Below are positions 1 to 64,000 of a stretch of 64,000 bases of DNA, one piece after another. A program made the translations under genes and the position numbers. Within the stretch, counting starts at the first letter, position 1, and each line of letters opens with the position of its first letter. The stretch comes from Barthelona sp. PCE (taxonomy: Eukaryota), in assembly GCA_040285745.1 (NCBI GenBank), contig JAUFOR010000002.1, positions 186,001 to 250,000 on the forward strand, in the 5' to 3' direction. The notes below the pieces were generated by a model. It was not told the DNA's origin. It saw only the letters and a list, made by a program, of their open reading frames with translations, and ran no database searches.

Positions 1-1
1 A

Positions 2-775
2 CTCAATCTTATCAGCATCAAAATCCTCAATCATACTCTTCACCAGATCATTGTAAGCAACGAAATGTTCCATGAGAGAGTGGTCTTCGCCCAATTCCAT
101 TTGAGAAAATGCCTTTTCAGTCAGATTAGCAAATTTCTTACATTTCTTAACACAATAGTTATCATCAATTCCATCAAGATATAATCTAGCCGGAAAATCA
201 TTAATGAGCTCAGTACGAAGTAACATAAAATCAAGAACGTTGGCAGAACCAAGCACGGGATCACAAAAATGTTCAGTATCACCTACAAAATAACAACCAT
301 CTTCATTATATCTTGTCAGCATCAAGCGGGCATAAATCCAGCGATTAAAAGACTCCTTAGGGACTCGCAATTTAAATTCTGAGCACAAATGACGCCACTT
401 CTTTTTGACATCAAGAACAGTATTGTAACGCAAAAGTTCGATATCTGGGTCAATTGCACAATCAGGAACATAACTAACACCTTTTGTGGCAAACATGATG
501 TCGTTGGCCAAGGCAATGGGTGACTTTGAACCTAAAAACTGTTTTTGAGACATTGAAGATCTAATGGGAGTGTATTTATCTCTTCTTGGTCTAGTAAGAG
601 TAATCTTGACACGTTCCTCACTTGGTGGTTGTGATTTTTGCTGTTTTCTACCCTGTTTGCGTGTTTTAGTTTTACGTGTTTTAGTGTTTGCCTCAAGTTT
701 ACGATTCTTTAATCTTTCGTAAAGCGCAGGCACGCCCTTCTTCTTTTTGTTGCCCTTTTCAGAAATAGATTGCAT
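2..775 (-). CDS. PCIF1: PCIF1/CAPAM-like cap-specific adenosine N6-methyltransferase, 5' part (runs off the left edge)
   Basis: ATG at 775, frame open to the window edge (258 codons; absent from the ORF track). DPDIELLR...WRHLC...VPKESFNRWIYAR...DPVL...ELINDFPARL resembles the PCIF1 helical region (HPEVELLR...YRELC...PPRESFNRWMLER...DPLL...EIMNDIPIRL). The catalytic domain would lie outside the window. Confidence 0.75.
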   Translation of the reverse strand, partial: MQSISEKGNKKKKGVPALYERLKNRKLEANTKTRKTKTRKQGRKQQKSQPPSEERVKITLTRPRRDKYTPIRSSMSQKQFLGSKSPIALANDIMFATKGVSYVPDCAIDPDIELLRYNTVLDVKKKWRHLCSEFKLRVPKESFNRWIYARLMLTRYNEDGCYFVGDTEHFCDPVLGSANVLDFMLLRTELINDFPARLYLDGIDDNYCVKKCKKFANLTEKAFSQMELGEDHSLMEHFVAYNDLVKSMIEDFDADKIE

Positions 776-1157
776 TGAAAAAAAATAGAAGAGATAAAAC
801 GAGCTGAAAACTTGTGTTTTTTAATTATGTAAGCTTTTTGTTCGAGATAGTGAACCTTATTTGTAAATCAAGGGTATCTACCTTAAGAAAATCCAATAAA
901 CTTGGAAATAATGTACGTTTTTTTTGTAATCAAAACTTTTTCAACAGTAAACAATGTATTTAGACAACAGAATCTTATACTTTTGTCATCTTCTTCCTGA
1001 AGATCATCAAGAATTTGGTTGACATTAATGTTGCAGAGAACGTTTCCATTTTTCTTTAAAGAGTCTCGAATTATTATGTTTCTTAAAGTTTGGTCATAAC
1101 CTGACCGTATGCTAGCAGAGCAACTTTTTTTGATAAAATTAGCTGATAGAGAAATGT

Positions 1158-4100
1158 TTACTCATCTTGAGGATCAAAAATGATTGCTTCATATACTTTT
1201 GATTCTATAATACCATTTGCAACAAAGTAAAGGTTATTGCTTCGGACAACAAATTTACCTTCATTCTCTTCAATTGGATATCTCTTCACAACATCAAAAT
1301 CTCGAATAACAATAATTTCTTGCGTATCATTAAAAGCATAAATATGACTCTTGAAGTAGATACACTCTTTTATACGTCCAGTTCCGATACTCGTTGCAGC
1401 ATCTGCTACGAGTGACACTGATCCTTCTGCAAAATTAGAAAGAATCCCATCATTAATTGTGATGAGACTGTAAAATTTGTCTGAAAGGAATGCAACAAGA
1501 TATTCTTTGCATAGAACAACAGAAGAGATATCATGCTCAAAGGATAAACAAACTAAACCAACAGGATAAGATCCAGATATATCGAAACATATAATCTCCG
1601 AACCTTTGACACCTTTCGATTTAATTACGACAATAATTACAGTTTCATTAATGAATACAATGTCTTGTATTATTGCTGACGTGTTTGGCATTTGGAATTC
1701 TTTTGTTAGAAAGACGTGATGTTGGAGCACACCCTTGAGGAATTCATTAGACGGAATACAAGCGATGCGTATAATGTTCTTGCGACAAAGAACGATGCGG
1801 GATCCATGGGGGCTGGCGTGGACAGTGGAGTATCGGTTGAGCTCGTAAAAAGAATGTTCCAAGACAGTAAAATCATTATTAAGCACAACAATACCCTTCT
1901 GGGTGAGACATACAAGCTTATTTCCGGCCTGACATACGCTCTTTGTTTCTTCCATCACATCAACCGTAATTAGATCTTTTGGTCTCCTCACGTAACCAAC
2001 ATCATCGTTAACACGTATGAAGTCCTCAGTTATCTGAACATTCGGCGTATCAAATACCTGGAACGATGAGGCGGGAACCAGCTTGAACAGAGCACGAGAA
2101 GCGGAGAAGAATGGGTTGAATGAACGCAAATCCGCAAACTTAAAGAAGGTCGAAAGTTGTTGGGCAAGAAACACGGAAATCTTTTTTTCGTCGTTCACAA
2201 GAACGTTGTACTCATGGTAAGCCGTTGTTAGCAGTGCAACAATAGTTTTTGCAGCGAAAGGATAAGCAAAATTCTGAAGGGTTGATGGATTGCAAAAAAA
2301 GAGAAAGGCTCCAACATTGAACTGATGATCCAGACTTTTCCTGGCCTGTAAATTGTGCAAAGACACCTGGTCTGTGGGGTTATTGTAACCATATTTGTTA
2401 TAAAGGAACTTTGTAGGGTCAACATTTGACTTTTTCTTTGTAGGCTTCACCATATGTGTTCTAAAGTAGTCTTTAAATGCTGGAATGATCGCCTTGAACG
2501 TATCTGGAACGCATTTATCAGGAATTCTGCCTAAATTTAGTGCAGCAACATAGTTGAGATCGAGGTTGCAGAAAATAAACGACAGAGACAAACGGAGCAT
2601 GAATTTCTCTTCTACAGACAGCCTCATGTGTTTTGAGAATAATGGATCATCGCAAATCTTTAGCAGAAACAATGCAACCTTAATAATTAAGTGTAACTGT
2701 TTTATGGATTCTACAGTGTGGAAAAGAGAGAAAGGGTTGTCAAAGCAGAACATGGACCTGAGGCTGACACGTAGATCACTCAAAAGAGATATAGTCTGAC
2801 TGTTTTGGATGGCAGACACAATTGTCTTTAAAAATTCGCAACCCAGGCCAACACAGTTCAAGCACAGAGCCTCGAGCTCATCACTGTACTCCGGTTCGAT
2901 GTTTCTGCAGCGACAGACCGTGAAATAGAGATGAGGGTCTTGAAGTCGTCGCAAAATAATGTTGAAGGCCATTGGGACATCATCGGCCAACAAGAACATT
3001 GCGACTGCGAGGTGATACTTGTGCTTTGTAATGGCTGCAAACGCGTTATTTGTAGCCATTTTCTTGAATTTCCTGTCGGAGCGATTTCTACCAAAGAACT
3101 TTACGAGAGGCTTAATATTCTGCGATTTTGCTATGGAAACAACACGGTCAACATCATCCAACAGAACCAACCATAGAAGAATACTCATTGGATCACGGGA
3201 AGAAGTCACAAAGAGATGGGAAATGATTTTCTCCAAAACACCATTGAACTGCACTGTGTCCTTGATCCAAAAGCAGGGTTTCAGTTCGTTGAACGCATCG
3301 GTCACCGTCATTTGATATTTTGAGTGTGAACTGTCACCCAGACATTCGTCAATAATGATGCTCTGAGATGTGCTCAACAGAGCGTTTAACAGAGCAATGA
3401 ACGAAATGTGGTGCTCCTCTGTTGCTTTTAACCGTTGGCTGTTGTAAAATAGCTCAACTTCACCCAGAAAAGCAAGACCAAATGGGTCTATGCTGCTCTT
3501 GGACACCAAAGTTTGGGAAACACCAATAAGTTTGTGCATAGTGTCTGAGAATGTTGTATGTTCGAATGCAGTGTTGGATATGTCTCGAATGCTCTTGAAC
3601 GGTATGGAACCACCGTCATTGGCTATGACGCTCTCAGCCTTTGGTGCAATCGAGTCAGAAAGAGTCGTTGTACGCTGCAAGAATGCAGGTTTCTTTCGTT
3701 GACCTAATTTAACTGTTCTTTTCCGCAGTCCTAGTCGTGACGATTTCTTTTTTTTCTCCTTCTTCTTTATGGAAGAGAATCGTGAAACAGTTGCAACTTG
3801 GGGCGTTGCCACAACCTCATCTACAGGCTCAAAGACGTCATCAAGCATGGGGTAAGCGACAGTTTTGAGTTTTAACCACTGCTTAAAAAGAATCTTTAAG
3901 CCATCCACATCACCTGATTCGATCAGCTGCTGAAGGGTAAATTGATACTTTGATTCGTTCTCAAGATTAACACTGAAGTTTTCCCAGTATGTAAGCATTC
4001 CAGTGCCATTGCTCTGACCTGAGAGCATACATAAACCATCAATCATATGCAAAGCCGTAAGAGAGAAGCTTTTTGATATCTGCTCACCCATCATTGTGAA

Positions 4101-6020
4101 GGGAAAGAACTCAGAGTGCTCACGATAATCTGGTATGAAATGGGCAATTTTTGACGGTTCAAATGAGTGTTCAGCAACACCTTGTACAGAAAATACATGG
4201 AATCCATCCTCGTGCAGCGCAATCGTTACAATATCGTTTGATCCAAACAGGTTGAAGCACGAGTCGAGGGACAGGCACGGTTGGGGGAGGGTGTACATTT
4301 GCTTAAGGAAAAACTGCAGTACAGGTTTACCGTCTTTGGGTAAAACGGTCTGCAATACAAAGAAGTACAGTGAAAAGCCTGCTTCAACCGTACGACACAC
4401 CAATGAAATGCCGGAGTCAACTACAAAATCACTGATACCCTTCATTGGTACTTTGAAAGCACTCTTTTGTACTCTTTTTGACTTTTTGCTTAGAGAAAAG
4501 ATATAAAGAGTGGTATCTGCCTCATTAATAACCATAAAAGTACTGCTGTCAGCAGTGGGACACTTACGTACTAGGCGCACTGGTTCATCACATATTCTTT
4601 CCTTGCCCCAGTATAACTCATTGGTTTCTGAGAGCAACACAAAATCTTGCCCGTGAATGATGTAATCACGCACTCTAAAGTCACATGCAATTTTTGAATG
4701 AGCGAAAGTAGCAAGGTCAACAACCAAGATTGCGTTTTCGTTGAAGTAGAGCGCATACATTTTGTTATCAACAACCTTAATCATATCATAACTCCCTGGG
4801 ATGTATACGAAATCTGAAAAAGTTGGGTAGTTTTTCGCCCCGACAACGCTTATCCAAATAGCACCACTGACTTTATGTATAAGCACCTTTGAGTCATGTG
4901 CGGAGTAAATTTCAGAGCCAACCGGATTGATAACGAAGTTAACAAACGAATCAAAACGATTACTAATGAATAACGAGAAACACTGGGAATAAACAATAAA
5001 TGCACCCTTGTGAATTACAGTTTTGCGGAAAAATGCAATGTTCTTCAAGCTTTGGAAACTATCTATATTCTCAGTTTCACACAATAGACTCTTACATAAT
5101 GTAATGTGAGACCTGCCATTCAGTTCACATACTTTCTTAAATTTGCTATCCGATGAGATCTCCGTCAACGAACGGGAATATACCACATCAAATACCTGGT
5201 CATCTAGTATCACAAGTTGACACACATCATTCTCTGCTTTATGAACAAGACATATATATTTATCACTGTGGAATAATGAATAAACATTGGGAATCTGGAT
5301 TCTAGACACTGAATAGTTATTATAGATCGAAAGACAACGCGAACAGCTCACAAAAAGCATGTTATTATCATAGGAAATACGAATAGGTGCCTCAGGAAGA
5401 GTTATAATTTTGTAGTCAAAGAAGCACACATCTGTTTTGGCCTTGGAAGGATAAAATGAGAATATTTGCAACTTATGGCTGGTTCTACACCATAAAATGA
5501 TACTATGCCTTGAAAAAGAGTAAAAACCTTTAACAATCATGATTCTGTTAAGACTAGGCATAATATATGATGAATCAGCTGCTATGCTAACGGATTTCTC
5601 TGTCATGCTGATCGAACGAACTACAACTTTATCATCAAAAAGGATTGAAAAAGTATAACTGTTGGCGTCTAGGATAGCATCTATTGATTGCCAATTGCTG
5701 GACTCTAAGTTGACTGTCGTGAATAGACTCCAAGAAAAACCACCATTCGTCTCAGTATTTAGGAATAACATGAACAATTTATCCACAATAAGCATCAGAT
5801 TTAAGTTTTTGTCGAATTTAATCAACATTTTCTCAGTATTATCTAATTTTAATGGGATTTCTACATGTTGAAAGGCCATGTCCATATGCTCAATGATCGT
5901 AATAGCGGAAATATCGACATTGACAAAGGCAAAAAACTCTGTGTTGTTGAATGTCCCAAGTGTGCTTTTGTTGCCATCGCAGTCCGCAGGTATAGACGGA
6001 AAAACTGCTAAGGAATGCAT
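1158..6020 (-). CDS. RAV1: RAVE complex Rav1 / DmX-like (rabconnectin-3 alpha) V-ATPase assembly factor
   Basis: 1620 aa. Rav1_C-like motif LVKFFGRN...KFKKMATNNAFAAITKHKYHLAVAMFLLAD...RLQDPHL; beta-rich (WD-like) N- and C-terminal regions. Confidence 0.8.
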   Translation of the reverse strand: MHSLAVFPSIPADCDGNKSTLGTFNNTEFFAFVNVDISAITIIEHMDMAFQHVEIPLKLDNTEKMLIKFDKNLNLMLIVDKLFMLFLNTETNGGFSWSLFTTVNLESSNWQSIDAILDANSYTFSILFDDKVVVRSISMTEKSVSIAADSSYIMPSLNRIMIVKGFYSFSRHSIILWCRTSHKLQIFSFYPSKAKTDVCFFDYKIITLPEAPIRISYDNNMLFVSCSRCLSIYNNYSVSRIQIPNVYSLFHSDKYICLVHKAENDVCQLVILDDQVFDVVYSRSLTEISSDSKFKKVCELNGRSHITLCKSLLCETENIDSFQSLKNIAFFRKTVIHKGAFIVYSQCFSLFISNRFDSFVNFVINPVGSEIYSAHDSKVLIHKVSGAIWISVVGAKNYPTFSDFVYIPGSYDMIKVVDNKMYALYFNENAILVVDLATFAHSKIACDFRVRDYIIHGQDFVLLSETNELYWGKERICDEPVRLVRKCPTADSSTFMVINEADTTLYIFSLSKKSKRVQKSAFKVPMKGISDFVVDSGISLVCRTVEAGFSLYFFVLQTVLPKDGKPVLQFFLKQMYTLPQPCLSLDSCFNLFGSNDIVTIALHEDGFHVFSVQGVAEHSFEPSKIAHFIPDYREHSEFFPFTMMGEQISKSFSLTALHMIDGLCMLSGQSNGTGMLTYWENFSVNLENESKYQFTLQQLIESGDVDGLKILFKQWLKLKTVAYPMLDDVFEPVDEVVATPQVATVSRFSSIKKKEKKKKSSRLGLRKRTVKLGQRKKPAFLQRTTTLSDSIAPKAESVIANDGGSIPFKSIRDISNTAFEHTTFSDTMHKLIGVSQTLVSKSSIDPFGLAFLGEVELFYNSQRLKATEEHHISFIALLNALLSTSQSIIIDECLGDSSHSKYQMTVTDAFNELKPCFWIKDTVQFNGVLEKIISHLFVTSSRDPMSILLWLVLLDDVDRVVSIAKSQNIKPLVKFFGRNRSDRKFKKMATNNAFAAITKHKYHLAVAMFLLADDVPMAFNIILRRLQDPHLYFTVCRCRNIEPEYSDELEALCLNCVGLGCEFLKTIVSAIQNSQTISLLSDLRVSLRSMFCFDNPFSLFHTVESIKQLHLIIKVALFLLKICDDPLFSKHMRLSVEEKFMLRLSLSFIFCNLDLNYVAALNLGRIPDKCVPDTFKAIIPAFKDYFRTHMVKPTKKKSNVDPTKFLYNKYGYNNPTDQVSLHNLQARKSLDHQFNVGAFLFFCNPSTLQNFAYPFAAKTIVALLTTAYHEYNVLVNDEKKISVFLAQQLSTFFKFADLRSFNPFFSASRALFKLVPASSFQVFDTPNVQITEDFIRVNDDVGYVRRPKDLITVDVMEETKSVCQAGNKLVCLTQKGIVVLNNDFTVLEHSFYELNRYSTVHASPHGSRIVLCRKNIIRIACIPSNEFLKGVLQHHVFLTKEFQMPNTSAIIQDIVFINETVIIVVIKSKGVKGSEIICFDISGSYPVGLVCLSFEHDISSVVLCKEYLVAFLSDKFYSLITINDGILSNFAEGSVSLVADAATSIGTGRIKECIYFKSHIYAFNDTQEIIVIRDFDVVKRYPIEENEGKFVVRSNNLYFVANGIIESKVYEAIIFDPQDE

Positions 6021-6102
6021 TAATCCCTGAGAATATGGTGAGAAAGGTGTTATTTGTTATTACAACTTTATCAAGCTTGCTTTTTTTGTATTGCACTTGA
6101 AA

Positions 6103-7269
6103 ATGGCAGAAGATCATCCAATTTTCAATCTTGTACGTGATTTTGAGGGCCATTTATTGGAGCGCATTTCCATTCTTTGCAAGGAGTTAGATGTTGCGCA
6201 CAAATTCGAATGGGATATAACAGCTCTTGAAACTGAGGTGGTGGAGCTATCTGAAACATTAAGCCGTGTCCAGAACGTACTTATGAAGGAAACTGATCAT
6301 GTAATTTCACTTAAGAAGATGTTGGACAAGTTACAGAATGAAGAACTAACCAGCAGAAACAGTATCAAACAGCTGATAACACAAAAGAAACCGACACAGT
6401 CAGGTATCACATACTTTTTCGACGAGTCGGTAGAAGATGTAGAGAATCACGAACATGTTGTGAGGGAAGCCTCTTTTAAGGCTGATAATGACCTGCACAT
6501 TAAGCGTGCGGCCCACGCATCCAAGACCGAGTTGCTGTTGGAGATCGAAGCGTTGCGTTTGGAACGTGATTCATTAGTTAGATTACAGACGGAGCGATCA
6601 CACATGATCAATGTGGATCGTGAGAGGCGTGAGAAGCAGCATCAGAATGTCTACCTGAGGTTGGTTGAGGAGAAGAAGAGGTTCTTGAAGATGGCCCAAG
6701 AGAGTGAGACGATAGTAGTCGATGCCATGGAGGAGCTTATGCTGCTGAAGGAAGAGTGCGGTAAACAGCTTGTTCTTGCCAATTACAGACTTAAGGAGCG
6801 ACAGGAGGAGAAGAAAGAGCGTGAGGGTGTCCTTTATACGGATCAAAAGGCAGCACCACAGCAGCAAGAGCATGTGATAGCTGAGTTAAGGCATCAAGTG
6901 GATTGGCAGACAGAGTTGGTTCGGGTGGAGGCCGAAGACATGCAGAAGAAGAAGGCCATGGTAGTGTACACATTGTGCGAGACAGTGAAAGAATATGAAG
7001 CAGAGTTGGAGCAGCTTTATGCTGATCAGGATGAGAATGATGAACGTTCAAGGGTCATAAATCAACAGTGTGATGCTCTTAGGGCATCGTTTGCGCCGAG
7101 TCTCAGCCTCCTCCAACGGAAGACAGTCTCGGTCCTTGCAGCGTTGAAGGAATATGTAAGGCAATTGGCAATTGATCAGTCAGAAGAGATATATGACGTT
7201 AATACCCGTCTGAAGCTCAACAAGGAGTTGATCATGGAGTCAGTGACACTTTTATCAGATGATCTGTAA
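6103..7269 (+). CDS. coiled-coil protein, unknown function
   Basis: Long E/K/R/L-rich heptad ORF; first in-frame ATG at 6103. Confidence 0.75.
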   Translation: MAEDHPIFNLVRDFEGHLLERISILCKELDVAHKFEWDITALETEVVELSETLSRVQNVLMKETDHVISLKKMLDKLQNEELTSRNSIKQLITQKKPTQSGITYFFDESVEDVENHEHVVREASFKADNDLHIKRAAHASKTELLLEIEALRLERDSLVRLQTERSHMINVDRERREKQHQNVYLRLVEEKKRFLKMAQESETIVVDAMEELMLLKEECGKQLVLANYRLKERQEEKKEREGVLYTDQKAAPQQQEHVIAELRHQVDWQTELVRVEAEDMQKKKAMVVYTLCETVKEYEAELEQLYADQDENDERSRVINQQCDALRASFAPSLSLLQRKTVSVLAALKEYVRQLAIDQSEEIYDVNTRLKLNKELIMESVTLLSDDL

Positions 7270-7285
7270 AATAAAATGCGTAAAA

Positions 7286-8491
7286 ATGAAAACTGCCTTT
7301 TTCATTGCAGGAGGTTTGTATATTGGTCAAATTTTATTTCTTTCAGGGGCATTTTTGTACCTGTGGTCTAGGTTCAGGGCTAAGTTAGGGGAAAAGAGAC
7401 ATATAGATAGTTCGTACATACCACACATCACCCTCATCGTTTGCGCTAAGAATATGCATGGGCAGTCGCTCACTAACTTCAAAGCGCTATTGAAGCTGAT
7501 TGAAAAGTATCCAGGGGCAAAAGAAATGATATGTGTTGTTCCTCTTGAAACAGATCCGGCTTACAAGCCGTTGCTTGACCTATCTTCTAATTCAGACAGC
7601 ATGAGTGTGTACACGTCTGGCCTATCGCATCACCAGTCGCAGAAGTTGTACCAAATGCTTCATGGAGTGGATCAAAGTCATCCGGAGTCAGAGATTATTG
7701 CTTTCTTTGACGATGATATTCTAGTTTCTGATGACGTGTTCAAGCAGGCAATCTGCCGCTTTGTTGACGACGATGTGTGGATGGTTACAGGTTACTGTAT
7801 GGAAGTACCAGCACCTGACTTGGTATCACATTGGCGATCTGCGTTTCGTTTGATTAACTGCTTGAACTTCACCGGAGATAGTTCATCCATGGCATGGGGA
7901 GGCTGCATGTTCATGAGAAGTTCTTCATTTCGGGATAACGAATTTGGGTTGCGCGAAATATTGAACAATGGTTGTTACTCTGATGATATGACAATGAGTC
8001 ACGTAGCGACAGAAAATGGGAAAAAAATTGTGTTTGACACATCCCTGTTCTTTCCAGACTTTGTTGCTGCCAGCTTGCGTAACGGAGTAGATTTTATTTT
8101 AAGACAGTTATTCGTTGTTACAACGCATGTAACTGAGTATGAGAGACAGAAAAACAGCATTCTTGTTGTAGCATCATTTATTCCCGTTCTCACATCATGG
8201 ATTGGTGGGGTTGGCCTCATTGTATCAATTTATTATTTTTCCGGTTTCTGGCTCATTCTTCTTTGTGGATCTCTAACTTTGCTGGTAGGTACAGTTTATA
8301 TATCGCTCAGCGTTATTGCGAGGATGGTTAATTGCTTTGTGATTTCAGCATGGAAAACAAGTGTAATGCTCTTATTCCATTTATTTTTGCTTCCAATTTT
8401 GATGGCAAAGAGTGTGTTGCGTCGCTCTATCGTATGGTCCGGTATAACTTACAACATGAAGAACGGTAAAGTGTACAGCGTTGAACATTAA
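7286..8491 (+). CDS. glucosylceramide synthase (ceramide glucosyltransferase), plant-type
   Basis: N-terminal TM; FFDDD, TGY, WGGCMFM, GCYSDDMT, ILRQLFV; C-terminal TMs and IVWSGITY, resembling plant GCS motifs. Start at 7286 chosen over 7259, which overlaps the upstream gene. Confidence 0.8.
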   Translation: MKTAFFIAGGLYIGQILFLSGAFLYLWSRFRAKLGEKRHIDSSYIPHITLIVCAKNMHGQSLTNFKALLKLIEKYPGAKEMICVVPLETDPAYKPLLDLSSNSDSMSVYTSGLSHHQSQKLYQMLHGVDQSHPESEIIAFFDDDILVSDDVFKQAICRFVDDDVWMVTGYCMEVPAPDLVSHWRSAFRLINCLNFTGDSSSMAWGGCMFMRSSSFRDNEFGLREILNNGCYSDDMTMSHVATENGKKIVFDTSLFFPDFVAASLRNGVDFILRQLFVVTTHVTEYERQKNSILVVASFIPVLTSWIGGVGLIVSIYYFSGFWLILLCGSLTLLVGTVYISLSVIARMVNCFVISAWKTSVMLLFHLFLLPILMAKSVLRRSIVWSGITYNMKNGKVYSVEH

Positions 8492-8522
8492 ACACTATGT
8501 TGGTAATAAAGGTCAATAAAGG

Positions 8523-9614
8523 TCAAGTCAAGTGAAACAGTTTCATTTTTGTATCATCCAGCTCAAATTGCATCTGTGAAATGAGATTGTGAGCGGATTG
8601 AAGCTCACTACGGAGTTGTCCTAAAGGTTGCGATTTCAGTTCCTCGATCTCAACCTCCAGAGCCTTTCTGCGAACACGTTCTGCAGTGATGATCGACTCC
8701 TGAGTGCGTACCTTATCCTCAAGGTCAAGAATAAACTCATCTTTAGCGTTTATCAGTGCCAGTGCATCATATAATTTCTCTTCGACTTCATTCACCTCCT
8801 TAGTCTGGTGAATATCCTCTCGCATGGTTTCCATCTCAGTGAGAATGCGGTCGAACAACTCTGTACGCGTGTCTTCTCCGTATGTTGTGTCATTGAAAGC
8901 ACTATCTTCTTCTCCAAAAGCATTATCTTCTTCAGTTTCCTGATTGAGGGTAATGTGAGGTATTTTCTTAGGTGTATTCTCAAACAACTCCTGCTGTTCT
9001 GCTACTCTCATGCTTAATTCCTTATTATGTCTTTCAATCATGGACATACGGGACATCATGTGCTCTGATTGAGTATGTTCACCATGGCGGATCTCTCTCA
9101 GGCGTTGCACGGCCTTTTCCAGGCGATATTCACGCTTTTGTGATACATTCAATTCATCTTCTAACATTCGTATTTGTGTTTCTAATTTTGTACAATGATT
9201 ACGCAGCTCTGATCGAGATTCAACCTCTAGTGCGAACTTATCTTTGATTATGCCCTGCTTTTCTCTCTCTACAAGGAGTAAGTGTTCCAAATCATCCACA
9301 TGTGATGTAGCTTTGCTGATTTGATCCCTTAGTTGTCGATTTTGAACTTGATAGTCTGTTTTCTGCTTACGCAGTGTATGCATCTCTGCTTTAATGGTTG
9401 AAGGAACGGATAATGCGGTTGATTTTGTGGTATCAAGTTCAGATAACAATTTTTGCTGGTCTTTTGCTAATTGCGCAAGTGTGGACCGGAGCCTATAGTT
9501 CTCCTTCAACAAGTACTGCTCTCGATTATCCTCAGAAAGATTCATAAGACTGGGACTGCGTACCAATTCAATTGGTGTATGCTCTACTCGAAAGATAGAA
9601 TGCAAATCTGTCAT
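8523..9614 (-). CDS. coiled-coil protein, unknown function
   Basis: 363 aa heptad-rich ORF. Confidence 0.75.
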   Translation of the reverse strand: MTDLHSIFRVEHTPIELVRSPSLMNLSEDNREQYLLKENYRLRSTLAQLAKDQQKLLSELDTTKSTALSVPSTIKAEMHTLRKQKTDYQVQNRQLRDQISKATSHVDDLEHLLLVEREKQGIIKDKFALEVESRSELRNHCTKLETQIRMLEDELNVSQKREYRLEKAVQRLREIRHGEHTQSEHMMSRMSMIERHNKELSMRVAEQQELFENTPKKIPHITLNQETEEDNAFGEEDSAFNDTTYGEDTRTELFDRILTEMETMREDIHQTKEVNEVEEKLYDALALINAKDEFILDLEDKVRTQESIITAERVRRKALEVEIEELKSQPLGQLRSELQSAHNLISQMQFELDDTKMKLFHLT

Positions 9615-9726
9615 TGTAAGCGTGGGTGCGTGCTTATAGATGTGTAAAAAAAGTTAAAAAAAGAAGAAAATGCTGATATCAAGCTGCTTTTACGTATTGC
9701 AACTATTTCCATTTAACCCATAAATT

Positions 9727-11061
9727 ATGACAGGAAGGGGACCTGTTTTAACGATCCCTAGGGGCGATTTATTTCACTGTGTATATGTATTGGTCTCAAA
9801 TTCTCCACTTTACGCTCGAGTTTCATATATTGGATATTCTGTTGATCCAGCCCGTCGTTTGCGGCAGCACAATGGTCACCTTAAGTCAGGAGGTGCCAAT
9901 TTCACAAAAAAGTATCGACCATGGGAGATGGTTTGTTTCGTTTATGGTTTTCCAGATAAAACTGTTGCTTTACAGTTTGAATGGGCACTTCAAAACCCAG
10001 AAGCCTCAACGAAGGTGCCAAACGAGTTCTCAGAGGAGGCAAAAAAGAGTCAGTCGCGGTACATGGTACAGAACAAATTATTTATACTTCTGAATATGCT
10101 CTCTGTGGATCCATGGAAGTCATGGCCCCTCAAGTTGCATTTCCTAAGCGACTCACATCTCCGTTATCTCTCTGGTGCAACACTTCCTCCTGATATCATG
10201 ATAACTGTTGGTGACTTTCTAATTAAGAAGAAGCAAGATGCAAGCAGCAATGAATTGCAGGTTACAGAGGACGATTACTATGCAGTAGACGATAGTAAGT
10301 GTATTATATGCCAGGGTCCTATAGATTTGAGCGATCCAAAGACGCGATTTGTTCAATGCTCCCACACAAATTGTAAGTGTTTTGGCCACGTTGCGTGTTT
10401 TGCAATGTGTATGCTTCGTTCGGAAAACAGATACACGGACCGTGTTTTGGGTCTCATCCCTAGTGTTGGAAAGTGTCCAGCTTGTCGTGAGATGATTAAA
10501 TGGAGTGATATGATTGAGAAGATGAGGAGCAGACAGGCGAAAGGAGATGATATAACAAATGAAAAGATAGAGACAGCATATAACGAGATAGAAAATCTTT
10601 TGAACTCGTCAATTGACATTGTAGATTATGAGCCACTGGTGAATATAGACACAGTAATGAGGAAGCGTGAAGAAGAAGGATTGATTTTGAAGATTGAAGA
10701 ACGGCCTATAAGTCCTATTGTAGTCAAGGAACTATTTAACGAAAAAGAAAATAACGTAATGGAAGATTTTAATGACATTGTAAGCAAGACAAAGCTGAAA
10801 AAGGATCTTTTCTCAAGACTATTGAATGACTTGGATTCAGATGAAGAAGTAGCGGTTAATGACACAGTGATTAACTTGGAAGATGGTAAATCTGGAGAGA
10901 ATGCGAAAGATGAAGTTAAAAACTCGAAAATTTCGTTTAGTGTTTCCAGTCTGGATGAGATTAAGTCTCAGACAAAAGTGAGGCGATACGATAATTTTGC
11001 ATGGTTTGATAAGAACAACAGCGGTACCATTTCATCATCGGATGATGATTGTTTTTGGTGA
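9727..11061 (+). CDS. SLX1: structure-specific endonuclease Slx1 (GIY-YIG + RING)
   Basis: CVYVL...SYIGYSVDPARRLRQHNG...GGA..T...RPWEMV...ALQFEWA; C-terminal CIIC...C..GH..C...CPAC zinc finger. Confidence 0.93.
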   Translation: MTGRGPVLTIPRGDLFHCVYVLVSNSPLYARVSYIGYSVDPARRLRQHNGHLKSGGANFTKKYRPWEMVCFVYGFPDKTVALQFEWALQNPEASTKVPNEFSEEAKKSQSRYMVQNKLFILLNMLSVDPWKSWPLKLHFLSDSHLRYLSGATLPPDIMITVGDFLIKKKQDASSNELQVTEDDYYAVDDSKCIICQGPIDLSDPKTRFVQCSHTNCKCFGHVACFAMCMLRSENRYTDRVLGLIPSVGKCPACREMIKWSDMIEKMRSRQAKGDDITNEKIETAYNEIENLLNSSIDIVDYEPLVNIDTVMRKREEEGLILKIEERPISPIVVKELFNEKENNVMEDFNDIVSKTKLKKDLFSRLLNDLDSDEEVAVNDTVINLEDGKSGENAKDEVKNSKISFSVSSLDEIKSQTKVRRYDNFAWFDKNNSGTISSSDDDCFW

Positions 11062-11270
11062 TTTAATAAATTTTCTTAGTAGGGATTCAAATTGTGCCCA
11101 GTAAGTCTATTATGTCGGTGCATACTGTAAAGAAATCTATTGAATTGCGGTACATACACGGATGAAATACATTTTACTTAAGGGTGAGTCAAAAAAAAAT
11201 GGCCTAGCCTAAGTCGTTTAGACTATTGATCTTTTATCACTTTTCTACATAGCTTATTAATCGATTTTTG

Positions 11271-12078
11271 ATGGAAGATTTACCTAAACTAACTGGTAAG
11301 TACATTAACTTTCTCAAAATAGACTTTTCAAGATATATCCAAGATTATTATGCTAATAATCTTCTGACAAAAGAAAAGATAGATGTTGACCGTTGCTCAT
11401 CTATTTTATACAATGCTTTGACACGAATGGGTACGTCTGGGCTTGAACCAATTCAAAACGTTATTCTCGCAGTTCTGACATCGCAGCGTAAAAATACTTC
11501 AGGATATGGTTGAAAAGTTTGTCGCTGCTGTCAAAGACAACATAATAGCATTTAGAGAATTTTGTTATGATGTGGATAATAACCGAATCAAATATATTGC
11601 AAAGTATCCTGCAACCATGGGTATCTTTCGTTTATGTGACCGTTTTAGCTGCTGTGGAGAATATGTAATGCCCGAACTACGTGAAGCATTTGAAAATTTT
11701 TTATTGCAGGGTTCTGAAGGAAACTGAAGAAAGAGGATTTCATTCCATTTTTCAACTCGTGGTATGAAGATGAAGCTGCATCGCTCACTGCCATACATTA
11801 TAATTAGAGATGATGTATCCACCACTGTTTTAGATGAATTTGATGACGTTAATAGATTCAAATGGGAGCTCTTGCAGCGACGCAGAAGCGAAAAAGAGGA
11901 AGAAGATGTTGATCAACCTCCTGTTAAAGTACAAAGACTTTCTGGGGGATCTGGTACATATGAATATTTTGATGGTTTAGAAGAATCTGATTCTGACATT
12001 TCAGATTCTGAAAATGATGATTCAATTTGTGAAGATGATAATATTTTTGGAATATACACCTATTCAGAATCCGAATAG
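11271..12078 (+). pseudogene. interrupted reading frame (three tandem ORF fragments), probable pseudogene or unresolved spliced gene
   Basis: ORFs 11271-11513, 11506-11727 and 11764-12078 are on one strand. The first junction needs a frameshift; the second is one in-frame TGA. Confidence 0.35.
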
Positions 12079-12382
12079 TCTACTCTTAAATAGTATTTTT
12101 GAATAATTGTATAAATGAATATTTTTAACGTTCTAATTAAGACTATGTATTACGCCCATGTGTGCTATTCTATGTATATTGACAGAAAACACGGAAGTAA
12201 ACATATTATTATATTTTTTTGATAAGTAGAAATTTTCTCACTTTCCCTCTATTTTTCACATATTCAATGTAAGGCGCTGGTGATCCTCCCTAAATTTTGA
12301 ATTTATTACCTTCCACGGCAAAATTTGAATCCCTATCTTAGTGTTTGTACATTTTCACTCCTTTACATTTTTTTGAGGGGCA

Positions 12383-13303
12383 ATGTCTGTTAAAATTGTT
12401 GGGTCTGCAAATTTAGTTGAGCCTACATATTCAGTTCTTAATGAAGATCACAGTGCATATTTTGCTCCAGATTATAGAACGTTAAATCCTCGTAACGTAC
12501 TTTTGAAGGAGGTATCGATGTTCATGGAGCTGTTTGGGGATGCTTCTCCATCGAAATACTCAATTAATTTTGTATTTGATGTGGTAGATACAGCACTTCG
12601 CCATATGTTGCTTATGTTCAAAGATAAGCAACTCACAGTGGGCGCACTGATGAGAGTACTGCAACTAAAGTCACATAGAGTGTTCTGTCTTTGTTTACAC
12701 GGATACATATCTGCCTTACTTGTTGTTAAGGTTCGTGAAAGTATAAAGAAAGATGAAGACACATTTTCAAATACACTTGACGAGAGCTCTGGTGACCATT
12801 ATGATTTCTTCAAGAAAGAAGTGTGTCGAATGAATCCAATGCCACCCTTTACCAGTTCAACCAGTCCGGATCAGTTTGTTAAGGTTTTGTGGCACCAGAT
12901 GTTTGTGATTTACAATGGATTTTGGAAGTCTAGCTCAATAGATCGCACGGAAATGACGAGAGATGAATTCCTGAGTTGGAATAACTTTAGAACAACAAGC
13001 TTTGTGAGGAACAAGAGAGAAAAGGGTGTATTTGAGGACTGGTTGACAGAGTATTGTACCTTAAATGACGATTTGATGATATGTTTAACACCACTAGTCA
13101 CATTTCTGATAGCTTCAATTGTACAGTGTACAGTGAAAAGAATTCGTCCCAAATACTCTTTATTTCCACTTCAATTCCGCTCAGAGCAGGCCAGTGTCTC
13201 AATCGAAGAGTATATGGTCTCTGTTGAAGTTCTAAAATTGTCGTCAGAGCTATTTAGATTTGTTGAAGTGAGCTTGGAAGAAGACGAAGAGGATGAGTTT
13301 TAG
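12383..13303 (+). CDS. SPT3: SAGA subunit Spt3 (TFIID-18kDa family)
   Basis: N-terminal EVSMFMELFGD histone-fold-like segment; RTEMTRDEFLSWNNFRTTSF...FEDW resembles Spt3 RTxxMTxEEYxxWxxxRQASF...FRxW. Confidence 0.7.
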   Translation: MSVKIVGSANLVEPTYSVLNEDHSAYFAPDYRTLNPRNVLLKEVSMFMELFGDASPSKYSINFVFDVVDTALRHMLLMFKDKQLTVGALMRVLQLKSHRVFCLCLHGYISALLVVKVRESIKKDEDTFSNTLDESSGDHYDFFKKEVCRMNPMPPFTSSTSPDQFVKVLWHQMFVIYNGFWKSSSIDRTEMTRDEFLSWNNFRTTSFVRNKREKGVFEDWLTEYCTLNDDLMICLTPLVTFLIASIVQCTVKRIRPKYSLFPLQFRSEQASVSIEEYMVSVEVLKLSSELFRFVEVSLEEDEEDEF

Positions 13304-14277
13304 TTACCCATGTTATTCACAAGTGTCTGAAGGTTGTCTCTAAAAGCTGGGCTAGGGTAACCAGAGATGTTGAATACGCTCATGTATAAAGGCAGCACTT
13401 CAACAAGAATTTCTGGGAAGCAGTGCATTCTTGCATTCAAAAGAATGTCGGGTATAAGAACTGAGCAGTCAATTACGAACAGAAATATGGTGGTTAGTTC
13501 ATATCTTTGTAATTGTGAACTCGTGATCCTTAGAATGAAACTAAGAAGTTTTTTTTGAACTCGGTGTGATCCTTTGCACTGTGCTAATTCTGTCATGCAA
13601 TGCATGATGTCCCCAAAGGCATTGTGGGGTAACTTGTGGTGTGAGTATGAGTAGTATTCCATTACTGTCTCCAGACATGTCAGTTCTTCCAATGTGCATT
13701 GTGTTATTTTCTTCAGCTTACTGTCAATGAGATCGATTGAATCGCTGTTTAGCGGGGGGAGTAGTGCAGTCAGCATTTTCAATGAGTTGTATGGCATTAT
13801 TTGACGAAACCCAAAAGGCACCGTTCTATAGAAGTCGTTCAGGAACGTATGCATGTGCGGACAGTGGATGAGTGCTGCACACGTTAGTGATATGCTTGGG
13901 TAATTGGAAGCGGTTTTTATAAGGTGTTTTGTCTGCCGCCGAGTAGGAGAATGTTTATAATTCGTAATTTCTGACCATTCCAAAAGGGTTTCTCGTATCA
14001 ATTCGGTAGATTTTGGAACAGATTGAACCGGTTTTTGTGATTTTGTGTGAATGTTGCGAATTTTCTTTAGACGTTTATACATATGAAGATTTTGAAAGGC
14101 TTCGTCGCACATACATACAACGCTATTATCCATATCAAGCGCGTTTCTGCTAACTAAGAAGTTGATTGTTAGGAAATCACGGAACTGAAAATTTTTAACA
14201 TCATTCAAGATGCTTAGCATTAAAGAAGATTGTTTTTGGAGTCTATGCGCTACTAAATTATTGAATAACTCCGACAT
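13300..14277 (-). CDS. hypothetical protein (helical)
   Basis: 325 aa ATG-initiated ORF filling the gap between neighbours; no family recognised. Confidence 0.7.
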   Translation of the reverse strand: MSELFNNLVAHRLQKQSSLMLSILNDVKNFQFRDFLTINFLVSRNALDMDNSVVCMCDEAFQNLHMYKRLKKIRNIHTKSQKPVQSVPKSTELIRETLLEWSEITNYKHSPTRRQTKHLIKTASNYPSISLTCAALIHCPHMHTFLNDFYRTVPFGFRQIMPYNSLKMLTALLPPLNSDSIDLIDSKLKKITQCTLEELTCLETVMEYYSYSHHKLPHNAFGDIMHCMTELAQCKGSHRVQKKLLSFILRITSSQLQRYELTTIFLFVIDCSVLIPDILLNARMHCFPEILVEVLPLYMSVFNISGYPSPAFRDNLQTLVNNMGN

Positions 14278-14484
14278 AGATGTTTAGAGTTAGATTTAAC
14301 AATAAAATGGTGTGAAAAATGTGAAGGCAGGTTTTTTTTGCAGCCACTCGTATTTACTCATATTAAGAGCTTTTAAGGATGCACCATTTTTTTAAAAGTT
14401 TCTGCAAACATGAAACTAAGCAGTTGAACATGATATAACATTTTCCACTTTTTTTCCTTAAGTCAACTGTATCTAGCCGTTGCA

Positions 14485-16506
14485 ATGTATAACAAAAAGC
14501 CAATGCAGCGTTCACGTAGCTCCTTGAAACAGACAGATCTTGCTGTAGGGAAAGTACGTCGTTCTAACAGTGCACGTCCTAGTTCGACCACATCAGGATC
14601 TGGGAATGAGTCGAACGTCGGTCAGCGCCTCCTTAAAGTTAGGAAGAGATCAGAAGAGCGTATTGCAAAGGGGAAGAAAGATCGAATGGCTGGCGGTAAT
14701 TCGGTTGAGCTCTTCCGTGAGTTTGGAAATGAATTTTCTGAGCTAATTGGCGAGTTTGGCAACACAGAAGTCCCTGTTCCCTCTGCCCATAAACAGTTGA
14801 AAAACCGTGTTACAATTTGTGCCAGAAAACGTCCTCTTCTTCGTAAGGAGATTACCAATGGTCACTTTGATTCAATTATTTGTTCAAACCCATATGTATA
14901 TATTTTGGAAGGTATTTTGGGCAGATCTCTTTCACCTGATATTAAAAAGCATGTTGTTAATCTGGATCACTCATTTGACGAAGGTGATGACAACAACAAG
15001 GTATATACAAGCGTTTGCTATCCTCTACTCGAGAGGCTGTTAAATTCACCACCTGATAATGGTCGTAACGCAGCGACTATTTTCGCTTACGGACAAACAT
15101 CTTCGGGTAAGACATACACCATTGCTGGACTACAATACCGCATCGCAGCAGATGTCTTCACGCTCATGCCTGAGGGATTCACATGTCTTGTGAGCTATTT
15201 CGAGGTTGATGGTAATGAACTTTTTGACTTACTCAATGAAAAGCAAGCGTTGGCGTGTCGTGAGAACAGCGAGGGTGAAACGGTGATCCCAGGTCTTATG
15301 AAGGTGCGTGTTGAGGATGCTTCGGACTTGCTCTCTCTTTTGGAGTACGGTTCGAACTATCGTCGAACCGACAGTACCAACAGAAACTCTGGCTCATCTC
15401 GCACACATGCTGTGTGCACTTTGCACTTTTTTAGCGATACAGCATCTGAGTTTGGCAAGTTTCACTTTGTCGATCTGGCCGGTTCTGAACGTGCTAATGA
15501 CGCATTGTTTCACAACAAGGAGCAGACCAATCAGATGGTTAAGATCAACAGATCGCTCAGTGCGCTTGCAGAGTGTGTGCGTCGTGTAGCTGAGGGTAAG
15601 TCTGCTCGCACAGCATTCCGTCAATCATTACTTACAATGATTCTTAAAGATTGTTTTGCCAACAATAAGCATTCGCTTACCATCATCGGCTGTGTTACTC
15701 CATCATGTATGGATGTCAAGCACAGTTTGACAACTCTGCGTTTTTTGAGTCGTGCTAAGCCAAGTGAGAAGAGTGAGACAGCGGTTAAGCTCCCCAGTAA
15801 TTGGACCAAGGGACAGGTTAATAATTTCATTCGTGTTCTTCTGACAGAGTACATGAAAGAAACTCACAAGTATAGAAATAATCCTCGTAAGGAAGAGATT
15901 TTGAATGAAACTTGTAGCTTGTTCAATATGGCAGGAGGTCGCTTTTCTCATTTAACAGAGTCAGAATTTTTGAACATCTGTCCTGATTTTGGTGCAATTT
16001 TATATGAAGAAATCAACATAGTGAATTTGAAGATGAAGAAGGAATTGATGAAGTTAAGAAAAGCACCAAAAAAGTGTGATATTGAGATGCATCTTGTCAA
16101 TGATTGTGTTAACGTATGTGATATTTGCAATTATATCAGTTGTGAAGGGAATGATGATGCACTTCCAACCAGCGTAAATGATGGCAAAAAAGCCACATTA
16201 CTTGCTGCAAAGAAATATATGAAAACAAGGAATTATGACATGCATTTTAAAATAGAAGATCCTGATTTGCTTCGTTGTGTTGATTTCATGGGTGTTTTAG
16301 ACGGCCGTCTTGTATTTATTGTTCCAGCAGCTGATATGGATTATTTTCAGAACGTTATCATCACAAAAGATTATATCAAAAACTTTATTTTCTCGATGCT
16401 TTCTCCATTTGCTCCAGACGATAGTGGTTGCATCCGTGTTGGTAATATTAAGGGTCCAGTTGCCCGTTCTACATGCGTTTTGTTAATTCAGAATGATGTA
16501 GATTAG
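14485..16506 (+). CDS. kinesin-13-like motor protein
   Basis: Internal motor domain: ICARKRP, FAYGQTSSGKT, SSRTHA, FVDLAGSER, INRSLSALAEC, HSLTTLR. Confidence 0.9.
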   Translation: MYNKKPMQRSRSSLKQTDLAVGKVRRSNSARPSSTTSGSGNESNVGQRLLKVRKRSEERIAKGKKDRMAGGNSVELFREFGNEFSELIGEFGNTEVPVPSAHKQLKNRVTICARKRPLLRKEITNGHFDSIICSNPYVYILEGILGRSLSPDIKKHVVNLDHSFDEGDDNNKVYTSVCYPLLERLLNSPPDNGRNAATIFAYGQTSSGKTYTIAGLQYRIAADVFTLMPEGFTCLVSYFEVDGNELFDLLNEKQALACRENSEGETVIPGLMKVRVEDASDLLSLLEYGSNYRRTDSTNRNSGSSRTHAVCTLHFFSDTASEFGKFHFVDLAGSERANDALFHNKEQTNQMVKINRSLSALAECVRRVAEGKSARTAFRQSLLTMILKDCFANNKHSLTIIGCVTPSCMDVKHSLTTLRFLSRAKPSEKSETAVKLPSNWTKGQVNNFIRVLLTEYMKETHKYRNNPRKEEILNETCSLFNMAGGRFSHLTESEFLNICPDFGAILYEEINIVNLKMKKELMKLRKAPKKCDIEMHLVNDCVNVCDICNYISCEGNDDALPTSVNDGKKATLLAAKKYMKTRNYDMHFKIEDPDLLRCVDFMGVLDGRLVFIVPAADMDYFQNVIITKDYIKNFIFSMLSPFAPDDSGCIRVGNIKGPVARSTCVLLIQNDVD

Positions 16507-16541
16507 TAAATTTTGATAACGCATTTTCATCCTTTTTCATA

Positions 16542-17102
16542 ATGATTAATCCGGCAGAAGCATTCATCACGTCGGCAATTGTTGGGGGCGTTGTAATATT
16601 TTTGATTATTGTGATATTAAGCAGAAGAAGATACACTAAACCTGTATATGAGGCTTTAAGCAAGGAACTAGCAGAGTTTCCGGAGGAATTTCGTGCCAAG
16701 GCCTCGGAATCTGTAAGAGATAATAAGAATTTCCTTGTCAACTCTTGCCACCCACACATTTATGAGAGTTTGCAACCGGGATTTGGATTTGCAACGGACA
16801 CAACACAGAGTTACACAGTTTTGAACTTCAGAAAGGTTCTTAAGGAAAGCATATTGCTCCTTGAACGAACATTACGAACAAACAATGTGCTTTATGGTGT
16901 TAATTCTTCAGAAAGCTCAGCGCAGTATCTAAAACGTATTCAATCATTGTCTATTGGTACAATTAGTGAAAAGCACATTGATATTTATTCAAGTGGCTTG
17001 GAGAAAGCTTTATATTCTAATGATGTAATAACTGAACAAGAATTTAAAGAAGCGTACAAGAGCTTTGTTGCTATTCGTAATGTTATTCGTGAAGGAGACT
17101 AA
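16542..17102 (+). CDS. single-pass membrane protein, possibly NICE-3/DLT1-like
   Basis: N-terminal TM; C-terminal YL...IDIY...EKALYS...ITEQEF pattern. Confidence 0.5.
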   Translation: MINPAEAFITSAIVGGVVIFLIIVILSRRRYTKPVYEALSKELAEFPEEFRAKASESVRDNKNFLVNSCHPHIYESLQPGFGFATDTTQSYTVLNFRKVLKESILLLERTLRTNNVLYGVNSSESSAQYLKRIQSLSIGTISEKHIDIYSSGLEKALYSNDVITEQEFKEAYKSFVAIRNVIREGD

Positions 17103-17223
17103 ATGACTTTATTGGTATTAATAGAATTATAACGATTGTATTGCACCACTTGTGAATATAAATTATTGATTGTGCAAGTGGTTCATCTTTAAAGATATAA
17201 GCCGAGGAGAAAAAGGTGTAAAT

Positions 17224-17967
17224 CTATGTTTTGTCAACTAGGTGCTTGTGTCCAGAGCAATGCCAAGATGTAGGTGAAACTGTGATGCCTGACTCTGTTT
17301 CCACTGTTCTGAACGCACATTGGCAGCAATAGCCACGTGCCCCTCGCTTAGAGTCCATAATAGCACGTATAACTCCTTTGTTCGGATAATTGTTTCGGAA
17401 AAAAGTTACTGAACACTCTGAAGAAAACAATAAATTATCAAATATCAAAACTGGGAAGCAGCACTTTGAGCAGCGTAACTCATCACAACATGTATCTGTA
17501 TCAATAATTGTGTTTTCTCCAAGAAGTACTGTAGCACCGCCAAGAGTGGTTTTAAAACAGTATGATGTGAGGCCAGATACTTCGTTCACCTCTTCCAGGT
17601 CACTTACATTATGATCTGTCTCAGTTTCACCAATATCTTCCATTAATTCAGATAAGTCATTCATAAAGCTATCGTAAATACTGGGATGTCCCATAAAAGA
17701 CGTCCCAGATGAGTTGTATGATGAAGAAGGAGTTGGATGTTGTTTGGAATTACCTCCAAAACCTCTTTCATACATACATGGTGGTGAGAAAGGCTCACTT
17801 ACGCCATGCTCAATTGTAAAATTGTCCAATTCCATCGGAGTTCCAACATCTAAAAAGCTTTCAGAGTTAAACATCATATGATTGCCATCATTTTGGTTCC
17901 CCAATCCGTCTGAAGGATGATCGATCATATCAATGAACGAGTCAAGGTCATCCATCTCAAACGTCAT
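17224..17967 (-). CDS. CFAP418: cilia/flagella-associated protein CFAP418 (C8orf37, RMP domain)
   Basis: DDLDSFI N-terminus; C...LGG...CDELRCSKC.FPV...FFRNNYP...RGYCCQC..R...WHC.GH. First ATG at 17967. Confidence 0.85.
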   Translation of the reverse strand: MTFEMDDLDSFIDMIDHPSDGLGNQNDGNHMMFNSESFLDVGTPMELDNFTIEHGVSEPFSPPCMYERGFGGNSKQHPTPSSSYNSSGTSFMGHPSIYDSFMNDLSELMEDIGETETDHNVSDLEEVNEVSGLTSYCFKTTLGGATVLLGENTIIDTDTCCDELRCSKCCFPVLIFDNLLFSSECSVTFFRNNYPNKGVIRAIMDSKRGARGYCCQCAFRTVETESGITVSPTSWHCSGHKHLVDKT

Positions 17968-18157
17968 CTTCTGAAAAGTGTGAGAAATGCAATTGCGTAG
18001 TGGCCAAATCGGAAAATATAGCACCAAATAGTGTTGTTCGATTTTAAAGTTCTGGCTGCTAAACTCGCAATTCAAAAGCTTAACAGCCAGGACTTATGAT
18101 CCTTATTTCATCAAAACAATGTTTTTCATTTTTTCCACATTTACACTGCATAAAACA

Positions 18158-19054
18158 ATGGCTGAGACAGAAGAAGAGCCTCACAATCTTGCAAACAACA
18201 CAGCCTTTGAATTGGACTGTCAGGGCAATGCGCAAAAGAAAATCGAAACCCAGAAGCCAAAAGGGTTTATATACCCTAATGGGCAGACTGTAATGGAGAC
18301 AGAGACCGCATTGCGCAAGTTACCATCGCTAAATGAGGTCCAATCTAGACCTATTCGCGGAGGAAATTTTAACAGCTATTTATCAGCTGATACGATTATA
18401 GAACACGCCAATGAGATATTTGGGTCCACTGGATATTCGATTCGTGTTATGGAGCTCAAACAAGATCATCTTGAAGAAAAAGTTGATGATAAGGGGTTGA
18501 CACGCTACTCATTGATAGCACATGCTGTGATAAGGGTGACTTTTGCAAATGGGTGCATTAAAGAGAACGTGGGCATTGGAAAATTCGGTAATACAAAGGA
18601 ACTTGCTGCTGCAATAGATAAAGCTTATAAGGAAGCAGTAACGGATGGAATTAAACGATGCTTAAGGCCAATGGGTAGCTACCTCGGCCATGCCTTGGAC
18701 GAAAACAAAATTAAAGCAGAGAACAGAAGAGTTGCTGATATTCGAACAAAGAAATTGCAGTCAGTTATGGGTGGTGCAGGAGTACCAACATTGAATAATT
18801 TAAAGGGAAACCCTGTAGGGAGGCGGAGAGAGGCACCTAAGTTTACAACAAAACAGATAAAAGATGTGAAACCGATGCAAGCGGTGAAACCCATGAAGGC
18901 TATGCAACCTGCATTACCAACAGAGACAAAACCTCGGATGAAGGAAGAGGTAGTGTACAGCGATGTAAGTGACAGTGAAGATGAAGAGTTTATTCCAACA
19001 AACAAAAAAGAGAAGAAACCAAAATTGCAGTTTTCAATGTCAGACAGTGAATAG
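18158..19054 (+). CDS. RAD52: Rad52/22 family DNA annealing protein
   Basis: YL...IIEHANEIFG..GYS...IRVT..NG...E.VG.G...KAYKEAVTDGIKRCLR..G..LG. Confidence 0.9.
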   Translation: MAETEEEPHNLANNTAFELDCQGNAQKKIETQKPKGFIYPNGQTVMETETALRKLPSLNEVQSRPIRGGNFNSYLSADTIIEHANEIFGSTGYSIRVMELKQDHLEEKVDDKGLTRYSLIAHAVIRVTFANGCIKENVGIGKFGNTKELAAAIDKAYKEAVTDGIKRCLRPMGSYLGHALDENKIKAENRRVADIRTKKLQSVMGGAGVPTLNNLKGNPVGRRREAPKFTTKQIKDVKPMQAVKPMKAMQPALPTETKPRMKEEVVYSDVSDSEDEEFIPTNKKEKKPKLQFSMSDSE

Positions 19055-19115
19055 CAATTATAGTCACACATCACCAGGACCAGGAAACTTGGATCAGTGT
19101 TAAAAAATAAAATTT

Positions 19116-19484
19116 TTAGATAGTTAATGAGAAAACAGAGTTAGTGATGAACCATTCTCCATCATCATCCTCTAAAAGATGGAAAAATTCAGCAAAAGCA
19201 AGAGGGGTGTCGTCATCATCGTCCATAACAACGTGACCAGTGACCAAAATATTGACACCATCACCAACAGAAGGCTGACCATCGCAGTTGCTGACGTGAT
19301 GCTCAATAGTCTTGTATTGAACAGTTTCCTCGAGATGGTGCTTGATTTCCTTGGGACCCTCGAGTGAAGTACCTGTGTACGTCATGTATGAACCATCACG
19401 ATAAAATGAACATATATCAGTTCTATCTTCCCCATCAAAGACATCATAGTAGGCCTTAACGAATTCGTCAACGAAGTCTTCCAT
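19116..19484 (-). CDS. NTF2: nuclear transport factor 2
   Basis: FV..YY.VFD...R.....Y...S.MT..G....G...I, DGQP, ILVTG, F.EFFHL, WFITN.VF. Confidence 0.88.
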   Translation of the reverse strand: MEDFVDEFVKAYYDVFDGEDRTDICSFYRDGSYMTYTGTSLEGPKEIKHHLEETVQYKTIEHHVSNCDGQPSVGDGVNILVTGHVVMDDDDDTPLAFAEFFHLLEDDDGEWFITNSVFSLTI

Positions 19485-19525
19485 TGTTATGTTTTGAAGA
19501 AAGTGGAAAAAAAATTTCTACTTGT

Positions 19526-19933
19526 ATGATAGTGCGGTTTGACGTTATCAGTGCTCATTCGGGCGTTACACTATTCACAACTTCAGACGACCATCGGAAT
19601 TTTATTGGAAAGGTTGTTTTATCGATGATACACATTTCTCGACAGTTTTCAAGCAAATTTCATGGTGCTCAGTTTGATGATTCATCTTCGCTTGTTACTG
19701 CTGAGCAGGGGGAACTCATTGGATCACTTATTTATAATGATAGGGCAACTCATAAAGAGGTTGAACAATATATTCAGCTTTTGGAAAGCAATTTGTATCG
19801 TTTTAACCGTGAAAATGGTGGTAAAGTAGGTGGACTAGCACAGTTAATTGATCGAGTTGATCAAAGAAATGAGAAACAAGCAGTTGAAGAGCTACTTTCA
19901 AATTTTTCAAATTTCATGTTTAAAGAAGATTAA
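19526..19933 (+). CDS. small hypothetical protein (possible longin-like fold)
   Basis: ATG-initiated ORF divergent from NTF2; VISAHSGVTLF beta-hairpin followed by a helix. Confidence 0.55.
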   Translation: MIVRFDVISAHSGVTLFTTSDDHRNFIGKVVLSMIHISRQFSSKFHGAQFDDSSSLVTAEQGELIGSLIYNDRATHKEVEQYIQLLESNLYRFNRENGGKVGGLAQLIDRVDQRNEKQAVEELLSNFSNFMFKED

Positions 19934-20559
19934 AGACCTGTAAGGAATGACATCAGATCAGATTTTTGTTCCTTTGTTTCTTGCTTTAGAAGTTTCTTTT
20001 TTTTAGAATTTTGCTTCTTTTTTAAAGTCTTCTCCATAATTTGTTGTGATGTAGTCATCTTCTGCTTAGCTTTCTGCTTGACTGACGAATTTTTATGATG
20101 TTTATGATGTGGTTTAGTAAACTTTTGTGTAGAGTGACCGATTTTCTTTTTCAAGGCTCGTTCTTCCTTCTCTGCCTTACTCTCAATTGCCACAAACGCG
20201 CGATGTCGCATGTATTGCTTTGATTGAGCCCGTAAAAATGTTGTTTCACCACAAGAAATACATTTCACACATCTATAAACCTCATCCATTCCATCACGTG
20301 TCTCTCTCTTGCGCTTTGCGGTTAATTGGAACAAGTGTCCACATTTATGACAGTTATGACGCAGACAGTTATCTGATAACTGAATATTGTTCAATTCGCT
20401 TCGTTGTCTAATACTTTCAAAAGCAATCGTGCTTAAAACCCCCAAAGACTCATTACCAAGTGTATTGTTGAGCCGTACAAGTGCTTGAATATTGGATAAA
20501 TATTCTAAATCCACAAAAAGTTCCTTTTTCGTTCGAGAGTCAATCTCTTCTGCTTGCAT
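19930..20559 (-). CDS. RNase P/MRP subunit Rpp21/Rpr2/Snm1-like with basic tail
   Basis: LEYL...LRHNCHKCG...VKCISCG zinc ribbon; Lys-rich C-terminus. Confidence 0.65.
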   Translation of the reverse strand: MQAEEIDSRTKKELFVDLEYLSNIQALVRLNNTLGNESLGVLSTIAFESIRQRSELNNIQLSDNCLRHNCHKCGHLFQLTAKRKRETRDGMDEVYRCVKCISCGETTFLRAQSKQYMRHRAFVAIESKAEKEERALKKKIGHSTQKFTKPHHKHHKNSSVKQKAKQKMTTSQQIMEKTLKKKQNSKKKKLLKQETKEQKSDLMSFLTGL

Positions 20560-20606
20560 TCGGTACTTCCGTAACGGTAACCTTGAAAAATAACTGAAAA
20601 GGGACT

Positions 20607-22046
20607 TTACACGAATAGCAGGGATTTGATACGTTCTATACAATTCTCTCTGTTAAGTGATCCAAAATCAAACAAACTGATATGCTCCGGAGCACAGGGT
20701 TTGTTTAACACCTCTAATACTCGCAATAATGCAATTTTATCCAACTCATTGGGAATATTATCAATCTTAAAAGTGTTGAAGCAATTTAAGAAGTCAGTCA
20801 CTCGATTCAGTGAATGATATACCAGGCTAAGGTTCAATATTGTTGATTTTGAGTTTGGAAATACCTTCAAAACAGCATTACCCATGCTAACACATTTTGC
20901 CCAATGACCACAACTATAAAACCGGCGTATGGCACTCTCATATGAACTCTGGATCTCCTCAACCACATCACTTGCCCAGACAATAAAAGACTTGACATCT
21001 TCATTTGCAGTATTAAAACCTGAAACTAAGCTTAGAGCAGTTTTTAAACTTTTTGCGCATTTTAAATGTACATTTTTTTTAAATAAAAGCATACACTTCA
21101 CTCTCTGCACTCTCAAATGTAACGTTAGCATATCAATACTACATTGTTCAATTGATGCATTGTTTTTCCTTAAAAATTCAGAAAATGTGTTTTCCGCTAA
21201 GCCAATTTTTTTAAATGCTTTTTCCAGATTATTTTTCTTGATGTAGGCAACAGAACAATTAAGACACGCAACACAAACATTACCTGGACCTCCCTGATTC
21301 TGAGTGATTACAGTTTCATACATCTCAATCGCATTGATAATATTTCCAGCTCTAAAGAGGTTGTCAGCACGTCTCTTGAGCATCTCTTCAGCAAAGGATC
21401 CTTCATATTGGGGAATAAGTGTTTCAGGAACACTAGCTCTTGCGTGTACATTAGGGTTTGTTTCTGTTAATTTAATCTTCTTTATCCGGCCTTTGCGGAC
21501 TGGAATTGCTTCCCTTTCAGCCTCTGTACTAGTGTTATACGTTACTTTATGTTTTAAAGCCTCTTCTTGCCATTTACGTAGCTCTTCAGCTAATTTTTCC
21601 ATTTCTTGCTTCTTTTTTTCCTCGTTTCTGGCCCTGTCTTCTTTTTCCAGATCCCACTGTCTGTGAAATTCTTCATTTTTAAGTCGATCATACTCTTCCC
21701 TCTTTGTTTGAGTGATCTGCTCCTGCAACTCAATATATTTCTCAACAGAAGCCGCACGTCTAGCCGCACGCTCCTCTTCAGGGCACTTATGTATCAATTC
21801 ATCCCACATACGGTTAACCCTCTTTTCTAGGACAATAACCAGCTCACTTGGTCGTAATATAATGTTTGTGTTTGAACTGTTGATCTCAGCTTTAAGATCT
21901 AACGTTAATAAATAGTTTTCAAACGACACTGAAAGAAAAAGTTCTGAAGGTAGAACATTAAGGCCCTCTTTTCTAACGCCAATAATTGAAATAACAAGTG
22001 TTAAATCCCGCAAGGACTCCGACCATGTGTACTTTGGAGTTACCAT
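20607..22046 (-). CDS. DNAAF4: dynein axonemal assembly factor 4 (DYX1C1), CS + coiled-coil + TPR
   Basis: YTW.ES CS-domain start, LEK....WDEL, charged coiled coil, LKRRADNLFRAGN...AI..Y TPR. Confidence 0.82.
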   Translation of the reverse strand: MVTPKYTWSESLRDLTLVISIIGVRKEGLNVLPSELFLSVSFENYLLTLDLKAEINSSNTNIILRPSELVIVLEKRVNRMWDELIHKCPEEERAARRAASVEKYIELQEQITQTKREEYDRLKNEEFHRQWDLEKEDRARNEEKKKQEMEKLAEELRKWQEEALKHKVTYNTSTEAEREAIPVRKGRIKKIKLTETNPNVHARASVPETLIPQYEGSFAEEMLKRRADNLFRAGNIINAIEMYETVITQNQGGPGNVCVACLNCSVAYIKKNNLEKAFKKIGLAENTFSEFLRKNNASIEQCSIDMLTLHLRVQRVKCMLLFKKNVHLKCAKSLKTALSLVSGFNTANEDVKSFIVWASDVVEEIQSSYESAIRRFYSCGHWAKCVSMGNAVLKVFPNSKSTILNLSLVYHSLNRVTDFLNCFNTFKIDNIPNELDKIALLRVLEVLNKPCAPEHISLFDFGSLNRENCIERIKSLLFV

Positions 22047-22339
22047 TGTTTGATAAGAGTTACGATTGTTAAACAGAACAAATATTTCCCATTCATAGTT
22101 TTAATATGGTGTGGATCATATTGCATAAATATTATCCATATTTCACATGTGGTAAAGCACAGTACAATAAATTGGAGTATGTTTGAGTATCACAGACTTG
22201 TGTGGAGTTTCATGTTGTATTGGTAGTCTGAATGTAATTCCTATCATATAGAGCTCTTATACAAGAGGGATAAGTGTAATTATGGAGTGAGGATCGTTTA
22301 CAAATTTCTTACCTTTTCTTACCTTTCACGGATTTCATC

Positions 22340-25300
22340 ATGCTATTAGAATTCATATATGACAGAACAGGACTTCTGGAAAAAGATTTGGGTATGGTAT
22401 TTTGGAAAAGGAAGATTCTTTTTCTCATTCAAAAATATTGCGTTTAACTCACATTTAGACTCTTATGTATTAAGCAGGTTCACAGTAGAACAGAAGCGTC
22501 CCCTTATCCGTGAGTCTCTCAAACTTCTTATGGGTCAGGATGGAAAGCTGCCAAATAGTGAAATCTTTAGAACGGTTCACGTCGAATGGCACATGGAGCT
22601 CCTCACAGCTGCGTTTACGCTCAACAGCACACATGATAGAGGGCTAATTTCGGATGCTCTGAGCATTTATGCAAACTGGGCAATTGGTCTTGACACTCGC
22701 ACAGTTCCAGATGTGGTTCGTTCCAACGTTGAACATTTCCGCCGGCTAATTGCCCGTGCTCTCACCAATGTTTTTAGCTTGGAAGATGACACATTTTATG
22801 CTGATCATGTTAAGGCTGCCATAAGCATTTTTGTAAGTATCTTTGATCTTTCAGTGGACAAAGAAACAATCGGAACCGCGATGAGAAGCTTCGTTGGTGC
22901 CATGTACTATGTATTCGAGCATCGTGAGAATGAACAGGTTGTCGTTGAAGGATTAAACTCTTTATTCCAGACTTTTCTTGATCACATCTCTGACAAGGCA
23001 CTCTGGGATATCTTTTTTGAGTTTGTTTCATCTCAGATATCCTCTTCTTCTACACAGAAGAAGCTGCACCGTAATCGTCTTGTTATTCAATGGCGTATGA
23101 TGATTTTACACATTACTGAAGGTCTTGTTTCAACACAAGAAGGTGCCACACAAGAGAAGATGACGCTTTTCGTCCGCATGTTTCACTTATTGGGTAACCC
23201 AAATATTATTATTGATAACCGTGTATTTTTAACAACTTTTAAGACTTATCATGAAATAGCATTGCGTTTTCCATCCTTCAGACTCTTTAAGAACTGGCTA
23301 TTCCAAGCCATCACTTTCTTCAAGGGTGATGCAGTACATAGCACAAACCGTCTCAATGGTGTTGCATTTGCTATCAGAACTTTAGTTCATCTCGTTATGA
23401 AGAACGTAGATTTGATCACAGCAGAAGAGTTAGGTCGTTTCATTCAGTGCTCTATTCAGGTGCTTTGTTCGAACGATCTTCTCATTATGCACTTTATTCA
23501 GTCAGCTCAGGATCTCTTTAAGACCGAGTTATGTGGGAAGGAGCTCATTCTCCCCCTTTTGATCCCTCAGATTACCCGTATCCTCGGTCTTGTGGGTCCT
23601 AACTCAAGTCACGAAGATCTGACGGGTATCAAAACCGCATGTATCAAAATTCTAGCTTCTTTGCTCAATTATCACGGTGACACCAAGATTGACTTCCCAG
23701 ATCACCAGCACTTTGCCGTTTCTGTCTATCCTCTTGACGAGAGTCAGAAGATCAGTAATATTCAAAGTGTTCACACTGATCTTTTGAGTGACATGGCGGA
23801 AACAGCAAAGAACCCATTATTCAGACTCTCACGTACACGTTCTGTTCGCCTTGAACAGGAGACGATGAAGAAAGCTGTCTCAGATGATGATATCACACGA
23901 TCACTGAAGAAATTCGATTGTTTCGACGATGTTAAGGTTGCATGCTTGTTTGTCCTACTTGATTATGCAAAGTATGAGGCCGACATTCAACTGTTTGTTA
24001 ACGCTATTAATGGCGTTGCTCAACTCATCTACCAAGAGCACTTGGTGGATTCCAAACGTGCTTTAGTATGGCTTGAACAGTTTTTGGATATTTTTGAGCA
24101 GATTCCGGCGCACTTTACTGATTTACACATGGAACACATCCTTGACATGCTTCAGTACTTGTCTTGTACTGTTCACATAATGCCGCTGAGTGCTGGTCAT
24201 ATTGTCACATCAGTTATGGGTTTGCTTAACAACGAGATCCCTCCCAGTGTAAGATCTCGTGCTTGGTACGTCTTGAGCGAGTATGCTCTTATGCCCGATG
24301 ATAACAACGTATTCCATACTAAGGCTGTAGATTGTATTGCAGCCCTCACTCGTGTTCTTGAGCACCTGTACCGTGATCTCAACAGTCAAGATAGTGTTGT
24401 TCGTGATGGTGCAAAGCAGTTCCTTGCAGCAATCATTCGTAGACCCGTTGATTACTTTAATATTGACAGCATTTGTTCTGAGAGCGATTTAATTAAGCTT
24501 GGTATCAGCGAGCGCTCATTCAAGTATTTTGCAGTTGGGAAAGATAGTCATACTATGGCGTTTAATTACCCTCAGTCAACAAAGCTTGGCCTCTTTGTTC
24601 GATCACTGTCTGGTTCCAATCTGTTCACCATCAAATCAAAAATTGTTCATGAGGGTGTTATTTGTGAGTATGATTTTGTACCCAGTGCTGAGCCAGCTCT
24701 TCCCGATTACGACGTAACAGATCACATTGCACACTATCTTGCCGAGCTTATGGGTGATAAGGCGTTCTCAACCGTTACTTTCATTGATGAAGCACATGAT
24801 AATGAGCGTGTATATCTTGATATGATCCGCCCCACTTTAGATTTTACTCACCATGAGGGTATCAGTAATCCTTTCCGTCTCTTTATGGGTTCAATGAATT
24901 TACTGAATTCAAAATCCCCGCTAATGGTTTTGAACGGAGATCGTCAATTGACAGGATTGTTAACAAAGGTTGATCGCCTTCCTTCTCGTGAAATTTGTAA
25001 GATATCTCTCTTCTTTGCCAACGATGGACAGACTCAAAACGAGATATTTGCTAATACACTGTCTGATGAACCAGTTCCATTCAGTGACTTGAAGAGAAAG
25101 ATGGGTTTCAAGATCAATGTTAACACTCACAAGGGATACAGAGGTGGTTTGAGCCCTGAGGATGGTCCTCATTCGTACTATTACGGAGATGGTTCCCATG
25201 AGTTGATGTTACACATTCCTACAGAGATGCCATGTAAGGGTGGCCAAGAGATTCATAAGAAGCGTCATGTTGGTAACGACTTCATTCATATCATCTTTAG

Positions 25301-25658
25301 TACTGATTACAAACCGGGTACAATCAAGTCTCAGTTCAACTATGCACACTATGTTGTGTATCCTGTTGGAGATGGTGATGGTTGGACCGTAAGTATTACT
25401 AAGAGAGAAGAGATGCCTTTCCTTGGTCCACTTCAGGAAGGTAAGTTCCTTGATATCGCAGAAGCACTTGCGTTTAGTACAAAATTGGCAAACAGAAAAG
25501 CTAAGCAAACGCAGAAGGGCTTTGAGTTGTGGACAACAGCTCGTATCAACGCCTTGAACGATCTAGTCAAATGTGTTGCATCGGGTAGTTCTTCAAGCAA
25601 GCTAATTTTCGCACATGTTGAAAACGAGAACAAAACTTCTTTCTCGGATATGTTGTAG
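22340..25658 (+). CDS. RalGAP-like Rap/Ran-GAP domain protein (predicted exons 22340-22391, 22459-25658)
   Basis: N-terminal VEWHMELL...AF.L...ALSIY.NW resembles RalGAP beta. C-terminal RapGAP domain REICKI...HKGYRGGL...KKRHVGNDFIHI. First exon inferred from a GT-AG intron. Confidence 0.8.
22392..22458 (+). other. predicted 67-nt spliceosomal intron
   Basis: GTATGG...TTTAAC...TTTAG. Removal joins ATG 22340 in frame to the main ORF (G|AC = Asp). Confidence 0.65.
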
Positions 25659-25772
25659 CATTGTATATGTTTTTCAGTACGATATTGATATCGTACAAAT
25701 AGTAAAATATGGTTTTAAAGTAAACTTTGCATGTATTCCAATTCCCAACCTTTATTTGGATTCTAAGTTATA

Positions 25773-26702
25773 ATGTCAGATTGTGATGGGGATATTGACA
25801 GTTTGACGCCGCTAACACCATTAAACTTCTCAGAATCGGAGTCATTGAGTATTGCTCATACTCCTATTCCATCTAACGTAAATATGGGGGCAAGCACCTT
25901 TGTTTTGTCACATGATAGTCCTAGACTCTCGCTTATAGATAGTGAAATAGAGAATTATACATTTAAGTATGAGTTATCAGATGCAATCAAGAGTTTTTTC
26001 GTTCAATTGGGTGAAAAATTGTCTGAATCCAGCGGTATTGCATGTATGGAGAGCGAATATGTTGATTTAGCAGAGCGAGTTATGGAATCAAATGCAAAAG
26101 AGAAGCATGTGTTGACTGTTCGCCGTTTTGAACCATTTGATATTAGTATGTTTGAAGCCAGCGCATTATTCGGTAATGTACGTATCTTGAGAATGTTCTT
26201 GGACGAAGTTAGTGAGGTTAGTGTTAGATTTAGAACATCGGTCAACGGACCTTTTTTGATTCATTGGGCAACTATGATGAACCATAGAGAGTACATAAGG
26301 TGCCTCTTTGAGCTGGATGATGTTGATGAATTAATTAATTTAGTCGATGTTGATAAGAATACTCCCTTTCACTATGCTGCAATGTATAATCACACGGATC
26401 TATTTGATTTATTGCAAAATATTAGCAGAGATCGTTATCTGAACAATGATGGGTTCTCAGCTTTACACTATTTAGTGAGTGAAGGTGGTACTCAACTTGA
26501 TCTGTCAGAATTATCAGAATTTTTGGATAAATATCGATTATATGATGATCAGATGACCAACAGCAGTTCTTCATACACAAACCTGGTCGACCTTTCATTA
26601 AATTTGCATGGTAATGAATCAGAGATGACCCATGTGTTGTATCAATACGATTTCAATTCGTCAAAATTGAATCAAGAAAAAACCGGATGTCTTTGTTTCT
26701 AA
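25773..26702 (+). CDS. ankyrin repeat protein
   Basis: LIHWA, NTPFHYAA, GFSALHYL repeats; ends in CLCF. Confidence 0.8.
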   Translation: MSDCDGDIDSLTPLTPLNFSESESLSIAHTPIPSNVNMGASTFVLSHDSPRLSLIDSEIENYTFKYELSDAIKSFFVQLGEKLSESSGIACMESEYVDLAERVMESNAKEKHVLTVRRFEPFDISMFEASALFGNVRILRMFLDEVSEVSVRFRTSVNGPFLIHWATMMNHREYIRCLFELDDVDELINLVDVDKNTPFHYAAMYNHTDLFDLLQNISRDRYLNNDGFSALHYLVSEGGTQLDLSELSEFLDKYRLYDDQMTNSSSSYTNLVDLSLNLHGNESEMTHVLYQYDFNSSKLNQEKTGCLCF

Positions 26703-26724
26703 ACTATTACTTACCGTCTTGCAA

Positions 26725-27387
26725 CTACCCGTTCACTGTACAATTAAAAATGTGATCCACTATTTCAGTCACGAAAACTTCTTGAGTGATATTATCTTGG
26801 GAAGGATCAATCCCTGTTAGTAGAACTTCAAATTCCTCAATGTTGCTTAAGGGGTTGTTAAGAATTGCATTCTTTGTTTTTTCCACAATATTTCGTGAAC
26901 ATGTTCCAACACAATCTGCAATAAATCTATAAATATCTTCAATATATTCTTTCAGATGAATAAAAAAAGCCAATTGCGTCAATATCTTTCTAATACGTGT
27001 ATGGTTTACGGTGGAATGCTTCAGATAATGCTCTTTAAAATGGGTTCTTGAATTGGTTGGCAGTTCTTGAATCAGGATCGTTAAGAGTTCCGTCAATAAA
27101 CCTTCATCAACACCATTCTCCGCTGAACTGATGCTTGTGAGTGTGCTTGTGATAGCTTCTTGCAGCTGTTTTGAAGAACATTCACCACTACAGTCACAAA
27201 AAAGGATTCTACGACTGCAAGTCCGTGCAACTGATTCCATTGCTCCGTTATGTGCTCTAAAGTACTCAGACATGAATGAAAACGGTTGTAAAGGGCGGTT
27301 TTCCAGCATTAAAACAGTTGCATCCTTTAGGAGCTCGTTAAATTTTGATGAGCGTAATCCCTCAATGTTTAAATTCGTTGTTGACAT
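26725..27387 (-). CDS. TPGS1: tubulin polyglutamylase complex subunit 1-like (RIIa-like D/D domain)
   Basis: LLKDATVLMLENRPLQPFSFMSEYF dimerisation/docking motif. Confidence 0.6.
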   Translation of the reverse strand: MSTTNLNIEGLRSSKFNELLKDATVLMLENRPLQPFSFMSEYFRAHNGAMESVARTCSRRILFCDCSGECSSKQLQEAITSTLTSISSAENGVDEGLLTELLTILIQELPTNSRTHFKEHYLKHSTVNHTRIRKILTQLAFFIHLKEYIEDIYRFIADCVGTCSRNIVEKTKNAILNNPLSNIEEFEVLLTGIDPSQDNITQEVFVTEIVDHIFNCTVNG

Positions 27388-27958
27388 TACTCACGTGTTT
27401 GTGTTATTAGTTCCCGCTGCCCTACAATATAAAAGAACGAATAATGAATATTCGAAAGTGAAAAAAGAAGAGTTTCTTAAAACGTGTTTCAGAACTTTTC
27501 AGATATTTGTCTGAGTTATTTATTGTCGTACTATCCACAATTTGAATATTTGAGGAGATTTAGGATTGAAGTATTGGATCAATGAAAAAATCAGCCTCAA
27601 TTGTATTGAAGAAATTATAGCATCATGGATACATGCAAAAAGTAAAATTTGAGCTATATAGCGAAATTTGCCCAAAAGAAATGAAGTAAAAGATTCAAAA
27701 GCATGTTTTCTGATCGCCAGCAGTTGTTTCACCTGAAACAGAACTAAGACAAGGTCATACGTGTTATATCTAACTCACTTATGTTATTAACGGAATATTT
27801 GTTTTTGCAATAGTTTGGTCCTTTTCAAGTAAACCATCTACAGCAATTAAAAGACCTATGTAGAAACCGTCATGGGCGGCTCGAACCTTTGGTCTGTATG
27901 AACAAGCCTTGTAGGGAGAATTTTTGGTGTTATTTGTTTTCTCACTTCTTTTTCTTCA

Positions 27959-28759
27959 ATGACAGAAAGCGCACCCAAGAAGGTTGACTTAAAACCATTC
28001 CTCAACAATCTACAACTATTCGAGTTCTCGAACGAGGAACAATCTAAACGAGTTACCAATTCCATGAGCAAAACTGAGTGGATGGGTCTTATTGATGAGA
28101 ACCGAATCCCTACAGATGTATTGGACCAAATTGTACTTAATCATTTAGTTTTTGAGGGTCATAGCGATGTCGCAAAATGCTTCCAAGAAGAGGCAGGTTT
28201 ACCAGGACATCCTGCAATTGATGCAATTGACTTCAGGAGTACTCTTCGTGATCACATTCTCAAGGGAGAGATCGGGGAGGCCATTGAACTTGTTAAAGAT
28301 GAGCACCCATCATTTTTTGATAACGATACAAAAATCCCCACACAATTTAGACTGAAGTTACAATACGTTCTTGAAATGATTCGCACTGAGACAGATATTG
28401 ATATGATCATCACATACGTGCACAATGAGCTCAGACCACTTGTCATCAACGAAGAAACAGGCCATATTATTCAGAATGAACTCATTGGAATTCTTGAGAG
28501 TGTTCTTGTTTTACTAACCTTTAAGGACTTCGATGATCTGCCTAATGAGTACAAGGACTACCTTACAGACGATTTTAAGAATGATACTGGAGCTCTGGTG
28601 AATGCAGATTTCTTGAGCCACATTGGTGATATGCCTCCAATCAGTCAGTTGAGTGGATCCCTTCAGACATTGTTTTACGTTGAAGGATGTATCAGGAAGT
28701 CAAAGAGTTCCATCCCTTCCTTGAATCGTAACACCCTAAAGATGGTATTTGATGAATAA
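27959..28759 (+). CDS. GID8: GID/CTLH complex subunit GID8/TWA1 (LisH-CTLH-CRA)
   Basis: EW...I, LisH LDQIVLNHLVFEGH..VA..F..EAG, CTLH R..LR..I..GEI.EAI, F.LKLQ..LEMIR. Confidence 0.85.
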   Translation: MTESAPKKVDLKPFLNNLQLFEFSNEEQSKRVTNSMSKTEWMGLIDENRIPTDVLDQIVLNHLVFEGHSDVAKCFQEEAGLPGHPAIDAIDFRSTLRDHILKGEIGEAIELVKDEHPSFFDNDTKIPTQFRLKLQYVLEMIRTETDIDMIITYVHNELRPLVINEETGHIIQNELIGILESVLVLLTFKDFDDLPNEYKDYLTDDFKNDTGALVNADFLSHIGDMPPISQLSGSLQTLFYVEGCIRKSKSSIPSLNRNTLKMVFDE

Positions 28760-28812
28760 AACCTGAAATGTGTTATTAGAAAGAACACCCTTTCAATGAA
28801 ACCGATGCATAT

Positions 28813-29661
28813 TTGATGACAGAACGCGCAGCATCGGAATCGCCAAACCTAAGACAGATACGCAAACTGTCTGGCATTGTAGCAACTTACCGATCTCTCA
28901 AAAAGTTGCAAAGAGAACGAGATATGGCCCGAGTGTCCATTGTACAGCTGTGTGACAATCATGCAAGGGAAGGAGAGGTCGCAGGGGAGCTTGTTGAGGT
29001 ATATCAGTCGATGTGCCGAACTGATTATCTCATTTCAAGGACACACGAGAGATTGTACACTATGAGGATCTACCTCGCTGCGCTCAAGAGTCATAACTGG
29101 AGGGCAAAACGTTTTTACAAGGGAGCAAAACATACAATTTCGACTTTATATACCAAAAAGCGGTTTGAGGAAAGTGCTATTGCCGGAAATGAAGCTTCTA
29201 AGAAGAAAAACAAACTTACAATTGATTTAAATGCATCTATTGTGAAATATTTCAATTCATTATATGTTCTTTTTGCTCCTGTATTGAAAAGACCTAATTC
29301 TGTCATTTGTACGGAAGAGTCCGAGATAACTCCACAAGTTTTTGTCTTCTTAGAAGGATTTCATTTCTTTTGTGATGTTTTTTTACAAAAATTTTTGGGT
29401 TTACGACGATATTGTCTTTTTACGGATGAAAACCTAAATTATCACCTTATACAAGAAGAATTACTTGATAAATGTAACTCTATGCGTTCAATATTAGGAT
29501 TGAATGTGGATTTTTATGATTTTCAGCATTTAGTTGATTTAACACCCTTTATAGATTGTCTTAATCGATTAAAACGATCATTTAACCTTGATATTGGCCT
29601 TTCAGATTACGTTAAAGGTGAATTAAAAGAACCAATTGTGGTCCAAAAGGATTTTTTCTAG
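28813..29661 (+). CDS. hypothetical protein
   Basis: 282 aa ORF; no family recognised. Confidence 0.65.
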   Translation: MMTERAASESPNLRQIRKLSGIVATYRSLKKLQRERDMARVSIVQLCDNHAREGEVAGELVEVYQSMCRTDYLISRTHERLYTMRIYLAALKSHNWRAKRFYKGAKHTISTLYTKKRFEESAIAGNEASKKKNKLTIDLNASIVKYFNSLYVLFAPVLKRPNSVICTEESEITPQVFVFLEGFHFFCDVFLQKFLGLRRYCLFTDENLNYHLIQEELLDKCNSMRSILGLNVDFYDFQHLVDLTPFIDCLNRLKRSFNLDIGLSDYVKGELKEPIVVQKDFF

Positions 29662-29720
29662 AATAAAAATGTGTTTGCTTTTTCGTCCTTTTCATAGTTT
29701 ATATTTTACGGGAAACATAC

Positions 29721-30419
29721 ATGATTCCACATTTATTGGGAGTTTTGCCAGATTTTATTAAATCAAACTTCAAAGTGCAAGATATTGAAGCATTACGCGA
29801 AATTCAGATAAATAGGGTTAAAAAGCTACCAAAAACCGGGTTCAAGCAGGCATTAGAAAGAATTAAGGCTGTTGAGGAAGGTGAAAAACGTTCCAATAAG
29901 CCTATGACATTTAACCCCATGATTTGCTTCAAGGAACGGAATTATAACAAGAATGTTGAGAGACTAAACAAGGCTTTGAAGGAGTACGACCCAATGAATG
30001 ATGAACAAATTAATCGTACCAACCCTTACAAGACTATTATCGTTAAAAATCTTCCTAAAAACATTCCTGAACATATTATTGATGGCTGTTTGCGTCAGAC
30101 GTTCACTAGATATGGTCCATTACGGAAAGTTTTGATCATTCATCATCATGAGAAAAAAACTCCAAAAGGCTATGCGTTTATTGAATTCGAGCACACAAAT
30201 GATGCAACGATGAGTCTTCATATGAACAATGCAATGATTTTTGGACGTCATATAATTGTGGAACGTGATCAGGCGCGTTTGTACAAAAGACTTCCATCAC
30301 GTTTAGTTCTAAACTCTGGTAGACAATTTAAGAAGAAACGCGCCCGTCAACGAGGTTTGCGCAAGCGTAAGCTAAGAGAAAAGCAACGCAGATTAAAAGA
30401 GAAAAAGAGTTTTAGCTAA
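29721..30419 (+). CDS. SNRNP70: U1 snRNP 70 kDa protein (RRM)
   Basis: YDP..D....NPYKTIIV..L, F..YGPL, KGYAFIEFEH, IIVE...R...LP.RL. Confidence 0.85.
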   Translation: MIPHLLGVLPDFIKSNFKVQDIEALREIQINRVKKLPKTGFKQALERIKAVEEGEKRSNKPMTFNPMICFKERNYNKNVERLNKALKEYDPMNDEQINRTNPYKTIIVKNLPKNIPEHIIDGCLRQTFTRYGPLRKVLIIHHHEKKTPKGYAFIEFEHTNDATMSLHMNNAMIFGRHIIVERDQARLYKRLPSRLVLNSGRQFKKKRARQRGLRKRKLREKQRRLKEKKSFS

Positions 30420-33268
30420 CATTGTGTTTTTAAAATTTTTTCTACAAATTCAGTCTTTAAAACACCGTGTTTTTCCATTGTAACCAACCTCATTGAGTTC
30501 AATATGGATATACCAAGCTCTTTGCACATGAGTAGAGTATTTTGGGAGTCAGTCCTCTCAACAAAGAAATCCAAAATTATGTTGTATGTTTGTGAATCTT
30601 TAAGCATTTTGCAAATAATAATTCTTTGTTCGATATCTGTCACAAAACACAGAATACTGAAAACACATTGGTATTTTTCAATTATTTTGTTCAGAAAACT
30701 ACCCACTGTATCAAAATTTTCCAGTAAAAATTCACGATTAGTTTTAATAAGACAAGTGAACAGCACAATGTCAAGTGCTGAGCTACGACTATCCTGGTCA
30801 AGCATTTCGAACAAAATCTCATTGTAGTGACTATCAAAAAAAACTTGTTTCAGCGCCAAAATAAAGAGCAAACTAACGATATTGGTCATTTCAAATTGAT
30901 TAGAGATTGATGCAAATACTGCACTTAAATCAAAAGAAGCATCTTCTTCCTGATCAAAGACAACTCCATTAAGAACATTATGGTCAAGAGAAATCTCAGT
31001 ATTGATGTTCTTCAGTGCCATATTGAATAACATGTACGCAGAAGCATTGCTAAACGGTAAACAACTAATATACTGGAAGAAGAGTGACTGATGTTTATCG
31101 CATGCATACATGAGTTTCTCAAGGAAATTATAATCCTTGAACAAATTTTTTGCAATTGTCAAGTGTACTGAAACATCAAAAGAATTCATTAACAGAGTGA
31201 ATAGTTTAATATCTATATCGTCACCCCAAAAAACGACGTCGTAATAATGTGTTAAAAATGCAACTATATTTTGGTAGCGTACACTGAAATTAACATCAAC
31301 GTTGAATGGGTAACTGAATGTTGTAACTTCCGCAATTTCATCTTCATTCTCAGGACTGGTATCAAAAATATTTAGGTCAGGATGCTGTTCGAAATAGCGT
31401 CTTTTCTCTAACAATTCAACCAAATAAGCTGACATTAACAAAAACAGATCCTTTGTTGCCCACTGTTTAATACAACTTGTAAATGTCGAGAATTCAATGT
31501 TTGAAGGGTTTAATATCCGACCACGAAGTATGATCTTTGTAAAACCAACAACAGTCTCAACATTACTTGCCTGTAAAAACAAGGTTACCCATTCAGTATT
31601 CTCTATTTTATAACTACGACTGTCATAAGTGCTTATGATTGCATTGTGTAGTTCTGTCAACCCCTTTTCTTTTGCTTTGACATCAGCTTCAATGTTAATG
31701 AGATCTGAAATCATTTTTGATACTGGAACTGCTGTACGAACGATACAGTGAGAAAATAGATCATAAACACCATTGCTGAAGAAGAACCTTGCAATGTCAA
31801 GATACAGAACATTGAGCAACGAATCAAAACATTCCTTTCTACGCTTACCCAATAATTCTGTAAGCTTACTAACTGTCTCGTACTCTCCTGCACTTGTAAA
31901 GTGAGTGTCATGTGCCAATCTATAAATTGAGTGAATTATAGTTATTAGAATATCAACAAAGAAATTGTCTTCACTCAACATCGACATGAAAACGAAAAGC
32001 ATGACAATGGGATCACTTCTAGGTGAGTTAACAAAATAACTAAGCGTATTTTCATCCTCACAACATAGTGAAACAAAAAAATCAGAATTGATATGGATGT
32101 GACGAGCCATTAGTGCAGTCATACCCCAGAGTTCAACTGGTTGAAAAGACCTGAGCTGCCTGAACACAACTGCGCTAGGGCATATATAAAAGTATATATT
32201 CGGTGTTGTTCCGAGCTCAGAAAGTGGAATATCCAAACACACAACAACAAATGAATCGCATATAGCAATATCGAGAATTTTTCTCGATTGCAATGTTGTT
32301 CCAATCTCCTTTGCTCCCTCTTCCTGGTCAGTTAGTGAATAAAACAGGAGAAAACGGTCTTGGCGGACGCAGCAGAACACTGGATCACTGACAGTATCAG
32401 TGTACAGATCGTAGTCAGGTGCAAACTCGATGCAACAACAATTCGGGATGCGAATAAGCAGGTAAGTTGTATTGTAAGCACTACAGCACGTGTGTATAAT
32501 CTTCTTCAGACCCCTAAACGGCTCATGTAAATTGCTGAACGTTTTTTCTTCCAAGCAGTAGTACGAATCTTTATCCTCTTGTCCCCCTACTGTGAACGAA
32601 TCGCTTTTATCGTTGTCAGTTGTGTTGCAAAACTTGTACACAAAGCAGCATTTGTCACTATCTAAGAAACTGCAAAAAATTGCATTCTTCATCTCAAAAA
32701 TGCGAATATCAACAACATTATCATGTAGTAAATCCAATGACATATATTTCTCAATAACTATCGTCGTTTCGCCGTCACCAGTCTCAATATCATACAAAAA
32801 TACATTCCTAGATGCGTAAAGAAAAAAACGTGATTTTGTTGAATAGTTAAAGAAGGAACGGATCAGAATTGAACCGTCGTCTCTGCTGTCAAGCACATGT
32901 GGAATGTTATGCTCATTAATAGATATGAGCTGAAACCTATCGTCTAAAACATAACTTAACAGGATTGTTTTTCCTGATTCAAACTTTTCCAATGTGATCA
33001 GCACACGTTTTTCCTCAAAGAAAACAAAACTATCACAGAAATAACGGGTATTTAAAGTATGAAATGGGGTTAACGCTTGCCCACCCAGTTTGTAGAATAG
33101 AATGGTATCTTCTACCTGTAAAACAAATGTCCCCTTGTCACAAAGTTGAGAATTGTAATGCTTCGATGCAATATTCACACGATTAAAAGCCTCAACAACT
33201 CGTAGTTGATGTTCATCGTAACCAGTAGCTTTAAAGATCTCGAATTCAGTAGTTGTAAGTTCCTTCAT
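30416..33268 (-). CDS. large protein, possibly BLOC-2 subunit HPS3-like
   Basis: 950 aa, beta-rich N-terminus then helical. FFEEKRVLITLEKFESGKTILLSYV loosely resembles the HPS3 N-terminus. ORF secure, identity tentative. Confidence 0.45.
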   Translation of the reverse strand: MKELTTTEFEIFKATGYDEHQLRVVEAFNRVNIASKHYNSQLCDKGTFVLQVEDTILFYKLGGQALTPFHTLNTRYFCDSFVFFEEKRVLITLEKFESGKTILLSYVLDDRFQLISINEHNIPHVLDSRDDGSILIRSFFNYSTKSRFFLYASRNVFLYDIETGDGETTIVIEKYMSLDLLHDNVVDIRIFEMKNAIFCSFLDSDKCCFVYKFCNTTDNDKSDSFTVGGQEDKDSYYCLEEKTFSNLHEPFRGLKKIIHTCCSAYNTTYLLIRIPNCCCIEFAPDYDLYTDTVSDPVFCCVRQDRFLLFYSLTDQEEGAKEIGTTLQSRKILDIAICDSFVVVCLDIPLSELGTTPNIYFYICPSAVVFRQLRSFQPVELWGMTALMARHIHINSDFFVSLCCEDENTLSYFVNSPRSDPIVMLFVFMSMLSEDNFFVDILITIIHSIYRLAHDTHFTSAGEYETVSKLTELLGKRRKECFDSLLNVLYLDIARFFFSNGVYDLFSHCIVRTAVPVSKMISDLINIEADVKAKEKGLTELHNAIISTYDSRSYKIENTEWVTLFLQASNVETVVGFTKIILRGRILNPSNIEFSTFTSCIKQWATKDLFLLMSAYLVELLEKRRYFEQHPDLNIFDTSPENEDEIAEVTTFSYPFNVDVNFSVRYQNIVAFLTHYYDVVFWGDDIDIKLFTLLMNSFDVSVHLTIAKNLFKDYNFLEKLMYACDKHQSLFFQYISCLPFSNASAYMLFNMALKNINTEISLDHNVLNGVVFDQEEDASFDLSAVFASISNQFEMTNIVSLLFILALKQVFFDSHYNEILFEMLDQDSRSSALDIVLFTCLIKTNREFLLENFDTVGSFLNKIIEKYQCVFSILCFVTDIEQRIIICKMLKDSQTYNIILDFFVERTDSQNTLLMCKELGISILNSMRLVTMEKHGVLKTEFVEKILKTQC

Positions 33269-33708
33269 ACCACGTGCATTGAACTTAAAGTGTTTAGAAA
33301 AGGGTGATTGCTGTCAAAACAAGTTCTTTTTCTAAAGTTCGTATATCATTCAAAGAAATGGAATGTACCACCAAGATAAATCCACAACATTACCTTAGAT
33401 TGGTAAATATATTCATTATTGAATTGTAATGCAAAACAAAATGAACTACATACTATGTCCATTGTGAATCACCAACAGTGGGTTGGCGCAACATGTCTTG
33501 TGGTCAATCAGGTCCAATTTATGCAGAAGAGCCTTTGGTGATCAAAAAGGACCAGCAGTGCTTCTCGTGCTTCTCATCAACTATCAACAGCAGAAGTGAT
33601 GATCAAATCCCTAAGCCTGAAGATTCACTTAATATGAAGGAAGGTCTTGGTTTTAGAGCGCAATCTCGTTTCCATCCCTTCCCATCCTTTTTTTCTCTAA
33701 AAACACAC

Positions 33709-34049
33709 ATGTCTAAGGTCGACGTAGCACAATTGGAACAACAGTACGGCGCCAATGCCAATTTCAGCCAGTCACTGGGCGGTACTAGTATGTATCTTCA
33801 GCCATTGCCTTTTAGATCTAAAATTTAGTATATTCCACTACACCTGGTGGCACTGTATATGTATATGATCCAGCAGAGCTTTTGAAGCTTTCAGCCAGTC
33901 CCCTTTCAGTTCCTCCTGCTGATTTACCTGTAATTCCCGGTGTTACAAACAATTTCCACCCTGAAGATGTTACAGAAGTATCTGAAGACTTAAAGAATGA
34001 AGATGCTCATGATCACAATAGTGAAGATGACATCTTTGAGATGGAATAG
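33709..34049 (+). CDS. EIF4EBP: eIF4E-binding protein (4E-BP), two exons 33709-33787 and 33829-34049, 99 aa
   Basis: Spliced product contains SLGGTIYSTTPGGT, the eIF4E-binding YxxxxL-phi motif YDPAELL, SPLSVPP..LPVIPGVT and C-terminal TOS-like FEME. Confidence 0.9.
33788..33828 (+). other. 41-nt spliceosomal intron in the 4E-BP gene
   Basis: GTATGT...CTAA...TTTAG. Removal restores the conserved GGT-I-YSTTPGG. Confidence 0.9.
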
Positions 34050-34270
34050 AATGAAGCATAGAATGTAGCATACCTTCTCACAAACACACAACACAACAAA
34101 TAATTACCACACAAAACATCAACACACAAAAACAATTGCAAATAGCTTTAGAGAAACAAGCTAAGTTCCATCACATCAAAAGATTGCCCACTAGTAAAGT
34201 TTTTTAAACTCACAGATAGATTTTTTATTGAAACAAAAATGGTTTCGAATTTTTCAAAAACTAAGCATCT

Positions 34271-35191
34271 TTACTTTGGCAACATATGAACAGGAATGAA
34301 GCTCAAATCAACATCTTCCTCTGCTTTTTGAGGCGCTTTTTTGCTTGACGGCTTACTTAAACTCATCAGAAGGTCGTTTCGTAGGGATTGTGCAGCAGGA
34401 CTCGGGCTTCGTGTTGGGTGACTTTTTTTAGGGACACTAAGGGCGTCTAAAAGGTCCCGTTCTCGGGCATTCTGCTGCTTGGGTGGTTGCTGTGGGGTGT
34501 TATTAGTTACAGGTTTTGGTTTTGTTGGTTCAAAATTCAAAAGATCCATTAATCCATTCGATTTTGGCTTTGGTTTGGGCTTCTCAACCACCACCGGTCT
34601 GTGAACAGGTGCAGCTGTTTGCACTGGTGGATCGGTTGTGGCATACTGCGATGAAACTGGTTTAGGAGAAGGAGCACTTCTGGTAGATGAAGTGGATGCC
34701 GATCGAAAACTTTCAAAAAGACCTGGCCCCTTCTTCGGCTGGGGTGATAGTAAACTGGAGTCTTGCACTCTGGGCTTTGTGCTAACCTCCATTTCAGCAT
34801 TTTGCTCCATTCTTTGATTTTGCAGATTTACGTCATCACTGTACCATTTCCTAGTAACATATTTATCGTATATGAATTTGGCCATGTCCTCTTGATTTTT
34901 GGGTCTTTGGAAGTTTGGTGGTAACAGCGCTTCGAATTTGCTGTTGACAATAATGTTTCCATTACGTGACATGTTCCTAACGCTTTCCAAATCCCAATCG
35001 TCGAGTGTGGAGCTTCTGACTCTACTATTGTTCGGTCCAAGTCCTCTATGGACACCTGCACAAGCTAAACAGAGGAAAACACCATGACTGTAGGAGCACC
35101 AACTCGGAGCCTTAGCTAGACAGTCGGAACACTGAGAATTCCCAGGTTTTTTTCTCAAATTCCTTAAAATACTCTTGAAATCCGTTGACAT
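34271..35191 (-). CDS. ArfGAP (SMAP-like)
   Basis: GNSQCSDC...PSWCS...GVFLCLACAGVHRGLG...SRVRS.TLD.W, FIYDKY; low-complexity tail with DLL motifs. Confidence 0.92.
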   Translation of the reverse strand: MSTDFKSILRNLRKKPGNSQCSDCLAKAPSWCSYSHGVFLCLACAGVHRGLGPNNSRVRSSTLDDWDLESVRNMSRNGNIIVNSKFEALLPPNFQRPKNQEDMAKFIYDKYVTRKWYSDDVNLQNQRMEQNAEMEVSTKPRVQDSSLLSPQPKKGPGLFESFRSASTSSTRSAPSPKPVSSQYATTDPPVQTAAPVHRPVVVEKPKPKPKSNGLMDLLNFEPTKPKPVTNNTPQQPPKQQNARERDLLDALSVPKKSHPTRSPSPAAQSLRNDLLMSLSKPSSKKAPQKAEEDVDLSFIPVHMLPK

Positions 35192-35944
35192 GTTAACAAA
35201 AAATCAAAGCAAGTCCCAAGATAAGGTAGAATATGCTAAAACACGTTTTCTGTTGTTTATACCAGTGGATTAAAGTTTAAGCACTCTTAATACTGATCTA
35301 GGAGCAAATAACAATCTAATGAAATATAGAATTTCCTTGTTTATTTTTTATTTAGCATTTATGTTGCACAATTTATTTCACACATGGATATGCGTGCCTT
35401 TGGCAGTGGCGCAAAGGGGTAAGAGGGCAGAATTTCTTTATAAAGTGTTATCGGTTCTCTAAACATTGTTATTATTGTTGAATAACATTAATCAGCTATT
35501 TCTATTTTTGTTTGGAATTCAAATGTAAACGGGCATCTTATAATTACTCTTTTTTGTTGGTGTTGCATTTAAAACTTTAGCTTTTTTGATCGTATGTTAT
35601 GAGTTCTGTACTTCATCGATGAACAAGTGGCTGAAGAAGTAGGGCCGGATAAAGCTGAAGAATTGAAACATTTAGGAGCTTTAAGCGGGAGTTGGATAAC
35701 GGTAGCAGTATACTTGCAATTTTGGTTTTTTTGGTGCATTATTTCTGATTAATGGTTTAATTGAATCAGTTAATGATGTTAAGTATTCATATATCACCCA
35801 ATGTCATCATCAGCACATCATTATTTCTTTAATGTAATGTATGAAAAGTAAATTGTTGTTAAGAAATTCACGTCTTTTTTCAGGGCCTGTTTTCATATTA
35901 TTGAGAAATATTACGCACGTTTTTCATTAATTGATATACGGAAT

Positions 35945-36385
35945 ATGCAAGAAGCACTGTTAAACGATGAAGAACCCTATGTCACAATTCTGATTCATGT
36001 AAGAACTTTAATAGGTCACGTGAAGGAGGTGTTGCATGATCTCAGGGAGATGGAAGCTGAAGAATTGGCCTCAGCTGTTGTTAGTACACGGAATGTGTTT
36101 GTAAGTTCTCGAAATGAATTATCAGAAGTGTTAGGATGGCTTCCTCCTTTGGCAGAGAACAAGCTAAATAAGGAAGATGTGGAAGAATTTGAGGAAATTT
36201 TGAGAAAATATCTGCAAGCTAACGATTTTATTGTGAGGCTTGAACTTGAGCTTATTCGTCTGCCTTACTTGGAGTTCGAGACAGAATTGGACCATAGAGT
36301 GGAAAAAGCAAGAGTATTAGAAGAATTGCACATCCATAAAATGACTTTTAATGAATGTAATGAACTTTTGATGGATTTTGAATAG
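35945..36385 (+). CDS. hypothetical acidic helical protein
   Basis: 146 aa ATG ORF, Glu/Leu rich. Confidence 0.6.
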   Translation: MQEALLNDEEPYVTILIHVRTLIGHVKEVLHDLREMEAEELASAVVSTRNVFVSSRNELSEVLGWLPPLAENKLNKEDVEEFEEILRKYLQANDFIVRLELELIRLPYLEFETELDHRVEKARVLEELHIHKMTFNECNELLMDFE

Positions 36386-36684
36386 ATTATCAATTTTACA
36401 TATAAAAATTTGAATTCAAGAGCATGTTAAAGTTGTGCAAAGATTGTGAGCAAGAGTTTTTGAATAACGCATTTTTTTGAAGAATATTTTTAGTTGGGGA
36501 CAACAAATCCTGCGAAATGATAAACTTTTTAATGTGTACATATTATAATTTATACTATACAGCACAATACAATATTTCATTAATTGGACTTAAAAGGCTC
36601 ATTTTCATGTTTTCAGAATATTCTTACTGTACCCATCTGTTCACACATTGTTGCACTTTTTCATGTTGAGTAAACCACTGTAAA

Positions 36685-39600
36685 ATGATTCAGAATGTTT
36701 TACCTTTCTGCACCCTAACCACATTCATTTTTGATTTGAGAATGACCTCTTTAAACATTGGGGAGGATCACTCCAATGACCCTAACATGTTAGGTTTTAG
36801 TTCTGAAAACCAAATGAACTTTTTTGAGAACAATATAGAAGCTTCGTTTATTGAGTCAGAGGGATATGATTCGGGTGATTCATTCCTGGACAACGTAGAC
36901 ACGAGCACATATTTAATGAATTCAAGACAGATTGACGAGGATTCATCAGAAGATGAGTCAAAGAACAAGAAAAATGGTTCAAGGGCAAATCAAGACACTC
37001 AATTCGGCGAGAGTGTTCTCCAAACAGGATTTAAAGCTGTTGAACAAATAGGGCAAACGGGAAGTAACTTTGGTATGTTCTCAATTTCAATTTTCAACAC
37101 TCTCAATCAGTTTTTTGCAGGGTATATTGTTCAATTACCCCTTTTCTATAGTTTTTTAAATATTGATTTGAGTAGTTGGAGTCCTTTTATGAAATCTTTA
37201 TTGGGATGGATTTTGAGAATAATTTCATCAGCTACAGACTGGTACACAAATCTCTTAAAAAGATTTACATGGACAATATCTGTTGTTAGTTCAATTATTA
37301 TGTTTAGTCTTACGTTTTGGATCCCTGCTACATTAAGTGCATTGATAAGGTATGGTTCAAAGCAATACGAACGCAAAGCCAGACGCTCTAGGTGGGAGAA
37401 GTTTAAAACTTTTTTTATCTATAACTTTTTTTATTACGGACTAATGTTTTTCTTGACAGTTTTAAGTCACATGTGGGATTTCGGTATTTCTTTCGACTTC
37501 ACTGACGGGTTAACTGTTCAATCATTTAATTTTATTGTTCTCATAGTTACTATTTATCTTTTAGCTCCAAGTATCGTTAGTGTTGTTGCTTTTCCAGCAA
37601 AAAAAATGAGTATTGGATCATGGCTCTATCTAAAGGCTTTCATATCAAGACTTTCTTCAGCTGCAAAGACTCAGTTTAAAATTTTTCAGAATTTATTTTT
37701 ACCGAAAGACAAGTTCATCTTGTGGCGTATTCTTGTTAATGTTCCTTTGTATATAATCTGTTTGGTTAATCTTGCAGTAATTATGATTTTCGTTGAACTT
37801 GCAGCGTTTTTGCATATTGGAACACTTTCACTACCAATGATCTTGGGTATATGGAAAACTAGTAGGAAGCAAAAAACTTTATCAACTCGTTCTGGGTTGG
37901 GTGTTGTGGGAGCAGTTCAGTTCTGGCAGATTCCATGTTTGGCATCTATTGGTATGGGTTTTATTGGTGAAATTTTAAATTTTAAATGGTTGTGGTTGTT
38001 TTACCTTAAATTCTGTCTAGTCTTTTCTTATTTCTTTGTACTTGAAGTTTATCACACCGCATTGTTGAAAGTCTCAGATGAAAAGAAAATCGGTGTGTAT
38101 TCATCTAATGTACATGAATTTGAGGCGAATCAACACAATGTTGAAGCAACTGTACGTTCACTTTTGTGGTCAGCTCTTCCAGGTGGTTCAATCATTTCCC
38201 TTACTGCTCGTTGGATGTCATCTCCCCCACTCCGTTACCGTAGTGCCTCACCTTTGGTGGGTATCAAAAGATATACTTCAGCGTGGATATTCAGTTTAGT
38301 TTCCGTATCTCTTTACGTTATTGGTTTCATATTAGTTGATTCAAGTTTGTATTTCATGATTGGATTTGTTGTGGTGATGTTTGTTTCTCGGTTTCTCTAC
38401 TTTGGCTCATCCGAGAACGATAATATAGTCAAGTTACTTGATAATGAAAAAGCACGTAAACACGCTGAAGAGAAGATGTTCTCCAGTTTAACACCTGAGG
38501 AATTCGAAGAGACCATTGCCGAATTGGAAATGTCGTTTTATAGCAAACATTTTGAAGATTTTGCTTCAGCTTGGGAGTCGATTTGTTTTAACTTTGGAAC
38601 ATGGAATTCAGATTTGACAATGATTCATGCCAGTATTATTCGTGCAACAAAAAGGGCGGCAGAAGCAGACTTTGGAGACTTTTGGCACAGAAATTACTGT
38701 CAGTGGTTTGAATGTTTGAGTAATGAATGCCCTGTTACTCATAGTGCACGTTCAAATACGACTACAAAGGTATCTTCTGCATATTTGAATGGATGGGACA
38801 TTTCATCTACCAGCTTTCGGGATTACCTTTTTGAGGCAGCTGGTATAGCTGATGTTTCTGTCGATTATATATACTCATATATTGCAATGTTGCTCATGTC
38901 TGAGCGCTTACACAACTCAGTTGTCTTTGAGATGAGTTCTTTGGCGAAGGATATTGTTTTAACTCATAATTCTGTCTTTAGGAAGAATATTAAGGTTGAT
39001 GTTCCGGCTGTTAACGCAGAATTTTTGACCAATAACATGACAATTATCAGTGGATTTGTGCTTGCATATCAGATGAACCACTTGAAATTGAGCTCTTATA
39101 ATGAAGATAGTACTTTCTTAGAGTGTTACAGTTATGATTTGGGTGTTTGCTCAGCATTACGTGTTTTATCCGGTGAGATTAACCCTTATAAGACGCTTAA
39201 AGTGGGCATTAAGAGCATTGTGAAGGATCACCATCGAGAGAAACATCAAGGTTTAACTATAGATAGGGGAGTTGGTGCTGCCTTCATTTGGGGTAAGAAT
39301 GTGCCGGAAATTAATATTATGCCGTCTATTTGCACATGTGAACCCGAGGAGCTCATGATATCGTGCGCTTGTTTGCTTATGCATTGGAGTGGTGTTGTTG
39401 GAACGAAGAAAATGCAGCTTTCCATTCCATTTGTGGAAGTTCCTTCAATTTATTTCACAAGGAACTCGTGTATTGAACATTTGATGAAATATCGCAAGTC
39501 CAGAAGCTGGGAAATAGCCACAAGAGGTTATCTCAATGCCCTTTATTTGTGTGATGAGATCCTTCTCAAGAATTACTTCAGTGAGTATACCATACGCGCA

Positions 39601-40062
39601 TTTCTTCTTCATACTTTGAAGTTGGGAATTAACGGTATGGGATTTGCTGCACCAGGATTCGTCATGTTATATCTTAAACAGGATCTTTATTCTGATGCAT
39701 GGAACTTTAACAAGAAGATGTCTGAGGCCGGTCTTTCTGATTGGATCATTAATAATTATATCGTTCGATCGATTTCAGGCACAAAATTGAAGCCAACTGT
39801 ATGTCTTTCTACTGCTCGTCAGGCCGGTCACATGATTGACAACTTATCTTGCCGTGATACAGATAGCACGCGTCGATTACTGCGTATTGCAGTTGAAAAC
39901 AGTCTTTGGGAACAAAACCAAAAATGTGATGAGTTATGTGAGATCGCAAAGGCTATGGTTACGGGCACAAAGGGTATGAATAGAAGCATATCTCACGGAG
40001 AAAGTATGGCACGACTGCCCATTCTTCAATCAGCGGAAATCGCACTTGTTTATGATGATTAA
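36685..40062 (+). CDS. multi-pass membrane protein with large C-terminal soluble domain, unknown function
   Basis: 1125 aa; acidic N-terminus, many hydrophobic segments in roughly aa 130-575. True start may be the second Met. Confidence 0.75.
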   Translation: MIQNVLPFCTLTTFIFDLRMTSLNIGEDHSNDPNMLGFSSENQMNFFENNIEASFIESEGYDSGDSFLDNVDTSTYLMNSRQIDEDSSEDESKNKKNGSRANQDTQFGESVLQTGFKAVEQIGQTGSNFGMFSISIFNTLNQFFAGYIVQLPLFYSFLNIDLSSWSPFMKSLLGWILRIISSATDWYTNLLKRFTWTISVVSSIIMFSLTFWIPATLSALIRYGSKQYERKARRSRWEKFKTFFIYNFFYYGLMFFLTVLSHMWDFGISFDFTDGLTVQSFNFIVLIVTIYLLAPSIVSVVAFPAKKMSIGSWLYLKAFISRLSSAAKTQFKIFQNLFLPKDKFILWRILVNVPLYIICLVNLAVIMIFVELAAFLHIGTLSLPMILGIWKTSRKQKTLSTRSGLGVVGAVQFWQIPCLASIGMGFIGEILNFKWLWLFYLKFCLVFSYFFVLEVYHTALLKVSDEKKIGVYSSNVHEFEANQHNVEATVRSLLWSALPGGSIISLTARWMSSPPLRYRSASPLVGIKRYTSAWIFSLVSVSLYVIGFILVDSSLYFMIGFVVVMFVSRFLYFGSSENDNIVKLLDNEKARKHAEEKMFSSLTPEEFEETIAELEMSFYSKHFEDFASAWESICFNFGTWNSDLTMIHASIIRATKRAAEADFGDFWHRNYCQWFECLSNECPVTHSARSNTTTKVSSAYLNGWDISSTSFRDYLFEAAGIADVSVDYIYSYIAMLLMSERLHNSVVFEMSSLAKDIVLTHNSVFRKNIKVDVPAVNAEFLTNNMTIISGFVLAYQMNHLKLSSYNEDSTFLECYSYDLGVCSALRVLSGEINPYKTLKVGIKSIVKDHHREKHQGLTIDRGVGAAFIWGKNVPEINIMPSICTCEPEELMISCACLLMHWSGVVGTKKMQLSIPFVEVPSIYFTRNSCIEHLMKYRKSRSWEIATRGYLNALYLCDEILLKNYFSEYTIRAFLLHTLKLGINGMGFAAPGFVMLYLKQDLYSDAWNFNKKMSEAGLSDWIINNYIVRSISGTKLKPTVCLSTARQAGHMIDNLSCRDTDSTRRLLRIAVENSLWEQNQKCDELCEIAKAMVTGTKGMNRSISHGESMARLPILQSAEIALVYDD

Positions 40063-40106
40063 CCACTTTTACTATTATTATTATTATTATTGTTGTAAAT
40101 ACATTA

Positions 40107-41510
40107 TTACTCATTACGCCTCACATGGATCTCTGAGCATGTATATGCACTATGTGCCATACTCAATAAGCTGATCATCATTGCGCTATTGTTCTGCATC
40201 GAAGCATTGGTTGATATCATTACTTTGCGAATATTTAAGCTCAAGAAAGAGCTCATCTGATGTAAATAAGTGCTACATTTCAGTCCAATGGCGTTGTTCC
40301 TGATATCTAAGACGTACCATTCTGAATTATCGTGATGCGAGTTGGTGCTGATATTGGTGCAAAGACTTGTCAGCATTAAATATAAAGATTCATCATTCAA
40401 TTCGCAATTGTTCATACGGAGCGCTTTAAGAGACCTCAAACTTTGATTCATAAATACTGAAGTGAAAGCATCAATAACCAAGTCAAAACGTAGGTTGTTA
40501 CCGCTGAGATCCAAGTACTGTATTGATACGGACGATAAAGCTTCGAGAATGTGGACCAGTGTAAGCGGGGGAAGGTTACAGTTAGGGACACCGAACACCT
40601 CAAAGTTGATACCCATACTCAAAAGGAAGCTAATAAGTGCATTATCTATAGATCCTAATACACAACTGTCTAAAATAAGTGTTGTTATACTTGAATTGCA
40701 TGTCAGACCGTCAAAGAAATGGTTCCACCCAGTATTTACCCTGGAGATATTCTTAACATATAAACGCTTCAATCTACACATTGGATTCGCTAAAAAGTTA
40801 CTCAACAGCGGCATGTATGCATTTGTTAAGCCACATGAGTCGAATGTTATCTCTGATACGCAAGCATTGTGACAAAGTCGAAGTATCATATCCAAATCAG
40901 TTAGACTGACATATTCATTGATTATAAGAGCTTCGCCCTCGTTCGGTACAATGGAATTAGCAGACTCGACCTTGTTCAACAGTTTAGCTGCAATAATGGA
41001 AACAGTGGCATTTAAATTTCCCATATCACGAGCAAGAGAGTTAAAATCTACACTGATCATTTGCATTTCAATGTTATCTACCCATTGTTCCATGATCTCT
41101 TTTGTCTTTGCTCCCATTATAAGAACCCTATTATCACTTGTAAGAGAAAAAAAGTGAGGATATGCCTGTGGTTCTTCACTGTCATCTTTAACATCCTGCT
41201 GCATTTCTTCTTCGGTAAGGAATGCCTGGGGATTGATCTCTGCAACAATAATATTTTCAATATTCATGATTCCCCTAGGCTGTCCAGATTCATCCTCGTT
41301 TTTGTAATATAAAAGGAATTTACCTCTTAATACAAAGTGACGTAGCTTCCAATTCCTGCGTAGCCGACCCTGTTTAATTAAAGGTCCCCTATAAACAATG
41401 GGAAAATCAGTAATTTTGTCTAAATCAAATTCCTCATCCCTTGTATGTGTATTTTCAATTTCATCCTCCAGATTGACCTGGCTACCACTCTTAGAGAAGG
41501 GCCACGGCAT
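40107..41510 (-). CDS. PH domain + RNI-like leucine-rich repeat protein
   Basis: GPLIKQG...NWKLRHFVL...LLYYK...W PH domain; LDLSGNNL, LRMNNCEL, LDIRNNAI LRRs. Confidence 0.85.
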   Translation of the reverse strand: MPWPFSKSGSQVNLEDEIENTHTRDEEFDLDKITDFPIVYRGPLIKQGRLRRNWKLRHFVLRGKFLLYYKNEDESGQPRGIMNIENIIVAEINPQAFLTEEEMQQDVKDDSEEPQAYPHFFSLTSDNRVLIMGAKTKEIMEQWVDNIEMQMISVDFNSLARDMGNLNATVSIIAAKLLNKVESANSIVPNEGEALIINEYVSLTDLDMILRLCHNACVSEITFDSCGLTNAYMPLLSNFLANPMCRLKRLYVKNISRVNTGWNHFFDGLTCNSSITTLILDSCVLGSIDNALISFLLSMGINFEVFGVPNCNLPPLTLVHILEALSSVSIQYLDLSGNNLRFDLVIDAFTSVFMNQSLRSLKALRMNNCELNDESLYLMLTSLCTNISTNSHHDNSEWYVLDIRNNAIGLKCSTYLHQMSSFLSLNIRKVMISTNASMQNNSAMMISLLSMAHSAYTCSEIHVRRNE

Positions 41511-41590
41511 GTATATGAGGGAGAAAAGGTTAGAAGTTGTTTTACAATTGTTTTTGTTGTTTAACCCATTTCAATATTGTTAATACCGAT

Positions 41591-42565
41591 ATGTCAGCAG
41601 CAAGATATGTTGACGCATCCAAAATAGGATTGAGAGAACCTGGAAGAAGGTCTAACGAAGAGAAAGTTTATGAAGATGAAGATCAAGTCCATTATGTCAA
41701 ACGTTCCACACCAATAGTGAACGCCCCAGCAGCACCCATTATCAATGATGACATCCCCCAAGCAGCTGTTGAACAGGAACAACAACCAATTTATGAGCCG
41801 GAACAACCGACTGTTTCTGAGGGAAGGTCAAGAAGCAACTCTGCAAAGAGGAAGAGCGAGGAGGATGAAGTACCTGAAGCTTCTAAATTGCGTACAATAA
41901 TAACGCTAATCATCATCGCATCAATTTTTGGTATTGTTAGTCGAAGTGTCTTTGGAAGCAACACACTGTGTACGCTAGACAACGTGCGTATCGAGCGTGG
42001 GTATAAGTATTCCATTAATAAGCCTGTTGTCGAGTCCAGTGAGTATGTGCCTACTGGTGCCATAGTTTTAGGATCAGATGTTCACTTTAGAACAGAAACT
42101 TATGTAGTTGGGGTTGACAAAAGATGTAGGACAGTTACTAAATATAGACAGATGGAAGAATACGTTGAAACTATCGCTACTAATGATGCCAATGGTTATT
42201 CAGAACGAGATATTTATCGTAAAGTTGACGTACCATACACAGAGGAGGAGTGTGAGGAGATTGAAGTTACAGAGACACGTGATGTTCCTTACACAATATA
42301 TACTTATGAAGTTATGCGTGAGAAAAGAGAAAAAGTTTTTAACAACGGTGATTGTGAAACAGTTATTGGATTCCCTAGTCTTCCTGAGGGTGCATACAAG
42401 ATTGAGTCATACGGAAAGGCTGTTCTTGTTATGATTGATGATAACGATCATGTTGTTGAGTCAACAATTGCTGAACGTGAATTTGCAGATTATTGCCAAC
42501 GTAGGAACAAAATGTTTCAGGTGACCAAAGGTCTTTTTAGGGTTAAAAATATTGCTCAATTGTAA
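41591..42565 (+). CDS. single-pass membrane protein with beta-rich extracellular domain
   Basis: Disordered N-terminus, TM IITLIIIASIFGIV, then a Tyr/Glu/Thr-rich domain. Confidence 0.75.
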   Translation: MSAARYVDASKIGLREPGRRSNEEKVYEDEDQVHYVKRSTPIVNAPAAPIINDDIPQAAVEQEQQPIYEPEQPTVSEGRSRSNSAKRKSEEDEVPEASKLRTIITLIIIASIFGIVSRSVFGSNTLCTLDNVRIERGYKYSINKPVVESSEYVPTGAIVLGSDVHFRTETYVVGVDKRCRTVTKYRQMEEYVETIATNDANGYSERDIYRKVDVPYTEEECEEIEVTETRDVPYTIYTYEVMREKREKVFNNGDCETVIGFPSLPEGAYKIESYGKAVLVMIDDNDHVVESTIAEREFADYCQRRNKMFQVTKGLFRVKNIAQL

Positions 42566-42759
42566 ATAAATCATTTTTTACAAGTGCAGGTCAACCGAAA
42601 TTTCTTGTATTTAGACTGTTACAATCCAACCAATGCCTCAAATCCATTATGTAACCACATCCACTGATATATAGGAACTCAAAATCCAAGAGTAGATTGC
42701 ATTACCTTTTTTTTCTCTTTCTTATTTTCGTTTTCCAACGTTTAAATAATTTCAAAAGG

Positions 42760-44649
42760 ATGAATTTTGACTCATTGGCCGGGAGTTTTGATGATTTTTT
42801 CGAAGAAGACAATGATTTTATGGATAATCTTACAAAAACTCTTGAAACAGCAGAAAACGATTTTGCTGTACCTTCTGTTACGTCCCATGTGTTTTTAGTG
42901 GACATGAACGAAAAAATGTTTGAGGATTTGGGCAAGGGCAGCGAAATTATTGGTGAAGACTTTGAATTCCCTCTTCAATTGGCATTCAGACTTATTGAGC
43001 ACACTGTACACAACTTACTTTACTCGAACCCCAAGGATGAGATCAGTATATTCCTATACAACTGTAATGACAAGCATCAAGATATTGTTAATCTGATTCC
43101 CCTGAAACAAGCTGGTATTGTAGATATCCAGTTGATCCAGGAGTTCGGAAGAGAGGAAGATAAACTTGAGGAGTATGTTGGTTCAGCATTTAAAGAGTAT
43201 ACGCTTTCACGTGCTTTGCAACAGGCTGTAACTCTTTTTGATTCGTTCGGTAACCGTCGTAATAGAAACCTGTGGGTGTTTACTGTCGAGGAAGACCCAT
43301 GTAAGGGGAAGGGTGCTGCACAGAAGAAGTGTGCTCAAGTATTCAATTCTGTTTTGGAAAACCAAACAGATATTCAGTTGGTTTTTTGTGATGAGCATGA
43401 GGAAAAGAACCTTAATTTTTGGAAGCAGATTGTTGCGGGCGATTACGGAACTGAACTACCATCCTTCTTCATTACAATGGAAGATGCAATGACTTATCTG
43501 TTACAGAAGAACACTACAGTGACAGTATCAAAGCGTCCATCCGCATACGTTCCATTTCAGGCTGGTGATCTTGAGTTCTTCGTCGAATGTTGGGGTCTTG
43601 TCCGCACTGTTACAAAACCTACTTCAACTATTGCAGTTTATACGGATGGTCGTACAGAGAAGTCCAAGCTCAAGCGTCTTATGACGTATATGGACCCTGA
43701 AACAGAGGAACCCTACACTGCAGCTGAAATTGAAGCTGTGTTTGAGGTTGGTAGTAGACGTGTTATTGCAAACAAAGCTTTGTTGAAGAGATTACCTGTA
43801 TTTGGTGAACGTTCGATGAGATTGCTCGGATTTAAACCATTGTCACAGTTTGCTTCTCAGGAGAATGATCGATTTTTGGGTAAAAGTGTATTTATCCGTC
43901 CAGCTGAAGGCAAGAAACTAAATAGCACAAACCAGTTCTTGTCATTATGGTCCGCCATGATACATAAGGGAGTTGTAGGTATGGTTACATTCCAGCGTCA
44001 TACTAGCGCAAAACTACAATACGGTTTTCTGGTTCCCTATCAACCAATTGAGGGATTTGATGTTGGTGAAGGCTTTCTATATTTCCCACTTCCCTTCTCG
44101 CACCAGATAAGAGAGCTGCCCATTCCACCACAGCTATCAGATGAAGTAGATACTGAACTGAAGAATTTTTGGATTGAATTTCTTGCAAACACAACTTCTA
44201 AGTATCATCCAGCCAACATCAGCAGCCCAGCATTGGAACTTTCAACTCAGAAGTTGGACAGTGTAGCGTTGAACATTCCTTTCGATCCGAACAGTATTAT
44301 TGATCAAACAGTTCCACAATACACACGTATTGCACAGATGAGGATCATGGAGCGCGAGGGAATCGACATGAATGAGGCTGAGGTACGTGCACAACAAGTT
44401 CTTGAGGATTTCTCAAATGCAATGCAGGGGATGCAACCAGTACAGCGATCGAGGACATCATCACGTCGAGTAGCACCAAAAGAGGAGATTGGAGAAATCA
44501 CTGATGAACTTGTTCAGCGTTTGGTTACTAATGGAACACTGAAGCAGCTCAAGGTGCCACAATTGAAAGAATTTTTGGCTGCTAAAGGTATAGCACGTTC
44601 GGGGCGCAAGGCTGATCTCATGGAACGTGTTGAAGAATACTTTGCTTAA
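42760..44649 (+). CDS. KU70: Ku70 (vWA, beta-barrel, C-terminal SAP)
   Basis: VFLVD....MF, NPKDEISIFLYN, LWVFT..EDP, MRLLGFKP, FI.P, LPFS..IR, SPAL; SAP LKVPQLKEFL...G.K.DL.ERV. Confidence 0.92.
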   Translation: MNFDSLAGSFDDFFEEDNDFMDNLTKTLETAENDFAVPSVTSHVFLVDMNEKMFEDLGKGSEIIGEDFEFPLQLAFRLIEHTVHNLLYSNPKDEISIFLYNCNDKHQDIVNLIPLKQAGIVDIQLIQEFGREEDKLEEYVGSAFKEYTLSRALQQAVTLFDSFGNRRNRNLWVFTVEEDPCKGKGAAQKKCAQVFNSVLENQTDIQLVFCDEHEEKNLNFWKQIVAGDYGTELPSFFITMEDAMTYLLQKNTTVTVSKRPSAYVPFQAGDLEFFVECWGLVRTVTKPTSTIAVYTDGRTEKSKLKRLMTYMDPETEEPYTAAEIEAVFEVGSRRVIANKALLKRLPVFGERSMRLLGFKPLSQFASQENDRFLGKSVFIRPAEGKKLNSTNQFLSLWSAMIHKGVVGMVTFQRHTSAKLQYGFLVPYQPIEGFDVGEGFLYFPLPFSHQIRELPIPPQLSDEVDTELKNFWIEFLANTTSKYHPANISSPALELSTQKLDSVALNIPFDPNSIIDQTVPQYTRIAQMRIMEREGIDMNEAEVRAQQVLEDFSNAMQGMQPVQRSRTSSRRVAPKEEIGEITDELVQRLVTNGTLKQLKVPQLKEFLAAKGIARSGRKADLMERVEEYFA

Positions 44650-44717
44650 CACAGTAAATATTTGGGTCGTTTTTTGCTTTATCCACCATTTCAAGTTTGT
44701 TTTTATTTAATTGGGTA

Positions 44718-47700
44718 ATGTCGCAACGAGAAAGACAAGGCAAGAACAAACAATCAAAGATTTTGACGCAGCGAAGAGAAGTTACACTGAATAGCATTAC
44801 GCATAAGCGTTACGAAGATGTAATCGACCGTATTGTTAATGAAGGCAGTCAACCCATGATGACTGACGAAATTATAAGCAAGGCATTGACTTATCCTGCC
44901 TTTTTAGATTTTGAGAGCGTTGTTGAAGGAGTTCGATTGGGAGAATATGTGTACGGAGAAGTAAGGTTTCTTACATACAACGTAGGATATGTTACACCAT
45001 TAAATCCTCCTCAAGAATGGAAAATTGATGCACCCAAACTGGCATATCATCCCATTAGAGTTGAAAAGACTTTTCTGAACAGATGTCTTCATGGTGATAA
45101 GGTTGTTGTCCAACTGCTCCATGAAAAATATGATGCTCCAAATGCAACAATTCTTAAGCATGAGATCGAGAGTAGGTATATTGAGGATAAATGGTCTGAA
45201 GTTACGTTCGCCCCGGCCATCGAGCGTATCGGCCCCGACAACCACATGACCCCAGAAATAGACCCAAGAGGTCTTGTTATTCATATTGTCAAAAGAGAAC
45301 AATCTCACAATATTATAGGAATGTTGCAATCAGGAACACATCAGTTCCGTCCAATTTCTAAACGTGTCCCTGATGCACTCATTGGAAAACACCCAATGAC
45401 TAGTACCGATTCATACTTCAAAGCACTTGAAGAAGAAAGTTTTGGTAGTTATTACAGCGCCAAGTACCTTGAGCCGTCAGAAAGTGACAATCGCTTTGGA
45501 TGTTACATCACTGATCGGCTCGGTGCTGTTGGTCAGGTAGATATCGAAACAGAGGTTCTTGTGAAGGGTAACGGTCTCGAAATGGAGTTCAAACAAGAAG
45601 TTTTGGATCATGTTGAGGAGTTACGCCCCATAATGAACGAGCTTGCTCAGGAACATGCTGATTTTTTGATGAGGAGAGACCTTAGCGTTATTGATGGTCA
45701 TCTCAACATCGTCAACGAATCAGAACGTTCAATTTTGAACGATGTTAACTGTCATACTGAATCTGTTAGAACACCGGTGCACATGGGCAAACCACTCAGC
45801 AATGATCCCAAGGTTGTTTTCCACGACCTTGTTGAGGAGGACCTGGGTGTTTTCGTTACTATTGATCCCCCAACAGCACGCGATCTTGATGATGCCATCT
45901 CTATCAGATCAATGGAGTTCGAGGGCGCACAGTACCATCTTGTCGGTGTCCATATCGCGGACGTCAGTCACTTCATCATACAGGATGAAGAAATTGATCG
46001 GACAGCGCAGCAGAGATGTGCCACTCTGTATCTTGTTCATCATGTGATTCCCATGCTTCCTCGACTATTTGCAGACGATCAGTGCTCATTACACTGTCTT
46101 GATTACGACTCGAACGGACAGCCGAAGCTGACAAAGGACAATCCGAAGAACGCTTTTTCATTGGTGTTCTTGATGGACGATGCTGGAAATGTTATCTGTG
46201 AGCCATGGATGGGTAAAGTTAAGGCTGACTCGCATGCTCGCCTTGATTACGATCAGGCAACCATGATGATTAATCACCGTGAACATGAGCTTATTGATAT
46301 TTACAAGTACACAGGTGATATGCTTGATAAACCTCGCACAGTTGAAGGGGTGAACCGTGTTGTTGACAAGCGTACAAACATCACCATGGATAACCTCGCT
46401 GATGGTGTCCGTAAGCTTAACCACCTTTCAGTGTGCATGTCTGACCGAAAAACTGATTCGTTCAATTTTAATACAGGCGAACTACGTTTTGACATTGAGA
46501 TTCCACGCGGTGTGGATCCCACGTCCGTAAAGGTTCTTGTACCCAAGGAACTCAAGGTAGAGCGTCATGAAGAACACGATTCACATGCGCTCGTTGAGGA
46601 GTTTATGATTCTTGCCAATAACTGGTGTTCAAAGATCCAACTCATGACATTCCCTGGCTACGCGGTATCTCGTTGTCACGGGTCACCAAAGGACAAGGGT
46701 ATGGAGCGTTTCATTATGTTCCAGAGTATATTGTCTGAGGAACTTGAAGAGGGTTTTGAGCTACTCTCAACATTCGATCTCCTGAACGGTGTCAAGTTCA
46801 ACGAAGTGCTGAAGATGGTCGACGATGCTATCAACAATGACGTACGAATTCACAAGGTGCTCACTAATGAACAATTTTCACTCTCTTTCTCTTTCATGAT
46901 TCTCCTGTCAATGGAGCGCGCCACATACACTGGCTCCACCTCTGCGTTTGAATCTTTCATCAACATGATGTCCAGCGAACATGAACTCTCATATGAGACC
47001 ATCGTTGAACAGGCTTTCAATGGTCTGCGTCACTTTGCTCTCAACATCAACTATTACGCTCATTTCACTTCACCTATTCGTAGATACCCTGACATTATGG
47101 CACACCGTATTATGTCACTAATGATTGCAAACAGTAACTTTAACATTGCAAAAGGTCAACATTCACGTAATCCTGCGTTTAGATTGCTTTCATGTCTCAA
47201 TGTCAAGAGAGATCTACACAACATTCTCACTGATCATGTGTTACGCCCTATCGACCGGAAGAGCGTATTGGCACATCTACTACCTTTACGAGCGACCTTT
47301 CTACCTTTAGCTACTCGTTGCCTTAAAGCGCCTTTATTCAATTTGCCCCAGCTCAATGTTGATGAGCTTAAAGAAATTAGCATTTTCGCTCCATGGTTCA
47401 AGCCCACAGTGTTCCATGGAGAACATGTTCCTGGAGATGTTGATTGGTGGGTACAACAGTGCTCCATGTGTTCAGATCAGACCATGTTGATAGACAACGT
47501 CAGTTCTTCTCATCAGAACGTATTCCTTGGTTACTACCTCAGCGAACATCCAGACATGACATTCGAGGCAACTGTTATTGGCGTCAGTGATGGTAAGATT
47601 GAAGTGTTCATTCCTGATCTCGCATTGGTTAGAAAGATCCCATTCGAGGCATTCATTGGTAACAGTTCATGGCCCAATGATAAGAGGGTTGCAACCGTTG

Positions 47701-48437
47701 TTGCTGCACTTGAGGAGGGTGGGTCATACTGTTCTATTGTTTCAAGTGTTCCGTATCTCTTTACCTTCTGGCCTTCAGAGCGCCAACTTCCACTGCTCCC
47801 TAATGATTTGAGACGTATTACAACAATACTTCGAAACAATGAAGTTTCCGTGAACAAGCCTATGAAGAATCATCCTTTGTTTAAGCGTGATTTTAGGGTA
47901 TTTGACTCTGTCACTGTTCAATTACGTCGTGATATCCGTAACTTGAGTAGGCTTGATCTCGAGTTGCGCATTGTTGATGAATCCGATAAGTGGATTGTAA
48001 TTCCCAACGAGGAAATAGAGCTTATCAATCCTGACGACAATTCCTTCCGAGCGTACGCACACCAGGCACCATTCATTGCTGTTCCACATTCATGCCCTGC
48101 TATGCCAGATGAAGTTGTTGAGGAATACATGAACACTGATATGCTAAAGACACTTAAGAAGTGCTACAATATTGCGCTTCAGTCAAAAGAGATCACTATG
48201 TCGGACAAGAGCGTTGAGCGCTTGTATAACTATGATTCAAAGAAAATTACAATGCTTAATAAGAATTTACTGGCGAGAGTTCAGTCAAAGTTTGGTGCAG
48301 GAAACAACCCTACTGACCAAAAGAAAGAAGATGAATCCGAACAAAAAAGTGGCGAGGTGAGTGAAATGCCAAAGCCTAAGAAGAGACGTCGTAATAGGCG
48401 TAAGAAGAAGAAGAATCAGCAGCAGAATCAAGAATAA
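44718..48437 (+). CDS. DIS3L2: RNase II/RNB family 3'-5' exoribonuclease, Dis3L2-like
   Basis: NRCLHGD.VVV cold-shock domain, TIDPPTARDLDDAIS, VGVHIADVS, LVEEFMILAN, HFALN...YAHFTSPIRRYPD..AHR; no PIN domain recognised. Confidence 0.82.
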   Translation: MSQRERQGKNKQSKILTQRREVTLNSITHKRYEDVIDRIVNEGSQPMMTDEIISKALTYPAFLDFESVVEGVRLGEYVYGEVRFLTYNVGYVTPLNPPQEWKIDAPKLAYHPIRVEKTFLNRCLHGDKVVVQLLHEKYDAPNATILKHEIESRYIEDKWSEVTFAPAIERIGPDNHMTPEIDPRGLVIHIVKREQSHNIIGMLQSGTHQFRPISKRVPDALIGKHPMTSTDSYFKALEEESFGSYYSAKYLEPSESDNRFGCYITDRLGAVGQVDIETEVLVKGNGLEMEFKQEVLDHVEELRPIMNELAQEHADFLMRRDLSVIDGHLNIVNESERSILNDVNCHTESVRTPVHMGKPLSNDPKVVFHDLVEEDLGVFVTIDPPTARDLDDAISIRSMEFEGAQYHLVGVHIADVSHFIIQDEEIDRTAQQRCATLYLVHHVIPMLPRLFADDQCSLHCLDYDSNGQPKLTKDNPKNAFSLVFLMDDAGNVICEPWMGKVKADSHARLDYDQATMMINHREHELIDIYKYTGDMLDKPRTVEGVNRVVDKRTNITMDNLADGVRKLNHLSVCMSDRKTDSFNFNTGELRFDIEIPRGVDPTSVKVLVPKELKVERHEEHDSHALVEEFMILANNWCSKIQLMTFPGYAVSRCHGSPKDKGMERFIMFQSILSEELEEGFELLSTFDLLNGVKFNEVLKMVDDAINNDVRIHKVLTNEQFSLSFSFMILLSMERATYTGSTSAFESFINMMSSEHELSYETIVEQAFNGLRHFALNINYYAHFTSPIRRYPDIMAHRIMSLMIANSNFNIAKGQHSRNPAFRLLSCLNVKRDLHNILTDHVLRPIDRKSVLAHLLPLRATFLPLATRCLKAPLFNLPQLNVDELKEISIFAPWFKPTVFHGEHVPGDVDWWVQQCSMCSDQTMLIDNVSSSHQNVFLGYYLSEHPDMTFEATVIGVSDGKIEVFIPDLALVRKIPFEAFIGNSSWPNDKRVATVVAALEEGGSYCSIVSSVPYLFTFWPSERQLPLLPNDLRRITTILRNNEVSVNKPMKNHPLFKRDFRVFDSVTVQLRRDIRNLSRLDLELRIVDESDKWIVIPNEEIELINPDDNSFRAYAHQAPFIAVPHSCPAMPDEVVEEYMNTDMLKTLKKCYNIALQSKEITMSDKSVERLYNYDSKKITMLNKNLLARVQSKFGAGNNPTDQKKEDESEQKSGEVSEMPKPKKRRRNRRKKKKNQQQNQE

Positions 48438-48438
48438 A

Positions 48439-51400
48439 TTACCAAAAAGGACACCAACCAAAATAGGCTTGTGCAAGATTCTCAGAACTGGAGGCTGAAA
48501 GAATTAAGCGCTCAACTTGTTCTTCAACAGAGATCGTTTTTTGATTACTATCGTCAAATTCAACACCATAAAGCTTTTGACGTACGCGCTCGATTGCATT
48601 CAATGCTTTTTCATTTAGTAATGCTGTTGCATCAGAATCCTGACGAACTGGAACAATTGTATCGTCCAGATCCTCATCGAATTGCTCTTCATATGTGTCA
48701 GGATTGAAAGGCTGGGGTGCAATTAGACGGAAACTCAAAATTGGATCATAAATAAACGCTTCGAGCAATGCTTGAATTGTTTCACGGTTGTGACGCACTA
48801 GTTCCATAACGTTCTGTGCGGTCTGACGGAAAATACCTTCAATTCCAGAGATACCCATAGCCTTAATGAGAGTTCGAGTAAGTCGGAAAGGAACCTTTTC
48901 AGGGTAACGATCACGAATCATTGCAACCTCGAAACAATCACCGAAATCAATATGAATGATGTTACCAGCGTTACGATTGATCATAATATTGGCCAAGTGG
49001 CGATCACCCAAACCAATAATATAACCAACCATGCTCATGGTTGCTAAAGAACGAGTAAAGAATGAGCGATGATTCAGCCACAACTCGCATGAACGTGCAC
49101 GAAGCCAAATCATACGGGCAAGATCATTACCGGGATTGGAATTGATACCGGCCTCGAACACAAACAATTTCTGTAATACACTGAGATGTTGATAGTTATC
49201 TGTGTATTGTCGCATACGACGGACTTCACAATCATAAACAACACCGTACCTCACTCTGTAGTCACGGATCAAGCTGTGCAACGTATCACAACCATCAACC
49301 CATGAAAGGAGACCAGTCTTTGTATTGAGAGGGATAGCTCGGAAAGTTTGAATGGCAACAGACTTGCCTGAGAAACGCATGTCACTCTTACAAATACTGT
49401 CAATGTAGTCGAGAATTTGCATAAAACGTTCGTCTTGACGAAGATCTTCATGACCCTTAAGCAAATATATATAATCACGACCGTCAGTTCCCACAATTGT
49501 CACCTGACGGGGGCGCTGTTTGGTGGGATATATTGAAAGACGTTCCCTAAAGCAACGAATACGTGGAGTATCATCCTTCTTTGAGTAAAAACCTGGAAGA
49601 TGTAGTGATAAATCTGAAGCTTTCTTTAAATCCGGTGATGTATGACACAAATCAATGTGGTCAGTTGCAAGTGAAGCCTTAAGTTCACGAACAATACTGC
49701 TATAGTTCTGAAATGCTTCGGAAATATGCGCCGAACTGGAGGCAGAATTAGTTTTGGTCTTCTGTAAGCAATCATATGCCTGTTGTAACCGGACGCCAAA
49801 CATTGCCTTGAACGACTTCTCCGAACGTGTTTGCATCTCTCCATTAAGTTCAGCATGAAGAGGAATCAACAGATCGAGCACACCTTGAGTGTCTTTAGAT
49901 TCACCGTGATAGAGCTTGATCGCCTTGTCGATAGCGCTGTGCCACTTCTCACTAAGCAAAACTGCTACTCTAATAAGTTCATTGCGTACTAGTGCTGCAT
50001 CGGAAAGCAACATGCCGTGCCTGTTACCTAACTTGTCAAACAAACGTTTAGCAAACTCTCTGATACCAGGGTTACTGTCATCAGCAGCAACCTGCAACGA
50101 CCAGACCAGAGCCTGGGCGTGATGGTCCACCAGCTGTCCCAACAGGGAAGATATGATAGCTCCATGTGTATTGAGACGGGCAATGATCTGCGGGATAACA
50201 GCAAGCCAGACATTAATAGGGAGACCAGACACCAGAGATGTAGCCTTCTCAATGCTATGGTTATATTTAATCCAAACATCTAACAAACGTAACTTATCCT
50301 GAAGATCTGTGTCACCACCAATTTCAACGGCTCGACAGAATGCTTCTAAAGCAGTCTTTGCAACGCGAACAAGATCGACATCATCCATAGTTGACTCGTT
50401 TTCCATCTTCTTCAAGATGTCCCATAGCCTGGTAGCATAGAGATGCCACGGCTTGTAGGAGTTGGGATCAACCATGGTTGCATAACTGTAAAGACTGAGG
50501 AGTTCTGGTGAATCTGGAGCAAATATTAGTGACTGATCAATAGAAGGATCACTTTTAACGTGCCACTGGCCAAGTTTCATGAATATCTTTGACTTTAGCT
50601 TGTTGTTGACAGGTCTGAACTCATGTTCAAATGTTCCATTCTGAATATTTTCAACAAAATTCGTCATCATATCAAACGCAGCCGCTCTTTTACCGCATCT
50701 GTACATATGCTTCAAATAGACGTAATCAACATGGTGATTATGCTCTCCAATAAGGATTTCAAGTATACGACTTGCTTGCTTCTCAACATTAAACCGGTTG
50801 CACAGTTGTACATACTGCAAATACAGGTCAATATCCTCATTCTTTGGAATAACGGTGCTTCTCAACAGTAAAAGTTGTCGCCAAACTTCTTCGGTCATGC
50901 TACAACCTTCCATACGTTTGTTCCACATTTGCTTGAACCTCTCTTTCTCAAAATCACGATTAGAAGCAAGTTGTGAGTATTCAATCTGTTCCTCGAGTTC
51001 TGCTAGTTGTTGCATGATGAGCAGTAAGTTATAGGCACGGTCATACGACTCGATGATAAGTGGACGAATCTTAACAGAGGTTTGTTCACGACACTTGTTG
51101 ATCCACTCGCGACAGAGCTTGAAATCCTGTCTCTTAAACGCCAGGATGGATCGGAAAAACGTACCAGTGACAGACAGAGATGACATGTCAGATTCTACAA
51201 CATTACGCATTGTTCCCCAATCCTGAAGATTCCAAGCCGCACTAGCTGCAAGATTGGACGCATCAACCTGATCTTTTGACGATACAGAAACGTGTTCAGC
51301 GTCTCGAAGATTAATGGTCGAGTTTGTGTGCTTCAGTTTAACAAGAGTCTCTTGGAATGCGTGATATGCAGTAATAACACGCTCCCAATCACCCAGTTTG

Positions 51401-54400
51401 TATAAGCAACGAATACGACCAAGACAGAGAGGGATCTGCTTCTCTGGGTTGGTCTCGCTTTCAACCTCCTTACCATAAAGATCATAGGCCTTCTCATAGT
51501 AATTGAGCTGTTCGTACCAACTTGCCTTGATTGTTTTAATATGACGAATGAGTTTGTTCGAGTGACAGTGAATCATTACGCCCAATGCACCTTGGTGCTC
51601 GTGCAGAGTATTGTTGAGAGAAATAATATTCTCAACTGTTCGAGCTGGTGACGACTCAAACACCTGCTCACAGTAGTAGAGAGACTTGGCGTACGCATCA
51701 CACTTCGCAGCGAGATCCGCAAGCACTGAAGGACTGATATTAAGTGAAATAGAGCGATGCTCTAAAAACTCGCACAAATTCAGCAGTTTCAATAACAGAT
51801 CGTTGGGAATTGTCTTCGAACTGATGGCAAGTTCAACACTCTCAGTGAGTTCCTTCTGTGCATCAGGACTGCTGTGATATACTTCAGCGAATGCAACATT
51901 GAAAACATCATATAATAAAGGCGTGTGATGTTGGGCAACAGTCTTGAGGCAACGTAACACCGGAATGGGATTGTGCTCAAGAAGTTTTGTGCTGAAATCT
52001 TGGAACCAATTAAGCCATTCTTCTCTTGTTGCGTTTTCATGAGATACGTTAAGCGTGCCCATTATGGAGTCTGTGAAGTCAAAAGACGCAATCTGACGTG
52101 TTGCAGGGCTTGATTCTTGGATTATTTCTTTGCGAAGTGGGTTGGGACCCAGAATAGTCTTTTTGCTCGTTGATACCTTGGATGGATTACGGCAAACAGA
52201 GCGTACCAGGTCCAGATAACGTGTGTGTGAGATATGGTTGCGCTCAAGACATTTCTGAACTGTTGGAACAAACAAAACATATGTGCTTCCAAAGTGCTGA
52301 ACCAGTCGACACAGAGTGTCCATGACAGTACTGTGAAGGAAACGAGGCGCAGAGTTAAGCGTCTCACAAATCATGTGGACGAGCATGCTCGAGTACATAG
52401 TGAGATCGACAATTGATGCGAGCTTACCCAGCGTTTGGAACGTTTTAATCACTGTTTGATCGTTAACATCATCTGCTGAAATAAGTTGCATCATCGTTGG
52501 AATCACCAAGAATAACCAGTCATCGAGCTTTTCTCCAAGAATAACGAGTGTGTCGAGTACTTTGTCAGCAATAAGACAGTTGAAGTTGATATTTGGTTTC
52601 AATGTGTCCAAAAGTAAGGGCATAATCATAGGCATGTACTGTCTGAACTCGTCTGACAATGCACGGCTGAGCTCCTCGATGAGACGCACAATCTGTAACT
52701 GAAGACCGCTTCTCCAACACTCGTTAATAAGGTAGAAGAGTGAATCAACATGAATCTGGATTTGCTCCTTAACAACGCTCACAAGATTGGCAAACGACTT
52801 AAATAGCGCCTCCTGAAGACTTTCATCTACCATACGGATGGCACGAATAAATGTACGCATCACAGCAGGAAGCAATTGAACAACGTACTGATCTGATTGC
52901 TCAAAAATATGTGTGATTGAGTTGGCAATAGCCTTACGAAGCGCTGTCTCATTGTTGTTGTTGAAGATATCCAGCAACAACCTGATAACAAGATCAGCTG
53001 TATAGTGTTTATCGTTAGCGCTCAGTGTTTGTGTATTCTCAGGCTTCTTCTTGGTCTTGTCAGTTGAAGCTTGCATAACCTTGATGAGATTAGGATCGAT
53101 GGCTCCGATCGTACCGATGAGATGAAATAATTTGACAGTCAACTCATCGTCGTAATCCGTGGATGCCTCTGTCAAAAGAGAATCGAGTAAGTTGGGCCAA
53201 AGATGATAAGGTTTCGTTGTGAAACCGGTAGACCGCACAATTGCACTCATTGCATCGATACAACACTTTTTAACCTGCACAGAACCATAGCCCAAAACGT
53301 TCTGAAGCAATGATAACAGACTAGTGATGATACTTTCATCAATTGATGGTCCACCAACAAGACACACCTGACTAAGCAGTTTCAAAAGAGATGAAAGATA
53401 TGGACCTGGGTATGCAACGTTAATTTCAAACTTTTTCTGCAAAAACGTAACGATAGTTGGACAATATGGTCGAACAAGTTCAGGAGCAGCCTGTGTGAGG
53501 TGTCTTAGCAATAGTGGAACAGAAGGATCACTGTTTCCTTCCCATACAATTTCTGTAAGTAAATGCAAAAGAAGATTGCGGAGGGTAGGAAGAATGGATG
53601 CAGAATTTTTGAAAGCAAGTCGGCCGAGCAACTCAATCGAGGCTACGCGGATATCATAATCACGGTCATTAAGTGTGATTGACAGTGCCCGAAGCGCTTC
53701 AGGTTGAGATAGTGATTTGTCATAGCGAATATCAAGGCATTGTAAAACAGTACGCCTAATGTTACAGTCTGCATCACCTACAGCTGTCACGAGCAAGTGT
53801 GAAAGCACATCGTGCACAATAGTTGTTTGAAAATGACCCAGATGCAAACCATTCGGAGGGATTAATAAGGCACAAATAGTTTTGACTGCCTCCAAACGAA
53901 CACTCGGTTCGTCATATTCAAGGAATGCTACGAGTGCATCCTTTACGAAGACAGTAAGTGTGATACTTGCAAAACTGAAAGAACGTAGTGCTCTAAAGAC
54001 ACTAACCAGCTTCTCAGGCTTGTTGTTAGCAGGTGGCTTTGGTGGTAAACTGAAGGGTAAGCGTCCCATTGCATTCTTCATCTCAAAGAAAGCCTGCTTC
54101 TCAAACGCGCGTAATTCACGTGTATCAAGATCATAAAGAGTAATCTGCGAAATAGAGATGAGCTTGAATTGAACCTCCAACAGTAGTGATGGATCAACCA
54201 AGACAATCTCTTGAAGTACGCTACATACATGCTCACTAAGTGGTAACCTAAACACCAGATCAAGGACACGTGTTGTACATGTACTAGTATCAACAACCTC
54301 CTTTTTCTGCTCCTTTTTAAGACGCAGTGAGCGAGTGATTGCTGCAAGTGCTCGTAAAATAATACAATCTTCGATGTTAAGCTTGCCACGAAGGGAACGT

Positions 54401-55482
54401 TCAATAATTTGTTCAATAATATCAATCGTCTCTGAGAAATGCATGGAAAAACGACCACCAACAGCGTGAGCAATTTTAGTAATTGACTCAAGTGCTACCT
54501 TCTTGTAGTACTTAGAGTCAGCAGCAACAGTCAACAAAAACGCCAAAATCTGATGATAATCGTGCATTCCAAACTGATCTGGTAAAACATCAGTAATAAT
54601 ACCTAACAAACGCACTACTTCGCTATGGATAACACCCTTACGAGAGTTACGAAATGCCCAAACAACCTCATATATCTTATATATATACTGCGAAAGAAAA
54701 TCAAGCGAGACATTAAGCACAAACTCGCCTAAAGCCATCAGGTATCCCCGAATAACATCACTTGTGATACTGTTCGTTGTGGATAGGCCTTGCATGAGAG
54801 AGTTATAACATACTTCAAATAGACGATTCCTACGATCATTATCTCTGTTATTAATAATATTCAGTGTATTACTAAACGCACGAACAGCTTTACGTGCAAT
54901 CGTCTGTTTGGAATCAGTAATTCCAATCCAAATTATGTTGAGGAAGTCGTTGATGCGAGTAGCAAAAATGATTGGACTATTAGCGGCGAGTTCACACAAA
55001 TTACAAACAAAAGAATATCGTTTTAAATCATTAGACTCTCGTTGAAGACCTTCAAGGGCGACAGACAAATCGTGGGATACAAACTTATGCATTGTTGTTC
55101 CACAAGACACGGAAAGATGACCCAAAACTTTGGAACTTAATTCTGCTAATATCTCTGAACTAGCCATAAAGTGACGAATGTAATGAGCACAGAACGAAAC
55201 CTTTGCGATAGGATCACCGAATTGAATGTCAACCAACTCATCAACGATCTTTAAGCCAAGTAACCAAAAATACGTCTGCTTCATGCTTCTAAATCGCTTC
55301 AGGTATGCGTATATCGATTTCGTGAACAATAGAACATGTTCTGGTGATAAGTCTTTGTAATGCTGCTCAATTGCTTCCCTAATCTCCATTGCTGCAAGTG
55401 ATGCAGCTTCGAGCTCGTTCTTTGGCATCTTGTTCAGTGAGCATTGCTGCTCTAGTAATTCTATAGGCCGTGATTCGACCAT
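48439..55482 (-). CDS. TOR: Target of rapamycin kinase (HEAT, FAT, FRB, PI3K-like kinase, FATC)
   Basis: LLKGHEDLRQDER, GYIIGLGDRH, HIDFGDCFEVAM.R..YPEKVPFRLTR, C-terminal GWCPFW. Confidence 0.98.
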   Translation of the reverse strand: MVESRPIELLEQQCSLNKMPKNELEAASLAAMEIREAIEQHYKDLSPEHVLLFTKSIYAYLKRFRSMKQTYFWLLGLKIVDELVDIQFGDPIAKVSFCAHYIRHFMASSEILAELSSKVLGHLSVSCGTTMHKFVSHDLSVALEGLQRESNDLKRYSFVCNLCELAANSPIIFATRINDFLNIIWIGITDSKQTIARKAVRAFSNTLNIINNRDNDRRNRLFEVCYNSLMQGLSTTNSITSDVIRGYLMALGEFVLNVSLDFLSQYIYKIYEVVWAFRNSRKGVIHSEVVRLLGIITDVLPDQFGMHDYHQILAFLLTVAADSKYYKKVALESITKIAHAVGGRFSMHFSETIDIIEQIIERSLRGKLNIEDCIILRALAAITRSLRLKKEQKKEVVDTSTCTTRVLDLVFRLPLSEHVCSVLQEIVLVDPSLLLEVQFKLISISQITLYDLDTRELRAFEKQAFFEMKNAMGRLPFSLPPKPPANNKPEKLVSVFRALRSFSFASITLTVFVKDALVAFLEYDEPSVRLEAVKTICALLIPPNGLHLGHFQTTIVHDVLSHLLVTAVGDADCNIRRTVLQCLDIRYDKSLSQPEALRALSITLNDRDYDIRVASIELLGRLAFKNSASILPTLRNLLLHLLTEIVWEGNSDPSVPLLLRHLTQAAPELVRPYCPTIVTFLQKKFEINVAYPGPYLSSLLKLLSQVCLVGGPSIDESIITSLLSLLQNVLGYGSVQVKKCCIDAMSAIVRSTGFTTKPYHLWPNLLDSLLTEASTDYDDELTVKLFHLIGTIGAIDPNLIKVMQASTDKTKKKPENTQTLSANDKHYTADLVIRLLLDIFNNNNETALRKAIANSITHIFEQSDQYVVQLLPAVMRTFIRAIRMVDESLQEALFKSFANLVSVVKEQIQIHVDSLFYLINECWRSGLQLQIVRLIEELSRALSDEFRQYMPMIMPLLLDTLKPNINFNCLIADKVLDTLVILGEKLDDWLFLVIPTMMQLISADDVNDQTVIKTFQTLGKLASIVDLTMYSSMLVHMICETLNSAPRFLHSTVMDTLCRLVQHFGSTYVLFVPTVQKCLERNHISHTRYLDLVRSVCRNPSKVSTSKKTILGPNPLRKEIIQESSPATRQIASFDFTDSIMGTLNVSHENATREEWLNWFQDFSTKLLEHNPIPVLRCLKTVAQHHTPLLYDVFNVAFAEVYHSSPDAQKELTESVELAISSKTIPNDLLLKLLNLCEFLEHRSISLNISPSVLADLAAKCDAYAKSLYYCEQVFESSPARTVENIISLNNTLHEHQGALGVMIHCHSNKLIRHIKTIKASWYEQLNYYEKAYDLYGKEVESETNPEKQIPLCLGRIRCLYKLGDWERVITAYHAFQETLVKLKHTNSTINLRDAEHVSVSSKDQVDASNLAASAAWNLQDWGTMRNVVESDMSSLSVTGTFFRSILAFKRQDFKLCREWINKCREQTSVKIRPLIIESYDRAYNLLLIMQQLAELEEQIEYSQLASNRDFEKERFKQMWNKRMEGCSMTEEVWRQLLLLRSTVIPKNEDIDLYLQYVQLCNRFNVEKQASRILEILIGEHNHHVDYVYLKHMYRCGKRAAAFDMMTNFVENIQNGTFEHEFRPVNNKLKSKIFMKLGQWHVKSDPSIDQSLIFAPDSPELLSLYSYATMVDPNSYKPWHLYATRLWDILKKMENESTMDDVDLVRVAKTALEAFCRAVEIGGDTDLQDKLRLLDVWIKYNHSIEKATSLVSGLPINVWLAVIPQIIARLNTHGAIISSLLGQLVDHHAQALVWSLQVAADDSNPGIREFAKRLFDKLGNRHGMLLSDAALVRNELIRVAVLLSEKWHSAIDKAIKLYHGESKDTQGVLDLLIPLHAELNGEMQTRSEKSFKAMFGVRLQQAYDCLQKTKTNSASSSAHISEAFQNYSSIVRELKASLATDHIDLCHTSPDLKKASDLSLHLPGFYSKKDDTPRIRCFRERLSIYPTKQRPRQVTIVGTDGRDYIYLLKGHEDLRQDERFMQILDYIDSICKSDMRFSGKSVAIQTFRAIPLNTKTGLLSWVDGCDTLHSLIRDYRVRYGVVYDCEVRRMRQYTDNYQHLSVLQKLFVFEAGINSNPGNDLARMIWLRARSCELWLNHRSFFTRSLATMSMVGYIIGLGDRHLANIMINRNAGNIIHIDFGDCFEVAMIRDRYPEKVPFRLTRTLIKAMGISGIEGIFRQTAQNVMELVRHNRETIQALLEAFIYDPILSFRLIAPQPFNPDTYEEQFDEDLDDTIVPVRQDSDATALLNEKALNAIERVRQKLYGVEFDDSNQKTISVEEQVERLILSASSSENLAQAYFGWCPFW

Positions 55483-55788
55483 AAACTGGGATGAAAAAAA
55501 GAAAACAACTTGTAAATCCTAGAATATCTTGTACAACCATGTCCCTGTTATTTTTACTGTATGGGCTGATCATATACGTGAGATGGAAGAAGAAATCGAT
55601 TCTTGCCTGGATAATTTCTTCTGTCTCAATTTATGGAATGAAGAACTTTTAATGTTCGTTAAGCCGAGCATAAATAAAAATCATTAAGAATGCAACACAA
55701 ATATGACTCTTAAAAAAAAACACAAAGATGTTTCAAGTATCTTATCTCTTTCTTTGATATTTGTTTATTTGCAAAAGAATTTTCAACG

Positions 55789-56397
55789 ATGTCAAGTTGG
55801 ACTATAAGTTTTACACCGCCTCCAAAGGCTAAAAGACGTCGACTTTCATCAAAATCCAGTTTACACTCCTTAAGTTCGAATGTACCGACAGAAAACATCC
55901 AAAAACAGTGCAGTACGATGCTTTCCGCCCTTTGCGAAAGTGTTGCCCAGCGAATCATTGTTGAAGATTCTGCACTGGTTTTAACTGATCTTGAGACTTA
56001 TGTCAATCGTTTTTTCTCACATAAATATGCCAAACAGCGGCTGCAGAGTGGGATGACACTTGATTCATTGGTTTTCCATGACTATCCGTTCCCTTTAATC
56101 GATGATTATCCAAGTGATCTTGTCCCAGCTATTCAAAAGTGTTTTGACAACCAGCAAAGCACAATGTTAAAGGAAAAGAAGAGTGGAAAGGTTGATTTAA
56201 ACCCAAAGAAGCAATATTGTAGTAATTTTTTGATTAATCCAATGAATGGAGAAGCAACTAAAATTGTAGATTATGAGAACGATCTGATAGATTACTCCGC
56301 GTGTTGTGGATCTTCAGGATCAACCACACCAAATTTACCGAAAAGAAAAAAAAAATCTAAAGCTAAAAAGAAGCGTAAGCGTTCAAGTACAAGTTAA
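55789..56397 (+). CDS. hypothetical protein with basic NLS-like ends
   Basis: 202 aa ATG ORF; PPPKAKRRR and KRKKKSKAKKKRKR. Confidence 0.65.
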   Translation: MSSWTISFTPPPKAKRRRLSSKSSLHSLSSNVPTENIQKQCSTMLSALCESVAQRIIVEDSALVLTDLETYVNRFFSHKYAKQRLQSGMTLDSLVFHDYPFPLIDDYPSDLVPAIQKCFDNQQSTMLKEKKSGKVDLNPKKQYCSNFLINPMNGEATKIVDYENDLIDYSACCGSSGSTTPNLPKRKKKSKAKKKRKRSSTS

Positions 56398-56440
56398 CCA
56401 TTATAAGGTTTACAACATACGATGATACAGCAAATCATCA

Positions 56441-57247
56441 TTAATGGCGATTTTTATATCGCTTCTTTGAACTCTTCTTTCGATAGAGTTGATCCCATTT
56501 TGAACGACATTGAACATCAGTACGGTGCTTCAGATGCTTTGCTATCTCAGACCATGGAGCCTTGTCATGCATTCTGTGGTTATCTTGTATCAGATTAATG
56601 AGGATTTCTGTTTCGTCATCTCGCCAACAACCCTTCCGAATATTAGGGTCAAGAACACGTAAATAGTGTTGTTTGATAGTTGGTATTGACCTCCCCAGTT
56701 CAGAGCTGAGTATGGGATATGCCCCATCTTTATAAACCCATAACAGCGTTAGAACACGTAAATCTTCTTCTTTTGACCAATATGTCACATCACGTTCCCT
56801 TGTGTCCCTGTTTTTCCTTTTTGTTTTCTTTTCCTTTATGTCCGTTGCGACAATATCATCAATTGTTATTAATGATGTGTCACATGGAAGACCATTATAC
56901 GGGAAAATGTATTGATTTATGGATGGTATTGTTAGGAGCGTATCAACAGTTGAGAGCGACATCTGAACTTCAGCTGGTACCTCCTCTGAGTCGTTGTATT
57001 CAATATTATTGACGAATTGTGTTAGATTTTTATGCAGTTGCTCAATATTGGAATTATTCATTTTTTCCAAGTCTGACAGAACGTTCTGTCTCAATTGTTG
57101 TTCTGACGCATGTTCTATATCGATATATTGCTGTGTGAGTATCAGAAGTGGGCATGAGCAATCATAATGAATGTTGTAATGAAGATTATGAACTTCAGCA
57201 GGAGTTCTGAAATTCTCCAGTTCCTTAAGGTGTGGGTAGTAGCTCAT
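56441..57247 (-). CDS. Myb-domain (two repeats) transcription factor
   Basis: WSKEED...GRS...KQHY...LDPNIRKG.W...E...WSEIAK.L..RTDVQCRSKW. Confidence 0.9.
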   Translation of the reverse strand: MSYYPHLKELENFRTPAEVHNLHYNIHYDCSCPLLILTQQYIDIEHASEQQLRQNVLSDLEKMNNSNIEQLHKNLTQFVNNIEYNDSEEVPAEVQMSLSTVDTLLTIPSINQYIFPYNGLPCDTSLITIDDIVATDIKEKKTKRKNRDTRERDVTYWSKEEDLRVLTLLWVYKDGAYPILSSELGRSIPTIKQHYLRVLDPNIRKGCWRDDETEILINLIQDNHRMHDKAPWSEIAKHLKHRTDVQCRSKWDQLYRKKSSKKRYKNRH

Positions 57248-57672
57248 TGTCCTCCTCTACGATTTATTAAGTCGAAAAGGGGATAAAACTGAGTAGCAGT
57301 TTTACAGGATCAATCTTTTGATGTTGTGTATCTGTGGAACAATATTTTGTGAATCTGGTAGGTTACCCTGAATTTTTAGTTGCTGAGATCTCATTTGTAA
57401 AAGATATAAATTTTTTTGTGCGTGAATCGATTTTGTGGTTATTCACTCGTGTAATGATGGCTTACAAACTATTTTCAAACATGAAATGTGCTGTAATACA
57501 CTGTATACAGTCCCATATTTGAGCAATTTCAAAAACTTCATAAAATTGAAATCCAGTAGTTTAATGGTCCCCTACTCTTACCAATCATAACATTTTACTC
57601 GTAACATGGCAGAAGAAGATAAGCATGTTTAAGAAAGACGTTTCACGTTTTTTTTTCTCTTTCAACGCTTAT

Positions 57673-57975
57673 ATGTCTCAAATTGAAGAAGCTCTTAGGC
57701 CAATTGTGGCGAACCCCGGGGTCCTAGGCGTCCTGATTCTCAGTGATGCTGGTATTCCACTGAGATGGTGGAAGTTAGATTCAAAAGAAACTGTACACTA
57801 TGCAGCAGTAATCACACCCTTGATTGACAAAGCTCGTGCATTGGTTAAAAACTTTGATAAAGACACTACTGTACCAGACTTTTTGCGTTTGATTCGTCTT
57901 AAGTCAAATCAACATGAAATCCTTGTTACACCAGAAGAAGAGTACAGTTTGGTTGTAATTCAGGGATTAAGCTAA
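57673..57975 (+). CDS. dynein light chain roadblock/LC7
   Basis: MSQIEEAL..I...GVLG...GIPLR...YA...KAR..V...LIRLKS..HEILVTP...Y.LVVIQ. Confidence 0.9.
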   Translation: MSQIEEALRPIVANPGVLGVLILSDAGIPLRWWKLDSKETVHYAAVITPLIDKARALVKNFDKDTTVPDFLRLIRLKSNQHEILVTPEEEYSLVVIQGLS

Positions 57976-58184
57976 GCGTGAATCCAGATATTTTTCATTG
58001 TACAAAAAACATGCTAGTTGAGTAAAACATGTATTTCAAGGTTATAGAGCAGTTTATATGGCATTGACATCACATTTATATTGATAATATATGCACATCA
58101 ATGCAAAATCTAATACATTTTCAAAATATACTTTTTGTTCCGGTTTGAAACAAACAATGTTTATTCTAAAAAGGTTTTAGATAC

Positions 58185-58739
58185 CTAGAGCATGTGAATA
58201 CGCTTCTCAGTGTGGTAGTTGATAGCGCTCTTCTCAGCAACCTCAGTAGGTTTACCAATTGCAAGAGCCATACGGTAAGTATGACCTTCAGGGTTACCAA
58301 TCATCTCCATGATCTCCTCCTTGACGAAATCAAACAAACCGACGTTAAGGGTTCCGTAACCCTTAGCAGTAGCAAGTAATTGCAATTGCATCATCAATTG
58401 GCCAAGATCAACATCTTCCCAACCCTTAACCTTGGCTCTGTTGTTATCAATGGTGAAGAAAATTACAGTTGCTGCATCACATGTAATAGGACAATCGTTA
58501 GGACGATTCAAGATAGAACCCCAGCTCTCAGGGAGCTTCTCGGTACAGGTCATACCAATGCTGTGAGCACGCTCGTAGTCGTTTAAAGCCCACATGTGAA
58601 CCAAGTTCTGGTTGCAAGCACTGCAAGTCTTGGTAGCAATCTCCAACATTTCAGCAAGTTCAGCTTCTGGAATGGGCTGCTTGTCAAAGTTACGACAGCT
58701 GTAACGGGCTTCGATGGCTTCAGATACGGAGAGGGACAT
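58185..58739 (-). CDS. nitroreductase family flavoprotein
   Basis: AI.ARYSCRNF...PIP...L..ML..A...SA.NQ, D.G.....LQL.AT..GYGT, ALAIGKP. Confidence 0.9.
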   Translation of the reverse strand: MSLSVSEAIEARYSCRNFDKQPIPEAELAEMLEIATKTCSACNQNLVHMWALNDYERAHSIGMTCTEKLPESWGSILNRPNDCPITCDAATVIFFTIDNNRAKVKGWEDVDLGQLMMQLQLLATAKGYGTLNVGLFDFVKEEIMEMIGNPEGHTYRMALAIGKPTEVAEKSAINYHTEKRIHML

Positions 58740-59147
58740 AGTAATGTGGAATAGGTAAGAAAAGAAATTATGGATTTCATTCACACATCCTATGCTCAGG
58801 AGAGCGTATAGCGAGACTGTTTAGTATTTCAAGACTTGTTTATCCTTATTCGAAGCTTTTAAGTCAAACAGAAGAGAAAAACAAATTAAAATAATGTTAT
58901 GTAAATGGACGACATATCACCGTGCACTATGTAGCAATCCAATGATGCGTACCGTTGTAAAATATGCTAATTATCACGATACATCAATTAATAGTGCAAC
59001 TCAATTAATTTTATCATATTTCAAGAACTCTTTTCACATAAACAACTCGTTTCCAGTAACACATGCAGCTTACACAACATGAAACCTTTCAATTTCAAAG
59101 AGTTACATCTAATTTATTGGTGACATACAGGCGCTAGCCTTCAGACT

Positions 59148-59352
59148 TTATACTTGAGGTAGTAAACAGCGGAGGGGGACGAAGCGAACCGTCATGTGTA
59201 GTAGGTGTCCGTAGGACCCGATACGGTTTTTCTTACCTTTTTCAAAAAAAAAAAAGTTTTAGGCCACTTCCCGGACGAAACACCCTCTACACGTGAAGGC
59301 GAGCCTTCCCACGTGAGCGTTCCCCGACGTCAATAAACCTACTTCAGTATAA
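59148..59352 (+). ncRNA. candidate structured non-coding RNA, family unrecognised
   Basis: GC-rich island in an AT-rich intergenic gap with four nested helices. G.U wobbles favour the + strand. Confidence 0.6.
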
Positions 59353-59937
59353 CACATACGATCACTTTCCTTATTTACAAACTACAATCCGATCATATTC
59401 TTGTTGAACTGTCATATTCTTGACTACGTTCGTCCAAATACGTTTAAATCATTAATCAGACAATAAATGCTGGCAAGAATCCTTTTATGGATGAGATTGT
59501 TTGAATAGCTGTAAAATAGCTTAACTACAGCCTACTCTTTTGAATAATTTGACACATCACTTTATTAAAAGAACCCAACAAAAACGAAACTTTGTATTAC
59601 TCTCTATTCACAAAAACTGTGAGCAAAATATGCCCAGTTTCAACACATGCCCCAATTTGATCAAGGAAAGTATCTGTATACAGCTATATAAATATGATCA
59701 ACATACTATTGCTTATCAAAACATCTTAAATATGAGAATCATCACTTAAAGAAACGCTGACACGGAGAATACATGTGCTACCTGCTTGAATTAGAGTAAA
59801 GAAACCTTTTGCAAGTGATTTTGTTTTTGACACTTATTACAATAAGTACAACTTATCACTAAGGTTTTTTACATCTTAGCAACAATCTTAACAGCATATC
59901 CATACCTTTTTTAGCATATTTACAACATATAAATACT

Positions 59938-61269
59938 ATGGACGTAAGCAAGCCCACAGCTGAAGCAATGGCTGAAATTAAAGCCAAACACAAATTCTGG
60001 AGCACCCAGCTCGTACCCCAACCAAATTTGGAAGAGAATAACCTGCCTGAAGGACCTATTAAGGATTATAACATTGAAAGTAACCGAGCTGATATCAGAC
60101 CCATACCTTACAACCTTCCTGGTGGGTTCTCATGGGGCCTCATTAATATCAACGACGAAGAAGAACTTGAATCCTTGTTCCGTTTTCTTGAACATCATTA
60201 CGTTGAAGATGATCTTTTACGTTTCAGATATTCAAAGAAGTTTCTCAAGTACGCTCTGTCTTTGCCCAACATGAACCCAGAGTATGTCATTGTTATACGC
60301 GATGCAAACAACAATATTGTAGGTTCGATTACTGGTTCTCCTGCTCACTACAAAATCAGAAATGATGAGTATGATGTCGTAGAGGTCAACTTCCTGTGTG
60401 TTAAGAAGGAGCTCAGGAACCACCGAATTACACCTGTACTTATTAAAGAACTCACTCGACGTTGTAACATTAACGGTATCTTCCAAGCTGTTTATACGGC
60501 AGGAAAACCCCTTCCCAGGCCTTTCTTACGCTCCAACTACTATCATCGTTTGATAAACATTGAGAAACTTATCGATGTTGGTTTCTATGATACAAAGAAG
60601 CGTATAGATATAGAAAAGCGTATCTATGCTCTCCCAGATGTCCCAGTGACCGATTTTCGCCCTGTTGACGAATCAGACTTGCGTATCATCGTTGAGCGTC
60701 TCAATGAATATCAACGAACGTTTGAAATCGCCAGATTATTCACTGTGGAAGAAGCTAGACATCTTTTCCTGCCAATTGACGATGTTGTTTCCAGTTATGT
60801 ATGGGTTGGTGAACGTGAAAGGATTCTTGGCTTCGCATCATGGACTCTTGTTGATATGAGCGTTCTTGAGAACCCTAATCATGATTCTATGCGTGTTGCT
60901 TATCTGAACTACCACTTTCTTACTGATTTTGAGCACTTCAACTGTCCCAAGCCTGAACGATTCACCAACCGGAAACATCCTTCTGATGTAACAGTTGCTG
61001 ATCTGGAGGCTTGTGAAGAAACTATCACCACCCTCAACTTTGAACATGAGCCATTTGTCAACTCGATGAAAACACTCATTGAGAAATCTTTAATACATGC
61101 CAGAGATCATGATGAATGTGACGTGTTTAACTGTTTGGATAACCTCTATAACTCTGTTTATTTGGAAGATTTAATGTTCCTTAGGGGCAGTGGTAAGTTA
61201 CACTATTATCTATTCAACTACCGTGTAGATCCTGTCACACCAGTTGAATGTGGTGCACTATTATACTAA
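59938..61269 (+). CDS. NMT: glycylpeptide N-myristoyltransferase
   Basis: HKFWSTQ.VP, HYVED, RFRYS, EVNFLCV.K.LR..R.TPVLIKELTRR, QAVYTAG, F..GSG.LHYYLFNY. Confidence 0.96.
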   Translation: MDVSKPTAEAMAEIKAKHKFWSTQLVPQPNLEENNLPEGPIKDYNIESNRADIRPIPYNLPGGFSWGLININDEEELESLFRFLEHHYVEDDLLRFRYSKKFLKYALSLPNMNPEYVIVIRDANNNIVGSITGSPAHYKIRNDEYDVVEVNFLCVKKELRNHRITPVLIKELTRRCNINGIFQAVYTAGKPLPRPFLRSNYYHRLINIEKLIDVGFYDTKKRIDIEKRIYALPDVPVTDFRPVDESDLRIIVERLNEYQRTFEIARLFTVEEARHLFLPIDDVVSSYVWVGERERILGFASWTLVDMSVLENPNHDSMRVAYLNYHFLTDFEHFNCPKPERFTNRKHPSDVTVADLEACEETITTLNFEHEPFVNSMKTLIEKSLIHARDHDECDVFNCLDNLYNSVYLEDLMFLRGSGKLHYYLFNYRVDPVTPVECGALLY

Positions 61270-61278
61270 AAATAATGT

Positions 61279-63999
61279 TTATTTTATTTTCAAGTCTTTT
61301 GTTGCATATAGTAAAGGATTAACCTTAACATGAAGTGATTTCACTGCATTCGAACGTGCAGCCAGTTTATCTAATACCTCTTCTCCACTTACATAATCCT
61401 TAACAGGAAGATCTACGTTAAAGTTCATATTAGTATCAAGTCCCTTAAATGCTGGAGGTTCCAGTGGAATGGTAGTGATACCCTTCTTAGCAGTGATAAA
61501 ATATGTATCTTTGGATGCCTTTTCGAATTCAAACTGATTATTGAGTAATTGGTATGTTTTAACATCTACATGTATGAGTCCTGGTTGACCACCGCTCTCT
61601 AACAGACCAACATTGTACACTGTGGGACCAAAAATATCATACGAAAACTTTGAGCCAACAACTCCTGCCAACACTGGTCCTGATGCTATTCCTATTCTCA
61701 GCTTGATATCAAGACCAAATCTTGTCGATACCTGCTTGATGTCATGAATGAACCCCAGTGCGATATCAGCAAGATCACGTGCATGATTAAAGTTGGCGGT
61801 AGGTACACCACTCACAACAATATATGCATCACCAACAGTTTTAACCTTTTCACATGCTGGATACATTGCTATTCTTGCATCTAAACGGTCAAAGACGACG
61901 TTAAGAAGTCCGAGAACATCACCTGCCTGTCTAGTTGAACAGAATGTTGTAAACCCTACAATGTCAGCTTGTAACACTGAACAATTATTTGATTGTTGAG
62001 CCAAACGTAATCTAGTGTCGTCTTTTCGGGGATCACTGTACTGACGAAGACTTTGAGCTAATGGCTGTGGTAATATGTTGTTGAGAAGGTTTGTTGCCTT
62101 TTCTCCTTGTTCATTAGTCTTTTTTAAAAGAATGAGTTGTTTCTTAGATATACCCCGTACCGGTAATGGGATACAAAGAAACAAAAAGAGGTCCTGTATT
62201 TGTGTGTGTGTAATGGAACGATATCCAATTAGTGCTGCTATTAAAAATGAAAAGAACAATGAGTCGATATGATTAATACTGAGGAAAATAACGAATGATA
62301 GAATACAAACAGATATCAAATCATCAATCCAAGGTAGGTCATCATAAGGAATATACTTACTCAGCACTACATAACCGATGGTGTCAATTACCAACACAAA
62401 ATTCAATGCGAAAACAACACGCTTCCAGGTTTTTTCCGTAGCACGGTAGTAGCGTAACAAAAGAAAAGCAAACAGAGGATAACCAATGGACAGGACACCA
62501 AAACCTCCCCAAATAACTGGTGATGTATCCGTTCCCAACACAAGGTACAGGAAAAGAATGAGGAACAACAGACATAATGCAATCAAAAGGGATTTAAGAG
62601 AACCAATGCGATCCTTGAAAAACGTTTGATAATCCTTAAAGGTAAATTTGGCGTTCTTCGCCATCATTGCCTCATCCTTGCGAGAAGCACGAGAACGTCG
62701 ATGTAAGAGGGTTGAACGGGTTCGTTTGAGAGATTTGGGTGATATCCCACTTGTTGCTCGTGAACGCGGTCGAGTAACACTGGGTAAACCAGAAATGATA
62801 CGTTTCAATCGTGGGTTAGCCATAATAGACGGTGAATCAGCGGTTAACAACATATTTGTGTTTTTCTGCACAAAAAAAGTTTGCATTGCGCCCTTTCCTT
62901 TAACAGCTATTGTACCTCTCGAAAAAATTGAGAAGTGCTCAAATAATTCAACTTGTGCCTTGACAGCGGCCGAAATCTGAACATGGTCTTTTGGAGATGA
63001 AGACATCATGCGCGATGCTGTGTTAACAGTATCACCCAGAACATCGAAAAGCATTTTAGTCTTACCCAACACTCCTGCAGAAACTGTACCGTAATGAATA
63101 CCACATCTAATGACAAATGAGTAATCATTTTTCACCTTAATTGCCTCCTGACATGCAAGACAGAAAGAGAGAAGATTGACACATGGTGTTCGTTCATTTC
63201 TGAACAAACCTTTTCCAGCCATGTATATGTGAGAGACTGTCTTAATCGTTTCAATATCATAAATGGTTGCAATCTCATCGAAAGATGAGAAAACGCTGTT
63301 CAAGGCTTGTAGAGACTGAACGGGTGAGACTTGCTTACTATAGTGATCGAAGCCACAAACCTCAATGAAGCATAATGCTGCAGTACGGTCAAGATATTGC
63401 CTTGTGCCGTGTTCTAGTAACGGCTCAACCACTTCTTCCGGCATAGTACGACGGAACAACGTTTCTGAATAGCTTAACATTCTGTTTGTCGTCAACATAT
63501 CGCAAAATGTATTTCTCACTTTTCTTTCCTGTTCTCTGTACAGTAGCGCGAGTGCCACGCATGAAAAGTTTGTGAATAACCAAACAAAAACAAGATCTGA
63601 TTGGTAAAATTGCAAATATACACCCTGAAAAATGGCGCTAAATGCATACCACATAATTGCGAACCGAAACGATATGATTGGTATACTAAATAGTGAGAAT
63701 GCGACAAGTGAAGGTGCCAATAAGAACAAATGCTGCTCTGATGCGAAAACGAAATTGATAACTAATACCAATAACATAGATGTAGACACTATTGAGAACG
63801 TCGCCCATCCCTTCAACTTTGATGACAATATACTTGGGAGCGCTCCGAACAAAACTACAAAACCAATTGCAATCCACAAAATAGCTACTGATAGGTTGGA
63901 AAACTGGTTGTAAGTCTTAATAAAGTGGTATGTGAGACTTGCTATGATGATAACTACAGGAATAATCAAATGCTTAAAAGAATTTGGCTTCTTAAACTC
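61279..63999 (-). CDS. membrane class III adenylyl cyclase with two catalytic domains (5' end beyond the window)
   Basis: Two TM clusters, each followed by a cyclase homology domain (IRCGIH.G...GV.G...FDVLGDTVNTASRM; ADIVGFT...KVKTVGDAY). Frame is open to the right edge. Confidence 0.9.
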   Translation of the reverse strand, partial: EFKKPNSFKHLIIPVVIIIASLTYHFIKTYNQFSNLSVAILWIAIGFVVLFGALPSILSSKLKGWATFSIVSTSMLLVLVINFVFASEQHLFLLAPSLVAFSLFSIPIISFRFAIMWYAFSAIFQGVYLQFYQSDLVFVWLFTNFSCVALALLYREQERKVRNTFCDMLTTNRMLSYSETLFRRTMPEEVVEPLLEHGTRQYLDRTAALCFIEVCGFDHYSKQVSPVQSLQALNSVFSSFDEIATIYDIETIKTVSHIYMAGKGLFRNERTPCVNLLSFCLACQEAIKVKNDYSFVIRCGIHYGTVSAGVLGKTKMLFDVLGDTVNTASRMMSSSPKDHVQISAAVKAQVELFEHFSIFSRGTIAVKGKGAMQTFFVQKNTNMLLTADSPSIMANPRLKRIISGLPSVTRPRSRATSGISPKSLKRTRSTLLHRRSRASRKDEAMMAKNAKFTFKDYQTFFKDRIGSLKSLLIALCLLFLILFLYLVLGTDTSPVIWGGFGVLSIGYPLFAFLLLRYYRATEKTWKRVVFALNFVLVIDTIGYVVLSKYIPYDDLPWIDDLISVCILSFVIFLSINHIDSLFFSFLIAALIGYRSITHTQIQDLFLFLCIPLPVRGISKKQLILLKKTNEQGEKATNLLNNILPQPLAQSLRQYSDPRKDDTRLRLAQQSNNCSVLQADIVGFTTFCSTRQAGDVLGLLNVVFDRLDARIAMYPACEKVKTVGDAYIVVSGVPTANFNHARDLADIALGFIHDIKQVSTRFGLDIKLRIGIASGPVLAGVVGSKFSYDIFGPTVYNVGLLESGGQPGLIHVDVKTYQLLNNQFEFEKASKDTYFITAKKGITTIPLEPPAFKGLDTNMNFNVDLPVKDYVSGEEVLDKLAARSNAVKSLHVKVNPLLYATKDLKIK

Positions 64000-64000
64000 C

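What the first reader, a model, noticed from the sequence alone, without database searches (positions are those of the whole stretch)
59148..59352. Unrecognised ~205-nt long base-paired RNA element in the largest intergenic gap
Seen: the ~1.2-kb gap between nitroreductase and NMT holds a GC-rich island with nested helices. (1) TTATACTTGAGGTAG 59148-59162 pairs with CTACTTCAGTATAA 59339-59352 (14 bp, one bulge). (2) GGGGGACG 59174-59181 pairs with CGTTCCCC 59318-59325. (3) TCATGTGTAG 59192-59201 pairs with CTACACGTGA 59287-59296. (4) GGTGT 59204-59208 pairs with ACACC 59280-59284. There is a side hairpin AGGC-GA-GCCT (59297-59306) and an apical region with T-tracts and a 12-A tract. Three helices each contain a G.U pair on the + strand, which would be A.C mismatches on the - strand, suggesting selection at the RNA level. 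I could not match it to tRNA, 5S, SRP helix 8, RNase P/MRP P4, U3 or spliceosomal snRNA consensus. Inference: a divergent essential RNA (e.g. telomerase RNA, given the closing stem and U/A tracts) or a new ncRNA class.
Basis: partly seen in the sequence, partly recalled or inferred. Interest (0 to 1): 0.8.

Follow-up and report, generated by a model that had tools for sequence, protein, structure and literature searches.

The report
Hairpin flanked by intron splice signals
A 205-base hairpin in the largest gene-free gap of a compact, intron-poor eukaryotic genome is most likely the folded core of a long intron on the opposite strand, not a new essential RNA, but no expression data could be obtained to prove it.

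Summary
The four helices are in the sequence as described. The + strand folds at -65.7 kcal/mol, z -3.29 against shuffles. This is not exceptional for the window: 29 of 5104 windows fold better for their composition, mostly in coding DNA. The G.U argument for the + strand fails, because the - strand fold has 10 G.U pairs and the + strand fold has 6.

The solid facts are these. It is the GC-richest intergenic stretch. It lies in the largest ORF-free gap. No Rfam family matches. No second copy exists in the window.

A U2 snRNA lead (GUGUAGUA at 59196) was tested with my own covariance model and rejected: 3.5 bits, below chance controls.

The best lead is on the minus strand. GTATGT sits 1 nt before the hairpin and TCTGAAGGCTAG 2 nt after it. 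These match the only ORF-proven intron of the window, in a 4E-BP gene: GTATGT...TCTAAAATTTAG. Long introns with internal stems are known in diplomonads and Trichomonas (PMC6679479).

Against this reading: no coding exons, no upstream promoter-like motif on that strand, no RNA data.

Verdict: probable structured intron (about 0.45). The new-RNA reading is not supported.

The parts
59148..59352 (-). Long imperfect hairpin: four main helices with a T/A-rich apex. It is the proposed internal stem of the intron.
   Evidence: The - strand MFE is -64.5 kcal/mol with 70 pairs (10 G.U). The + strand MFE is -65.7 kcal/mol with 61 pairs (6 G.U).
59354..59359 (-). GTATGT, the candidate 5' splice site. One base (G, 59353) separates it from the first paired base of the hairpin.
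   Evidence: It is the same hexamer as the 5' end of the ORF-supported intron at 33788-33828. GTATGT occurs 43 times in 128,000 strand positions.
59134..59145 (-). TCTGAAGGCTAG, the candidate branch point fused to the 3' splice site. It starts 2 bases (AG) after the last paired base of the hairpin.
   Evidence: It has the same T-CTRAA-N4-AG spacing as TCTAAAATTTAG of the proven intron. TCT[AG]A-N5-AG occurs 12 times per 128,000 positions. The narrower TCT[AG]AA-N3-TAG occurs 2 times, at these two sites only; that narrow pattern was drawn from both sites, so it is post hoc.
59134..59359 (-). Candidate 226-nt spliceosomal intron: 7 unpaired bases, the 205-nt hairpin, then 14 bases.
   Evidence: In the fold the first 7 bases are unpaired. 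Of the last 14, 12 form a small 4-bp hairpin whose loop holds the putative branch A. In one search it is the only one of 6 GTATGT...CTRA-N5-AG pairs spanning 210-314 nt whose closing helix abuts both signals.
59235..59244 (+). ACCTTTTTCA at the apex of the hairpin. It is a copy of the pyrimidine-rich motif enriched within 60 nt upstream of start codons.
   Evidence: CCTTTT is 10.6x enriched, ACCTTT 8.3x, TTTTCA 6.7x in 34 upstream regions; this 10-mer occurs once in the window. Its meaning here is unknown and it points the other way from the splice signals.
59244..59255 (.). A12 on the + strand, T12 on the - strand, at the apex.
   Evidence: From general knowledge of Pol III termination at T runs: T12 on the - strand and two T5 runs on the + strand would stop Pol III, so a full-length transcript of either strand is unlikely to be a Pol III product.
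59196..59203 (+). GTGTAGTA, identical to the branch-site-binding word of U2 snRNA. Tested and rejected as a U2 gene.
   Evidence: it is the only copy in the window; the U2 model gives 3.5 bits here, against 5.7-17.9 bits for chance loci carrying the same 17-mer and 53-78 bits for real U2 sequences.
59290..59315 (.). Two CACGTG palindromes (59290, 59310) that can form a local hairpin competing with helix 3. GACGTC lies at 59326.
   Evidence: CACGTG has 13 sites in the window. Two others lie 3-5 nt upstream of start codons (27392, 33271).

Best explanation
The hairpin is the internal stem of a long (226 nt, 59359 to 59134) spliceosomal intron read on the MINUS strand. The layout is GTATGT, then G, then the 205-nt stem-loop, then AG, then TCTGAAGGCTAG.

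Proposed mechanism (inferred, not shown): this genome has very few and very short introns; the one proven example is 41 nt. In a long intron, arm-to-arm pairing loops out about 200 nt. That leaves 21 unpaired bases between donor and acceptor, so that a spliceosome adapted to short introns can bridge the 5' splice site and the branch point/3' splice site.

The host transcript appears to be non-coding. It would be a spliced non-coding RNA or a long leader upstream of the nitroreductase gene.

Shown: the hairpin, the two flanking motifs and their exact abutment, and their identity of form with a homology-supported intron in the same window. Inferred: transcription of the minus strand, splicing, and the role of the stem.
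For: (1) The window has one well-supported intron. ORF 33822-34046 matches Pfam eIF_4EBP positions 39-116 of 117 (E 1.1e-14) but has no start codon. Removing 33788-33828 (41 nt, phase 1) joins it in frame to an upstream ORF that has an ATG. In one search it is the only one of 16 listed candidates that has more than 200 nt open on both sides and a closed read-through. Its ends are GTATGT and TCTAAAATTTAG.
(2) On the minus strand the hairpin is preceded by GTATGT+G and followed by AG+TCTGAAGGCTAG. The 3' motif agrees with the proven one at 8 of 12 positions and has the same spacing.
(3) Chance estimate from the window's own frequencies (GTATGT 43, CTRA-N5-AG 58; TCTRA-N5-AG 12, all per 128,000 positions). 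The hexamer within 0-3 nt of a given hairpin end on either strand has probability about 3e-3. The 3' motif within 0-5 nt of the other end has probability about 6e-4 to 3e-3. Jointly this is about 1e-5 to 1e-6, before a discount of 10-100x for the many motifs I tried.
(4) Of 6 GTATGT...CTRA-N5-AG pairs spanning 210-314 nt in the window, only this one folds so that the closing helix abuts both signals: 7 and 14 bases outside.
(5) The - strand fold has more pairs and more G.U pairs than the + strand fold (70/10 against 61/6).
(6) Precedent, from passages read in PMC6679479. Long introns of Giardia, Spironucleus and Trichomonas form stem-loops that bring the splice sites to 25-45 nt apart, about the length of their short introns. 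Their branch point is fused to the 3' splice site (VCTRACACRCAG, RCTAACAARHTAG). Giardia's 5' site is VTATGTT.
(7) This is the largest ORF-free gap in a genome whose gaps are mostly 30-300 nt, which fits an unannotated non-coding transcription unit.
Against: No coding exons. All three phases across the junction meet a stop within 8 codons upstream with no ATG. Downstream ORFs are at most 19 aa from an ATG. 25 ORF fragments of the gap gave no Pfam match (best E 0.09).

The 3' site lies 394 nt upstream of the nitroreductase ATG. That gene has its own promoter-like motif just upstream, so a 5'-UTR intron of that gene is unlikely.

None of the five promoter-proximal words occurs on the minus strand between 59360 and 59937, whereas 26 of 38 genes have one within 70 nt upstream. 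The + strand of the gap has 13 such words against about 3.7 expected, including ACCTTTCA 64 nt upstream of the hairpin and ACCTTTTTCA at its apex.

The intron consensus rests on a single proven intron.

The minus-strand fold is only weakly better than shuffles: z -2.17; -1.27 for the 226 nt, 21 of 200 shuffles as good; -0.06 for 301 nt.

The unpaired distance (21 nt) is shorter than the 41-nt short intron.

A second GTATGT lies 5 nt downstream of the proposed 3' site (59128-59123). ACATAC-like words recur near the helix ends, so the 5' hexamer may not be fully independent of the hairpin sequence.

No RNA data are available.
Confidence: 0.45

Rival explanations
1. No function at the RNA level. 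The helices are a chance or decayed inverted repeat inside a GC- and CpG-rich regulatory island of the divergent nitroreductase/NMT promoter region. The island holds palindromic protein-binding words (CACGTG x2, CATGTG, GACGTC) and T/A tracts. The splice-like flanks are coincidence.
For: The fold is not exceptional for this window: 29 of 5104 windows are better. 28 windows (against the - strand) or 101 windows (against the + strand) have more long-range pairs. Arm-against-arm alignment gives z 3.0, but the best of 500 shuffles scored higher (31 against 25). Helix 3 pairs two near-palindromic E-box-like words. CACGTG also lies 3-5 nt upstream of two start codons. The gap separates two divergent genes. 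The apex carries a promoter-proximal motif.
Against: It leaves the joint abutment of GTATGT and TCTGAAGGCTAG to the hairpin ends unexplained (about 1e-5 by the window's frequencies). Other promoters in this genome fit in 30-300 nt, so a 1.2-kb regulatory region would be unusual. Helices 1 and 2 are not palindromic words. Only 4 of 13 CACGTG sites are truly intergenic, and two of those are in this island, so enrichment of that word outside the island is not significant (site 36017 lies in an ORF).
Confidence: 0.28
2. A stand-alone structured non-coding RNA of an undescribed class. It would be made by Pol II from the + strand, starting near promoter-like words at 59030 or 59084, or from the - strand.
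For: GC-rich island in an AT-rich, ORF-free gap. + strand z is -3.29. Promoter-like words lie 64 and 118 nt upstream on the + strand, and 13 such words on the + strand of the gap against about 3.7 expected. An ACA lies 1 nt after the closing stem on the + strand. No known family matches.
Against: No strand asymmetry in G.U pairs. The fold is unexceptional in context. Each arm alone is unstructured. Internal T5/T12 runs argue against a Pol III product. No second copy exists in the window. No homologue could be found, so covariation is untestable. The ACA is part of ACATAC, the complement of GTATGT, which is the rarer and more specific match.
Confidence: 0.2
3. A divergent U2 snRNA gene on the + strand. 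Its parts would be GUGUAGUA (59196-59203) as the branch-site-binding word, a 5-bp/8-nt-loop hairpin 5 nt downstream (59209-59226) as stem-loop IIa, AGUUUUAGG (59254-59262) as the Sm site, and the CACGUG hairpin as the 3' stem-loop.
For: GTGTAGTA occurs once in 128,000 positions, inside the island. The organism has spliceosomal introns. Giardia's U2 was found through a similar word, GUGUAGUU (passage in PMC3510501).
Against: I built a covariance model from 42 U2 5' domains fetched from metagenomes. It does not list the locus among its 6 matches in the window (E up to 10). It gives 3.5 bits when searched on the locus alone, with stem IIa deleted. Chance loci carrying the same 17-mer score 5.7-17.9 bits, and three real but odd U2 sequences score 53-78 bits. 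The GCU and GAUC words of U2/U6 helix I are GCG and CGUC here. Outside the selected 17-mer, identity to the A1 consensus is at chance level by my hand count.
Confidence: 0.02
4. Telomerase RNA or part of one. Either the hairpin itself is the RNA, or a roughly 0.6-1 kb minus-strand RNA has its 3' end made by spliceosomal cleavage at the GTATGT site.
For: Largest ORF-free gap. A splice donor follows about 580 nt of non-coding sequence. Spliceosome-made 3' ends of telomerase RNA are described in fungi (PMC4299874; search listing and abstract only).
Against: No CCCTAA, CCCTA, CCCTAAA or CCCTAAAA, nor their complements, occurs anywhere in the gap. There is only one CCCCAA (59650) and one TTAGG (59259). 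No 1.5-repeat template-like word stands out. The organism's telomere repeat is unknown, so this is not a full test.
Confidence: 0.03
5. A miniature inverted-repeat or foldback transposon, possibly an 'introner'-like element that carries splice signals.
For: 14-bp terminal inverted repeats with arms pairing over the whole length. Splice-like signals at the ends.
Against: No target-site duplication: the flanks are GTATGTG and AGTCTGA, and TTA/TAA belong to the inverted repeat. No other copy exists in 64 kb (best other blastn hit 19 nt, E 0.19). The whole genome could not be searched.
Confidence: 0.02

Closest known systems
Long cis-spliced introns with internal stem-loops in Giardia lamblia, Spironucleus spp. 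and Trichomonas vaginalis (Hudson et al. 2019, PMC6679479; passages and section 8 read)
   Same: An intron-poor, compact genome with uniformly short introns plus rare long ones. A GTATGT-type donor. A branch point fused to the 3' splice site at fixed spacing (CTRAN-N4-AG here; VCTRACACRCAG in Giardia). An extended stem-loop fills the long intron and leaves only a short single-stranded path between donor and acceptor.
   Different: The host transcript here has no recognisable coding exons. The unpaired path is 21 nt against 25-45 nt reported there and 41 nt for this organism's one short intron. The base after the branch A is A, not C. Whether the organism is related to those lineages is unknown: the best relatives of its NMT and mTOR are only 36-38% identical and taxonomically scattered. 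Splicing has not been observed.
Secondary structures in long Saccharomyces cerevisiae introns that shorten the effective distance from donor to branch point
   Same: A GTATGT donor in an intron-poor genome, with a stem between donor and branch point proposed to aid spliceosome assembly.
   Different: Yeast stems are shorter and lie in protein-coding genes, mostly ribosomal-protein genes. The comparison rests on recall only.
U2 snRNA (Rfam RF00004; consensus taken from alignment A1)
   Same: An exact GUGUAGUA word, a small hairpin just downstream, and a U-rich possible Sm site.
   Different: The covariance model score is 3.5 bits, below chance controls. The helix I words are not kept. This is not a member.

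Membership tests
Spliceosomal intron of the intron-poor type (donor GTATGT; branch point fused to 3' splice site) | Donor hexamer as in proven introns of the same genome | tested here: met
   GTATGT at 59359-59354 (-), identical to the donor of the 4E-BP intron at 33788.
Spliceosomal intron of the intron-poor type (donor GTATGT; branch point fused to 3' splice site) | Branch-point word at fixed distance from the acceptor AG | tested here: met
   TCTGAAGGCTAG against TCTAAAATTTAG: same CTRAA-N4-AG spacing, 8 of 12 positions identical. The consensus rests on one proven intron plus the published Giardia and Spironucleus motifs.
Spliceosomal intron of the intron-poor type (donor GTATGT; branch point fused to 3' splice site) | Removal restores a reading frame or joins recognisable exons | tested here: not met
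   All three phases are closed near the junction and no ATG is available. No Pfam match for 25 ORF fragments of the gap. The element could still be an intron of a non-coding or leader transcript.
Spliceosomal intron of the intron-poor type (donor GTATGT; branch point fused to 3' splice site) | Spliced junction or lariat seen in RNA | not testable with these tools
   No RNA run was listed and no genome is held.
Structured long intron (diplomonad/parabasalid kind) | An internal stem-loop abuts the splice signals and shortens the single-stranded path to about the short-intron length | tested here: inconclusive
   The stem abuts both signals, with 7 + 14 bases outside. The path of 21 nt is shorter than the 41-nt short intron. 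If the outer 7 AU-rich pairs open, the path is about 36 nt.
U2 snRNA | Branch-site-binding word GUAGUA | tested here: met
   GUGUAGUA at 59196-59203 (+), the only copy in the window.
U2 snRNA | Overall match of sequence and stem IIa to a U2 5'-domain covariance model | tested here: not met
   3.5 bits. The locus is not among the 6 window matches. Chance controls score 5.7-17.9 bits and real U2 sequences 53-78 bits. Rfam shows no U2 match.
U2 snRNA | GCU and GAUC words of U2/U6 helix I | tested here: not met
   They are invariant in 42 of 42 sequences of A1 and named in PMC6679479. Here they are GCG and CGUC.
Telomerase RNA | Template of about 1.5 telomere repeats | tested here: inconclusive
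   No complement of TTAGGG, TAGGG, TTTAGGG or TTTTAGGG lies in the gap. The organism's telomere repeat is unknown.
Any Rfam 15 family | Score at or above the gathering threshold | tested here: not met
   0 matches in 64 kb. The best sub-threshold match on the element is 19.2 bits against a 45-bit threshold, to a Caulobacter sRNA.
MITE / foldback transposon | Terminal inverted repeats, a target-site duplication and multiple copies | tested here: not met
   Inverted ends are present. No duplication is present. No other copy exists in the window. Genome-wide copy number is not testable.
H/ACA snoRNA | Hairpin-hinge(ANANNA)-hairpin-ACA with a pseudouridylation pocket | tested here: inconclusive
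   On the + strand ACA lies at 59354-56, 1 nt after the stem and 15 nt from the 11/13-nt internal loop. There is no second hairpin and no H box upstream. Each half alone is unstructured. The rRNA target is not testable.

The most novel reading that the evidence does not exclude
The largest ORF-free gap of this compact genome (58740-59937) encodes a non-coding RNA of an undescribed kind. It could be the 205-nt hairpin itself as a stable Pol II RNA from the + strand, where promoter-like words lie 64 and 118 nt upstream. It could instead be a roughly 0.6-1 kb spliced minus-strand RNA whose processing depends on the hairpin-bearing intron, for example spliceosome-made 3'-end formation as in fungal telomerase RNA.
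Probability: 0.15. Interest if true: 0.65.

Novelty: new member of a known kind. Interest (0 to 1): 0.3.

Why it matters
If the intron reading is right, this orphan lineage uses the same device as Giardia, Spironucleus and Trichomonas: rare long introns are folded so that a spliceosome tuned to very short introns can still splice them. No relative of its NMT or mTOR is above about 40% identical. This would add an independent data point on how reduced spliceosomes constrain intron architecture. It would also mark a spliced non-coding transcript in a genome with almost no introns.

The practical lesson for annotation is to check GC-rich hairpins in gaps for splice signals on both strands before calling them new RNA genes. 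As a candidate 'new essential RNA' the finding does not hold up.

Tried and rejected
(1) Whole-genome copy search: no genome is held.

No reads could be laid.

(4) Relatives for covariation. The best non-self hit for NMT is 38% identical. The best hits for mTOR are 36-37% identical, or 40% over 66% of the query. No close relative exists in the protein collection. The metagenome scan with the 17-mer returned 119 loci, none resembling the island beyond the motif.

(5) Rfam: nothing. tRNA scan: 0 genes.

(6) U2 snRNA lead: rejected.

(7) Two convergent or divergent paralogous small-RNA genes, one per arm: rejected, because the halves fold no better than shuffles.

(8) Coding exon or small protein in the gap: no ORF support and no Pfam match.

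(9) Telomere-template words and tandem repeats: none informative.

(10) Second structured intron at 41443-41662 (+): the fold does not close next to the signals, z -1.00. I take it to be a chance pair.

(11) Other 5'-UTR introns at intergenic GTATGT sites (22177, 35592, 11157, 33453, 56420): none convincing.

(12) A C/D-box-like stretch at 59454-59563 (-): it matched a Tetrahymena snoRNA model at 19 bits against a 100-bit threshold, E 0.89. This is not significant, and the rRNA target could not be tested.

(13) The identity of the organism could not be established.

Full report
SETTING. The window is a compact, almost intron-free eukaryotic sequence of 39% GC. It has 34 ORFs of at least 150 aa on both strands. 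Most gaps are 30-300 nt. The ORFs include mTOR, Ku70, Rad52, SLX1, a kinesin, a two-domain adenylate/guanylate cyclase and others.

The best relatives of its NMT and mTOR are only 36-38% identical and taxonomically scattered. No close relative is available for comparison.

The finding lies in the 1198-nt gap 58740-59937. The gap separates two divergent genes: a nitroreductase (-, ATG at 58739) and NMT (+, ATG at 59938). Two nominally larger gaps contain unlisted small ORFs. Other 'GC islands' in gaps are small genes: NTF2 at 19119-19487 (-) and a 4E-BP at 33709-34049 (+). This is therefore the largest ORF-free stretch. 25 ORF fragments from it gave no Pfam match.

THE OBSERVATION. All four helices are as described, and RNAfold recovers them. 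The + strand gives -65.7 kcal/mol, z -3.29, with 1 of 200 shuffles as good. The island is the GC-richest intergenic stretch (0.54 against 0.34 +/- 0.06) and has CpG o/e 1.21 against 0.70.

Three qualifications apply.
- First, I scanned 5104 windows of 205 nt on both strands, with MFE regressed on base counts. 29 windows did better, most of them in coding DNA. By long-range pairs, 28 windows (against the - strand) or 101 windows (against the + strand) did better. The fold alone is what a 64-kb scan yields by chance.
- Second, the - strand folds nearly as well: -64.5 kcal/mol, z -2.17. It has more pairs and more G.U pairs (70/10 against 61/6).
- Third, each arm alone is no more stable than shuffles (six sub-stretches, z +1.40 to -0.50). 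This is one long hairpin, not two small structured genes.

KNOWN FAMILIES. Rfam gave 0 matches at gathering thresholds in the window. It gave only sub-threshold noise in the gap (6 matches, E 0.89-4.7; 1 match on the element, 19.2 bits against 45). There are no tRNAs. No second copy exists in the window. No target-site duplication is present. No telomere-template word for four common repeat types lies in the gap. T12 on the - strand and T5 x2 on the + strand inside the element argue against a full-length Pol III product; this rests on general knowledge.

THE U2 LEAD, TESTED AND REJECTED. GUGUAGUA, the U2 branch-site-binding word, occurs once in 128,000 strand positions, inside the island on the + strand. 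A small hairpin and a U-rich site lie downstream.

I scanned metagenome contigs with a 17-mer pattern that fits both this locus and canonical U2. This returned 119 loci. I aligned 42 non-redundant U2 5' domains (A1) and built a covariance model (R1).
- With filters off, the model listed 6 matches in the window, none at this locus.
- On the locus alone it gave 3.5 bits, with stem IIa deleted.
- Controls: three real but atypical or truncated U2 sequences scored 53-78 bits. Loci that carry the same 17-mer by chance scored 5.7-17.9 bits.

The locus is thus less U2-like than chance matches. The helix I words GCU and GAUC, invariant in A1 and named in PMC6679479, are not kept.

THE INTRON LEAD. The window contains one well-supported intron. 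ORF 33822-34046 matches eIF_4EBP positions 39-116 of 117 (E 1.1e-14) but lacks a start codon. Removing the 41 nt at 33788-33828 joins it in frame (phase 1) to an upstream ORF with an ATG. Of the 16 candidates, it is the only one with more than 200 nt open on both sides and a closed read-through. The intron reads GTATGT...TCTAAAATTTAG, with a branch-point-like CTAAA at a fixed short distance from the AG. This is the form described for Giardia, Spironucleus and Trichomonas.

It is followed by AG plus TCTGAAGGCTAG (59147-59134). The 3' word shares 8 of 12 positions and the exact spacing with the proven one.

I searched for the 3' word as a prediction, after I had seen the donor hexamer and the 4E-BP intron. 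The window's own frequencies are 43 for GTATGT, 58 for CTRA-N5-AG and 12 for TCTRA-N5-AG per 128,000 positions. The chance that both abut the two ends of a given hairpin is about 1e-5 to 1e-6. I discount this by 10-100x for the many motifs I looked at. I also note that ACATAC-like words recur near the helix ends.

Six GTATGT...CTRA-N5-AG pairs spanning 210-314 nt exist in the window, about what chance predicts. Only this one folds with the closing helix next to both signals. A candidate at 41443-41662 does not.

Published precedent (section 8 of PMC6679479): long introns in these lineages form stem-loops that bring the splice sites to 25-45 nt apart, about the length of their short introns.

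WHAT SPEAKS AGAINST IT.
- The junction joins no reading frame.
- The acceptor is 394 nt upstream of the nitroreductase ATG. That gene has its own promoter-proximal motif.
- The pyrimidine-rich words enriched upstream of start codons are CCTTTT 10.6x, ACCTTT 8.3x and TTTTCA 6.7x. 26 of 38 genes have at least one within 70 nt. These words are absent from the minus strand between 59360 and 59937. On the + strand of the gap they occur 13 times against about 3.7 expected, including ACCTTTCA 64 nt upstream of the hairpin and a unique ACCTTTTTCA at its apex.
- Minus-strand stability is weak: z -2.17, -1.27 and -0.06 for 205, 226 and 301 nt.
- The unpaired path is 21 nt, not 41 nt.
- The intron consensus rests on one intron.
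- Nothing is known about transcription here.

VERDICT. The helices are real, but the fold alone is not beyond chance.

The most economical account of the hairpin together with its exact flanks is a long, internally paired spliceosomal intron on the minus strand, in a non-coding or leader transcript (about 0.45). The rivals are:
- a regulatory or chance inverted repeat (about 0.28);
- a stand-alone ncRNA of unknown class (about 0.20);
- U2 snRNA, telomerase RNA or a transposon, together about 0.07.

One RT-PCR across 59400-59100 on the minus strand would settle it.

Noticed in passing
window 33709-34049 (+), intron 33788-33828: An unannotated small gene for a 4E-BP homologue. Exon 2 matches Pfam eIF_4EBP positions 39-116 of 117 (E 1.1e-14). 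It is interrupted by a 41-nt phase-1 intron reading GTATGT...TCTAAAATTTAG. This is the only ORF-supported intron in the 64-kb window. An mTOR gene lies at 48439-55482 (-) in the same window.
   Followed up: yes
window 57976-58200 (-): The AT-rich convergent 3' region between the roadblock/LC7 gene and the nitroreductase gene folds into three hairpins. The fold is -48.5 kcal/mol, z -3.51, with 0 of 200 shuffles as good. It is among the best-folding loci of the window scan. It may be a 3'-end or terminator structure.
   Followed up: partly
upstream of most start codons, e.g. 22305-22326, 16524-16540, 58747-58770 (-): A pyrimidine-rich promoter-proximal motif of the form (A)CCTTTT(T)CA lies 5-45 nt upstream of ATGs on the sense strand. 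CCTTTT is 10.6x and TTTTCA 6.7x enriched in 34 upstream regions. 26 of 38 genes carry one of five such words within 70 nt. It resembles an initiator-type core promoter.
   Followed up: partly
window 19116-19487 (-), 11271-12078 (+), 35945-36385 (+): Gaps that look large by the >=150-aa ORF criterion hold small genes. These are an NTF2-domain protein (E 6.7e-20), three consecutive 73-104-aa ORFs in different frames, and a 146-aa ORF. At least the third of the three has its own promoter-like word.
   Followed up: partly
window 59454-59563 (-): A box C/D-like stretch with GUGAUGU near the 5' end and CUGA near the 3' end, upstream of the candidate intron on the same strand. It matched a Tetrahymena snoRNA model at only 19 bits (threshold 100; E 0.89), which is not significant.
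   Followed up: no
window 27392 and 33271: CACGTG lies 3-5 nt upstream of the start codons of two minus-strand genes. The studied island has two more copies 20 nt apart. It may be a transcription-factor site.
   Followed up: no
L001, L033, L095 (metagenome loci): Bona fide U2 snRNA genes that carry UCAUGUGUAGUA instead of the usual UCAAGUGUAGUA. The A-to-U change seen in the window's word therefore also occurs in real U2 sequences.
   Followed up: no
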